The position numbers and the translations under genes were made by a program. Below, in pieces: positions 1 to 64,000 of a stretch of 64,000 nucleotides of DNA (its first letter is position 1; each line of letters begins with the position of its first letter). The stretch is from Phoronis australis (Eukaryota; Animalia; Phoronida), in contig NMRA01000617.1 of the NCBI GenBank assembly GCA_002633005.1, forward strand, positions 70,367 through 134,366, read 5' to 3'. The notes beneath the pieces were generated by a model. That model worked only from the letters and a program-made list of their open reading frames with translations. It searched no databases and was not told the origin of the DNA.

Positions 1-3000
1 CAACTGTGAGAATTTAACAAAATGCGACGTGCCAAGGTAATCTAACTAACAGTAATTAAGTTACTTTTTCCTGTTCCGATATAAAGAGTGCTTTACTAAA
101 AAATTAATGAAACACTCTTTTGGTAATGTGACTCTGAGCAACACTACGCTTATCCAGGTCACCTCTATCACCTCACATTAACAACAACACGAGATAACCC
201 ATATTCAAATGAATGAATTAATACTCTAAGTAGGACCCATGCTTTATGCACAAAAAAAACGAAATAATTTAGAAAACTGAAACAACCCTTTTGATAATTC
301 CTCTGGATCAAACACTATTTGGTCATGTTTGATACCATTGTTTACCTATGGATACACCTTTTTTGCAAAATTTCATTAAGAATACATGGTCATGCGACCT
401 GATTTTATAAACCTAAAATTGCACAGGCTTTCTACTTTCAGAAAATATATACTTTTACTGTATACATAAGGTCCTACAAAATCAAATGCATTGTGTGTAT
501 TACTAGAATTAATGACTGGGCTTTGCATTGTTGACATTTCCGAAGTGCAAAACTGACTGCGAATCAGGCGAGACAAGAAATTTTCACCAAATAGCTTCGC
601 GAGAAATAAGTGAGGAACAACGTATTATTTTTCCAAATAATTTTGGGTGTGTGAAATGAGATGAGTGTGCGGAATGACTGGAGAATTACTGTACCACAAG
701 CGTGTCTCTTTAGAAATTTTCTCCCTAGAAATGCAAATTGATGTAAAATCCATATTCAGTAAAATCACCACTTTCAAACAAAAAATTGGCCTCTAAGATT
801 GTTATGAACGCCTGCACTTTTTCAAAATATTGTCTGGCAGTAGCTAAAGAATATATAAAAATGGTAAAATAATTAAACGTGCATTTCGTCCTGATAACTA
901 GCTGGCAGCCAGCTAAAACGGAAATCTAATAAATCTCTCATAAGACTCCTTACCATGCAGGACTCTATTTCCATAACTAACAAAAATCTGGAAACAATCA
1001 GACACTGAAGACAAGCTTCAGAATTTATTGTGGTTGGCCAACCCTAAAATTGCAAATTCGAAAATGGGGTATATACTCATTGCCTGTGAGTTGAGTTGCA
1101 AACAGAAACAGAATCCCATATACACATGCCAATCAAATGGGATAAATTCATTTAAGAGACTTTCAAAGATTAAGCAATAGGGGATGGTCGTGGAGGTACC
1201 AGGAGTAACTTCTGTACAACAAGTGGCATAGAGGAACACCAAACACACTTGTTCAGTGTATGTGATCAGACATGAGGAGTCACAAATAAAAGTGCCACTG
1301 GGCAACTGTCCTCTAGAGGTCAATACCATATGGTCACATAGTCTGCACCACATGCAGTTGTTCACACATGTTCATAATATAAACACATACATAGTTCCCC
1401 AAGCACTTTACATGTAAACACTAAGTAAAATGGTGAACAGGTTTTCCTTCTAGTTAGCTAAATATGACCAAACTAAATATATTTGAATTGAACACTTAAA
1501 ATGTCCGTCTACTATTCAACTGTGCAACTTCCAGGTGTATACATCAGCAATATACCAGCAGTTTGTTTCCTACATACAAGTCAAGTGGTTAATATTGTGT
1601 TTAATAAATGAAAATAAATCTTGAATGGTATATGATGCAGTCTAATGGCTAGGAAAATACACATTGAAGCTTGATTCTTGAACTATGCTAGGTCCACTGA
1701 AGAATTTCTTGCATACAAAAAACAGCAAGCCTTACTCAGACATTAACCTCAGGCAATCAAAACTAGCTTTAAAATAAAATTAAACATTTTCCCAGTGGTT
1801 TTCTCTGAGCCCTAGTGTTTCGCAGGTCAAACAAGGGCAAGATGTCCTACATTGAATTGCCTATAAATCAGCAACAGGGACAATGCTGGCTGATCACATA
1901 CAAAAACACTTGAGACAGAGTTGATAAGCAGTAGTCCACAGAATCCAGTTAGCTTGCGAAAATGTTTTGCTTCTTACCCACACTTCAACAAAATGTAAAT
2001 GTAGCTCTAGGCAAAACTATTCATGTCCTTTGGTGCCCAGGTCAAGACCCTCAGTAAAAATTATGTCTACAGAGCGAATTATTGAGTGTGTATTGTAGCT
2101 TTAAATTCCACTGCACATGGAACTCAATGTTCTACCAGTAAATTAATTTTTTTCAATGGTAAAGTTACAAGTGAACCGTAAGACAAACCTAAAATAAAAA
2201 GCGCCAGTTTCATGACTGGACAGAGTGGCTTCTCAGCTTATTGATTAATCACACCAGAGAAGTGGGAATAATTAATATTGACTTTGATTATGTAAAAATA
2301 ACACACATCCACAAGCCGTTTCATTGATTCTGATCCTGGTCTGACATCTTAGTAGAGCCCTCCAGTGATATTTATATGGCTACCATGCAGACAAACCTGA
2401 CCATGCCTAACAGAGAAAAACTGAGATGGAACATTTCTCAGCATTGGAGGAAACCTTTCCACTTGTGTAAGCTCTGTGCAAAAGCAATTACTAACATAAT
2501 TAAGCATCAAATCAAGGTGTTCTTTTTTGCATGGAACATAACAACACAGACTTCAAATTCCTCAAAATAAATTAAGCCAGTCTAGACACTAGACCATATC
2601 CTAAACTACAAAATAGTTCACTGGTGCTTGGTACAGGTTGAAGGAAATAACCAATAACCAATACATCAGTAACCTAAGTTCCTTAACAAAGCTAAAGGAA
2701 AAGCCTTTTGATAGGGAAACTATGGTGTTGACTATATTGGTAAACATGACTTTGCAGGAGCTTTTCAGTATTATTTCCTCTAAACTGTTCCTGAAGTAAA
2801 ATGGTCACAGAAGGAAACAAGGAGCTCACATAACAATTTCAATCAGTACCTTTTCACAATCTAAAAAAATCTTGGTGAAGAAACATTGGAGAACAGTCTT
2901 ATCTCACCATGATTTTTGGAGGAGACGAAACCACAGAAAAAACATGGAAACAAAAAAGCAAAAATGCACCTGCTCACAATAAGCCAGTTCCACCAAGAAT

Positions 3001-4635
3001 CATAACAGCCAGTGCGCTTCAGATCAAGTTTGCTACTTCAAATATTGGCACAAGGTGAAATAGATCAGAGTCAGTCAGCCTATGGATAATATATATGCAC
3101 AACCATATATTGACATATTGAATTTAGTAATAACACACACCTAGTTAATCTGGGTAATAATCCCAAGGAGGATATTACACTGACAGGACACAACTCCTGG
3201 AACAAAGGTTACACTATGACACTGATAATGCATGCTTGATAAACGGAAATGCACTGGCAACAAGTTACTGTATCACAGCTCAGAATTGTTTTCTTTATAA
3301 TTTCTCAAAAAGCAAGGTTCCAGTGAAACTGACTGGTTATTACACAAAGATAAATGAGTTGCACACTTTTGGAAGGCAAAATTGTGACAGGTGTTCGTAA
3401 AGACACGTCGTACTTTTAAGAAAGCCTTGTTCGTATGAACTGCAGGTGGTCGGCAAGCCGGGCATAGGCGCTAAAAAGTGAAAATCTCAGGAGTGGTCAG
3501 CAAGCCGAGAATAAGCGTGAACCCATATGGGTGCGACACTCAAACCAAATGGTCACCCACGTGTACACTTTATTAAAATATTGTTAATAGCAAATATTTG
3601 GCCAGCTCTTCGGCACTGCGTATTTGTGTGACAACAAAAGCGTTTTTTCTTTTTACCCCAATTTCCAATATTGGTGTGCAAGATCAGCCGAGTTCATGAA
3701 GACAAAATCTACAACTTTTCTGTCATTCACCTGAAGACATTTTACTACACTGCACTTTTCTGAGAGAATAATTTGAGCATCCCACTGCATAACATTGCCA
3801 GCACACTGATAGCAAATCGATAAATAAACACTGTGAAATCTGACTACATTGATTTCACATTTGAATTGTAAGTGGCACTGAATCCTTGCCCACAAAATAC
3901 TCTATAGATCTACATCATTCTTAACACCTAACCTATTTCAGCATATTGCCACTGCATTGGAGAACAGCTATTCTACAAAACGCCAAATGAGTTTTGGTTG
4001 CTGCAGAATGTGACAGTTTGGACACGCACCACAAGGGACATTCACACGAGAATTCATCATAGTTATGGCTAACTCCACAAGTTAACTTCGCAGTAAACAT
4101 GTAGGTTCAACAGCAGTGGGGCAGGTGCTTCAATGAGTTATCAGAATGTCTCATTGTTAAGAATGACAAATGATATGTTAATATTATTTGACATTTTACT
4201 CAAATACGCACAGGTCTACTACAGTAAGCACTTCATTTCATTGATTATCCAAAAATAGACACCATTCTTTATATTCAAAAACTCATCGTATGCATCAAAA
4301 CATTTTTACAGTGTCACCTTGTGATAACATTAATCAATTGAGTACCATCTACTGATAATTTTCATGTCTATTAACTACTGAAGCCAATCTGAAGCGTTCA
4401 ACTAACTTTGCAGCTTACATCGACTCTTCTAGACTATACCGCAATAAATTTAACAGGACCTATCATACAACAACAACCCAATAGTAATTGTTATTATTGA
4501 CTGTTTCCGTTACAATGCTACACTCAACTGTAACTAAAGGGAAGCCAGGGACAGTTGAAATCTGATACGTACTAGTATCTAACCTAGAGCATGCGATAAT
4601 GTTTAATCATAAAACTGCTGCAGTAATCCACCCAC

Positions 4636-7600
4636 CTCTGAGTTAAGAAACTCTTCAGATTCTGTACTTCGAACACTGGATGACCTGGGATTTGGATGCT
4701 CCAGAAAATCTCTAGGTGTGCTTGGGGAGCCTGCAACAAACAAAAGTTTTGTAACCGGCTACAAATTCACAGGGCCTCAGGAGATTCAGTGAGAAGTATA
4801 TACCTAGCCTAGCCTCCTGCTAGGCAGAGATGAGACCGGCAGAAGTCTCCCTAGGCATGAGGTAGTGTCTTACATTCAGAATCCAGACCAATGCAATACC
4901 AGAGACAAATGATGAAAAATCATACATCAGACACTACCAGCTACCCCGATCTTATTTTCTTTTGTTTACCAATGCAGAATGATTACCAAATATGCCACAA
5001 ATGCACTGAAATACCCACCAGAGATGATATCTGAGATGGCAAAATAGATGAGGAATAAGTCCAGAGAGAGAGAAATATCCACCTGAGAAGCAGTGGTAGA
5101 CTATGAACAAGCTACTTATTAACAACAGTAGTGATGCTACCTGAGTTAAAGATAGATACATGAACATCCGGCCCTTATAGACTATTAGTATCTGCACAAT
5201 TGAGAATCTATAAATAGCTAAGTAAAGTAAACATTTTTCAGTCAGAATTTGCAAGATTTTAATACAAGTTCATGGCTCAATTCAATGAGTTTCCAAATTA
5301 CGAGTAGACACAAAGAATCAGTGAATCCCAAATCAACCATTCTAACAGTGAATACTATCAAATGCATTTTTGAAAGGATTTAAATACATAAAAACAAGAC
5401 AGGACAAGTACACATAGCACAAGTCAGTCTCTCACTGCTAGTGCTCTTTAACTGCCTTCTGAATCATTATCACCACCACGCACATTTTCTCTCACAGTCG
5501 AGGGCTTATCCCAGGTATGGGGCTTGGGTGTTTCAGCAACACCCAAAGCATGCGTACAACAAATGCATTTGTTGGATTTAGGTCACCATGAAGAGATCAT
5601 TTGAACCTTAAAGGACAGCTTTTTATGGCACAATGTTTCTGCACATGAAAAAATTGTAAGGTGACAGCAAAAAAATTAATCATAAAACTTTACTTGAGGT
5701 AGGCCAGAGATGTGAAGGGACCTCTGTTACCCGTTGCATGAAAAGTCTCAATCTGAAACCCAAGAAGGTTCCCACACTGGGTAGGAACATGCTTTTGTCT
5801 ACTGGCTTGGTTCTATCTCTAAACTTTTTTATAAAACTCAGCAATATCATTTTATTGGACATGTCATCATCTTATTCTGAAGAACTCAGTTTAGTGACAT
5901 ACTCAGGTCTCTGAGTAATCCCAAAAGTCAAATCCCAACGGGAAACTTAGCGAACCAGTAGCAATGTGGGGGCTAATCACCAGGGACAGGATGCTAGTTT
6001 AGCTTTAGTTTAAAATGCATCACGTCTAATCACCTATATATATTTACACTGCAAAGGTCTTTGCACCAAGTCAAACAAGTTTCCCTTTGCCACCCGCTGC
6101 AAAGAAGTACCTTCTGGTACAGCCAGGAGGCGATAAAAGTCACCAGACCCACTTGATCAGCCTCCATTGCTTTCAAAAAGTCTTCCATTTGAAGCGAAAC
6201 TAGATGGGAACAACTCATTTAACAATCCTTAATTTTTAGACATCCCCAAGACTAAAGAATTTCCCAAATTTTAGAGACTGTTTCTTGTAACAAGCTACTG
6301 AGTAACCCAACATCCGGCTACAAACATTTTAGATTCAGTTTTCTATGCATGGTAACAACTCTCTGTTCCACAATTTTCCACAACGAGAGGGAGGGAACCT
6401 TGGCAACCGTCGATCTACTGAACACTACAACAGTAAGTACCCCTGCCAGTCTGCTGGTTCAGACAACGGAAGCTCAAAACATGTAACAATACCTCCAGCT
6501 TTGATGTCCATAATCTGTCGTACTCCATGGCAGAAGTCATCAAAGTTGATGTGCCCTGAATGGTGAGGATCTAATGCCTTTATTATAGGAGCCAGGTCAA
6601 CGTCCTGTAAGAGAAGAGTTAAAAAGATGGTCATACATGAACAAAATAACATCTTTGAAAAGCTAACATCACTAACAATTTTTAATTTACATTTTAGCAC
6701 AAAGAAAACAGCACTGCAAGAGTATGGAGTCATTGTATATCAAGATATTTTATCAATTATATTTAGATGGCAATGCTATTTAAATAAACTGTGCAAGGTA
6801 AACTATTTTAGGATAAAAAAAAAATTAGAATGACCTAAATGGCAGTGATTGCTCCCAAGAGATCACTATTTGTTGAACTCTGTTACAATTTGTCTCAGAA
6901 ATACTGCCTTGTATCCTATTCCTAGATTGTAGATCTAGTTATTTGAAGTTTCATTTGCATCCCGCACTCACCCTAATGGCTAATGTCACAGACACATGTT
7001 TTCGTTCAAGAGTCCATAAATGAAACAACTGCAATCCAAAAGTCACAAGACTTGAGCAACAGCCAAATCCAAATAATGTGATGCTTTTCGACATGTTTAT
7101 TGTTCCACGGTTCAATGTATTTAATGAGGTCAATCTAACAAGATAAAATCTGAGCACCGAATTGCGTATTTGTCTCAGTCTGGCAATCTATGATTGGTGC
7201 CAGCAACAAAAAATGCAATGCCTAAAATGAATATTCACTGCAGAGAACTACTTATGACCGTGCATACCTCTAGAAACTAGTTAAGGGCTAATCACTCAAC
7301 GACCACTTTCTTTCTTTTTACCAGTTCAATGACTCTCAAACTATTTAAATAATTTTAAATTCATATGGATTAACACAATCATATACAAAAATACTGCATT
7401 AAAATGGCCAAAACACTTCAACAAGACCAAACTTTACACTAAAGGAACAGACGATAAATACTACGGTGGCTTAATCTGTTAACATTTCGACTAGATCTAC
7501 CTGTCCGCCCCCTTCATCATCGGAAGCACCAAAGTGATCCCGTGCTAAACTGGCGAAGTGTTCCACTGAAATGTATCCTTCTTTTCCCTCATCACACACA

Positions 7601-7647
7601 TCGAAGACTGTTCTTAGTTTCTGGGTGAAGTCCAGATTTAACTCCAT
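4636..7647 (-). CDS. RAB11FIP3/4: Rab11 family-interacting protein 3/4-like (class II FIP, N-terminal EF-hands); 5' exons only, gene continues off the left edge
   Basis: Three exons with GT-AG ends and consistent phases: 7647..7501 (MELNLDFTQKLRTVFDVCDEGKEGYISVEHFASLARDHFGASDDEGGGQ), 6604..6493 (DVDLAPIIKALDPHHSGHINFDDFCHGVRQIMDIKAG) and 4730..4636 (GSPSTPRDFLEHPNPRSSSVRSTESEEFLNSE). The two EF-hand-like loops (VFDVCD..GYISVEHF, LDP..SGHINFDDFC.G) match the FIP3/FIP4 N-terminus as I recall it. The C-terminal Rab11-binding domain is not in the window. Confidence 0.8.
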
Positions 7648-8293
7648 GCTGTGGTAGATCTGACCAGGGCGTAACTACAACGATTGAATTAGTCATACTT
7701 CGTTACAAATTGAACGGTAAAAAATTGCCATTGTGTCACCTGTCGGCTTGACGTTGTTTGGGGTTGAGCCAAACAACGATTGTAATAATGTCAAGCAAAA
7801 ATAATCCGCTACCAAAATAAAGAACAGCTTTATTGCCTAGAGTGTTACTTTAAAAAAAACAGATATGTCATCTTAAAGTACTCTTTTTATATCATCTATT
7901 GTAATGATTGCCAAAATAATGTTAGATATAAATTTGATAATTTTTTACAGAATTGTAAGGATACATTCTTGCAGCGCCTCTAACGGTAACTACTTTCTAG
8001 CTGAGTTTCTAAAATTTAGTACAGCTCAAAAACAGAAATCCAGAATTTACATTTACAAAATAATTAACTTAATCCCAAAAATTAACTCTGGTCTACTTTT
8101 AATCAATTAAATGCAGTTAAATCATCTAAATTACCGCGTTTTAAATGAATTTATCCTAAGGAAAATAGGTGTCGCTGTTAACATTAATAACGCGGGAAAG
8201 TTGGTGGTGGACGAAAAAGTTATTGCTTCTCATCGCTCTCAAAACGAGAAATTGAAATTAGTTTTCTCCTGTTATCGTTACTAGTCCTGTAAA
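7648..8293. promoter_or_regulatory. Bidirectional promoter and 5' UTR region between the Rab11-FIP gene and CHTF18
   Basis: Only 646 bp separate the two divergent ATGs. CpGs are locally more frequent than in the flanking introns. An E2F-type site CGCGGGAAA at 8191..8199 lies about 100 bp upstream of the CHTF18 ATG. Confidence 0.7.
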
Positions 8294-11200
8294 ATGGACG
8301 AAGAATGCGACTTTGCTTATGAAGACGAATTGGATGCTATGAGAGAATTGGAAGGTTTGTTCCATAATTGGAAAAATGAGTGGAATGGACGTCTCCGCTC
8401 TTGTCTTGACTTCGATATTGACGATCTCGACCACTGTTTACAAAACACAGTTTTAAACTTTAGCCTTTCCAACCCTTGGACTTAGTGCAACGTTTCATGA
8501 ATGTTCCATTTATTTTGTAAAATCAGTGCATTTACCTCCCTCTGCAGTGTGCACATATTTGTCAAATGTGCTTAAATTGCTGCAACAGGCAGAAGTTGTA
8601 ATTGTTTGGTAAAAATCAGGCACAACCTTCAGAAAAGTTCAGTGTCGTCTGTGTTCTTTGTGGGCAGGAGGACTTAGGGATAATTTTGTTGCAAGAAATT
8701 GAAGAGTTGTTGAAGATCTATGCATAATGTTCTAGGGCGGGTATGGCACAACATTGTTTAGTCAACGATTTCGACGTCAGTTTTAGCGACCTCAGATTTC
8801 ATTTGGCGACTTAGGATTTTCTCCAGGCCACCAAATGTGACTTGGCGTCAAACTTAGTGACAAACACTGATTTTGTAGACTCAAATTCACTGAATGCTTA
8901 ATTACCAGTTTATTGAATGATTTGAGAAATGGCAATGATGCTGCAGCTTAGTAGATTTTCTTTAAAATTATTTTACCTGACAAATGCTATACCAGCTGCG
9001 TGGATAATGACAGGTTGCTTGTATCTAAACTGCAGTAAATATATTTTTGTGTGCAGGGATCTTGACAGGTGCTTGATTGAGGAGTGTGACTGAGATGTCA
9101 CAGGTTGAAATTGACGCAGTCCAGTACCGTATAGTCACTGTCAGTTTATCAGATGCTTAAGTCGATGTGAAATCGATTACTTCGAGCGTTTGATTAGATG
9201 CGCATAACAAACTGCATGACATATTTAATCCTAAAGTAAATTAACACCAGTAAATTAAAACACTTCTGAAATAAATTTTCTTGGTCACTTTATCAATTTT
9301 GTTGTAGATAATGTAAGGTTGATATATCCACTAACACACAACTTCTGTGCATTTCGTTGATTTTATCTGAGAATTTTGATTGTGTTCGACAATCTAAACC
9401 TCTCACTGTACTAATAATTTGATTCCTCGGCAGTAATGGTATCTACTGTATTTACCTATGCCCATGAATATAGTAATTAAAAATATAGACATTGCCATGT
9501 TGTGCGAAATGACTGATGAACGACGTTTAGTTTTGTGTGCTAATTGTGAATTAGAAGTACTCCCATGTAGAAACGAGTTGTTGTGAATATCACTTTAACT
9601 GCAGCATTCAGTGAAAATGGCGTAAGGGCTGTTCCAGTAAAATCTGTATGGGAGGGGGGGAGGCACCTTTTTTCGCACCCACAACCCATATTTTTCATTT
9701 ATTTCTTCAGCCTACCACCCGTAATTTTTTATAAATTTGAAATGCAACCACCCGTAATTTTTTTTGTTCTTGTGGTTGACTGCACAGGCGCTTGAGTTTA
9801 TCTGTTCCTCCATCACCACTAACGTCATTCATTACTAAGAAAACATATGTTTCTTATATATGGTTATTAGCCATCGAGAAATTCGAGCACCTGTGGTTAA
9901 ATGGTGTTATGGGCATGCCGATGAGGAGATCGGAGGGAGTGAAAAAGTCGGAGCTCTTTGCAAGTTGCATTTTTGTTTCAGTTTTTGATTCTATGCAGAT
10001 TGTTTATAAAATTTACTAAAATTACCCTCCATCAAACATTTATGGCCCAATGAAACAACAACGACCTGTAAATTTTAACTTTTTTAAAGTACGACCACCA
10101 GCCATTTTGAATTTAGGTCAAACGCAACCACCCATAAATTTTTATTTCAGTTGCCTTCCCCCCCTCCCACACAGATTTTGCTGGAACAGCCCTAAGTATT
10201 ACGGGCATTATTCAGATCTTTATTTAATAGCAGCAAACTAAAGTGCTACGATTGGATAGGAGTGCTTGAGTTTTACTGTATAATTTTTCTGTGTTGTTAC
10301 GTTTCAGATGACCCTCCAATTTCTAGGAAGAGTCTTAACTTCAATACCCCCAGCAGCAGGAGTAAACAGGCATCTGAGGTACTCGACACAAGCTTGCCCA
10401 CTCCATTCGATAGCCCACTGCCAAAGTTGGATCTTGATGAGGAGGGTATTAGAAAAAGGACAAAACTTGATAGACCACATGATGAAAGCTCACCAGTTCA
10501 AGGTAGGAAGATTGCATTGAAAAAAAGAAAGATTTTTTGTTTGTCTTAATTTTTTTTCAAATTTATTTTAGAAGTCTCAGCAATATAGAGACAATACTGA
10601 TTAACATTACTATCTAGATATCACATTAAAATATGGGGCATGTTTTAATTAAATTACGGGAAACCGATGACACGGTGTGAATACAAACATCAATTGGCAA
10701 AGTAAAAGCATGTTGAAATCTCACCACCTTCGTAGAAAAGTAATTTATAGCAAAATTGCTCCTTTTAATTTTTCAAGGGCTTCTATCATTCTTGTGAATA
10801 TCCAAAACTGTTCAAAACATTTTCTGATGGTAGCCGTGGCGCAAAACTTGAACATGGAAAGCATATAATCTGGTGCTACGTATGGTTCGTGGAAAATGTG
10901 ATATAACAAAGTTTCACTAGTCGGCCATGTTGTGTCTTTAATTGGAAAGATTTAATCGTGTCTTTGTCTCGTGTGTTGGTGTCACGTGCATCGGCAAATT
11001 GAATCTATGCTTGGTCACCATTCCCACTCAACAAAAGAATTTAGAAAACATGAAGCATGATTGCAATTGTTTCCATGTGTGGAATGCTGCGAAATGAAAA
11101 AGGGGTGCATTGTTTTTTGTACCTTCAACTCAAAAACTGCTTCACGTTTCGTGGGAAGAAGTACACAAGATTATACCTTCACAGTACGTGTGGCTTGATT

Positions 11201-14200
11201 CCAAGAATAACATGTCTCTGTGACTTAAGAAATCGTATCGTATTTAATCTGCTTAGCAGGAGATTATGAAACTTACAGATCTGTTTAATGGCACCTATGA
11301 TTAGACCTGCTGAACGACTCAATAATTTACTGTTTTCAGTTTATGAGAGGAGCTTAACAACATATTTCTATGACAAGAGTTTGATCTGTTGCTTAGAAAT
11401 CCTGTTTACTCAAGTGTTGTCGTGCATTTGCACCTATATTTTATGTTGCTCACTGCCAGTGCTTCGTCAGCAATGCCTTCCTGTATTCGCCTTTTGCCCT
11501 CTTCTTGTAGAACCGGAAAAGAAAAAACAAAGAACTGACCGCGAAGACTTCGACTATTCAGAAATGTTTACCGAAGTCGAAGATTTTGAGATAACTCCTC
11601 CACCATCACCACCAAGGCTGTTGAGGGGACGTAAATCACAGAAAAATAAGCATTTGGACATCTTTGATGAACTCAATTCACTGTTACAACGGCAACAAGA
11701 CGTTTTGGTGGAAGGTACCGTGTATAATTTATTGCATGATTAAAAAGTTGCAGTTTTATGCTCCCTTTGAAAAAATTTTGTGGCCGCATGTACAGTTGTC
11801 ACCTGGATTACTGCCCAAGGCCCTTAAATTGGGGAAATCGAAAATCAATGGTTGGGTGCTTAAAAACGGCATGTTTGAAAGGTCAAGGTTAAGCCCATAC
11901 ACAGACAGTCTTTCAGGTTAATGCCCAGGGAGCTACATTGATGTTGGACTTCATGTGCATGGTTCAAATCAAACATGGCGTACAGTAGTTCAGCGTGTTA
12001 TGCAGAGTGTCTTTAAATTGTCAGATGCAAATATTGCTAGCCAAACACTGCTTTCACGAATACTTTCACCATTTGTTTGCTCAAGATTACAGTAATATTA
12101 GAATTTATTAGATTTAATTAGAGCCATTTCAACAATAAAGCATGGTTCACTAAAACTGTTGTTGCTCAGTACAGCAGTCAGGTTCTTCTCCATTCTGTCA
12201 TTCATCTATTATTAACTTTGCTGGTTTGTTGTTTATCTCAAAAGTTGTCTGTAAAAGTGATGAAATTTTACACAGAGTTATGTATTATTTTCAGGCAAGA
12301 TATATTGTTTTTTTTTTTTTTTAATGTTTATAATGAAATAGTACAATAAATATGCAGACCCAGAAAGCACCAAGAGGCATTGTATCTGAGCTAAAGATAC
12401 ATTCTTTTGTCATGTTATTTGTTGCAGACTATGATTTTGAGCGACCTCGAGTGCTGACGCGCATCCCCGATGGCGAATACATCAGCGCGACTGATGGTGA
12501 AGGTCAGCGAGTGTATATGGGCTTGAAGAATGATGACGAGTTCAAGAACAATGTAAGACTTGGCTGTTGTCGACCCTCTAAGTTTGTGTAAGACTCAAAT
12601 ACAAAACATTTTTGACGTGACCGATATTGTTTAAACTACAGGCATGTGTTTGTTTTGAAGACAACGGAGGTGATACATTATGAAAGGGATGTGCGATCTA
12701 GCAGTCTTCTCTGTGCAGCATCTGTGACTACGACACTGCACATTGCTTAATAAAGCAACCGTATACCCACGTTACGTATAAGGAGAAAATTAAGAGCTCT
12801 TGCTACATAAAATTTGGTCTCAACTTGTTACTTACTCATCAGATGAGAAGGAATTTCTGAGTTTACTAAGTAGGTTCTCTTTGACCTGTTTTAACAAGTT
12901 GTCGTGACCTTTTTGATATTGCCTCTGACCTGTTTAAATAGCACGCGACACAAATGATTTGTCATTTTGAACAAAATTTATCATTTTTGTGTGTTTGCTA
13001 TAGTATGCACGTGCTGCACGCTATCTTAAATTTTCAAAGCTGTTGTAAACGCGACCTGTTAGAATTTTTGAGTGTGGAGATCATTGCTAAGGACTGACAG
13101 TTCATTATTCATTGGCACCATGGTCAGTGCATGAAATGACACAGCGTGACAAGCCAGCATGTATAGTTTGATCTCAAGCAATAATGAATGGTCAGTTCTT
13201 TACGTATTATGTAATTTATTTGAAACCTTAAAGTCTCAATTTTACTATCCCACACAACGGTCAATAAATATAGTCATGTGTTACACAGATAACAAAACAA
13301 TATTGCAACTAAGCCTTTTAGTTTCATTGCCAAAAATACATTTTGCCACCTGATTTTTGCCACAAGGTTTTCGTTGTCAGTCCTGACTTTTGAATCCCCG
13401 AAAACACCTCACTTTGACCAACTTGGGAACAGTTTGAGACCAAATCATGTTGGCAATTGTTCTGAAACAAAAATTGGTCACTTTAGCTGAGCAGGTTTTT
13501 GTAATGTCTGTTTCAGATGTTTGTAAATGTTATCTAACGTGTAGTATTAATTAGCCTTACTACTTGTGTCTTCATTTATGTGATTAATTCAGGTTGACGA
13601 GTCTGTGAGGCGAGACCGCGTTTCACATCTTTTAGGAGTACCCTTTGATGACTTAAAACTGGAAGCTATGAAACTGGTAAGTGAAAGCTACTTTGTTGTT
13701 TTTGTACAGTACTTTTCAAAATAAACTGGACACCATTGAAATTCAACAAAATTTCGGCCCACGAAACTGCCACTAAATATCAATTTCTCTTCAATAAAAT
13801 CTGTTTCAGTTCTTCCACAATATCAACAGTGTCGACTAGTCAAAATCGTGACAACTTTCTGCAGGAGTCCATTCATAAACAAACCGTTAGCGGCAAGGAG
13901 GTGTAGTAACTCCACATTAAACTCTGAACAAAAAAGAAAAATGGTATTTCAACAAAAGTTCGACAGAACTGTCGAGTAATTCTGGCAAGAAGTTTATCCA
14001 AGTCTGTCCACTATATTTTGAAAACTACTGCATCTTGATGTATTTTTCAGCTAAACTAGCGATCGCTTTAACAACACCATAAGAACACGGTTACCAGACA
14101 GAGTGTTGTTGTAAACTTTGAGAACCAGACATGTCTGGTTTTAATTTTCGTGGTGCATTTTAAGCATTCTTGAAATACGCTTGTCAATAGTGCTTCAAGA

Positions 14201-17200
14201 TGGCACCAAGCACATTGGTCGACTTTTTTGGTTGAATTGCTGTAGTTTTGGCCAAGTTATTATCGCCAGTGAAAGATGCTTGATTGTTACTGTTTCTCGT
14301 TTGGTTAATCTGTGCATTGTTTGTTTAATTCTCTCATTTTTGTGCAGAAACAAGACAAGATTATTGCCGAGTCAGAAAGGATAACAGCAATGTTAGACAG
14401 GTGTGTTGAATTCAGTGTAGTGTGGAATGCTTGAATGAAGATATATTTGGATTCTCAGTGCAATACGGATGACAAATTTCAGAACTGAAACAAAAATATT
14501 AAGAAAATGTTTATTTTTGAACGCTTTCTTCATCTTTCATTCTGCTCTTCTTTTTTGTAGAAATCTAATTAGTGTTTTTAAAAACTTCTATCCTGAAAAA
14601 AGTCTGCAATTTTTTCAAATGCAGTTCATACTTGTTACTACGGTAACATCTCAACAATTTTGGGTAAAAACTACTAAAATTGACCTTTTCTCTTTCTTTG
14701 AGGGATACTAACATTGTTGTGAATGTGCACAGTTTTGCATCATTTGATGATAGGTACAGGAAATGAACATGGAAAACCTTTAGTTTGGTGCGTCACATAT
14801 TTGGAAGAATGAGAAAGTAAAATTTCATTTGTCGACCATAATGTGTGTCCCAAATTGGTGAGATTTTACCGTACCATATTTATTTAAACCCCTTGGACGT
14901 GACCTGTACGAGACAGTGTAGAATGTACAGATTAACTTGAGCTTTGTGTGATAGTATCCACCATTGATGTGTCTAGTTCTTTTTGTTTATCCAATAACTG
15001 ATTGTTGTTTTTCAAGGGAGTTTGATATGGAGACTGGTTTGGAGGATGATGGCGGCGAAGGAAAAGATATGGAGAAGGAGTATGAACAGAACTTATGGGT
15101 GACAAAGTACACCCCCAAGGGATACACAGAACTGCTCAGTGATGAGGTAGGAAAACTTGTAGGATTCTGCCATGAGTGACTGACAAATTTTACTGGAAAG
15201 TTTATGAGGCAGGAGCGTTACGCTGTAACTGGGATTTTTGGCGAGCCTTTGTTATTCATTTTCGATGTATGGTATGTGCGGATTTAGTCGATATTTGGAG
15301 TTCGACGCACTATTAACTGCTTATATGAAAAGTGTAGAGATTAGACGAAAGACACAGAGGAAAACCCATGCTCAAAGGATTGTCGTATGTGCACCACAGG
15401 CACAGGAGACTGTAGAAGAAACTTGAGAAAATTATCTTTTGGAAAAAACGCATAATTTTTGAGATAGGCGCATGTGCATGTTTAGTCAGATAAACTAGCT
15501 GTTGTTACAGTGAAATTATATGTTGTCTAGGTGTGGTTTGCACTAAACATTATTCATTTATCTATTGATTTCTAATATAAGATTTGACGATAGATGACAT
15601 CGTTGCCAAGTACCTGGACTGTAGGTGTGAAGGGAGTAGTAAACTAGAGTGATTAGTTTTCGCTCTGCGGTGCGTGGTGTTAAATGTAGCCTGAAGTGTC
15701 ATAAGTAGCGATCGTTCCATTTTATCATCTAGAGCACCAACCGAACCCTGTTGGGTTGGCTAAAACAGTGGGACTATGTTGTGTTTGGCAAAGACAAGAA
15801 AGACAAAAAAGTGAAGGAGGCGAAGAAAGAAGGCAACAAGAATCAGTTCCAGAAGAAGCAAGCGGAGCTGATGGAAGAGTTGGACCAGTTCGACAGGCCG
15901 CATTACAAGGTGCGTTGGGGAGAGGGGGTGGTTAGTAGGGTTTAGGTTTGTGTGTACCCACCCGCTGGTGGTCCCTATTATTGGCTGACTCTGAGTCAAT
16001 GTGGTCTTTTTCTGTCGCACCTGGCTGATTGTCATTGGAAGGTTTATTTGACTGGATGCGGTTGATTACAACAGTCTGGCATTACTTATCTTGTGACTTT
16101 GCTTTCTCTGTTTCTCAATAGGTGGCCCTGCTGTCTGGACAACCAGGTCTGGGTAAGACAACTCTGGCGCATGTTATTGCGAAGCATGCTGGGTATCAAG
16201 TGGTTGAGATGAATGCCAGGTGAGTGGGCACATTGCTATTAAATGTACTGTAGGAAGCTGCTTCATTGAATTACATAAATACTAAGTAAACTTATATTCA
16301 CAAATGGATTTCCTAATTGTTTTCCTGAACATATATAGTAACGAATAATTCTATTCACTTGAAGTTATTCGCAAAAACATTAATGAACAGGAAGTGTATT
16401 TTTTTCTAATCTGTTAAATACGTCTTTGATTTCTTGAATTATACTCGTGAGTTGTTACTGTCACTTTCAGTGATGACAGATCGGTGGAGGCGTTCAAAAA
16501 CAAAATCGATTCCGCGACACAATACAAGGCGTTTCTGGATTCAGAGAGACGGCCCAACTGTCTAGTCATTGACGAGATTGACGGAGCTCCGCAGGCAAGC
16601 AAACAATGATAATAATTATAATAATAAGAAACTTTATTTATAGAGGATAAAATTAAAAAAATATGCTTTAGCCAAAGGCTAATGTACAGCTGGGAAAAAC
16701 AGTGGATGTTTTATGGAAATTAGCTCTCTATACTGTAATCACTATGCTCTGTGATATGCCCCATCCAATGTTTTCTCTACTCGCATTCAAGCCCAGTTCA
16801 GAACCATAGAAAAAAATTTTGAGCCATGTTTGAAAAGCCTTGTGGTTTCTGCTTCACGTTTTCTGCCGACAAATATCAGCGATGTAGTATTTTATAATAG
16901 CTGAAGGTTATTTTAAATTATTATTACAATGTTGGTGTGACAGTAATTTGTTCATGAAATTTTAGTTAAAATGATGAATGTGTGATTATTGGTTCTTACA
17001 ACAAGTATGCTGTGAACTTTGAGCCGTGTTTTCATTTTTGCCTACTGAAACTCTGTCCCTCTTTCTAAGGTCTATTATTATTGATGGAAAATCTGTGGTC
17101 GTTGTTCATTTCTTGGTCTCTTCATGAATTCCTAGATTTAATTAAACTCAGAACTGTACACTGCTAAGTATCAGCAATTTTGGTTTACTGGCCATGTTTT

Positions 17201-20200
17201 GTTAAGATTCCCACTTCTTGAATTCAATGCTCCTGTTGCAGTGGTAGAAAATTACATTGTGTGATTGACCTAGTTCCAAAAAGGTCAGGTCACTAACACA
17301 ATTCTGAGCTGAGTCGGATAAGTGAAGAAGGATTACCATGCTCCTCTCAGCTTTTCAATTTTTTTTACGCCAGCATGGTAACTCGCTGTGCCGCAAAGAA
17401 CTTTTTTGACATTAGAATGAATTGTGAACAAATTGTGTTGTAAGATAATGATCAGCACAACAGCGTGTCCTACCGTTGCACAGCATTGTGGGTAAGCACC
17501 ACAGAATCAGAGAGAGAACTGCTGGTGATTTGGTGTGTGGCTAGTATATTTCCTCTTGTTTTCTCTGAGTTCAGGCTGCAATCAACATCTTAATAAACAC
17601 TATCAAGAGAAGTGGAGACACAGCAGGAAAGAAGAAAAAGAAAGATGGTGGCATCCTGCTCCGGCCAATCATATGCATATGTAACGACCAGTAAGTGGTT
17701 TCCATGGTAATGTGGTAAATTTTGTCTAAAAATTTTTATGTGAATTTCTGCAAAACATTAACTGCATCGTTGCATGTTCGCAGTGCACACAAATCAACGA
17801 CTAGTACATATTATTGTTTAGTTGAATGAACATTTTTCTCTGAGATTTGTATAATGAATAGAAAATGAAGCAATGTTTGCATGAAGTTGTAGTGTTATAT
17901 ATTTTTCCTTTCAGCTACTCTTTTGGACGAAGAAAAGGAATTACAATTCCATTTGCCTGTTTTTGTGCTTCCTGGAATATTTTAGCATTTCTCTCTGAGT
18001 CTGATTATTATATTCATTACAATATGATATATATGGTAATTTTCTCCCACTTAGCAGGCAATATGGAGGGCATTTGGACTTTATTGTGTCAAATATATCA
18101 GAGAAAATAAAACTGATGGTTTGTGAATTATGTAAATCCTGAACTGGGGTGGAAATATGATATAGCTCGCAAACATTTTGAAATCTGGTCTGTTGGCCAC
18201 ATCACGAGACTTGATGAATATAAATCGGAAAAGATGTTTGTCCCAACCAGGACTCGAACCCAGGACCAGACTTGTGATCATTAGGTCATGTGATGTGGCC
18301 AACAGGTGGCGTACAGACCAGACTTAAACATGCTTGCGAACTGATGGTTTGTAACTTACATCATAAAACAACTCTTGCGATTGTTGTAGCACGACGTCGA
18401 CCTCCAAATAATAGCAAAAAATAGTTATCCTGACCATTTTGTTGTGTGAAATATTTGAAGCAGTAACCATCCATCTATGAATTTTCACCCTTGTCTTTGT
18501 ACACAGGTATGTGCCTGCCTTGCGCCCACTCCGTCAGCTAGCCATGTTGTTTCACTTCCCTCCAACACAACCGACCAAACTGGCCTCGCGACTCTATGAT
18601 GTGAGTGACACCTAGTGAGCTGGGCTTTCTAGATATGTTCGCAAAGTGTATTTATGACATGAAATAAATAAATAGGACTAATAAAGTTATTGATAATGTG
18701 GGCCCTGAATTTCAAGTCCTGTGTTCACTGGCAGACATTGAGTATTACACTAATTGTCCCTTGGCTCCTTGAGCTTAGACTTATACTAGAAAATGTTCAT
18801 TACCCTCATCACTGATGAGGTTAAACTATTCCAGAATTACTGACATAATTCAGATTTGCTGATGGAAATATTAATGAAAGTTTGCAGTAGCTTGTCCTCT
18901 TAACCACACCCTTACCTGTCACGCACTGAGAACGTTTTCAAATGATGCCCTTTCAACAGGGTATCAAATTTTTTTGAAGTTAGCAGAATTTGTGTTTGGT
19001 TTGTTAAATTTAATATTTGAATTTCTGTTTCCACAGTAACAAATGGGCTGTAAACAGTGAGTGATGCCCAACATTCACTGCTGTAATTTATGAAATGTTG
19101 CTATTTTATTTTCCTGTCATCGGCACTGAATGTTTGCCATAATTTAGTGAAAGCAACAACTATTGAACTTTTTGATTATTATTTTTTTTAGATATCTCGA
19201 CGGGAAGCTATCCGATGTGACTTGACGGCTCTGATGCAGCTGTGTCAGAAGACAGACAATGATATACGCTCGTGTCTCAATACATTACAGGTGAGATGGT
19301 CTGCAATTTCTTTTTGTAGCTATCGTATGCCTCGACTCCGAGCTGTGAAAGAATATTTAATATCTAAATGCTTAGGGCCATGTCCATTCACTCAACAGGT
19401 GGCTCTGTTGTGAATCTGCATATGATTAACATTCATCTTTTTGTGGATATCGAAAGACATCATTTGCTCAAAGAATTGTGGGATAGCAGTCATACCGAGT
19501 GGCTTTGCCAGCAGACGTAGTTATACAATCTGCACAGATCACTTCATTTTAGCAGCATTTCAAGCAGGCAGAGGTTTAGTTAATCATAAATGCAGGGCTT
19601 GGCATGAGTGAGTAAGTGCTTGAATGTGTTAGTAGAAAAAGTAATACACGATCGAGTAGAAAATTGACTTCACTTGTACGGTTACTATTTTTTATGAGCC
19701 CAATACAAGTGGCAAATATACCGTCACTCATATTTTCAATTGGACAATTTCACCTTTGTTGAGCGCTGAAATACGAATAAACTGGTAGCATCTATCCAAA
19801 ATCTCAACTGTCAGCTTACAATGCAAACTATTGCCTGCCTGATTTTGTATTACAAGAGTCCAGTGTATCCAACAAATCTGTGCTCTTGTGCGCACACATC
19901 AGTTTTCGCTGAAATAGCCATGAAAAACAATGTCACGTTCTCCAGATAATCATACAGTAATTAAAAAAGTTGTATTTCAAAATCCAAGATCTTGTTGTAA
20001 ACACCAGTTCGCTTTAAAGGTACTTTAAGTAGTAATACTTAGATGCAAAACTGAAACGGATTATCGTCATGATACATTAACTTGAAACTGATTCGATACT
20101 TTCAAGGCATTGTGTATCCATGTACTATATCAAAGATTTGTTTGAATATTCATTTTCCAGTTTTTAAAGAACCAAGATCGTGACTTGAGTGCAGCCACAT

Positions 20201-23200
20201 TCCAGTCTCTAAGCATTGGACAGAAAGATGGCCACAAGAGCTTGTACTCGATTTGGCAAGAAATATTCCACATGCCCAGACTAAAAAGGTACCTTAAACT
20301 CAGTACAAGCTTGGATCCAGACTGACAACAAAAATACATGCAGGTTAAAGGATTGGTCGCCTATAAATCCCTTTCCGAAGACAAAATAACTTGATTTAAG
20401 GCACTTACTCTGGCAATATTCACTAACAGGGGTCGCGCATTTTGAGAACCAGTTTGATGCCCGTTATTTAGTGGAGAAAACTGGTTCTCAAACCACGGGA
20501 CCCCTGTAAGTGACTACTACACTTCCTCTTATAATAAAAATATGAGATACAGAACGTTCACTACATTATTGAATGCTTGTGTTGTGCCTGTTAGAGATTA
20601 TTGCGTAGGTGTCTGAGGAGGCTCTAGTCTACAGGATTATGATGTCATTCAGAATAGAGCCGCGCGATTTTTCTTGCGCATTCACAAATTCGCTCCTAAT
20701 CATGCTGTTATGGGTGACATGGGGTGGGAATTCCCCAGTGTTAGGTGGAAAATTGAGCTTTTGAGAATGTGGAATCGTATTATTAATTTCGAGGATGATA
20801 GACTAACATACCGAATATTTTGGTGGGTCTACACTACTTGTACTAATAATTGGTCTTGAGCATTTTTGAAGATTTAGGGATTTCGGATTGTTTTCATGAC
20901 TTACGCTCAGTTAATCTGTCTCACTGTAAGAATACTTTGCATGATTTAGCCTGTAATAGGTGGTTGTTTGAAAGCTGTTCGAAACCAGTTGAAAGTTAAG
21001 AACCTATGTTTTGATGAAGAATGTCTTTGAAGTTGAGCCTTACGTGCATTTAGACTTAACTCGGCTTAGTAGGTCAATTCTTGCTCAAATTAGAACCGGA
21101 ACCCTACAGCTATTGGTTGAGGTTGGGCGTTTTCGTTCTCTAGATTTTGATGACAGAATTTGCTGTCTTTGTCACACTGGTCAGGTCGAAACTGAAGTAC
21201 ATTTTCTGTTTGAGTGTCCGTTTTTCATAGATGCCAGAAACACCTTTTATTGTCAAGTTGAGATTAAATATCCACGATTCCGTGCAGAAAGCTGTGAAAG
21301 TAAATTAATTACAATCATGCAAAAAGATGTTATTAGAAAAACTTCAGTTTTCATCAAAAATATTTTTTAAGTAAGGAAAAATTATTTTATTTATGATCAC
21401 TTTTATCTCGGTCTTCTCTTTCTAGTCCTCTTACATTGCGTGTACACTTGCCTTTTCTTTTTTGCATCATGTATCTAAAGTGACTTATAAGCCCCGTGGA
21501 GGGCTGGGTGTTCCTAGTGTTTGTAACATATTCATTGTTTAAATTCATTTGAACACATGTCACTATAATAAAAAATTTCTTACTTACTTACTTACTATAA
21601 AAGTGGTGACTTGTTCGCCACTAAGATAAGATGTTATTTCTTAGTTTAGGAATAACTAATATTTCATTTTTTTGCTCTTTACTGAGCTGAATAAGTTGAT
21701 TTCACTGGCTGTGACATTCTGTATGCCGAGTGTGGCCTGAAGTAATGTTATAAAATTTCTAATCTGAGTAAGGAACAATTCGGTATCAGTTTACAGCTGT
21801 AAATGTTCTAATTGGCCATACCTGGCTGAAGGCGAGTCCATAGGTGGTTCAAAATGTACTGGTACATTCTGCATGTTGGACGGTTAGTAGCAACAGTTAC
21901 TTCTGAGTAAAACGGTGATTTTAAAGCTGTAGCAGTGCATTGACTTTTACTTTGCTTTCAGACAGCGATTTGTAAACCCACACGATAGGCCTAAAGATGG
22001 CGTGTTGCTCGACGAAGATTTAGCTGCGTGGAACCAAAATAACACATCGTTAACAGCGAGGTCAGTGAATGTTGTGAAAGTTTATAAGAATCTGAACCCT
22101 GTTTTGACAATTTCACCAAAGACGTTGTACTGAGTAAAGTTTTCCACAAACAAACCTGGGGCGTTCATTTGGATTATATCAGTTTTAAACCGACTTAAAA
22201 GGACTTAATATAGTATATATGCTCTGATATATGAGTATAGTTTGGTAACAGCCCTTCATTGATGCAAACAGTCTTGCTCGTAACTTTTAAGCAATTGATT
22301 AGACCCTACAAACAAGTCTGTATTAAGCTGTCAAACAAAAAGTACAGTCATGTATTCAGTGAAGTTTCTGATATATCAATATATAACTGTAGCCAGTGTG
22401 CAAATTGAAGCCAATGAAAGATAATCCTCACAAGTAGAAGTTTGTTGGTAAAAAACAAGAAAAACTGCTTACTGTTAGACATTCAGTTAGTTGAGTATGA
22501 CGTTTCAAGCCCGCAGCTCAGGCCCTTTATCTGGCCGTCATGCTCTTTCTGCTAGAGAATAGCAACTGTCCAAGTCGAGCAAAAATTGTGTCGCCCTGCA
22601 TCAGTATTCTTCCAAAAAAAATACTCCAGGCCCTAAATTATGAGTCAGATATCTTGACTATAGGTGACTTCATTGAACGTATGCGGGATACCAGGAATTC
22701 AAATAAAACGATCTTAATTTATCGCACGAGAAAAGAGTTGATCAAAGCTTCATATAATGTACATCTCAGAATTTGAACATTTAGTTCAATTTGTAACTTT
22801 TATTCAACTACAACAGTGTTTTCCTTTTGTGTTCTGCAGCGATATTTAGTAAGATAAGTCACTGTTTGCAGGTGATATCGGATCAATATTCTTGTATTCA
22901 AAAAAGTCTGGTTAATGATTCCTGTCATCAGTTTTGAGATGTTTGAGATCAGGGATACAAGTCAATGTGTTCAGCCATAGCGCTGTTCAGGTTAGGTCAC
23001 CATGTTGGATAGCATTTTTTATCAAAATAAAGAAACTATCCATGAATTTTCTTATGCATTAGTAAGAGATGATTTAGATCTTTTTATTTGTGCACTATAT
23101 ATTTTAATGCAAACTCTTGAAAACTATGTGCAAAGTTTACTTGTTTCCATTCACTATGAACAAAATGGTGCATTTGACATTGTTAATCTCACACAGTTAG

Positions 23201-26200
23201 AACTACGCTGGTTGTGATTATGAAATTTCCAAAATCTTTCCAGCGATCCAAAGAAAATGTCAAAATTTACATTTGCCAACACTATATAAATAGCCCGAAT
23301 ATTTGGATGGTCTAGTTATCCATGTATTGGCTTGCTTTGGATTGAAACTCTTGGATGTCCATCCATTCATATAAACAAGCTGTGTGCCATAAATTCTGTG
23401 ATGTGTCGTGTTTTGCATTTTTGCCTGAAGTTGTCATACAATAACTCCTGTGGGTTTGATTTGATTGATTGAAAACAGTTTGACTAAAGTTACAATGTAT
23501 TATGATATAAAAAACTTTAATGCACAACTAATAGAAACAGACGTGTACAAATTAATGTAAAAATAAAATGACATGACTGCCACATGAAATTCAAGTAAAA
23601 CTGATTTTCCATATTTAGATGATACGAACAAATGAAACAATGAGACACTTTCAAATAGCAACATGGCGATCAATCACAAGGGACCGGATGCTTGTGGCTT
23701 CTAGAAGCACTTCATAACTGTTGTTTAAATGACTCTTGTTTTTTCACATTAGTTGTAAAACAGTTTTCATGTAGGCAGTCTGTTCCCTATTTCACTTGCT
23801 GTGAAAATGAAGTAATTACAGGTACAGCTAATATGTAGACGTTGTTGTTAGCCAATAGTGAAATTCGTCAAATAAAACAATAAAAATCAGGAGCCCCAAC
23901 TGGGAATCGAACCACAGGCCTCTAGATTGCCAGTCTAGTGCTCTTATCACTGAGCCACTGAGGACTCAATATCTGTGCAGTTACTGTTTACAGTCAACTG
24001 TTATATCATACATCCCATGAGCGTCATTTCACCTTTTTCACATGAGATTTGGACAATCATGTAATCAGCACTTAGTTTGTGTTAATTAGATATTAATAGT
24101 AAACATATAAATGCTGATGTTGGCCAATAGTGAAATATATCAAGTAAACACAGCTAGATGTAGATGTAGATATAAGTCACCCGTCTTGCGTAATCTACCC
24201 CATTGCTTCCTGAAAGACTCCCATTGTATGTTTCCTTTGAAATAAACGTGCTACTCTTCTCAGCAGATCTTAATATATTCTTTTCATCAAGATTGTTTTA
24301 CCACTGCTGGTGCTAAAAAGGTAGTTGTTCTAGAGTAAAATAGTACAAGTACTTCTTGTTCTAACAATAACAACACTGTCTTGAACATTTACAAGTAATA
24401 TAACTCATAATTATATAGACATGCACATTTAGCAGGTCCCGGGCTCAAGTCATGGTTTGGGCAGAAACCTTCTTGTTTGGTCATGTGATGTGGTCAACAG
24501 GCGGCATGCAAACCAAACTTGCAGTAACTTGTAGTTTATGAAAAAATCCGTAAACAGGAAATTTTCACCGATTTAGGACGCAATATGGCAGACCAGTGAA
24601 GTTTTATTTTTTATTAAAGAGATGTTGCACTAAATTAATGTTTTACCTTGTTAGTTCTGTATGAAAGCTACCATCAGAGATTATTTCAAAAAATTGCAGG
24701 CACTCGCAACAAAGTCTGAAAATCTTTAAAAATAAAAAGGTTAATGTCCAGAATTGGTGAGATTTTAGGGTTGTTAAAACATTTCTGGTGAAACAGCTCT
24801 TTCCAGATGTAGGTGGCCTTTATAAAGGCCGTTGTAGTTCCTGCATCATCATTCCATGGACAGTCTGTCCAGATGGTGGTCAATGATGCTCATTTCTTCA
24901 TCCTCTGACTGTCCCAGTTCGGTCTTCATCACTTTCAAATTCACCAGCTGTCTGTACGCATACTCCAAAAACATTTGTCTAACTCCCTTCGTGACAAGCA
25001 TACGAATGCGGTAGTTGTATATGAAATGTCTTAAGTTTGCGATACGAGCGCGGAACATTCGAACTTCAAGTGCATCAAGCTCTCTGTCAAGGAGACCAAT
25101 CTGGTGGCAGGCTCGGATGCACGTTGTTCGCAGGTAGTGCAAACGGGCCTCTGCACGACTCTCCATGACATGCAAAGATAACTTGTACATGCAGACTGTA
25201 GCCAACATCATTCTATCATGCTTTATAGTGTGGCCAGTGTAGGAGTGAATATGATTGGTTGTGTCATGGAACCTCACTCTGATATGGCCCAATCAAACAG
25301 TCCCATTCAAATGACTTCCAGTCATTCAGGCTATGGCAGAAAACCAAATGCCACCATTCTTCAGTGGTAAGTTGAAGGCATCACACTGAGACAGACTCAC
25401 TAATGAATAGATCTCTATGAATAAGCAACAGCACATGTCAGTCTCAGTGGATTATGAAAGTTAATCCTTTCACACTAGGTGGCAGCTGCTATTGTGTCAT
25501 TGCATGAGGACAGGCAAAATTAACAAAGCTGTGTTGGTGTTGGTTTGCTTTCCCTCACTTTATTAGGCATGTTAAGGTTTTGTTGGACCCAAGAAAATGG
25601 CCAAACTTGGTTAACTTTAAACATCATATCTCAGTAATGGCCGAGGGGATTCAAGTGAAACTTTCAGATACTATGCTTCGTGCATTGCTCTCCAAGTTGG
25701 AGAATTGTTTTTAAAGTGACGCTCTTTTGCGGAAGGGGCTATCAAAAAAGGACTCGAGGTTTTTATGGAGAAATAAAAAAGTTGCATAAAATGGGATGGT
25801 ATTTGAGACAATGATAAACGTTTTTGAAGTTTCACCTTGGACATCTATATTAATTGCAATTTGGTCATGTAATTGACACTTTTTGTTTTGTTGTGAATGG
25901 GCCTTTCTGGTTTTACTAAAAAGACATGGTCACGTGACCCAATCGATGTTATATTGGCGTAAAGTCAAAAATCACCTTCTACAGGCTATCTAGTTTCAGA
26001 AATACTTTTTACCAAGTTGATTTTTATAATTTTGTAGATATTTGGCTGCACATACTCGTCAATACGGTTTTGCATATTACTTTATTGCTATTTTCCTTTT
26101 ATAATTGTGAATAAATTGCTTTGTTTCAATTTTCTTTTTACTGAATGTTGAATTTATTATTTCACATTTTAAATGTAAAATAAGTGAAATTTAGACGAAC

Positions 26201-29200
26201 GGATAACTCTGTGCAGAAAAAAATACATTAACAGGTAAAAGTTTGGCTTGATCGTCACTGGGCATAAACATGGCCAAGGAACTTGATTATAAGTAAGCAC
26301 ACAAACTACATCTTCTTGCCATTGAACAATGAACTAATTCTTTTGCAACGACAAATGAGGTTGAAATATTGGTTAAATTTCTGGTGTACAAAAACGCCAT
26401 TTGATAAGGCCATCCTTAAAGTATTGTTTTTTCCCCTTGTCCTATTGTGAGTTCTCTTGAGATTGGCGAGTCAGTTTGTACAATATTTTATTTTTTTCTT
26501 GACCTTTGTTTGGCTGTTCAAGCCAAGCATAGATCATGTGCCTCATGGGTGTAATGCTGGGTGTTTCAAAGAAGAGCTGCACTTCTTCTGAATATGCAGC
26601 ACCTCTGTATCCATAATCTGTCTTCTCAAAATTTGCTCTGGAACAATTACTTCTAAAACTTATATTATGAAATGATTACATAGATAAAAAATCTGTGATC
26701 AGCTCATATCTTTTGGTGCAGCTGCAATGTTTAACAACGTGAAATATTTTGCTTTTAAAATAGACCAGATTTTCTTACCTTGTTAGTTGTTGGGTCCACT
26801 TGTTGACAGACATGTCAGCAAGTATAATGCAGTCCTGTCCCAGGTGTGCTATTGTTAGGCACAGAGGTGTGAATAACTTGACATGACTAGTTGAGTCCTA
26901 GGATGATTGACATACCTGCTTATGGCCAGTGATCATTAAGTGTGAAATATACCCATTTGGGTGTTATTAGCTGGGTTCTTTTATCAACCTACTGTATTAA
27001 TCTTGGTTATTGCCCAGAACACCCAAAAGTGAGGGGAGCAGGCATGAGCTGAGCATTGGTGCTTAAAAACTAAAATAAAATTGAGAAGCTCGATCTGGGT
27101 TGGTTGCGTACAGGAAAGGCCGCTCAGGTTAATGCCATGGGAGCTGCATTGACTTAGCGTGAAAGAGTCAAATAGAAAATAAAAGATTGGTGGATTTCAG
27201 GCAATGTAGTAAGGTGCTTATCATTTAGAGTGGAGTGATCAAGCAGAATAGCTCAGTAGGATGACTCAGCTTTTTTTTTCTTACACTTGTAAAATGGGAT
27301 GGTAAGCCGAGCGTAGCCGCTTAAAAGTGGACATATTGGAATTGACCTATCGCAAGCTCTGTCCCCTTGCGAAATATCGACAAACAAACAATAAGTTTTA
27401 CCCAGCAACGTGTTGTTTGTCGGGTAAAGTGGCGGCTTGGATATGAAGGTGTGTCGAGCATGCTGTGTTCTGATTGGTCAGTTAAGCTGTCACTCAAAAG
27501 TCTGGCGATAGGTTGATTGTGGAGTGTGTGGTACATAGGCTTTCATCTGGAGGATTACGGTGCTTCTTGTTCAGTTTGTGTGGGTCTATTAGGAGCTTTA
27601 AAAGAGGCATTAGCAATTAGAAGCATTTGATACTGCACTGGCCTGCAGTTGAAACCAGGTTGGGGTGGTTGAAGACATTTGAAATAGTGAAAGTTGAACA
27701 GGATATGTCTAGGGGGGTGAGTTTTCTTCCGTCGTGTGATCTCTTCTGTCCTGAACTTGCCGACAACCCAAAGATGGCGGAATATGACCGCGAAAAGTGG
27801 ATGTACGAAAAAGCTTGTCAGCAGGCTAAACTACTAAACCAACACTTGGAGTTGTTGGAGACAAGATTTAGGCGCACGATGAAGACGAATTGTAAAGCTT
27901 TACGATACAGTTTACGCATACAGATCGTGACCACAGAAGGCCTTCAACACATGTTCAACGAATTTCTCTCATTGAAGTGGAGAAGAATGCGCGAATTAGG
28001 TCAAGAGCTTGGTTTAGAGACGACGGGTGGTGATTTTGAGCAAGACGATGACATAGATTTTGGTGTGCTACGCATAGATGAAGAATCTGGTTAGAAATTT
28101 GTGACTGGTGCGATTTAAATTAATGGAATCGGCGTGACTTTAATGATTTTTAGTCCGTGATACTTAGTGACTTATCAAGTGTGTGATTTCACAATTATCA
28201 TAAAGACCAGCCACAGCGTAAGTCACTTTGTATGAAATGATAAACAACCTTAACTTCCTGTGGATCGGACAGAAATGAATTAAAGAAAGCTTTTGACTCT
28301 TGAAAAGCGTCATTTCCGGGTGTCAGCTTTTAACGTGTAGATGATATTGTTGTGACAACCATTGTTTCATTTAGATATGACATATGAATTTGTTGTGCTG
28401 TTTGTAAGTATGCTATGTCTCTAAGAATGCTGTGGGGAAGGATCTCGGCTATTAACAACGTTGACTCCATACAAACGTGTGAAATGTTTGACATAAGAAT
28501 ATTTCAGCTAACTATATTGAATGTAGGGTTACTTTTGTACTAATTTTTAATTAGTAAATGGTATCACCTTCAATTGATAGTCTATCCATTTGTTGAATGA
28601 AAGAAATTGAATGATTAAAAGTATTTAATTGTAAACCAATCAGTCCATTTCTTGTGCATTGTGAGTTTCAGGCACAATTTAGAGTCACAGTAAGTGCTGC
28701 CTTCTTTTGTGTCTGGAATCTATTTTAGAAAGATTTAATATACAGCTGATCATATTTCCCAATTAAAACAATAATGCTGTTCATTGAGTGACTGCTTTTT
28801 TCTTTAACTTTTTGAGACAATGGTTTTTATATGGACTGTTGGGTACACATTGCAGGCTTCCTGGCAGCAGTTGTGTTTTTGCCAGAGCTTGATGGTGAGA
28901 GCGTTTTGTTTACATTCGTAGCATTGTTTGTCTTGTCTCTTTACAATATGACTATGACCTGTAACACAATCCCATTACTAACAAATGGGGGTGCTGACCG
29001 CCTTTGTTTGAAAATGATACAGAAACAGAATTTCGTGGACAGAATTGTTGAATGGCGGAGATAACACATTGCATATTCAAAATGTTAACAGCCGTGTGGG
29101 TCTTTGGCTAACAACAGGCCCCCTTCATACTCGGGTTCTGTAGAGGGTTAGTTGGCAATAGTCGGCAGTAACAGTGTGTAACACAGACTGCAATCGACAG

Positions 29201-32200
29201 TGCTGTCTGCTGGTGGTCTGTTTTAGGAGACCGGTTGGCTAATTTTCCTAGTGATCGCCGAACCGTTTCCAACGGGTCGAATAAAAAGGCCTTTCCACTT
29301 CTAACCACAAGACTCTCTGTGGCTTGTTGAGAATGCTTTTTTACCTGCATAAGGCCTTGGGCAATTAGTGTAGTGGTGCCAAAATAGCTGGGTGAAATCG
29401 TCAAAAGACAATTTAGTTTTGTTTCAATTGGAAATTTGGATATTCGAGTTATTTTTTCATGTAACCTAATACACACTACAGCAAAGATTTAACGCATTGT
29501 ACAATAGTCATGCAGTTGCAGCCGAGGGTTCAAATTTATCAAATTTGTGTATAGATTTGAAAACAAGATACTCAAAAATACTTGAATTTATTTGTTTTAA
29601 GTAGTTTTGAAAATGTTGGTTTCAAATCTAAGAAGCAAAGACAGGATTGTGAGATTTTAAGTTCTAACCCTGCAGAAGTAGTCTTTCAAGACAAATTCAA
29701 ACTCCATTGGCAAGTACCAAGAGGTGTTTGACTGTTATTCTTGCCTCCTGAATTCAAAATAGCAGTCTATTCTTGAAGTTGTGCTATGTGATAGTAGGAA
29801 CACCAAGTTGTAACTTTTAGCAACCTGCACATGAGATATTTTCACGAGTATTAAAAAAGAGGAGAGTTTAAGTTTGGTTTATTTCTTAGATGTATGAGGG
29901 CACGTACACAAAGTTTGACTTGGGGCAGTCATTTTGGCTGCTATGAGGTTTTCATATCTGTGAATGTGCATATTTCAATCATTATGTCAAGTCCTAGGAT
30001 TCTTCCAAGAATGTAGAGTGCTGTCAAGTGGCAGGTTGATTGCCGTGTACATGTTTTGAGACCTAACCTGGCTGAAGCTAGGGTTTTAGCCATCTCTTGA
30101 CCAAATCCCTTTAATGTTGAAACATCACCGAGAGATAGTTGGAGGCTACGGAATTATTGGAGGGGAGCGATATGAAAAAACTTGCGAGTCATGAAAGGAA
30201 TTACCATTTCATCAGGCGCTTTATAGTTAAGTTCAGAGAGCGCTAGATAGCATATCTTGGTATTCACCACTGTTGTTACACGATGTTGTAAGGTGCACAC
30301 TTTTGTTCTTCAGGAGATTCTATGGCATGAGAATTTCATGTTTGTCATAGAACAAGGTCCCCCTTCTTGTCATATTGACCTTTTATGGATAAAGAGATGT
30401 ACAAGTTATGGATGAAAAGGAGGCATCAAAGCAGGTGAAACAAATTGTCTAATCACCAAGGTCTCCACTCTGAGACGCTCTCACATTAAGTTTTCATCGC
30501 CGTAAAAAGGTCGAAGGGGTGCATTCTTTAGATGACGCGAACTGATGGCTAACATTTTTTCCAGGTTTCACAATGTTCTCCAGACGGTGCATGAAACGGA
30601 CGACAATGAAAAATTAGTACAGGGATTGTATGAGAACTACCTGGAGATGAAGTTCAAGGACCCGCGGTTGGAAGGGGTGAGGCTTGCAGCTATGAAACAT
30701 GATCATCATATAAATTCTTCCTATTGAAGTGTCTAATAAGCAGAAGTACAGTAAAGTAATTCCTCAGTTGTTTAGCACACAATGTGGCCAATAAATGAAA
30801 ATCTGTTTCGACGAATTTCTCCACAAAATAACGATTAAGAAGCTCTTAGTCTATTACTGATATGGTGTGCGCAGTGTAGATGTTACAAAAGAAATTGGTA
30901 AATTTTCCATTGTTTACAGTAAAGTTATGAGCCTTTGGAAAACTGCAAAATGGCAATTTGGGCGTCTGTTTTTATTTGAAATAGATGGAGAGTTACCATA
31001 TTCTGCATCATTTTCAAATTTCTCAGACAATCATCAGCAGACAGAAGATATTGTCTGTGTGTGTAATTAATGTTACAATGACGATTTTGGTCTCTGCCAC
31101 ACGCAATCAGGCATACATATATTCATTTAGCATATTAAGACCCAGTTGAGTGAACAGAAACCTGACTTCAATGTCGGACTGTGTTATTTGGAGGTATTTG
31201 AACCCACAGTCCTTAGATTGAGATGAGTATTTTCTACCATTACTACCACTCTGCCTCTAGATCGTCACCCGTCCCAATTGTTTTAAGTTTCTTTTATTAC
31301 AAACTGCTACCTCTTGTTTGCACAGCATGTTTTTGCATTAGGTGTAAACTTGCAGTAATGTGGTTAGATTTAGTATTGACTTTTGATTGAAATTAAACCT
31401 TGTGAATTCATTGGTTACTTTTCAACATTTCAGGTCAACCTAGCCAATGAGTGGCTCTGTTTCAATGACCTAATCAACCAAGAAGTCCTTCACCATCAGA
31501 ACTGGACCATAGCTAAATACCTGGCCTATCTACCCGTCACGTTCCACCTTATATTTGCCACCAGTGCATTCCCAAAAATACAGTACCCATCCAGCTCATA
31601 CGAGGTCAGTTAGAAAAGTCTGGCATAGAAGCAACGTCCAGATGTTTGTATTCACCTGATTGTTTTTTTCACAAAAAATCATGATTTTTCAAGGACATTG
31701 CCCTATTTTCTGCAAACATGATTTTTCTCACACGAAACTTGCAAATTGTGTTTTTTATTCTGTTAGCTACAAAAGCACGTCACCTCTGATTTTATTTTAA
31801 GGTGACATGTTTAGATGTCTTCCTGAAATATCTAAATAACTAGCATCTGTCAACCCATAAAACTATGCGCTCACATATTTGTATGTGAGCGCGGCGCATT
31901 GTGCCGTCAACCCTGTTCATTCGGCGTCCTACCAGCGCCCACTGCTGTTTCTCAAAAATCTTTGGATATACATGAAATTTTGCAAGATTCGTTCCTTTTA
32001 TAGATGGGATGGCATGAGCGAATTTGTCGGACTGATAAAACTACCAGTGTGCCTCCTAGTGGCAATTTTAGTTTTTTAAGTTTACCTCTGTGTCTTCATA
32101 TTTCCTTAACGGATTTTCACAAGATTTGGCAAATAGGTATTTATTAGTGAGATGACGCCACCTTGCCATTTTCAGATGGCGTTGAGGTATCTTGTGCCAC

Positions 32201-35200
32201 CTAGTGGCCATTTTTATTGTTTTCGAGTTTTAAGGTGTCTACTCTTCTATCAACCAAATCATTCTAAGAATGATTATGGAAATTGGCATGAGACATACGG
32301 TGAAGAGGACGGCTGATGGTAATTTTGGGATGTTTCCAACTAATGTGATGCCACCTAGTGGCAATTTTGTTTTTGTTTTGTTTTGTTTTTTGTGTCCATG
32401 GCTTTATCTCCTGTACCCTAAGTGGCAGGATCTTAGTTAAATTTAGCTGTACTTGTTGGAGGTTGACGAGTTTGAGACAGATTGGACTACTGCTGTGACC
32501 CTTAGTGGAATTTTTTTCCCATTTTGCTCTGCATCTTTGGAGTTCCTTGACTCATTTTTATGAAATTTGGCAAGTGGCTTTCTATTTAAAGAGGCGATGA
32601 CAGCTTCCCATTTTCAGATGGATTTGACATAGTGTATGCCTCCTACTTGCCATTTTTGTTATTTTAGATTCTGTTTTTGGCGTTCATTTCTCTTTCGGCC
32701 AAAAAACTCTATTACGAAAATTTTTCAATGTGTTTTTATTGAGAAGAGCATGGATGACAATGATTGTTGGACTATTTTGACTACTGTGGCGCCCACTAAT
32801 GACACTTTGCTTTTTTCGCAACGACAGATGTTTCTTCTAAACCCCTGCAGGTTGTTTGCGAAATTTAGCAAGAGAGTGTATTTCTATGAATGTGATAACC
32901 AATGACAACGACTTTTGCACGTACTGTACCGCTATGCCTCTTAGTGCCACTTTTATTTTTTTATGATCTTGGCAGGTGTGTTGCTGTTGAGGGGAGCATT
33001 TGTTGACTTGCTATGTTCCCCCTTAAAGGTTGTTTTAACATTACAAACATTGTTCTGTTTAGTGGAAATGTTTGAAGTAGTAATCATCCGTTCTGCCTGC
33101 AACACATGCAATGGACACAATGGGCGCTTATCAACACTCCACTTTGGTATTGAACTTTAAGGCCTTTTAGTCTAAGAAGTTTGCTGTCAATAATAAAGAG
33201 GTTGAATAAAGTGTAGCTAATAGAATACAGAAATAAAATTTACAAGTTTTGTGTGAAAAAAAATTACGAAATAAAAAATGCAGTCCTATGATTACGGACA
33301 TCTGAACATTAGTTTGGGCACATACTAAGATTCTTTGATAATCAAGGATTTTTAAAATAGTTGTTTTATGACTCTATAGTTAGTCCTTAAAGTTATTTAA
33401 ATAAGAAATTCACTGAAGTTTCGGCTTACCTGATCTTCACATGTAAGACTTTTTTCAGAACCATCTGAAGTATCAGAAGTCAGTTAACCTAGTTACGGCA
33501 TTGACCAATGACATGTCTCCATTTGTTCGCGGCCACCTCAACCTGCAGACGACAGTACTAGACGTATTACCTCCCCTGATGGACATCATTCAGCCCTCGC
33601 TGCGACCTGTAAGTAAATGATAGACTGGAGTCTTAAGTAAAAACTGTTGTTGATCTAAACATGAACAAGAGTATCTGTGTGACCCAATGTTTGAGTTCTC
33701 ACAGTTTTGTTGATGTCTCTGAACAATGCCACAGTCCCAAATAGAAATCTCCTTTGTCTTGAAGGTAGGAAACCGTGTTGTTACATTGGCCTTGTTTTAG
33801 AAATAACGGGCTGATTCTAGGAGTCATTTTGGAAAATACGCCATCAAGTTTATCCAACTTCCTGCCATTAGAGTTGTAGGTCACAGCACAGCAGTAAAAC
33901 TGTCATTCAATGGTAGAATGCAGGTATTGCATTTTAATGCAGTAGATAAAATCTAGAAAAAAGCAAGACACCAACAAATAATATGAAAATGAGGCGGAAG
34001 AACTGCTTGATGGATGTTGAAGCATCGTCGTGGGTAAATATCGAGAGATTCAAAAGTCGCTGTGTAATCTTGGACCATCCTATGTAGCACTCGACTGTCG
34101 TTGCACAACAATGTTAAGATGTTTTAGAAAATTGTCAATGTAAACTGTTCTAGCAAGAAAATGAGAGTATGTTAGCCGACAATTTGATAATCTTAATTGC
34201 TCCATTTGTATTCAAAATTGGTACCAATAAACCATTCATGTGAGCTGTCACTCGATTAAGTGACCTAAAATTTCATGAGCTAAGGATCCGTGGTGTTGCT
34301 GACCTAACACAAAAACGCTAAGCGATAGATTACCCTGCACCAATAACTGCAAATCAACTCACTTCTGTGTTTATGGTAGGTGAACACGCAGCTGTACAGT
34401 GGACGAGAGAAGGAGGAACTAGCCAATTTGATCCGCACCATGATTGGCTACAATCTGACCTATATACAGGAGAAGGATGAAGACGGACAGTATACGTACT
34501 TACTAGAACCGTAAGTTTACGTGGGGCTCCCTACGTGGGGCATGCGCCTACAGCGTTGCCGTATTCACTTTCTGTGGTTTTGTTTCTCTTTGGGTCATTC
34601 CCAAAATGTTTCTTCACTTCTACCTACCTTCTGTCCTCAGAGATGGGTACAATACACCCCACAAGTATGTAAACAAAATGACCCAGCTGGGCAGTAGCTG
34701 AATTAGTGGTCAGATTAGTGTCCCCTCCTGACAGAATGAAATAAATTAACAGGAAAGTTAGCAGGGTGGCTAGGCCGTTCTGTAATTAAAGTTTTGCTGA
34801 TGTAATAGCCATTATTATTCATCTGTGATCTTAACATAATCAGCCGTTGTGACGGGGAAACAAGAGTCGTCACATTTGTTTTTGGCCAGAACGTGAGCAC
34901 GAACTTTACTTACTTCCTAAGTTTACTTACGCGCTAATTTTAAAGTTCGGAAAAAGTATTTTGTCTGATTACATTTATCCTGTAGTATAGATTGGTAGGT
35001 AGGTCAACTAAATATTATTTCGGCATTTCATACTTATTTTCTGTCAATTGCAAAGTAATTCATTTTTTGAAATTTAGATATATAATTCCATGTGTCAGAT
35101 TACAAATAGAATCTGTCGCACACATTCATTGAGAAAGAAAAAAGCAAACAACAGGCACATGCAACAAAACCAATAAGCAAGACATATAATTTTTTTTTAA

Positions 35201-38200
35201 ATTATAACTTGAAGGATATGTCTATCATACCATTTTCTTCCACTACAAAGACCTTGAAGAAAGTTCTGAGTGTGTTGGATAGAAGGATTGTTAGTTGTAA
35301 TAACATTAGATATTTATTGTTCAATAGTTCCAATTCATGGATTAAAAACATATTTATTCACAAGTTTTCTGTAAAACTAGATAATAATGCATCTTTACTC
35401 AACTATTACACTGACTACGAAATTAAAGAAATATATATAATCTCCCTTTCAATCTACCCGTAAACCCTATAATGTTTAAATACTTTTTCATCCACAAAAG
35501 AATTTATACAAATTTTAAAAAGTATTTGGTATTTCACAAACAGACCAATGTCCCTACCGTGGCAAGGTCCAGACTTTTCAGCATATGTTTTACAGCTGCT
35601 TCTGTGTTAAACTTTTCTGGAATTCTTTACGTCATTTCATAAGTAGTTTTTAATTTACACACTGAGCCATCTATGTACCACTTCTTAGTTTGCTTCTTTG
35701 GCAATCTAAGTGAAATCTTAAATACCATATACACTCATGCTCAACATTATATTTATACATCATCGAGAGATAGGTCTCAAGCTTGTTTTAATAAGTTCAG
35801 ATGTATACTTTTTGACGCAGTGAACCTCATTTTATTTAACGCCTCGGATAAAACTTCAGAACAGTGGAGGGTTTTGCAGGCATCTCTTTAAAATGATTCA
35901 AGCAATATATGGTGTTATTTTTTAACCACTTCTGTTGTATTATAAGACAACTGACCTTTTCACAAATTACCACCTACGTAAATGTAAACGTAAGTTAGGT
36001 TAATTAAACCGTGTGAATGTGAGTGTTAATGAGTGTATGAAAGTCCTCCCCTCCCCGTTTCCCTCCCCCTTTTATAATAATCTCGGCTAATTATCCACCC
36101 AATCATTAGGAATTATTTTCGAGACACTTATTTGTTCAATTTGTATGACGTATTGTTCTCTCAGTATGTTTTAAAGATATGTAGTCAGGGCCACCCAACC
36201 CCAACCATATCTACTAATCACTAATGATATGCTTTCTGGGTAAATAAACGTATTCAATAAAAAAATAAGCAAGACGTGAACGTTGATTCTTTTCAGAAAT
36301 ATGGAACTGGTGGTGCGATATCCTGGCATGAAACAGCACAAGTCGTTGACGTATGCAGCCAAGCAGCTTATTGGCAGAGAGGTGAATATTGTGATGTGTT
36401 GGTTTCTAGTGCATTTTCCTTGAATTTGTTTCCTCTCAACATTTACACTTGTGCCTTCATACCCACGTAGCTGAGAGAAGTTTGAAGTTTTAAATTGCAA
36501 AGAACATTGCTTGGTAAACTTCTATTTTTATTGTTTAAGGTTATGTTGGATGTTACTGACAAGTCTGTACATTTGGCCAAATATTTACAAAACTATAGAA
36601 TTTAATTTGGCAAAATTATATATTTTCTGAAAGCAGAAATTCAGAATTTGTAGAATTTTATTGTTGACTTGATACCAGTCTTAGAGGAGGCAGTGTGGCG
36701 TATTGTGATAGGTGCCCGCTTTCTTTACTCAAAGTCCCGTGTTTGAGTCTCGATAGGCCACACAGGTAGACCCTTGAGTCATGTTTTTAGCTCCTCAGCT
36801 CAGTTTTAACTTTATATGTTAATAAAACTCAAAAATGGTTCCAGTGGATGGGTGCAATGGGTCCCCATGCGCAGCCTGTGCACGTCTGGTACAATTTGTA
36901 CCTGACCGCCTGCACTTACTTTTTAATAAAATAACCAGTCTTCCATTGATAAGCTGAACATGACCATATTTTTTAGCAAACTTTAGCAAAAAGGAAAGGA
37001 ACATTCACAGCAAAAAAACAGGATCAATTACACGCCGGGTTGATCAAATTTCATGTGACTTTAAATCTTCAAAATAAAATCTCAAAAACGCTGTTATAGT
37101 TTTCTAAATTATCGTTTCGTTTTATGCAACTTTTTTTTTCACAAAAGTAGTAACTCCTATTTCTGATAGTACGTCATGCCAAAGTGAAACATTTTAAAAG
37201 CAATTCCTAACAACGTTTTGGAGAGCAATGCATTAAACATGACATCTGAAAGTTTCATGTTAATCCACGCGGCTACTTCTGAGTTATGATGTTCCGAAAT
37301 CGGCCAAAATACAATTTTTTTCTGGGATCTTACATAATGCTGAAATGTTGAAAATGCTGCCATCTATTGGCTATTTTGTTTGACTGCATCACAGGCATGT
37401 TTGAATGACTCATTGACCATTCAGAGTGATGTTTTGAAATGTTCGTAATTGTAGCATATTGCTGCCTAAACCAATTCTGAGATTTCTCTCTTTTACTGTG
37501 TAATATTTTTATGGGCTTTTGTAATACAAATGTAACTAGATGGTGCTGCCATCTGTGTCAAGGTGTCCAGTTGATGTTTCTTCTAAACCGCTCGAAGGTT
37601 CTTCTTGAAAATGTAGGATTTGTTCAAATGGAAGTTGCAAAGGATGTTGATTACTTTTAGATGGATCCGACTATGGCTGTGCCTCCTAGTGGCAATTTTA
37701 TTTTTTACGCTTAGCTCTGTTCCTTCAGAGTTCCTTGACAGATTTTCATTAAATTTTGTCAATAGGTTTCTTTTACGGAGACAAGCACCACTTTTGTTAT
37801 TGGACAGATTTGACGTATTCTGTGCCTTTTCACTTATTCGTTATATATATATTTTTTTTTGGTGTCTTTATAATTTTTTTGGTGTCTGCTTCTCTATCTG
37901 CCAAGCTGGTCATGAAAATTGGCAGATGTGTTCCTGCTGACAGATATTCGAACGGTATGAGTACTGTGGTGCTCCCCGGTGGCAATTTTGTTGTTTTGCA
38001 TCCACGTCAGTATCTGATAAGCCCCTTGCAGGATGTTTGTGAAAAATAAGCAAATTTATTCCTATGAATATGACAATATTTGACAAATTCTTTCAGGCAG
38101 ATCCTACTACCGCTTAGCCTCGTATTTGCAATTTTAGTTTCTTACATTAGCTTCTGTATTGTTGGAATTCTTTGACAAATTTTCATGAAATTAGACTAAT

Positions 38201-41200
38201 AGATTTCTATTGGAGATTAGATGAAGACGCTTTCTAATTTTTGGCACTAATAAACACTCCTAGGTGCAGTTGTAAGTGCTATTTCAACACTTTGCCTTGC
38301 TCTTGTAGATATAAGAAAGCTTCACATTGCTTATTTTCTGTAGATTGATATTGAGAAGATGAGGAGATCAGAAGCCATCTTGAACAAGAACACTGACAGC
38401 ACTGCCGCCGTGCAGAACTCTGACAAGTATGAGCTCTTTTTAAAGTCACACCCCCAGGTTGAAATTTGACTGCATGAGTTGCAAGCTTCGATTTTCATGC
38501 GATCAATTTTTTCATTGAGTCACAAGTAAAGTTGGTGGCTGCACGATCTGATCTCGGAATTTTTTCATCAAAGAGCTTTGACTTAAGTCTGGATATCTCC
38601 TTTACCAAGCTTAGGACTTCTGAGATTTGTAAGATCTGGCATTTTGTTATACTTCAAGACTGTAGTTGGCTAACGAAGGTCATCACATTAGAAAAGGCGG
38701 AACACATATCTGCTAGGGACCATTCGAAGTTATCGCCATTGTCACGAGCGTACGAACCATATGCTATAGGGGGCAGTGGGATGGGCTTGCTGCCAGGATA
38801 CCCTTTTGCCGCTCTGAAATCGGCAATGTCAAATAACAGAGGTCAACATCATTAATTGCTTTTTCATATCGTAAAAACACGAAATAACCTGTGGCGGAAA
38901 TGTTGCTAAGATACTTACAGCTAGTTTTATAGGCTTTTGTGTGGAGGGAGGGAGCATAGAGAAAGGTGTGCTTTCCGCTTTGGAAAATGGCAAGAATTGT
39001 GAACAGTCTCCTTAGTAATGAAATGGTCAATTACCACCAGATGGAGTTGCTGCTTTGTAGTTTCAGATACATTAATCCCTTTGTTATTTCAAACAAAAAT
39101 AATTGCCAAAATTGTCACGGGGTGCATTTGAAACGAGGGCTGACGGCTGACTACATTGCTGCAAATAAAGATTCATTAAGAGTTGTTTTATGACAACATT
39201 GCAGTACAAACTGTACAAAGAATAATAGACAACTCCTTTAAAATTTATTTTTTTGGAAAATTTTGATGACATGCAATTCTACCTTTCCATTGTATCGTGT
39301 GGTAACTTAGTGAAGAATTTTGCATTTTGTTGTTTAAATATATTTTGTTTTTTAGTTTTCAATATAAAAAAATGATTGTTTCTAAATACACAAAACTTGC
39401 CATTTTTGTTAGTACCATTTACTTTTTAGTTTTTGCCATATTCTTNTAGGGACCATTCAAAGTTATCGCCATTTTCACGAGCGTATGAACCATATGCTAT
39501 AGGGGGCAGTGGGAGGGGCTTGCTGCCAGCGTACCCTTTTGCCGTTCTGAAATCGGCAATGTCAAATAACAGATGGCAACATCATTAATTGCTTTTTCAT
39601 ATCGTAAAAACATGACGAAATAACCTGTGGCAGAAATGTTGCTAAGATACTTATAAATATCGTTAGTTTTATAGGCTTTTGTGTGGAGGGAGGGAGCTTT
39701 AGAGAAAGGTGTGCTTTCTGCTTTGGAAAATGGCAAGAATTGTGAACAGTCTCCTTAGTAATGAAATGGTCAATTGCCACCAGATGGAGTTGCTGCTTTG
39801 TAGTTTCAGATACATTAATCCCTTTGTTATTTCAAACAAAAATAATTGCCAAAATTGTCACGGGGTGCATTTGAAACGAGGGCTGACGGCTGACTACATT
39901 GCTGCAAATAAAGATTCATTAAGAGTTGTTTTATGACAACATTGCAGTACAAACTGTACAAAGAATAATAGACAACTCCTTTAAAATTTATTTTTTTGGA
40001 AAATTTTGATGACATGCAATTCTACCTTTCCATTGTATCGTGTGGTAACTTAGTGAAGAATTTTGCATTTTGTTGTTTAAATATATTTTGTTTTTTAGTT
40101 TTCAATATAAAAAAATGATTGTTTCTAAATACACAAAACTTGCCATTTTTGTTAGTACCATTTACTTTTTAGTTTTTGCCATATTCTTTTCAGATGTTGT
40201 CGTGCTTTGATAAAGTTTAACAATACTTTAACAAAATCTGTCAACATCTTTTGAAGTCTGTCGCACTGTCTTCCTGGTGGCCATAATTTTCAGCTCAGAT
40301 CTGAGCGTAATTGTTGCATTCTGACCGCAGGTTTAAAAAACCGGGAAAAGGAACCAAAACATCAAACCAGGTACCCAATCACCTGAAGCAGAAATTGGAA
40401 CCTGTGGCAATAACGCCTCAAGCCGAAAAGGTAATGTGTTGCTGTTATTAAGTTGACAAAATCATGTTTGAAAAATTAAGTTGAGGGTATGTAGGATGTT
40501 ACAGACAAGCCGGCGTATTTAGCCAAATATCTGTATGGGAGGGGGGCAGGCACTTTTTTTTTGCCCCCACCACCCATATTTATCATTTATTTCTTCAGCC
40601 CACCACCTGTAATTTTTTATATAAGTTTCAAATGCAACCACCCGTAATTTTTTTGTTGTTCTTGTGGTTGACTGCACAGGCACTTGAGTTTATCTGTTCC
40701 TCGATAACCACTGACGTTATTCATTACTAAGAAAAAATGTTTCTTATGTATGGTTATTAGCCATCGAGAAATTTGAGTGCCTGTGGTTGACTGTTGTTCT
40801 GGGCATGCCGATGGGGAGATCGGAGGGAGTGAAAAAGACAGAGATTTTTGCAAGTTGCGTATTTGTTTTAGTTGTTGATTCTGCGCGGATTGTTCATAAA
40901 ACTTACTGAAATTACCCACCATCAAACATTTATGGCACAATGAAACAACAATGACCTGTAAATTTTTATTTTTTTGAAGTACGACCACCAGCCATTTTAA
41001 ATTTAAATCAAACACAACCACTCATAAATTTTTATTACAACTGCCTCCTCCCCACACAGATTTTACTGGAACAGCCCTCAGTAAAAGTGTTTATTTTCTA
41101 AAAGTAGAAAGCATGTAGCATGTAATTTTTGACTTTTTACAATTCTGTCGTTAATTGGGTACTTTGAGACCATGATCAGTGCATAAAATGACGTGTCGTG

Positions 41201-44200
41201 AGAAGACGACTTGTAGAGTCTGGTTTCAAGCTAAAACAAAGTATGAGTTCTTTTAATGGTAATTTAAACTTTCTGAAAATATTGGAAATGCTACGCGTTT
41301 TCACTTGTAAAGTATGGAGTTTTAACATGAAGGTAACTGATTATATGATAGAAAGGTTGCCAGCCCAGGAAAGATAAGGAAAAACTTCTGTTCATCACTT
41401 TGCAAGTTTCATTGCAAGTTTATACATTCAGTGATGCTTGGTAGCGAGCATAGGTTACCCTCTGGCCCTCTGTCCATACACTCTATGATGGTTAACAACT
41501 TTACATTTTTTACTCTGTTCAGAGTATACCAAGGCAGGTTATAATTCATCAGCACCATCTAGTTACCCGTGACATAGAAACGTTTATGCCCTGTCCTGCT
41601 CTAGCATGGAGTTAACTAAAAAAATGTAGTAACTTCTCATTCAGGCGTTGGCTTCAAACTGTCTGTTTTCGTGTAGTTGGGAAGTGTTGCCATGCAAACA
41701 TATTCATCACAGTATCTCCCATACTGACGTGCTTGTAACCAGCGAGTGCTTCGGTTCTCTCAGCAGGGCTTCCTTATCATGTTATAATTTTTACACTGAA
41801 ATAAGTTGTTTTTAATCATTTAATGTGCTTTTCATGTACGCAGACCTTCTTCATTGAAATCCTGTAAAAGGGGACTCTTGTAGTGACTGTAAGCGCATAA
41901 TCTGTTAGATTAATCTGTTAGCCAGGAAATTTTTCCCCGGGGACGCCTGCGGGAGTTTGATTTGTGTAATGGTTTACCTGATGATAATTCTATTCCAACA
42001 AAGCATAATGTAGTCATTAAGGTAAATTTCAATTGTGCCTGATTTGATTAAATTCGCCGTTGTTTGCGCTTGCACCTGTAAAGGTCAATGAGCCTTACGG
42101 GAGACTCGTTTCATGTTAGTGGTAATGTCATTACCGTGTACGGTTTATTTATTAAAGCTCTTTGATAGGTTGACATTTTCAAGGTTTTCCTTTGATGGAT
42201 TCCCCCCGGAGGCCTTGAAACTTTAACGAGTTTGATCTAATTAGTTATAACATGTTTTTATCGCTGGTCACACTAGTCAGGATTGACATTTTAGTATAGA
42301 AACCGGACTGTAATTCATTTTGCATATAAAACTGTTTTCCTTAACACTGTCTAAGTTTCCAATGCAAACATTAAGTCAGTTGCCTGCCTCAGACCTTACC
42401 TTAAAAATTAAGACAAAATGAAGAAAATAAGAAAATAATGTGTCAAAGAAATTTTGTGCGACCGAAATTTTCAACACTGCTGTAGATGTGTTGGCATAAG
42501 ATTTTTATGGGCCCACATATTTATATGTGGTCGCATATTGCCGTCATCTCTGTCTGGGCGTCTGGCGTCCGCAGCTGTATCTCCTAAACCCCTCTCAGGA
42601 TCTTATTGAGATTTGGCAGCTGTGCTGCTATGAAGCTAACGACAGGTGACAACGAATTTCGGACCTCTCCAGCTACCAGTGTGCCCCCTAGTGGCAATTT
42701 TAATTTTTATGCGCCCACATATTTATATGTGGACGCATTATGCCGTCATCTCTGTCCGTCCGGGCGGCGTCCGCAGTTCTATCTCCAAAACCCTTTGACA
42801 TACGTTCATGAAATTTGGCACATATGTTCCATTCATGAATGGGACGGCATGTGCGAACTTTCGGACGGATCCGACTACCGGTGTGCCCCCTAGCGGCAAT
42901 TTTAGTTTTTTACGCTTACCTTTGTATCTTCAAAAGTCCTGAACGGATTTTCATGAAATTTGGTATGTAGGCACCTATTAGTGAGATGACGCTATCCTGC
43001 CGTNCATGTTAGTGGTAATGTCATTACCGTGTACGGTTTATTTATTAAAGCTCTTTGATAGGTTGACATTTTCAAGGTTTTCCTTTGATGGATTCCCCCC
43101 GGAGGCCTTGAAACTTTAACGAGTTTGATCTAATTAGTTATAACATGTTTTTATCGCTGGTCACACTAGTCAGGATTGACATTTTAGTATAGAAACGGGA
43201 CTGTAATTCATTTTGCATATAAAACTGTTTTCCTTAACACTGTCTAAGTTACCAATGCAAACATTAAGTCAGTTGCCTGCCTCAGACCTTACCTTAAAAA
43301 TTAGACAAAATGAAGAAAATAAGAAAATAATCTGTCAAAGAAATTTTGTGCGACCGACATTTTCAACACTGCTGTAGATGTGTTGGCATAAGATTTTTAT
43401 GGGCCCACATATTTATATGTGGTCGCATATTGCCGTCATCTCTGTCTGGGCGTCTGGCATCCGCAGCTGTATCTCCTAAGCCCCTCTCAGGATCTTATTG
43501 AGATTTGACAGCTGTGCTCCTATGAAGCTAACGACAGATGACAACGAATTTCGGACCTCTCCAGCTACCAGTGTGCCCCCTAGTGGCAATTTTAATTTTT
43601 TACACTTGCCTCTGTATCTTTAGAGACCCTCAGTGGATTTTCATAAAATTTGGCAGTTAGGCTTTTGTTAGTGAGATGATGCCATTCTATCGTTTTCGGA
43701 CAGATTTGAGGTACGTTGCGTCACCTAGTGGCCATTTTTTACTGTTTTCGAGTCTGTTCTTGACATCGCTGTACTATCAACCAAACCGCTCCAAGGATGA
43801 TTTTGAAAATTGGCAGATATTTTCTTACTTTGAAGAGGGCGGCTGACGATGATTTTCCGATGACTTCGACTACTATGGTGCCTCCTAGTGGCAGTTTTCT
43901 TTGTTTTTGCTCCCGTGGCTGTATCTCCTAAACGCTTTACAGGATGTTTATTGAATTTTGCTGAAGGATTTACAAGAAGTTGACAACAGAGGACGACAAT
44001 GATTTTCGGATGGATCGGGCTACTGGTGTGCCCCCTAGTTTTAATTTTAGTTTTTTACATTTACCTAAGTATGTATCTTAAAAGGTTCAAATAAAATTTG
44101 ACAGATAGGCATCTTTTAGTGAGGTGATGCTATCATACGGTTTCGGTTAAATTCGAGACATGTTTTCGGATTGATTCGACATATTTTGCACCATCTAGTG

Positions 44201-47200
44201 GCCATTTTTATTTTCCAAATAAACACCCCTAGAAGCACATCTTTAGCGGTGCATTCGTGGATGCATTTCAACGCTCCATGTTGCTCTTGTTCTCTGTGTC
44301 TTCATGCTGGTCAAAAATAGCCATCTTTACGAATGAAGTAGTCTTATTATTAAAGCCAACAATCGACCTGTTAACTACTGTCTGGCCATACGCAGTATAA
44401 CAGAAAACGAGATGTGTTAGATGGATTCATTTTGCTTCTCGATTTTTGTGACCACCATCTCAGTTATCAAAGGCAATTGATATTGTGCAAAACAAAATGT
44501 CCACCACTCGATATACCTTTAACTAATGTGAAACTAGTGGTTTTGGGGACTCAAAAATCTGAAACTCCAAAAGTTTAATCTGGATTTGCCCTGTTTAGAA
44601 GTTACTTTTAGCATATTTCGAGTTCTTAACTGAAAAGCCAAAACTAACGGCTGATCTGGAATTTACTCATAGAAATGGTCATTGTTGCGTCATGTAACTG
44701 ACTTGTTTTTGAATGGAATTCCCTACACGTCATTTTTGAATTTCGGGGTTGATAAACCGTAAAATAAATTATTTCCAGATGTGTTTCTTGACCTGTTTAA
44801 GGTTTGTATGTTTTTGGTAGGAACAAGTCCTCATCATGGTTGGAAAATTCTTGAGACTGATTTTGTAAGATCAAAAGCCCCAACTCGATTTTCATTTTCC
44901 ACCAGCTTATTAGGACAAAATGTAGCTTTAATTTAACAGGTAAAACAGCTTTGTGATGGTTTATCCTGCCAAAACTGCTGAATATGAGTTTCACGCTATT
45001 CATCTCAAAAACAGGGAATTTAGACGGACTTGCATTAATTTGGTTAATTTTAGACAAACACTAAGTGAAAAGTGAACAGCACTTACCAGTGAAATACATT
45101 GGTGCCCCAACATGATAGACTAGCTTTGTGCCAACATGATAGTCACATTAATCGTGTTCCAACATAATAGTGACCTTAGTTGTTATAGGAGGATGCACCC
45201 CTGTTGTTCCATTTACTGTTCAGGTCACCAGTTCTTTTGTTTTAGGAAGCTCCCAGTGAAGTGAAGACAATGATATGGAAACGAACTAAAACAATCTCTT
45301 GCGATTAATTTTTTATTGCCAAAAGCACTCACCATTTCCATTCAAGTTGGCTGTGCAATAATACACTCGGGCAATTTTGTACACACAGTGTTGATATTCA
45401 GTTCTCCAGTTTTCCATCCCAGGTATTTGCCCACAAAAGCTTTGCTCACTATTTATTAGTGGGGATTTTATCACTTTGCAAATTTCAGACCGACTCTATT
45501 CATATCATGTTCTTCCGTCCCATTAGCTGTAATTGTGCTGGCTTTATTAGATTTGAGGTAGCATCAATCTTCATCCTTGTCATTGATTGTTATTAATNCT
45601 CTCTATTTGATTTCTTCGCTAGTCACATGAATGTTATCGTGTTATCGTGTTATTCATAATTAACGCCTTGATCGTCTTGATTGTCGTCGTCTCCCTCATC
45701 GTCGTCTTTTTGATTAGTTCCGCCAAGTGTCGCTCCTCCGAGCGCTCTCGTTTTTAATTCTATGTTTCTGTGGTGCTTTAAGCAACTGGTGTATAGGATG
45801 TGCTTGTATTATGAAGATAACTCACATTTTGCCCCTAGCCTATTTTGCGCCATCTAGTGGCCATTTTTATTTTCCAAATAAACACCCCTAGAAGCACATC
45901 TTTAGCGGTGCATTCGTGGATGCATTTCAACGCTCCATGTTGCTCTTGTTCTCCGTGTCTTCATGCTGGTCAAAAATGGCCATCTTTACGAATGAAGTAG
46001 TCTTACTATTAAAGCCAACAATCGACCTGTTAACTACTGTCTGGCCATACGCAGTATAACAGAAAACGAGATGTGTCAGATGGATTCATTTTGCTTCTCG
46101 ATTTTTGTGACCACCATCTCAGTTATCAAAAGCAATTGATATTGTGCAAAACAAAATGTCCACCACTCGATATACCTTTAACTAATGTGAAACTAGTGGT
46201 TTTGGGGACTCAAAAATCTGAAACTCCAAAAGTTAAAGCTGGATGATTTGCCCTATTGGAAGTTACTTTTCGCATATTTCGAGTTCTTAACTAAAGAGCC
46301 AAAACTAACGGCTGATCTGCAATTTATACTGCTCATAGAAATGGTCATTGTTGCGTCACGTAACAGACTTGTTTTTGAATGGAATTACCTACACGCCATT
46401 TTTGAATTTCGAGGTTGATCAACGGTAAAATAAATTATTTCCAGATGTGTTTCTTGACCTGTTTAGGGTTTGTATGTTTTTGGTAGGAACAAGTCCTCAT
46501 CATGGTAGGAAAATTCTTGAGACTGATTTTGTAAGATCAAAAGCCCTAACTCGATTTTCATTTTCCACCAGCTAATTAGGACAAAACGTAGCTTTAATTT
46601 AATAGGTAAAACACCTTTGTGATGGTTTATCCTGCCAAAACTGCTGAATATGAGTTTCACGCTATTCATCTCAAAAACAGGGAATTCAGACGGACTTGCA
46701 TTAATTTGGTTAATTTTAGACAAACACTAAGTGAAAAGTAAACAGGACTTACCAGTGAAATACATTGGTGCCCCAACATGATAGACTATCTTTGTGCCAA
46801 CATGATAGTCACATTAATCGTGTTCCAACATAATAGTGACCTTAGCTGTTATAGGAGGATGCACCCCTGTTGTTCCATTTACTGTTCAGGTCACCAGTTC
46901 TTTTGTTTTAGGAAGCTCCCAGTGAAGTGAAGACAATGATGATAGTGATGATGATAATGTGATGGAAACGAACTAAAACAATCTCTTGCGATTAATTTTT
47001 TATTGCCAAAAGCACTCACCATTTCCATTCAAGTTGGCTGTGCAATAATACACTCGGGCAATTTTGTACACACAGTGTTTGATATTCAGTTCTCTAGTTT
47101 TCCATCCCAGGTATTTGCCCACAAAAGCTTTGCTCACTATTTATTAGTGGGGATTTTATCACTTTGCAAATTTCAGACCGACTCTATTCATATCATGTTC

Positions 47201-49607
47201 TTCCGTCCCATTAGCTGTAATTGTGCTGGCTTTATTAGATTTGAGGTAGCATCAATCTTCATCCTTGTCATTGATTGTTATTAATAAAATTAACTTTTCA
47301 GATAAATGGATTTTTCAATAAATATGGAGTTGAACACACCATCAATTTCTCGTGCAGTCAATGAACAAAAGTGAATACATGATATCAACACCTCGTTAAT
47401 GAAATTAGCATTCATTGGATTCCCTGTGACGTAACATGGACTCTCAATTCTGTTAAGTACTGCTGTAGAACCTGCCTGTACTGATAAACAGGACGCATTT
47501 GTCATTGGCTTCTCTAGTGTTGCTTAGCATCATACATTCATTAAAATATTTTCCTCAAGCACCACGCTCCAGTATGCTATTTAATGTGTGTTACATTTTT
47601 ACAAGCGTGTATTTCTGGAAATGTAGAATACCCCCTCTTATAGGGTGCCGAAACTAAAAGATCCCCGATTTATAAGGAGATCCTTGATACAAAAATGCTA
47701 CATGACTGCACTTCTTAGTATTCAGTCACACAAATTTTTTTGAATCTTGAATAGTGACTTGACCAAATCTTCCCAAACCACATAAGAGTCATTTGTTGAG
47801 ACTACTTTCCCAAAAACTTGAATGACTGAATGTTGGCTGCCAGGACAAAAGTGATTGTGCCTCCTAGTGGCAGTGTTTGTCAATTTAATAAACAGAAGCA
47901 AGATCTAACTAAGAGACTGAGGTGTACTAAGTTCTAGTATTCGGGAATTTGTGTCATAAACACTAGCACAAGTCATTGCGGAACAATGGATTATTTAGCT
48001 AGTAGGATTATTGAAATTGTTGATGAATTTGACGGTGCTCCATCACTTGAGGTTATCACCTTCACCGGGACGAGATGTCATAAAGGAGCACTTACTGCAA
48101 GATACATATGGTAGTAAGGGCTTGTCCCTGCCTGTGTCAGGCAAGCACTAAACCCCGTTTCTGTGGCTTCACTCAAAAATGGGGTCCTATCGCTTCCAAT
48201 ACGCACAACTTGTGCCATTTTATATTCAATTTGTGCCATAAACACAAGCCAGTAGAGTTTTTGTATTGCTTTTTGTAAAAATTCAGTTCCTTGTTTATCT
48301 TAGAAAGACATTTTGTTATTACCTCGGTTATATTTACTAAAAAGTGATGGTAACGACCCAGCAACTAAAAGGCAGACATCTTGGTTTTGTATTCACTGCC
48401 ATTGATCACTGACATGAATATCGAACTAATATGTGGCCCTTATTGTCATCTAGATAGTAAATATAGCAATTTTTATTTTCAGTGATTAATGTGAAAAAAT
48501 GTCAAGACAAATAAGGATCTGTATTTTTACATATTTGAAGTTAACATCAAAAACAATTGCTTTCCCTTTTTAGGATTTCAATTTCTATGTTCCTTTGTCT
48601 ACAACTGTATTGAATAAAGCTGTGGGATTAGTCTTTTAATGGGGAGCATTTTAGAACTAGTATGTGGCAACTTGGATTTTGTTGTTTGGGTGATAGTGGC
48701 CTGTTTCGTTGCAGCCTCAATTGGACTTCTTTGGTAGGGTGATTGTCAAGAAAAAGACACCGGAAGCCCTGAAGAAAGGTATTTTAATTACAAGTTAATG
48801 ACTGATGAATTATTTTTCATTTCATGACACTGCTTATTGTGCCATTATTTGTAATGAACTGTAATTATTTGTAATGAACTGTAATTATTTGTAATGAACT
48901 GTAATTGTTATTAAAAGCAAATTGCTAGAGAAACGCACAAACAATTCATCATCCCTCTTGTTTACAGTGTTTTCCAATCTAATAAAGTGACATGTGTGCT
49001 ACATCATGCTGAGTGTAAAACAAAACAACAACTGAGTCATGTACATTAGCTTTTCACACTAACAAGGGACATGGTCCATGCTGTGTCCCCTTTATTGTCT
49101 GTATGGGCAGCATCAAGCATTACTTTAGGTGCTCATTTAAAGGATACTAAACCCTCGTTTTGGTGAAATCAATCAAAGGCTCGTTCTGCCACCCGTTAAT
49201 GCATCACTATTGTCCCACGTGTGATAAAAGCAGAATTCAAGTAAAAGTTCAACATACTCTCTGAGTCACAATTTGGACATTGTTGTTCTTGGTGGGTGGT
49301 CTTCCCTACAGGGCACACTTAGCACACTTGCTCCTTGAGTAGACGTTGTAAGGAGTTTACAAATTTTTCTCCAAACTTCTGACGGTTGCCGAGGATTGCA
49401 GAGCATCATTTTGCATTTTCTGTGAATAGACCAAAACGGGTTTGGTATCCTTTTTTAATAAATACTTTAAAGTACTTCTTTACAATAGATTATTCTCAAT
49501 TGACAGATGAGAGTCGGGACCTGCTGAACACTATCATCTGGTTCCGGTTCAAGGAAGGCTATTCGAATGCAGTTCGCAGACCAGTCAAGATGCAGGACTT
49601 GCTATGA
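8294..49607 (+). CDS. CHTF18: Chromosome transmission fidelity protein 18 (Ctf18, large subunit of the Ctf18-RFC alternative clamp loader), 24 coding exons, 927 aa
   Basis: Phase-consistent exon chain: 8294-8354, 10308-10502, 11511-11714, 12428-12552, 13593-13676, 14348-14400, 15017-15146, 15733-15909, 16122-16219, 16471-16594, 17575-17690, 18507-18600, 19192-19290, 20161-20288, 21962-22060, 30565-30676, 31434-31604, 33459-33608, 34380-34510, 36297-36381, 38344-38426, 40331-40430, 48715-48778, 49507-49607 (2784 nt including stop). Motifs: [18 protein letters not shown] (RFC box II), [12 protein letters not shown], Walker [20 protein letters not shown], Walker [37 protein letters not shown] and the Ctf18 C-terminal [22 protein letters not shown]. 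Confidence 0.95.
9626..10192. mobile_element. Non-autonomous DNA transposon (MITE), PIF/Harbinger-like
   Basis: About 40-bp terminal inverted repeats (GGGCTGTTCCAGTAAAATCTGTATGGGAGGGGGGGAGGCA ... TGCCTTCCCCCCCTCCCACACAGATTTTGCTGGAACAGCCC) flanked by TAA on both sides (9623-9625, 10193-10195). No coding capacity. A second copy lies at about 40525..41077. Confidence 0.85.
20427..20506. repeat. 80-bp hairpin / miniature inverted-repeat element
   Basis: CAGGGGTCGCGCATTTTGAGAACCAGTTT is an imperfect inverted repeat of AAACTGGTTCTCAAACCACGGGACCCCTG. TAA lies on both sides. Confidence 0.6.
20535..21596 (+). mobile_element. 5'-truncated, degenerate non-LTR retrotransposon (LINE ORF2 C-terminus plus 3' tail)
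   Basis: Interrupted frames read ...[37 protein letters not shown]...LLRMWNRI... and ...[18 protein letters not shown]...RICCLC...[12 protein letters not shown], the post-RT region with a C-terminal CCHC-type motif. It is followed by AATAAA and a (TTAC)n tail at about 21580-21596. Confidence 0.85.
23892..23965 (-). repeat. tRNA-derived SINE head or tRNA pseudogene
   Basis: The reverse strand reads TCCTCAGTGGCTCAGTGATAAGAGCACTAGACTGGCAATCTAGAGGCCTGTGGTTCGATTCCCAGTTGGGGC: A box, D stem GCTC/GAGC, anticodon arm CTAGA-CTGGCAA-TCTAG and B box GGTTCGATTCC. The T stem and acceptor stem are mismatched. Confidence 0.65.
24849..25166 (-). CDS. Uncharacterised intronless ~105-aa helical protein (nested gene A, antisense within CHTF18 intron 15)
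   Basis: [39 protein letters not shown]...[10 protein letters not shown]...ELGQSEDEE aligns without gaps to the ORF at 27705..28094. Minus-strand TATAAAG at about 25228..25222, CCAAT at about 25258..25254, strong-context gtcATGG at 25166 and AATAAA at about 24615..24603. Upstream in-frame ATGs (about 25190-25213) are alternative starts. Confidence 0.75.
   Translation of the reverse strand: MESRAEARLHYLRTTCIRACHQIGLLDRELDALEVRMFRARIANLRHFIYNYRIRMLVTKGVRQMFLEYAYRQLVNLKVMKTELGQSEDEEMSIIDHHLDRLSME
25573..26418 (+). mobile_element. Dispersed non-autonomous DNA element, TTAA-bounded (possibly Kolobok-like)
   Basis: Begins TTAAGGTTTTGTTGGACCCAAGAAAA...GTGAAACTTTCAGATAC. Related sequence recurs at about 36990-37335 (minus), 56888-57340 (plus) and 63050-63390 (minus). 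The right boundary at CCTTAA is tentative. Confidence 0.5.
27705..28094 (+). CDS. Uncharacterised intronless ~107-129-aa helical protein (nested gene B within CHTF18 intron 15), paralogue of gene A
   Basis: [11 protein letters not shown]...[34 protein letters not shown]...[21 protein letters not shown]...ELG plus an acidic tail. First ATG at 27705, strong-context aagATGG at 27774. Upstream are a reverse CCAAT (CTGATTGG, about 27470) and a TATA-like TTTAAAAG (about 27597). Locally CpG-rich. Not part of the CHTF18 exon chain. Confidence 0.75.
   Translation: MSRGVSFLPSCDLFCPELADNPKMAEYDREKWMYEKACQQAKLLNQHLELLETRFRRTMKTNCKALRYSLRIQIVTTEGLQHMFNEFLSLKWRRMRELGQELGLETTGGDFEQDDDIDFGVLRIDEESG
31862..33035 (+). 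mobile_element. Helentron/DINE-1-like non-autonomous element with internal ~150-bp tandem repeats
   Basis: 5' hairpin ATGCGCTCACATATTTGTATGTGAGCGC, about 7 diverged units each containing a GCC(T/A)CCTAGTGGC-like motif, and a 3' hairpin GGGGAGCAT...ATGTTCCCC followed by TTGTTTT. The same family occurs at 37660-38200 and 42502-44290. Confidence 0.6.
36684..36810 (+). repeat. Degenerate tRNA-derived SINE remnant
   Basis: GAGGCAGTGTGGCGTATTGTG (A-box-like) ... GTGTTTGAGTCTCG (B-box-like). A similar inverted remnant lies at about 31195-31258 (TTTGAACCC...ACCACTCTGCCTC). Confidence 0.4.
37660..38200 (+). repeat. Fragment of the ~150-bp-unit repeat family
   Basis: GATGGATCCGACTA..GTGCCTCCTAGTGGCAATTTT and ATGAAAATTGGCAG motifs shared with the copies at 31862 and 42502. 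Confidence 0.6.
38713..40188. repeat. Near-identical ~735-bp tandem duplication split by a single N (39446)
   Basis: 38713..39445 is repeated at 39447..about 40186 with scattered substitutions and small indels. Confidence 0.9.
40525..41077. mobile_element. Second copy of the Harbinger-like MITE, outer left TIR missing
   Basis: Colinear with 9626..10192 from ATCTGTATGGGAGGGGGG to CAGATTTTACTGGAACAGCCC. Confidence 0.85.
42112..43598. repeat. Near-identical ~590-bp duplication whose second copy starts at the N at 43004
   Basis: 42112..about 42705 recurs at 43005..about 43598. Confidence 0.9.
43394..44290 (+). mobile_element. Helentron/DINE-1-like element with ~150-bp internal repeats (also at 42502..43003)
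   Basis: Starts in a T-run: TTTTTATGGGCCCACATATTTATATGTGGTCGCAT hairpin, then a GTCT/GTCC-like stretch. CCTAGTGGC-type motifs at about 43572, 43718, 43878, 44028 and 44188. Ends ...TTGCTCTTGTT. Confidence 0.65.
44182..47287. repeat. Near-identical ~1.4-kb duplication; first copy ends at the N at 45598
   Basis: 44182..45597 recurs at about 45841..47287 with substitutions and small indels, e.g. an extra GAT-rich stretch at about 46938-46960. Confidence 0.9.
48845..48906. repeat. 20-bp tandem repeat x3
   Basis: (ATTATTTGTAATGAACTGTA) repeated three times in the last CHTF18 intron. Confidence 0.85.
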
Positions 49608-49710
49608 TCATCTTTCATACGAGAGACAATGAAAAATGAGGTGTTCGTCATGACGACAGTAAATGTTGTTGCTATAGTGTAAATGCTTAAATGCTTTCAC
49701 TTGTGCTGAC

Positions 49711-49848
49711 ATTCTTCTGCAGTTTCTGAGCACTGTATTCCTGTGACATGAGAACATTATTCTGCAGTTTCTGAGAACTGTATTCTTGTGACATAAGAAT
49801 ATTATTCTGCAGTTTGTGAACACTGTATTCCTGTGACAAGAGAGCATT
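49711..49848. repeat. 45-bp tandem repeat x3 in the presumed CHTF18 3' UTR
   Basis: ATT(C/A)TTCTGCAGTTTCTGAGCACTGTATTCCTGTGACATGAGAAC-like unit repeated three times, about 100 bp after the stop codon. Confidence 0.85.
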
Positions 49849-52800
49849 TCTGTTGGGATTGTTGATGTTAATCCAACCTGGCATCTTGCAAAACAACCCC
49901 TCTTGAACGGGAATCTCTTACAATTTCATCATGAAAATCATGGTGATCTCAAAATTTATGTGTCATGACAGCTATTGGCTTTTCCTGCAAAGTAATTTTG
50001 ACATTAAAAATTGGTTTGGAGCAGTTTTTTTAGAAGAATTTTGTGAAAGCTGTTGGCCTTCTATTCTTCGCTTGGCCTTTGAATCCGTTGCCTACTTCTT
50101 GATTTGCATTAGTCATTTCATTGGTAATCTTTAACAGTACGCGTAAAAGTCAAAAGTATGAATTTTCCTAAACATTTTTCAACTGTTCAACTAGATATAT
50201 ACACCGTCATGCGGCTCACTTGGGCTGGTCATAGGAGGAGATAGTATTTTATGCTAAATACTTGGTATTTAGAAGTGCGTATAGGTGATGTGATGAACAA
50301 GTATGGATTGTGGCTCATCACGTTTTATTCTCTTTCAATACTGTTCATCTAAATTCTCAGTTGTGTTGTCGGTATGACAACACAAGCTTTTTGAACTTAT
50401 ACCTTTTGTAAATTGGGACCATGGATTATTGAAGGATGGTATCATACAAGCTCATTTTGAGGCCTATGAAGTGTTTAGAGACCACTTTATGAGAGCTGTG
50501 ACGTCTTCTGTGCATTTGAATTTCACAAATTTGACATGATTCTTCATGTGGTAACACATATGCGGGAGGAGTGAAATTTTATTTTCTCATTTTTCATAAA
50601 AAACATTTGGTATCAAAGGAATGCTTTACCGTGTTCAAGTTCTGCACCACATCTACCTTGTGGGCATTGACAAAAGTGTTAGACCTTGAAAAACAAAAAG
50701 GTAATTTTGGTAATTATTTTGTACCAAAATTGGTGGTATTATGCCACACTTTAATCATGGATTATCACAAATGGCACTAACTTGCTATAGGTGAGTGCAA
50801 CCCCTTAATTTGCCTGTTCCTAGTTGTCCCCATATGTTTACTCAGACTGAACAGGGAAGTGGTTGATCTGGGATTTCATAAACAGTGGAAATTGTACAAT
50901 TTTCTTGAAAATTGACACTTGCACCAGAACACGTTATTCCACAGAGAACTTGACCCTAGTGTCAGCTTGGTATATGGCTGATATAATTTGGTTTACAACT
51001 CAAGTCAGTTGTGCTATAGTGCAAACTTTGCGAAACTAGAGTTTGAAACACTAGTTTCGCATATTCACAGTTATCACTTCATCGCCAGACATGACTGTGA
51101 TAATCAGTTTATTTTTGAAATGGTGAATTGATTCTCAACTGTGAGTGGCATATTTGATTGTTGGGCCAACTGCTAATATGTCCAGTTTCACAGTTAATGA
51201 ATGTATTTATATATATATTACATGCATGGTGTCTGAAATAAATTATCCCTGCATTGTTATCCAGATTTTCTTAAGGTGTTCTCCTGGGGCTTGTTTAATG
51301 AAAAGTGACCTAAATCAGAAATTTGGTCAACATAACGATTTCTGAAAAGTAATTGAATCTCGCTAATGAGCACAACTAGTCACTGAGATATACCCATGAC
51401 TTTTAGTTACTCACTGACATGATTTATGTAATTATTTCGTGGCTTTGATGTGCTAATATTTACATGGCTGGACATTTATTATAAAGTGGTAGTGTGAGGC
51501 CAAATTTCTGTCTTAAAGTGTCACTTTTCGTAGAACAGGTCCACTGCTCAAAAAGGGACTTGATCACTCATATCCAAATGTTTTGACCTCTGCATGCAAA
51601 TAGGGGACAAGTAGATGACATCATTCCTGGAGATTCGGGGTGAGTTATCTTACCTATGTTTTTTAAACACAATTTTTGAAGAAGTCACTCCCAAACTTTA
51701 CCAACCCTACTACCGTAATGTTGGTTAGTTACGATTTCATTGGTTGTTTGAAAATTGCACACGATGGCCACCTTTTCGCTGCAAGCACACTTGCAGTTGG
51801 CGTAATATTTATTAAGGTCACATAAACATGGAGAAGGGTGTCTGGTACCTTCTACTTTTTTCTACAGACACTTTTGCACTCTTCAAAATGCATAACTTGG
51901 GCAGCCAAAACATGGTAGTAATGACCCTTGTTGGGTATAGTCAGTTCTGAAAATTGTGTTGTTTTGAAGAGCTTTGGGGAGAGAGAAGTGCTAGAAGGAA
52001 TAGGCGGTTCTAAATCAAAGGATGGACCACCCCACGTACAGCTAATGTGACCGTTGATTGGCTTGGACACTCTTCGTCAGTCGAAAGGCGTGGCTGAATG
52101 GACAGCACACTCACGGATTTGAACCCGCTTATTTATCAGGTTATTTGAAAGATCGTTTCTACAAATAACGTGAACAGCAATGAGGAGCTGAAGAGAGAAC
52201 TCACTGAAATATTCGGCACGCACGCCTCTGTCGACGAATGCAGTCGCTGAAAACTTCACTCGCTACCTGCAAGTATACTTGCAGCAAAAACTGTGTACAC
52301 ATAGGCAATGAAACGGTAACGACTAAACAGTTTTTGTTACCTGGTGGAAATGTCATCCACTCGTAGTGGTTTTGATCTGTAAAGTTTGGTGTTGGTGCAT
52401 GTAAAATAGCTTAAATTTTGAACCGCACTGTAGGCTATTAGAAAACCCACAAAGCCGAAAGATGACAAACACAGTTTAGCTAATTGACATGTTTGCCATT
52501 TCCATCAGTTAATTAGGCCAACAAATTGTATAATTGGTTCTGGTATGTGTTTTTTTTTTGAAAACTGACGAGGCGGTGCGGTATTTTTAGTTGTTTTATA
52601 ACTCGAAAAAGCATGTCGGTCACTTGGTGCCCAACGTCATCAGAAAGATTGCATTCAGTTCCTTCCTTTTTTATCTCCAGCGTAACCTGATGCCAGCTGA
52701 CATTGTTCAGAATCCTCTTTCCTTTTTATATTTGGCTTCTGCCTCACCGTATGCCAGCTGACATGGCGGTCGGGACCCTTCTTAACCCCAGCGCCACCCC

Positions 52801-54937
52801 ACAATGCCAGCGTTGAACAAAACCAATTACGCTATTTTGTGCCCTTAGTTCACTAGACTCGTGGACAGATATAATAAGTGTTTGCTTGATTGGTGAATCG
52901 AGAGCGTCTGTTTACGCAACGCGAGTAATTAGCTGCCGTGCTAGGCTAAGGACGAGGCATGCAATTTTCCAAATCACGTTTTTTAGAGTTCACTTTGGAA
53001 GTCCCAACTTCCCAAGTCATTATTTTTAGCGTTTACCAATATCATCGATCTTTAACGTCTTCATACCCTCAAACTGATGCCTTTGCTGCCGTCATAGCGG
53101 TCATTGACTGAAACTTTGAGACACGATTATTGAACTACCGTAGTCTCACTTGTGTGAGCTGTCGGGAAGAAAGTAAACTTCCAGGATAGCCCTAACACGA
53201 GGCACTTTTCGCCGCCAAGCCCATGCATTGATTTCAGAAGGGGAAGATTTGGCCCATGCATGCTCACACCGGTGTTTCGGTGTTTCAGGTATATTATTCT
53301 TGTCATAACATGCTTTCTTGTGTCATTTTATCTATTTTCAATTGTGCACTTCCTGTACATTTCTCATTTAAACAACATAACGCCACACGAATGTTCACAA
53401 ACCAGATCAGCATTACTACCAATAAATTCTCTCCAGAACGTCTTGCGGGCGCTAATACAAAACTGTCAACACAATTTGCCTACAATCACGGCTCTCCTAT
53501 TTCTTTCCATTACTCTGCAACATTTAATCGTGACCAAAGTAAACTAGATAAAATCTGCCAGAAGCTAATTCAATTTTCCTAGGTCAAATTAATAAAGAGT
53601 ATATGAAATACCTTGAAATATAAGATGCGAATGTCAATTTCCTTGTTAATGCAGCAATAAATTATTACGTTTGATTTGCACGACAGTCCCAATTCAATTA
53701 AGGCTTTAATTGAAGGAAGGTAATTAGTATTTGATTAATTCGAATTAATTGGTATGAGAATTGCGGGATCATTTATATTATTCGCAATATATCGTTTTAT
53801 GTTGTTCGTTCATCGAGTCACTCTTGTTCGGTGTAAGGTCACTTTCAGCAGCGAGGGCGATTGTAAACCAAAGAGCGTGGCAGCCACGAGAAATGCTTGG
53901 GTTTTTTGCATTGGCGGCGCACCGTAGGGGGCTGTTTTTTCAGTGCTGCGCCGCCCACCGGCGGTCTACGGGCGATGCACCACAAGGGGGCTGGGAGGCC
54001 ATAGCTCCCACTTTTTCCAGTGCTGCGCTGCCCATGTAACGTGATAAAGAATTGTCCACTTGCGAGTTTCCCATGAAATGAGAGCTTGAGGGGGAGTGGG
54101 AACGACAAAATCCCCAGTTGTATAGCCGGGCTGCGTTCCGTAGACGGAGGACGCTCGGGAGTAAAGCCAGTGTGATGATAAAGTCTACAACCTTGCTCGT
54201 GCTAACTAATTAGCGTTTTATGCTACTACAGATCTCCCTCCCTGGGGCAGTAACAATGATGCGTTCCGTAGACCCAAGGCACTTGCGAAGTGTTTGGGGG
54301 GATAAATCTTTCCTATATTGGAATATAATTCAATATTTCAACCCCACCAACCAAGCTGTTCGGTCGACATTTTGCTAGGGACTGTTGTAAATCCTCAAGC
54401 TCAGTCGAGAAACACTGGCCTTTCACTCCTTTGACTTTCGTGGTTTTGCTTGATATTGCTTTTTTCGCGATATTCTTGCGTCTAAGAAACATGCCATATG
54501 GTAATGTTCAGTAGTTTTAAAAGTTTCTTGCGATAAAAGTGAGATCACACTAGACTTCCAGGCGAGCGAAAAGCGAGTGTTCCAGTTCGTAAGTATGCTC
54601 GACTAAAGAGTTTAGGCCTAGATTTGGCGTAACATAGAAAAATGGCGGCCATCGAAGTGATCGGTCGGTGAGGTTGGAATGTTGAATTATGGGATAAAAT
54701 TCATGTTTCCGCACGTGAAAGCTCATGTCTTAGATCAACGGAAAGTAGCACTTGGTTGAGTTCCGCAGAACGAGGCCAGTGCCCATGCATCTCTTGCTTA
54801 ATATATGACGATATCTCTCGAAATCTTAAGTGACTATATTACGATTTAGCGAGGTCAACAGAAATAGAACAAAACTCCACTTGCCTCTGAGTCGGACCTA
54901 CTCGCATTCCCACTTTCGTGCCGCATTCACCCAAAGA

Positions 54938-54992
54938 GAATAAGCTAGCCGTACTTTGGCAGAATAAGCTAGCCGTAGTTGGGCAGAATAAG
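54938..54992. repeat. Short tandem repeat (~23-bp unit, about 2.3 copies)
   Basis: AGAATAAGCTAGCCGTACTTTGGC AGAATAAGCTAGCCGTAGTTGGGC AGAATAAG. Confidence 0.75.
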
Positions 54993-57836
54993 AAGACGAA
55001 CATTAGAATAACGCATGCTTTTATTCGAATTACTCATCGACATAAAACACGTGAATCGTACAAGAAATATAATGTCATTTGATAACAAAGAACTTCGAAC
55101 AGACAGTCATAAAAGCAGTATAATATTTGCGTATTTTTTTCAAAAATGTTTCTTGCAATTTTTTGTACAAGCTGGTTGTTCGAACCCCAAGACATTTTGG
55201 CCGCATCATGACTTCTTGGCTCTGAACAATGTGTTTGAACCAGCATCACTACCACTATTGACATGTTAAGAACGTACCTTGCACTGAGTTTAAACGGTCG
55301 TTAATTTTATAATAGCTATGTTCTTTAGTTTTCTACACGAAAACGTTAGTATTTGGACCCAGAAACAATGTGAGGCGTCTTCTAAAATGCAATCGGCTTT
55401 TTTATATACAATAAAATTCATACAACTCGGACGCGTAACAAAATCGTATTTGACCTTCAAATAAAACCTCTCAGGCAAGTAGTTCAGTGGATATGATTTA
55501 TCATATGCGAATTTTACTGATGTACTTGAAACGTTTGACTTAAGAATGTAGGTGGACTACTATTAAAATATGTCTTCGAACACACGCTTTTGAATGATGC
55601 GTTTTGGAAATATAATCCAGGTATGCTTGTAGCGTTTCCAGTGATAAATGAACAAACATGAAGTAACTGTCTTAAAATAAAAGAGTGTTAGATTGTTTCT
55701 CAGTGTAACTCCGTTGGAATCAACTTCAATAAAATAAAATTACTTTCGAACACAAAATTAAATTGTAAATTGTTTTCGCCTTTCACGTACACGACTTCTT
55801 CAATAAAAATAATATAACACTTTACAATTAAACAAAACACGTACCCTTCCGACGATAATCAATAAACCATCAAACAAAGGCAGACATCGTTTTATCATTG
55901 AAGCTTGCGGAACTTGATTTCTGTTTCATCAAGTTATCCAACTCATGTACATTTGATCAGGCAACTTTTCAAAACAGATTAAATTAGTCGGCGCAAGGGC
56001 CTTTCCTCGACAATGACACGGGTACATTCTTGGACGGAGAATAAAATATCTTGCGAGTTTTCAAAAGCGGTGGACACGTCACTATAGAAGTTGTGACCAC
56101 CAGGAAATCGTCCCATAGACTTGGCTTCTTGCGAAAAATGCAAGAACTCGCAAGACCTCGCAAAATCACGAGAGTGAAAGGTGACTGTTTTGCTAATATG
56201 CTTGTGAGCTTACTTGCTCCAATCCTAACAAAATGGCGGCCGCTGAAGTGATTGGCTGACGAGGTTGGAGTGTTGAATTTTGGTATTGAATTCTCGGTTG
56301 CTGTTCCATAAGCAAAGATTTTTCAGCGTAAGAGCCAGCCAATGTCTTCTACGAAATTCAACCCCGATTTAGAAATCGATGTGAGGGGCCCGGACTCCCG
56401 ATCGGTCCCTTGAGTATGTATACTGCTCAGTTACGGAAGAATGTAGAGTACCCGCTGTGTCTTCCTATTTCCATAGACCCCCACTGGGTTCTAGCAATGA
56501 TCTTGGATTCTGACCTGCTGCCGTGAGACAGAGCTGTTACTTCTATCTTATACTAGCAACATTTACCATTAAAATGCTTTGACTGAGAGTGCCAGACTGT
56601 GGCATCTGTGTAGCTTCCATATTAGACAGCATTGCGTATTTTTTCTTTTACGTAAACTTTTGTCTGGCTATCTGAATGATAATGGAATACTAGTGAAGGC
56701 AAGGTGGCTTTTCAGGCTTACAGAGATGTCTTTAACGTGTTTGCGTTCAATGGCTTTGCGATGAAGTTAAATTGTAGCTTGGCAGAGTTCCGCTCGTTTA
56801 ACAACGTTGTTGACCTGATGCCTACAATCAAACTTGAGACTCAAACTTTCATATGCCTTCAGCGAAACAGTCTGAGGGTGATCTGTTAAGGACCTTCATA
56901 TCTTCCAATTTTGGATTCATATGAAACTTTCAGGTACTGCGCTTTATGCACTGTTAACTCTAAAACACTGCTAGAAATGGTTTTAAAAATGTCTCACTTT
57001 TGCATGCTGAGGCTATCAAAAATAGGACTTTCAAGATTTCAATCAGAAAACAAGAGTTAATAAAACGAAAACGGGGTGAAAATTTAAAAATATAACATCG
57101 TTTTCGAGATTTTATCTTGGACATCTATATCAAACGGCCATGTGATTGATGTAGTTGTTTGGCTATTAATGTACATTTCTTTTTTGCCAAATTGTACCAA
57201 TAAGACATGATCACGAGTTTGGTTCAAAGTGAAAAATCTACAGAGTTTCTCAATTCCGAAACGTTCACTTTCACCGAGTTAGATTTTGTGGTTTTGTAGA
57301 TATTCCGTGAATTCCCAGACTTGACGATAAGGTGCTTCATAACCTAACACTCGAAATATCTACGCTAGTCGTTTTACGCTCGTCCATTTACCGGCGTTCA
57401 TAATTTTACGCTAGTCGCTTAACGCTCATCGTATTACGAGCGTGACAGACAAGCGCAATTTTACCGACTTACAACTTTTCCAGATCTCACATCAAGGAGT
57501 TTACTACAATCCTTCCTCACATGTCCTGCAACGTAATCTCTCATTGGACATAGCGATTACGCTCGAAAAACACGTGAATGAAAGGTGTCCTTACGCCCGT
57601 AATTTACGAGCATAATATACGGGCCTCGCTCTCCCCAGCGACCAACGGTGTCCGAGTCTGTTTTCTGTGAAAATTTGTTCGGTGACTGTGATGTAACTAT
57701 CTGAGGGTGTCGGGGCTTCATCCCCTCACTTGATGATCGACCTTTCTGTGACAAGACTTAATTACAACGGTTTACCTGTGGGTTCAGTCTGGACTAGCAA
57801 ACCCCTGGGAAAGAATATTAGATCTGTCGCATATTG

Positions 57837-58097
57837 ATGAAGATCATAATATTGTCTGTTATTCTAACCATTGCGATCACACACGCTCCGACGACACTTG
57901 CTCAGTGGAATCACCCGAGTCGGTCTCGGTCACAACTTCGGATGCAAGGGCCTCGGAATACACCCGCGCCTTTTTCCGCAGATCGGCTACGCTGGATGAT
58001 GGCTCGTCATCAGACGCTAGGACGGTGCTATGCTGCGCACCCGACGATGTTCTGTTCCCGGGGATGTGATGTCCACCGTTACAGCACGCACACATAG
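57837..58097 (+). CDS. Candidate small secreted peptide precursor (86 aa)
   Basis: MKIIILSVILTIAITHAPTTLA-QWNHPSRSRSQLRMQ...: Met-Lys, a hydrophobic core and an apparent T-L-A cleavage site, followed by an Arg-rich region with 3 Cys. No homology recognised. Confidence 0.4.
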   Translation: MKIIILSVILTIAITHAPTTLAQWNHPSRSRSQLRMQGPRNTPAPFSADRLRWMMARHQTLGRCYAAHPTMFCSRGCDVHRYSTHT

Positions 58098-58626
58098 GCA
58101 ATCCTAAAATTGTGTAATTGTTCTGTGTAATACACCGTGTGGAATATAAAATATGTATTGTTCTTCAGCGCAGAAGTTGTTGATTTCTAAGCAAAAGTTT
58201 AAACTTCAAACGGAACCCGCCTTCTGTAAAAAAGACTTATGATTTTGACCAATTACGGTTGTAAAATTGGTGTGTAATTGTTCCATACTCATAATTTGGG
58301 GTTCAGGAGAACTAACCGTAGGTTACTCAGGTTAAGACCAGAACGTTCGCACCTGGTTGGTCATTTTATGAGCCGAACAATAGCGTCAAGCTGTGTTCTT
58401 CCAATAGTCAGTAATCACTTCTATGGAACAAGTTGAGATATGTTTTAGTTTGTTAATTGTCTAAATCAAAAGGAGTATAATACAGTAGATTCTCCGACTG
58501 TTGTTATGTGGGATAGGCCTATGAGACAGGGCTGAAGGTCATATAAGGTGTTCAGCAGATGCTTTCAATTCCGTTTCGTTGAAATGAAGACATTCAAGTT
58601 TGAAATAGTTAGCACAGTTTGTCCCT

Positions 58627-58755
58627 GAAAACATGTTTGAATATCTAACCTCTAAAAGCTAGATGAGGAAAACATGTTTGAACATCTAACCTCTAAAAGC
58701 TAGATAAGGAAAACATGTTTGAACATCTTACCTCTAAAAGCTGGATGAGGAAAAC
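58627..58755. repeat. 41-bp tandem repeat x3
   Basis: GAAAACATGTTTGAA(T/C)ATCTAACCTCTAAAAGCTAGAT(G/A)AG repeated three times. Confidence 0.85.
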
Positions 58756-58919
58756 CGAATCCTGGAAATAAAGCTGGACGTGAAGACAGAAATGGATTGA
58801 AACATGGCCGAAAACTTGAGCTGTTGAATCTGAAATGAAATATGAAGTTTTAAGTTAGAGACTGGTCATTTGGAAAATACAAATTCATTATAATTACCAT
58901 TAACATTAGTTTCATATTT

Positions 58920-59078
58920 GTCATCACAATCATCGTCGTTGTCGTCGTCGTCGTCGTTAGCTGCGTCATCATTCTCATCATCACCTTCATCATCGTCGTT
59001 GCGACCATCGTCATCAACAATATTCATCATCGCCACCGTTTCAACCTTCACCGTCATCACCGACCATCATCCTCATCA
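58920..59078. repeat. Degenerate (TCA/TCG)n trinucleotide microsatellite just 3' of the homeobox stop codon
   Basis: Runs of tcatcg/tcgtcg/tcacc. The Asp-rich ORF 58866..59060 is its by-product. Confidence 0.8.
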
Positions 59079-59108
59079 GGCTAACTAGCTACTAGAGGGC
59101 CTAACGGT

Positions 59109-59387
59109 CTACTCAAAATACTCCATCCATTTCTCTCGGTTCGATACGTACGGTTGGAAAAGTGGATGAAGCGCTTTTGGCGAAAATGCGAGACTGTTGT
59201 AGTTTGGAATGTTGATTTTTGCGTCAAGTCTGGGCGTTGCTTCTCTCCGTTCTGTTGCGTCATCACCCGTGTCCACTCCTCGGGAATCTCCGCTGTCTGG
59301 TAAAGTTGGTTGCACGCGCGACGTATGCTGTCCACCGTGGTAGCGCTCGCTTTTTCTCCACTTCGCTCGTCTGTTTTGAAACCACAC
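59109..59387 (-). CDS. Terminal coding exon of a PRD-class (paired-like, Q50) homeobox gene, possibly Drgx-like
   Basis: Polypyrimidine acceptor CTTTTTTTCTTAG directly before GTG TGG TTT CAA AAC AGA CGA = VWFQNRRAKWRKSER. This is the intron position between homeodomain codons 46 and 47 that is typical of PRD-class genes. The helix 1-2 exon was not found in the window and probably lies beyond 64000. No OAR motif seen. The family cannot be assigned from helix 3 alone. Confidence 0.85.
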   Translation of the reverse strand: MWFQNRRAKWRKSERYHGGQHTSRVQPTLPDSGDSRGVDTGDDATERREATPRLDAKINIPNYNSLAFSPKALHPLFQPYVSNREKWMEYFE

Positions 59388-62300
59388 CTAAGAAAAAAAG
59401 AAGAATCAATGCTTGTTTTTTATACTGAAAAGATAAAATTGCATTAAAGGTGAAAGTAGCTAATTGTCTAGCATTTTTTGTGTCATTTTCGATACCATCC
59501 CTACGGCCGTCTCAGAAAGTGTCGTACACTGGACTAATTCAGTTACGCTCAAATGTTTTGGATGCGCTGGCTTGCCTCAATAGATAATACATGTAGATTC
59601 AATTACAGCCCATTAATCTAGTAATCTAATAATCGTATCAATTTGCCTCGAGTAAACGCGTCAGAGAAAATCAACATTTAGGTTGCATAAACCTCTGTCT
59701 GTCTGTCTGACTGGAGATTTCTGATTTGGGCGTTTTGATCTCCCGCGTTCTTTTTAATACCGCGTTTACATTTCGCTGGAATTGGGCGCGAGTTGTCTCA
59801 GGTGCGAACTATTCCGGCAAAGGTGCCAACATAGTCCTTTCCAACTCGCTCTATTTCAAAAGGTGGTCAGATTGATCGAGATCGATTTCTCCCTTTTACA
59901 CATAATCATGAATATGGAACGAGAGCAACCGGAGTCACGTCAAGAAAAGCCAACATGCAGTTTCAGGACATGCATTGCCGGATTCGGTGGAACATAACGT
60001 GATATGCTGTATAACAAATACATGTAGCACCACACTATATCGCGTCTCGTCGCAGCTGCTAAATAGCAGCGTTCACGTCACGCAAGAATGAAAGTTATCC
60101 AGGATCCAGCTTTCAAAATTACGTTATTTGAATCCTAGAACAGACGAAGTTCTACTCAATTCAAGTCTTGTCCCTTTCCCCTAAAAGGAATACGTTTGTG
60201 TATACTAGACCCACCTACTGAAAAACTTAAATGTCGCTAAATTTTATCAGACTTACCGTTTCTGTAGTGATCAAGGCAAAAACTCTCATTTGTTTTGTTA
60301 CAATCACAGTAATCTAATTAAAGCAAGTGACATACGATTTTTAACACTTTCAAAACATTTCAACTGACGCATGATTGTTGGTTAGGTTCCAGAGTTGTTA
60401 AAAGTTGCATTTCGCCCTGTTTAGCTGGCTAAAAAACGAAAATCGAATTACACCTTTTACGGTCATAAAATTGGTCTCAAAATATCCCTTGCCGTGATAA
60501 AATTCTTACCGTTGCCAACATCGAAATATTGGGCGTCTCAAGAAAACGCTTCAGAGTTTATTAGGGTTAGCCAAACCTGAAATTTGCGAATTCGAAAATG
60601 GCTCATGTACGCATTGCTTGTTACTTGAGTTGGTAACGGAACTGGGGTCCCATCACGGTAAGGAATGTTATGAGATCGATTTCATGAAAGCAAGAGAAAC
60701 CCAGGTTAACACGGCGAAATGCGCCTTGTAAACTCCAGGCTACTACAAATCCCTCAACTTCGTACAACAAGTCTCAACTTGTTCCCTACACAGTTTTCAA
60801 GTAAATTCTGCGTGCGGGGAAAACTGACAGTTCGTTGTTGTTTGAGATCAAACTCAACACGCCGCCTTGACTCAGTTGGTCGGTTTTAAGTGCCGAGCAT
60901 GATCTCGAGCAATGGTGATCAGTCAGTCCTTATCAAGTCCAGAATACACTTCTAAACTGAGTATGGAAAAAAGTTCAGACCAATTTTGTAGGTAACTGGT
61001 CAAAATCAAATGTTGGTTTTTCGGCGTGATCACAGCAACTCAAACTGAGACTCGTTAAAGTAACGTAGGATACACCCATATCATAGCTAACGAGGTCGCG
61101 TTCATCGTTTATCTCGCGAAGACGCCTAACCGCGCAAGAAACAATATGTAGCCTCACGGAACGCAACTTTTTTTACCCTCGTGAATATCATACGATCACA
61201 GGAGTGTGGTCAATTCTCTCACCCTGCTTCCAGCTGGGATACGGTTGGATTACTACAATTATATTTTGTAAAAATAAAACGTCCATTGAGTGATGCCTTG
61301 CGGCGTGACGTCATTAGCGGTGTATTGCGTATTTCTAACGTATCGACAAGTTGACAAATTATTCACAACAAATTCATCGAATACTTTTAATTGGTCGTCT
61401 ACAACTTTTTCGCTGGAAATTACGTATCCGATGATGAACGTGGGTGTATGCGTTTCTCGCAAGTTGTCTATGGAAAACGCTTGCAACCTAGAACAAATGG
61501 TGATTCCGTTCGGTCTTGACGCCCATCTCTGTAGTTTCGTTTGGCTGTATCCAATACATTCGCTATTGGAAATGACATGTTAATCATGTAGGTAAGAGTT
61601 TTTTAATGGCATCGTTCTATGGGTCTTCCGAATATTTAATGTTAATTTACTATAAAATCGCACCATAGATTACAAGTTCGATATTATGATTAAAGAATTT
61701 CAGCCTAAAACGACTTTTAGCCAATAACAGCGATAACTTTTAACGTGAACTGGATCCATTTTACAAAAGCGTTTAAGTAATAACAAAAAATCTCAGGATG
61801 CTTATCGGGAGATAACAGTGAATTTTTTGTAGAAGACAGGACATGTCAGTATTACAGTACTCGCTATGAGTCACTAAACAACATGGCATGGCCTTCGGAA
61901 CAAGCATGCAATTTCTCTTCCGACAGCGTAGGAACAAACTGCGTTGAAAATGAATCGAAACACGGACTACATTAACGACGAGGATTGATAAATAACAGAT
62001 AACAACATTACCAGGTGCAGTGCGATTAATACAGTAATTAAATTTACATAATTAAATCAACCTTCATTTAAATTGAATTATACACTAGTATATATGGAGA
62101 CTCAAAGATACAGGCGCGTGTTTGCCAATAGATTTCGCATCAACTGCAAATCGAGTCGAAATAATGCAATCAAGGCGAATTTAATTTCATTATCGAAACA
62201 CGACGAGCTTTTTTAGCAAATGAAATTATAAGCCAGTGATGGCAGCGAGTTTTCAGATCTGGTGAAAAAGCGATGCAGATTTGACCGAGTCATGCTTTTT

Positions 62301-64000
62301 GAGCATTTGAATACCCATATCTGAAGGCGAAACTATCATTAAAAACGCTTATTATTAACAACCAATTTCCGTGTGAAGAAAATTATATTGTCATGGCTAC
62401 GCCCTTTTGTGTTGCGTCAATTGCAATGGAAGATATGGGGGAGATCGGAGATATTTTGCGGCTGTTTACGCTTTAGTACTTTTCAAATTCTTAAACTGTA
62501 GAGGTTTGTGCAGTTTAACTAGAAATTGATTAGTGTTCACTAATTACATTTTGAAAAACTCGATAATATCATCCGTGCTATAACATTTTCAAAATTGGGT
62601 TGCATTTGGGAATGATGTTATGAAAAACTGGAGACCTGTCCCTAGTTACATGAAACAGTCCCAAAGAGGGACTAAATTACGTTTCCTAAATTTACTGCGT
62701 ATACGTGGACTTGTAAAAACACGGATTGTCCTTTCTTGTGGTGTCTTAGTTTCACCCCTAAATCAACTTTTGACTTTGATACAAATCGAGAGTGAACTCC
62801 ACGTTGGATTCTCATGTTTTTCCAACATGTGTAGTCTTTTTATGTAATACGCATAATTTAGTCGCTGTTTATTTTCATTGAACTAAGGGACCAGTTTTGG
62901 GTTATATTATTAGAAAATGTACTTAGTCAAAGAGGATATTAAAATAAAGATAAAGTTAAAGAGAAAATTACAACGGTGATCAAAGAACGACACAAATACA
63001 TAACAAATTTAGGGAACTAAATAAATTTAATTCTCTGTTTGGAACTGTTTCATGCACCAAGCCACTGTGTAATATGACTTCAGTAAAGTATGCTAGTTAT
63101 CCTACCAAACTGGACTTCAAAATTGTTTGTTATGAAAAAAAAAATCAGTTTTGACGTCCAGTTGTAGATGGGACATTTGAATTGTGATGACAAAACTCAA
63201 AAGAGTACTATTTTTGGATAGAGCCTCATGCAAAAAAGGGAACATTTAAGCAAAGTCCTTATATTAGTTGGAGAACATTAGATAAAGAATAGTATTGGAA
63301 AGTTTCATAGGAATGCAATCAGTCATTTCTGAGATAACATGCTCTAAAGTTAGTCAAATTCGGACGTTTTTCTGGGGTCCTACATAATCTTCTATTACAC
63401 GTTTTACGTTACGCTGCGTGTTCACATGAAAGTCCTGTCATGGCAAAAAGTCGAGATTAATTGTGAGCAAGGAAGTGACATAGTTTTGAGTTGTTTTTTT
63501 TTTTGGACTTCTCTACAAGTGGAAATGCGCCTTTAACTTTTGAAATTGAATTGGTGTTAACAGGAATCATTTATCAACTGTACGTTTGTATTGCTATTCA
63601 ATGTTTCTCATGTGCGTGATTACCTGAACTCGGGCCTCTGTTAGGTTGATCCGTAATGCCAGCTCTTCTCTCGTGAACACGTCGGGATAATGCGTCTGTG
63701 CGAACGCCTTCTCCAGTTCTTCGAGCTAATGGGATCATAAAATGAATAAAAAATGTCACTGGGAATATTCGGTTATCGATATAGGCACTCAAAAGGAAAT
63801 GAATGAAACGGTTCCAGAAAAAAGGTTCACACGAAAGTTTGGCGGAGGAGAACACTGAATTACTTTCCATTGGAAACAACCTAGTACGTTATTTGTAATT
63901 TTGATTTCCACGAGTGCTTGCCGTTGGAGAACAAAAACAATTTAAAATTTGTTTTTATTCGACAACGGGAGTGAAAAGAACTTTTCAAAAGCATGAAGTA

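Follow-up and report, generated by a model that had tools for sequence, protein, structure and literature searches.

The locus considered here lies in a 64-kb window (the whole stretch of Phoronis australis DNA that was analyzed), and it raises the question of what two short, opposite-strand genes inside an intron of CHTF18 encode and how their RNAs are made. The features that define the locus are as follows.

22061..30564, + strand: CHTF18 intron hosting genes A and B (GT..AG, 8504 nt, phase 2)
24849..25166, − strand: coding sequence of gene A, with a likely ATG at 25166 and a length of 105 aa; a basic helical hairpin with an acidic tail
24849-25211, − strand: full extent of ORF A, with in-frame ATGs also at 25190, 25208, and 25211
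27340..27518, unstranded: MITE-like, high-copy short repeat between A and B, with 17-nt terminal inverted repeats
27705..28094, + strand: coding sequence of gene B, 129 aa if started at 27705 and 106 aa if started at 27774

Two Divergent Paralogues Inside CHTF18

The joint of the host intron is spanned by RNA reads (8 in run X5 and 7 in run X6), and the two exons downstream of it show similarity to chains of human CHTF18 (E 6.6e-4 and 9.6e-10). Gene A likely starts at 25166 (or 25190), since the ATGs at 25211 and 25208 lie only 16–19 nt from the start of its TATA box, while in gene B the ATG at 27774 is in a stronger context than that at 27705. The inverted arms of the repeat (27340-27356 and 27502-27518) lie ~190 nt upstream of gene B, and DNA depth over the repeat reaches tens of thousands, vs. 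a single-copy depth of ~50. Depth is 51 over A and 47 over B, which indicates that both genes are single-copy, and no long flanking repeats were found around either.

The two proteins align without gaps, with 22 of 68 residues identical (BLASTP E 4e-11), and the alignment score of 102 was reached by none of 20,000 shuffles (mean 26.6, maximum 64). Identity by codon position is 34, 38, and 20 of 68, so that third positions are near random. These results agree with an initial annotation of the window, which had placed an intronless pair of paralogues, conserved as proteins with little nucleotide similarity, in a phase 2 intron of CHTF18. Two of its points are narrowed: the absence of introns is established for the coding sequence only, and each paralogue matches other members of its family better (63 and 66 bits) than it matches its partner (43 bits). 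A and B are divergent paralogues in a large unnamed family. Both sit on long tree branches (~2.0), and, by manual count, of the 17 positions best conserved in the family A keeps 11 and B 10; for these reasons the function of the pair may have changed or become relaxed.

A Family of Basic Hairpins With Acidic Tails

The family was reached only with a two-sequence profile of A and B, as a single-sequence word search with A found nothing. It comprises 635 clusters at 50% identity, and the 21 matches with a species name all come from molluscs, annelids, or nemerteans. With A and B left out of its construction, a family HMM gives A 79.5 bits (E 1.6e-17) and B 79.4 bits (E 1.8e-17) in a database of 1.8 billion. 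Across the family, a basic two-helix core that is gap-free and shows no length variation is followed by an acidic tail, with median charges of +7 and −7, respectively, in 316 members. AlphaFold models form a long antiparallel two-helix hairpin (pLDDT 89.6 and 92.7), and covariation in ~330 sequences (effective number 176–190) places hairpin contacts at the top (6 of the top 25 vs. an 11% background). An apparent antiparallel-dimer register in the covariation, chosen post hoc, was not significant (p 0.16–0.43) and was rejected as evidence. Nearly every position of helix 2 is both conserved and hydrophobic, which is more than a single hairpin interface requires. The core is nearly identical among five bivalve genera, and an N-terminal TRS-like motif occurs in only 37 of 389 sequences.

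Aligned by the HMM, the core gives dN/dS values under 1 in all 15 disjoint pairs, with a median of 0.16. This supersedes an earlier run with the core anchored by pattern, in which 17 of 19 pairs fell below 1 and two exceeded 1 at very high dN. The purifying selection proposed in the initial annotation is thus upheld at the level of the family, and its other expectations, namely a two-helix hairpin with a basic core and an acidic tail, no named domain, and relatives in molluscs and annelids, were borne out as well, with the nemerteans added.

Neither A nor B matches a Pfam family, and no histone is among the 25 Pfam families listed for 140 members, where the best rows are TBCA (6 members, best E 0.003) and HR1 (2 members), level with other coiled coils. 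HHalign to H3, the only histone aligned, gave a probability of 0.2% and hence no H3 homology. A search of the ESM Atlas with an oyster member returned one unnamed, mostly mollusc cluster at 0.88 and no named cluster. Pfam, PDB sequence profiles, Foldseek (PDB and viral), and VIA list generic hairpins only, which leaves room for a distant relative, and a weak search found no longer fused form of the protein. No paper in the literature searched carries any of five family peptide motifs or six family accessions.

The general hairpin fold is shared with TBCA, HR1, the ESCRT-III/Snf7 core, the LSD1 tower, the ING dimerisation domain, and ROP, and ESCRT-III likewise combines a basic hairpin with an acidic tail. 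For TBCA, HR1, ESCRT-III, and the LSD1 tower, Pfam, PDB profiles, Foldseek, and VIA gave chance-level rows only, with no significant sequence or structure match; TBCA heads the Foldseek list of model A (E 0.05), but the oyster model ranks other chains first. In being conserved and lineage-restricted without an outside homologue, the family resembles the spiralian-specific genes lophotrochin and trochin (Wu et al., 2020). The supplementary files of that study hold 37 spiralian-specific proteins (PMC7441323), and five family motifs are absent from these files, so that by this search the family is not among the 37.

A Histone-Type 3′ End Behind Gene A

The elements that flank the two coding sequences are listed here.

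25254..25258, − strand: putative CCAAT box of gene A
25222..25227, − strand: TATA box (TATAAA) of gene A
24815..24830, − strand: histone-type 3′ stem-loop of gene A, GGCCTT TATA AAGGCC, 18 nt past the stop
24797..24804, − strand: purine-rich downstream element of gene A, GGAAAGAG, starting 11 nt past the stem; candidate U7 site
24603..24615, − strand: two AATAAA hexamers ~200 nt beyond the stem-loop of gene A; candidate second, polyadenylated end
28279..28284, + strand: ATTAAA, the nearest candidate poly(A) signal of gene B

In its sequence, gene A has the layout of a replication-dependent histone gene, with CCAAT and TATA boxes, no coding intron, a 3′ stem-loop, and a downstream element. The stem-loop has a perfect 6-bp stem, a 4-nt loop, and A/C-rich flanks, and it matches Rfam Histone3 on the coding strand only (30.4 bits, E 1.4e-5), short of the RF00032 gathering score of 34. 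Such a hairpin is unique to gene A within the 64 kb, where 0.01 would be expected. It keeps G-C at stem position 2 and U at loop position 3, both of which are listed among the diagnostic features, together with a short distance from the stop and a purine-rich element (bioRxiv 10.64898/2026.10.14.759114). The same source gives a median of 30 nt from stop to stem-loop in metazoan histone genes. The stem-loop and downstream element lie just outside the coordinates of the initial annotation, which missed them; they are the least usual part of the locus, and most family loci share them.

Behind gene B, from 28094 to 30564, the family covariance model run with filters off found no stem-loop at E ≤ 10. 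Since the 3′ ends and core promoters of A and B differ, different regulation of the two genes is suggested, which argues against the co-regulation that had been raised as a possibility for them.

The Stem-Loop Across Family Loci

A 20-sequence, bivalve-rich alignment found 78 family loci, most of them 1–3 kb long and with near-duplicates included; these are mutually related, and the counts and p-values drawn from them are not independent. In an unbiased k-mer enrichment behind stops, the stem-loop and downstream element ranked first. A fixed rule that asks for both within 200 nt finds them behind 49 of 75 genes (16 of 40 in a non-redundant set); among the controls, it finds them in 1 of 75 antisense and none of 66 upstream sequences. 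The distance from stop to stem-loop has a median of 35 nt in the 49 genes. Of 40 loci, 19 have an Rfam Histone3 stem-loop behind the gene; all 21 Histone3 hits are in sense orientation, and two exceed the gathering score (37.8 bits in L034 and 36.5 in L017). A genuine H3 stem-loop in locus L078 reaches only 24.6 bits, which indicates that the RF00032 cut-off misses real stem-loops too. With the family covariance model, 56 of the 78 loci show a stem-loop behind the gene, and its 61 hits are all in sense; 45 of these loci also went into building the model.

In the alignment of the stems, 93% of cells are paired, and 23 two-sided changes occur at 4 of the 6 pairs (0 of 500 shuffles), while G-C at stem position 2 is invariant in all 46 aligned family stem-loops. 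The downstream element is of an AAAG type in the family, and the A at the place of the gene A element is nearly invariant in the family alignment. Stem-loops occur in branches that group with bivalve proteins and in branches that group with annelid proteins. An AATAAA within 300 nt is found in 14 of 17 loci without a stem-loop vs. 4 of 18 with one (p 6e-4), and a TATA box in 16 of 23 loci with a stem-loop vs. 6 of 18 without. A TATA box between −40 and −140 is present in 23 of 43 loci of a non-redundant set, compared with 1 of 34 control windows. De novo promoter k-mers comprise TATA and a TGTCA-type motif; 26 known promoter motifs showed no clear enrichment over shuffles, with only weak E-box, C/EBP, and FoxO-like counts. 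The core is free of introns in 78 of 78 loci.

Family genes resemble metazoan replication-dependent histone genes (RF00032) in being short and without coding introns and, as in gene A, in a promoter with putative CCAAT and TATA boxes. They also share the 6-bp stem and 4-nt loop near the stop, the purine-rich element ~11 nt further on, and an arrangement as multi-copy or tandem genes and divergent pairs (A/B and locus L032), occasionally beside H3. The protein, however, is not a histone: it has no Pfam histone match, no similarity to H3, and the form of a long antiparallel hairpin.

Possible Use of the Histone mRNA Pathway

Because A and most of the relatives checked carry both the stem-loop and the downstream signal, these animals likely route a non-histone protein via the histone mRNA pathway. 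From the sequence features, it is very likely that the stem-loop and element are used by SLBP and U7 as in replication-dependent histone genes. Under the explanation preferred here, gene A RNA would be cut by the U7 machinery and bound by SLBP without receiving a poly(A) tail, it would likely supply a pulse of protein during S phase or in early embryos, and the protein would likely act on chromatin alongside new histones. Taken as a whole, this is the best explanation and a reasonably probable one. It is conceivable, if somewhat doubtful, that the protein is a nuclear factor needed with new histones, with its conserved, Arg/Tyr-rich hairpin bound to nucleic acid or to a single conserved partner while the acidic tail binds histones in a chaperone-like manner. 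More tentatively, lophotrochozoans might run an ancient, undescribed chromatin family as a sixth class of replication-dependent histone genes, with tandem intronless genes, egg-stored and tail-less S-phase mRNAs processed by U7 and SLBP, and polyadenylated replacement variants such as gene B.

The stem-loop with its downstream signal is thought to be confined to histones, and a conserved, multi-copy non-histone family with this type of end in molluscs, annelids, and P. australis would break this rule. No report of such a stem-loop-bearing family was found in the literature searched, which did not extend to subscription journals and bioRxiv supplements. If the preferred explanation is true, SLBP and U7 would have a second client, and the protein would be one that these animals require as their DNA replicates. 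The lack of studies on the family would then be accounted for as well, since poly(A) sequencing under-counts tail-less mRNAs.

Alternative Explanations

Three RNA runs, of which 18–19% each was read and for which tissue and RNA selection are not on record, gave a depth of 0 over gene A and about one read pair over gene B, in one run and in the CHTF18 sense; a search of sequencing runs listed no RNA run. Zero reads over A are expected for a tail-less or stage-specific RNA, but also for a silent gene. Decay or silencing of A and B in P. australis would also suit their long branches, the loss of 6–7 of 17 conserved residues, and the high-copy repeat just upstream of B. This is nonetheless improbable, given that both frames are open over more than 100 codons without a gap against the family core, that first and second codon positions were kept as third positions were randomized, and that A retains its CCAAT and TATA boxes, perfect 6-bp stem, and downstream element. 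An inert stem-loop left over from an ancient insertion into a histone gene or histone cluster, with the mRNAs being ordinary polyadenylated ones, is very improbable. Its absence behind gene B and in 22 of 78 loci (some through lack of sequence) would fit, as would the hundreds of assembled contigs with oyster members, which may include poly(A) libraries. Against this stand the compensatory stem changes, the conserved downstream element, the retention of the stem-loop across branches with 35–50% protein identity, the fixed distance to the stop, and the scarcity of AATAAA at loci that have the stem-loop. There is least reason to regard the family as carried by a virus or mobile element that makes use of histone mRNA processing, an origin that would account for many paralogues and recent tandem copies. 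A check for transposon or viral origin, suggested by the initial annotation, gave no match, with no relative in viral contigs (alignment A6) and none in BFVD at E ≤ 1e-3. Single-copy A and B without long flanking repeats, the near-identity of the bivalve cores, the low dN/dS, and, weakly, the lack of longer fused forms also speak against it.

A different role for the protein is unlikely, though it deserves more weight than these. Here the histone-type end would serve as a timer only, and the product would be a cell-cycle or early-embryo regulator off histones, its hairpin capturing one long partner helix in a three-helix bundle as an adaptor or decoy. The LSD1 tower, LIN9, and ING hairpins bind partner helices; Foldseek ranks LSD1 chains first for the oyster model (E 0.69, with 12% identity across 84 columns), and VIA lists LIN9 and ING chains as well, at Z 10.0 and 10.3. 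The surplus conservation of helix 2, the constant core length, and (weakly) the absence of fusion to another domain point the same way. However, these fold matches are at the level of any long hairpin (none at E ≤ 1e-3, Z ≤ 11.1, flat ranking), and PDB sequence profile searches list none of LSD1, LIN9, and ING at E ≤ 10.

Copies Without a Stem-Loop

Within the preferred explanation, gene B and the other copies that lack a stem-loop would on balance be polyadenylated "replacement-type" paralogues, by analogy with histone variants. Histone variant genes are matched in that family members without a stem-loop mostly carry AATAAA. Gene A, with its stem-loop and downstream candidate AATAAA, resembles H2A.X, which has two 3′ ends (PMC4604434), although the family protein is not a histone. 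An H3 gene adjoins a family gene in 2 of 78 loci, and both of these loci belong to a branch mostly without the stem-loop.

A Divergent Gene Pair Within a CHTF18 Intron

Genes A and B are real and form a divergent pair; the large lophotrochozoan family of small helical-hairpin proteins to which they belong is undescribed and carries a histone mRNA 3′ signal, and this signal makes the pair more interesting than the initial annotation held. Both of the opposite-strand ORFs it reported were found, within a CHTF18 intron as claimed:

22061-30564, CHTF18 intron hosting A and B (GT-AG, 8504 nt; ends joined by RNA reads)
24849-25211, minus strand, ORF A (from sequence)
27705-28094, plus strand, ORF B (from sequence)

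The intron ends are joined by eight reads in RNA sequencing run X5 and seven in X6, and the two exons that follow match human CHTF18 chains. DNA depth is single-copy across both ORFs, and one contig covers A with zero differences. The gap-free A-B alignment reported earlier was recovered with 22 of 68 residues identical (E 4e-11), and none of 20,000 shuffles reached its score. Identity at codon positions 1, 2, and 3 is 34, 38, and 20 (each of 68), the pattern expected for old protein-coding paralogues. The proposed old duplication stands as to the age of the paralogues; a local duplication giving rise to A and B is possible, their joining in the tree having modest support (89/92, with caution due to both being long branches) and each being nearer to other family members than to the other. 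Of the 17 residues most conserved across the family, A keeps 11 and B 10, so the pair may have shifted in function.

RNA depth over A was zero in three stranded runs (less than one fifth of each run used; tissue and selection unrecorded); B was covered by roughly one read pair, in one of the three, in CHTF18 sense. Such near-absence is compatible with an RNA that is tail-less or stage-specific, and no less with a silent gene, and lends no support.

A Conserved Family of Helical-Hairpin Proteins

ORF A as a single query gave no matches, and a profile of A and B together matched 635 clusters at 50% identity (E<=1e-3), of which the best 150 were listed. A profile made without A and B scored them at 79.5 and 79.4 bits. 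The uncharacterized mollusc and annelid relatives suggested in the initial annotation do exist: all 21 species-named matches are molluscs, annelids, or nemerteans, most matches being unnamed, so that this taxonomic range is provisional. Nearly all named proteins are labeled uncharacterized or hypothetical; coiled-coil or acidic-tail labels, assigned automatically, appear on a few. Members share an almost gap-free core (about 68 residues) and, behind it, an acidic tail; across 316 sequences the median charges of the two are +7 and −7, respectively. The AlphaFold models of A (pLDDT 89.6) and of an oyster member (pLDDT 92.7) are two-helix hairpins, in keeping with the architecture first suggested. 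Pfam, PDB profile, and fold searches returned generic hairpins only. The suspected purifying selection was borne out for the family: all 15 disjoint locus pairs have dN/dS below 1 (median 0.16), and in five bivalve genera one subfamily hardly varies. Among 359 proteins, P0155 (Mya MAR_001626) is the sole one with two domain copies; the neighboring MAR_001628 and MAR_001631 belong to the family too, which suggests a tandem cluster or else a fused gene model.

Metagenome contigs scanned with a 20-sequence alignment yielded 78 family loci, all with an uninterrupted core, which the search method favors. Tandem copies occur in loci L004, L034, L076, and L044, and in L032 (1988-4593) two family genes lie head-to-head some 2 kb apart, laid out as in the window; a covariance-model search found no stem-loop there. 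Of 43 non-redundant loci, 23 have a TATA box 40-140 nt 5′ of the start, as against 1 of 34 control windows. TGTCA/TGACA-type motifs, presumably resembling a TALE-homeodomain site, are enriched in the upstream 300 nt (GTGTCA in 15 of 43 against 3.3 expected).

Histone-Type 3′ Ends

The two genes have the following elements:

24830-24815, minus strand, stem-loop of gene A, GGCCTT TATA AAGGCC, 18 nt past the stop, with A/C-rich flanks
11 nt past the stem-loop, minus strand, downstream element of gene A (candidate U7 site), GGAAAGAG (from sequence)
plus strand, TATA-like TTTAAAA of gene B (from sequence)
28279, plus strand, ATTAAA of gene B (from sequence)

The gene A hairpin is the sole one of its kind in 64 kb (0.01 expected) and matches Rfam Histone3 on the coding strand only, at 30.4 bits (E 1.4e-5), short of the gathering score of 34. 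A stem-loop was searched for at gene B and is absent.

In an unbiased k-mer count 3′ of family stop codons, the top words were those of the histone stem-loop and of the element downstream of it. Of the 75 genes whose 3′ sequence was long enough, 49 satisfied a fixed rule demanding both (16 of 40 in the non-redundant set); among controls, 1 of 75 antisense and 0 of 66 upstream ones did so. Rfam placed a stem-loop 3′ of the gene in 19 of 40 scanned loci, always in sense. A covariance model trained on 45 of the loci plus gene A gave 61 matches in the 78 loci, all 61 in sense: 57 (56 loci) behind a family gene, two behind H3 genes, one behind an upstream paralogue, and one behind an unidentified upstream gene end; at L030 the match and the predicted frame's end overlap. 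The stem carries 23 two-sided changes at four of six pairs with 93% pairing, more than any of 500 shuffles or any slid control. Pair 4 lacks pairing in 18 of 46, most of them in one bivalve-like group. Stem-loops occur both in branches that cluster with bivalve proteins and in branches that cluster with annelid ones. AATAAA lies within 300 nt in 14 of 17 loci without a stem-loop versus 4 of 18 with one. Since these loci share ancestry and include some redundancy, the p-values treat them as more independent than they are.

The stretch from family gene to stem-loop contains no histone ORF. H3 adjoins a family gene in 2 of 78 loci (L074:1-146 and L078:1-463, each H3 gene with its own stem-loop and the family gene about 1.1-1.4 kb downstream), and 5S rRNA genes do so in one (L052:1434-1886). 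The family genes of these three loci fall in a branch mostly without the stem-loop.

Proposed Processing and Function

By analogy with the SLBP/U7 histone mRNA pathway (PMC4604434, bioRxiv 10.64898/2026.10.14.759114, and PMC13525598), the stem-loop and downstream element are very probably used to produce a cut, tail-less RNA made in S phase or stored in eggs. SLBP would bind the hairpin and U7 would pair with the downstream element; cleavage would fall a few bases past the stem, leaving no poly(A), and the RNA would peak in S phase or be kept in eggs and decay once replication ends. Gene B is fairly likely to be a polyadenylated counterpart. At the RNA level the family gene would work like a replication-dependent histone gene; it falls outside that class because its product is no histone.

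More tentatively, the protein may act on chromatin in step with new histones, a role proposed from co-regulation and charge; the acidic tail would work in a chaperone-like manner and the Arg/Tyr-rich hairpin would bind a conserved partner. The main rival is a regulator independent of histones, with a hairpin that would take hold of a helix of its partner. For a dimer, the signal from covariation did not reach significance.

According to PMC4604434, no non-polyadenylated cellular mRNAs are known apart from those of histones, and no non-histone SLBP target was found in HeLa cells. No report of the family or its 3′ ends was found in the literature searched, subscription papers and bioRxiv supplements lying outside its scope. 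Term searches in the accessible portions of two recent annelid and mollusc histone surveys (PMC12153100, PMC12210499) turned up neither, "stem-loop" occurring zero times in each, and a motif search of the available supplements did not place the family among the 37 spiralian genes of PMC7441323.

Other Features of the Window

The remaining features are these, the four repeats having partial RNA and DNA read pile-ups:

6425-6739, minus strand, exon with weak EF-hand matches, head-to-head with the CHTF18 start; we take it to resemble the Rab11-FIP3/4 N-terminus
~9625-10195, high-copy interspersed repeat
~20436-20492, high-copy interspersed repeat
20993-21370, plus strand, 125-codon frame in a high-copy region, no Pfam match; presumably resembles the C-terminal end of a LINE reverse-transcriptase ORF
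23892-23964, minus strand, tRNA-like sequence (52.3 bits against Rfam tRNA), covered by DNA reads to a depth of tens of thousands
25622-25942, high-copy interspersed repeat
27340-27518, high-copy interspersed repeat with 17-nt terminal inverted repeats
59109-59387, minus strand, exon, no Pfam match for the fragment; by its motif we take it to open with the C-terminal helix of a paired-class homeodomain

The tRNA-like sequence at 23892-23964 is a tRNA-derived SINE with a 47-nt imperfect direct repeat on its flanks.
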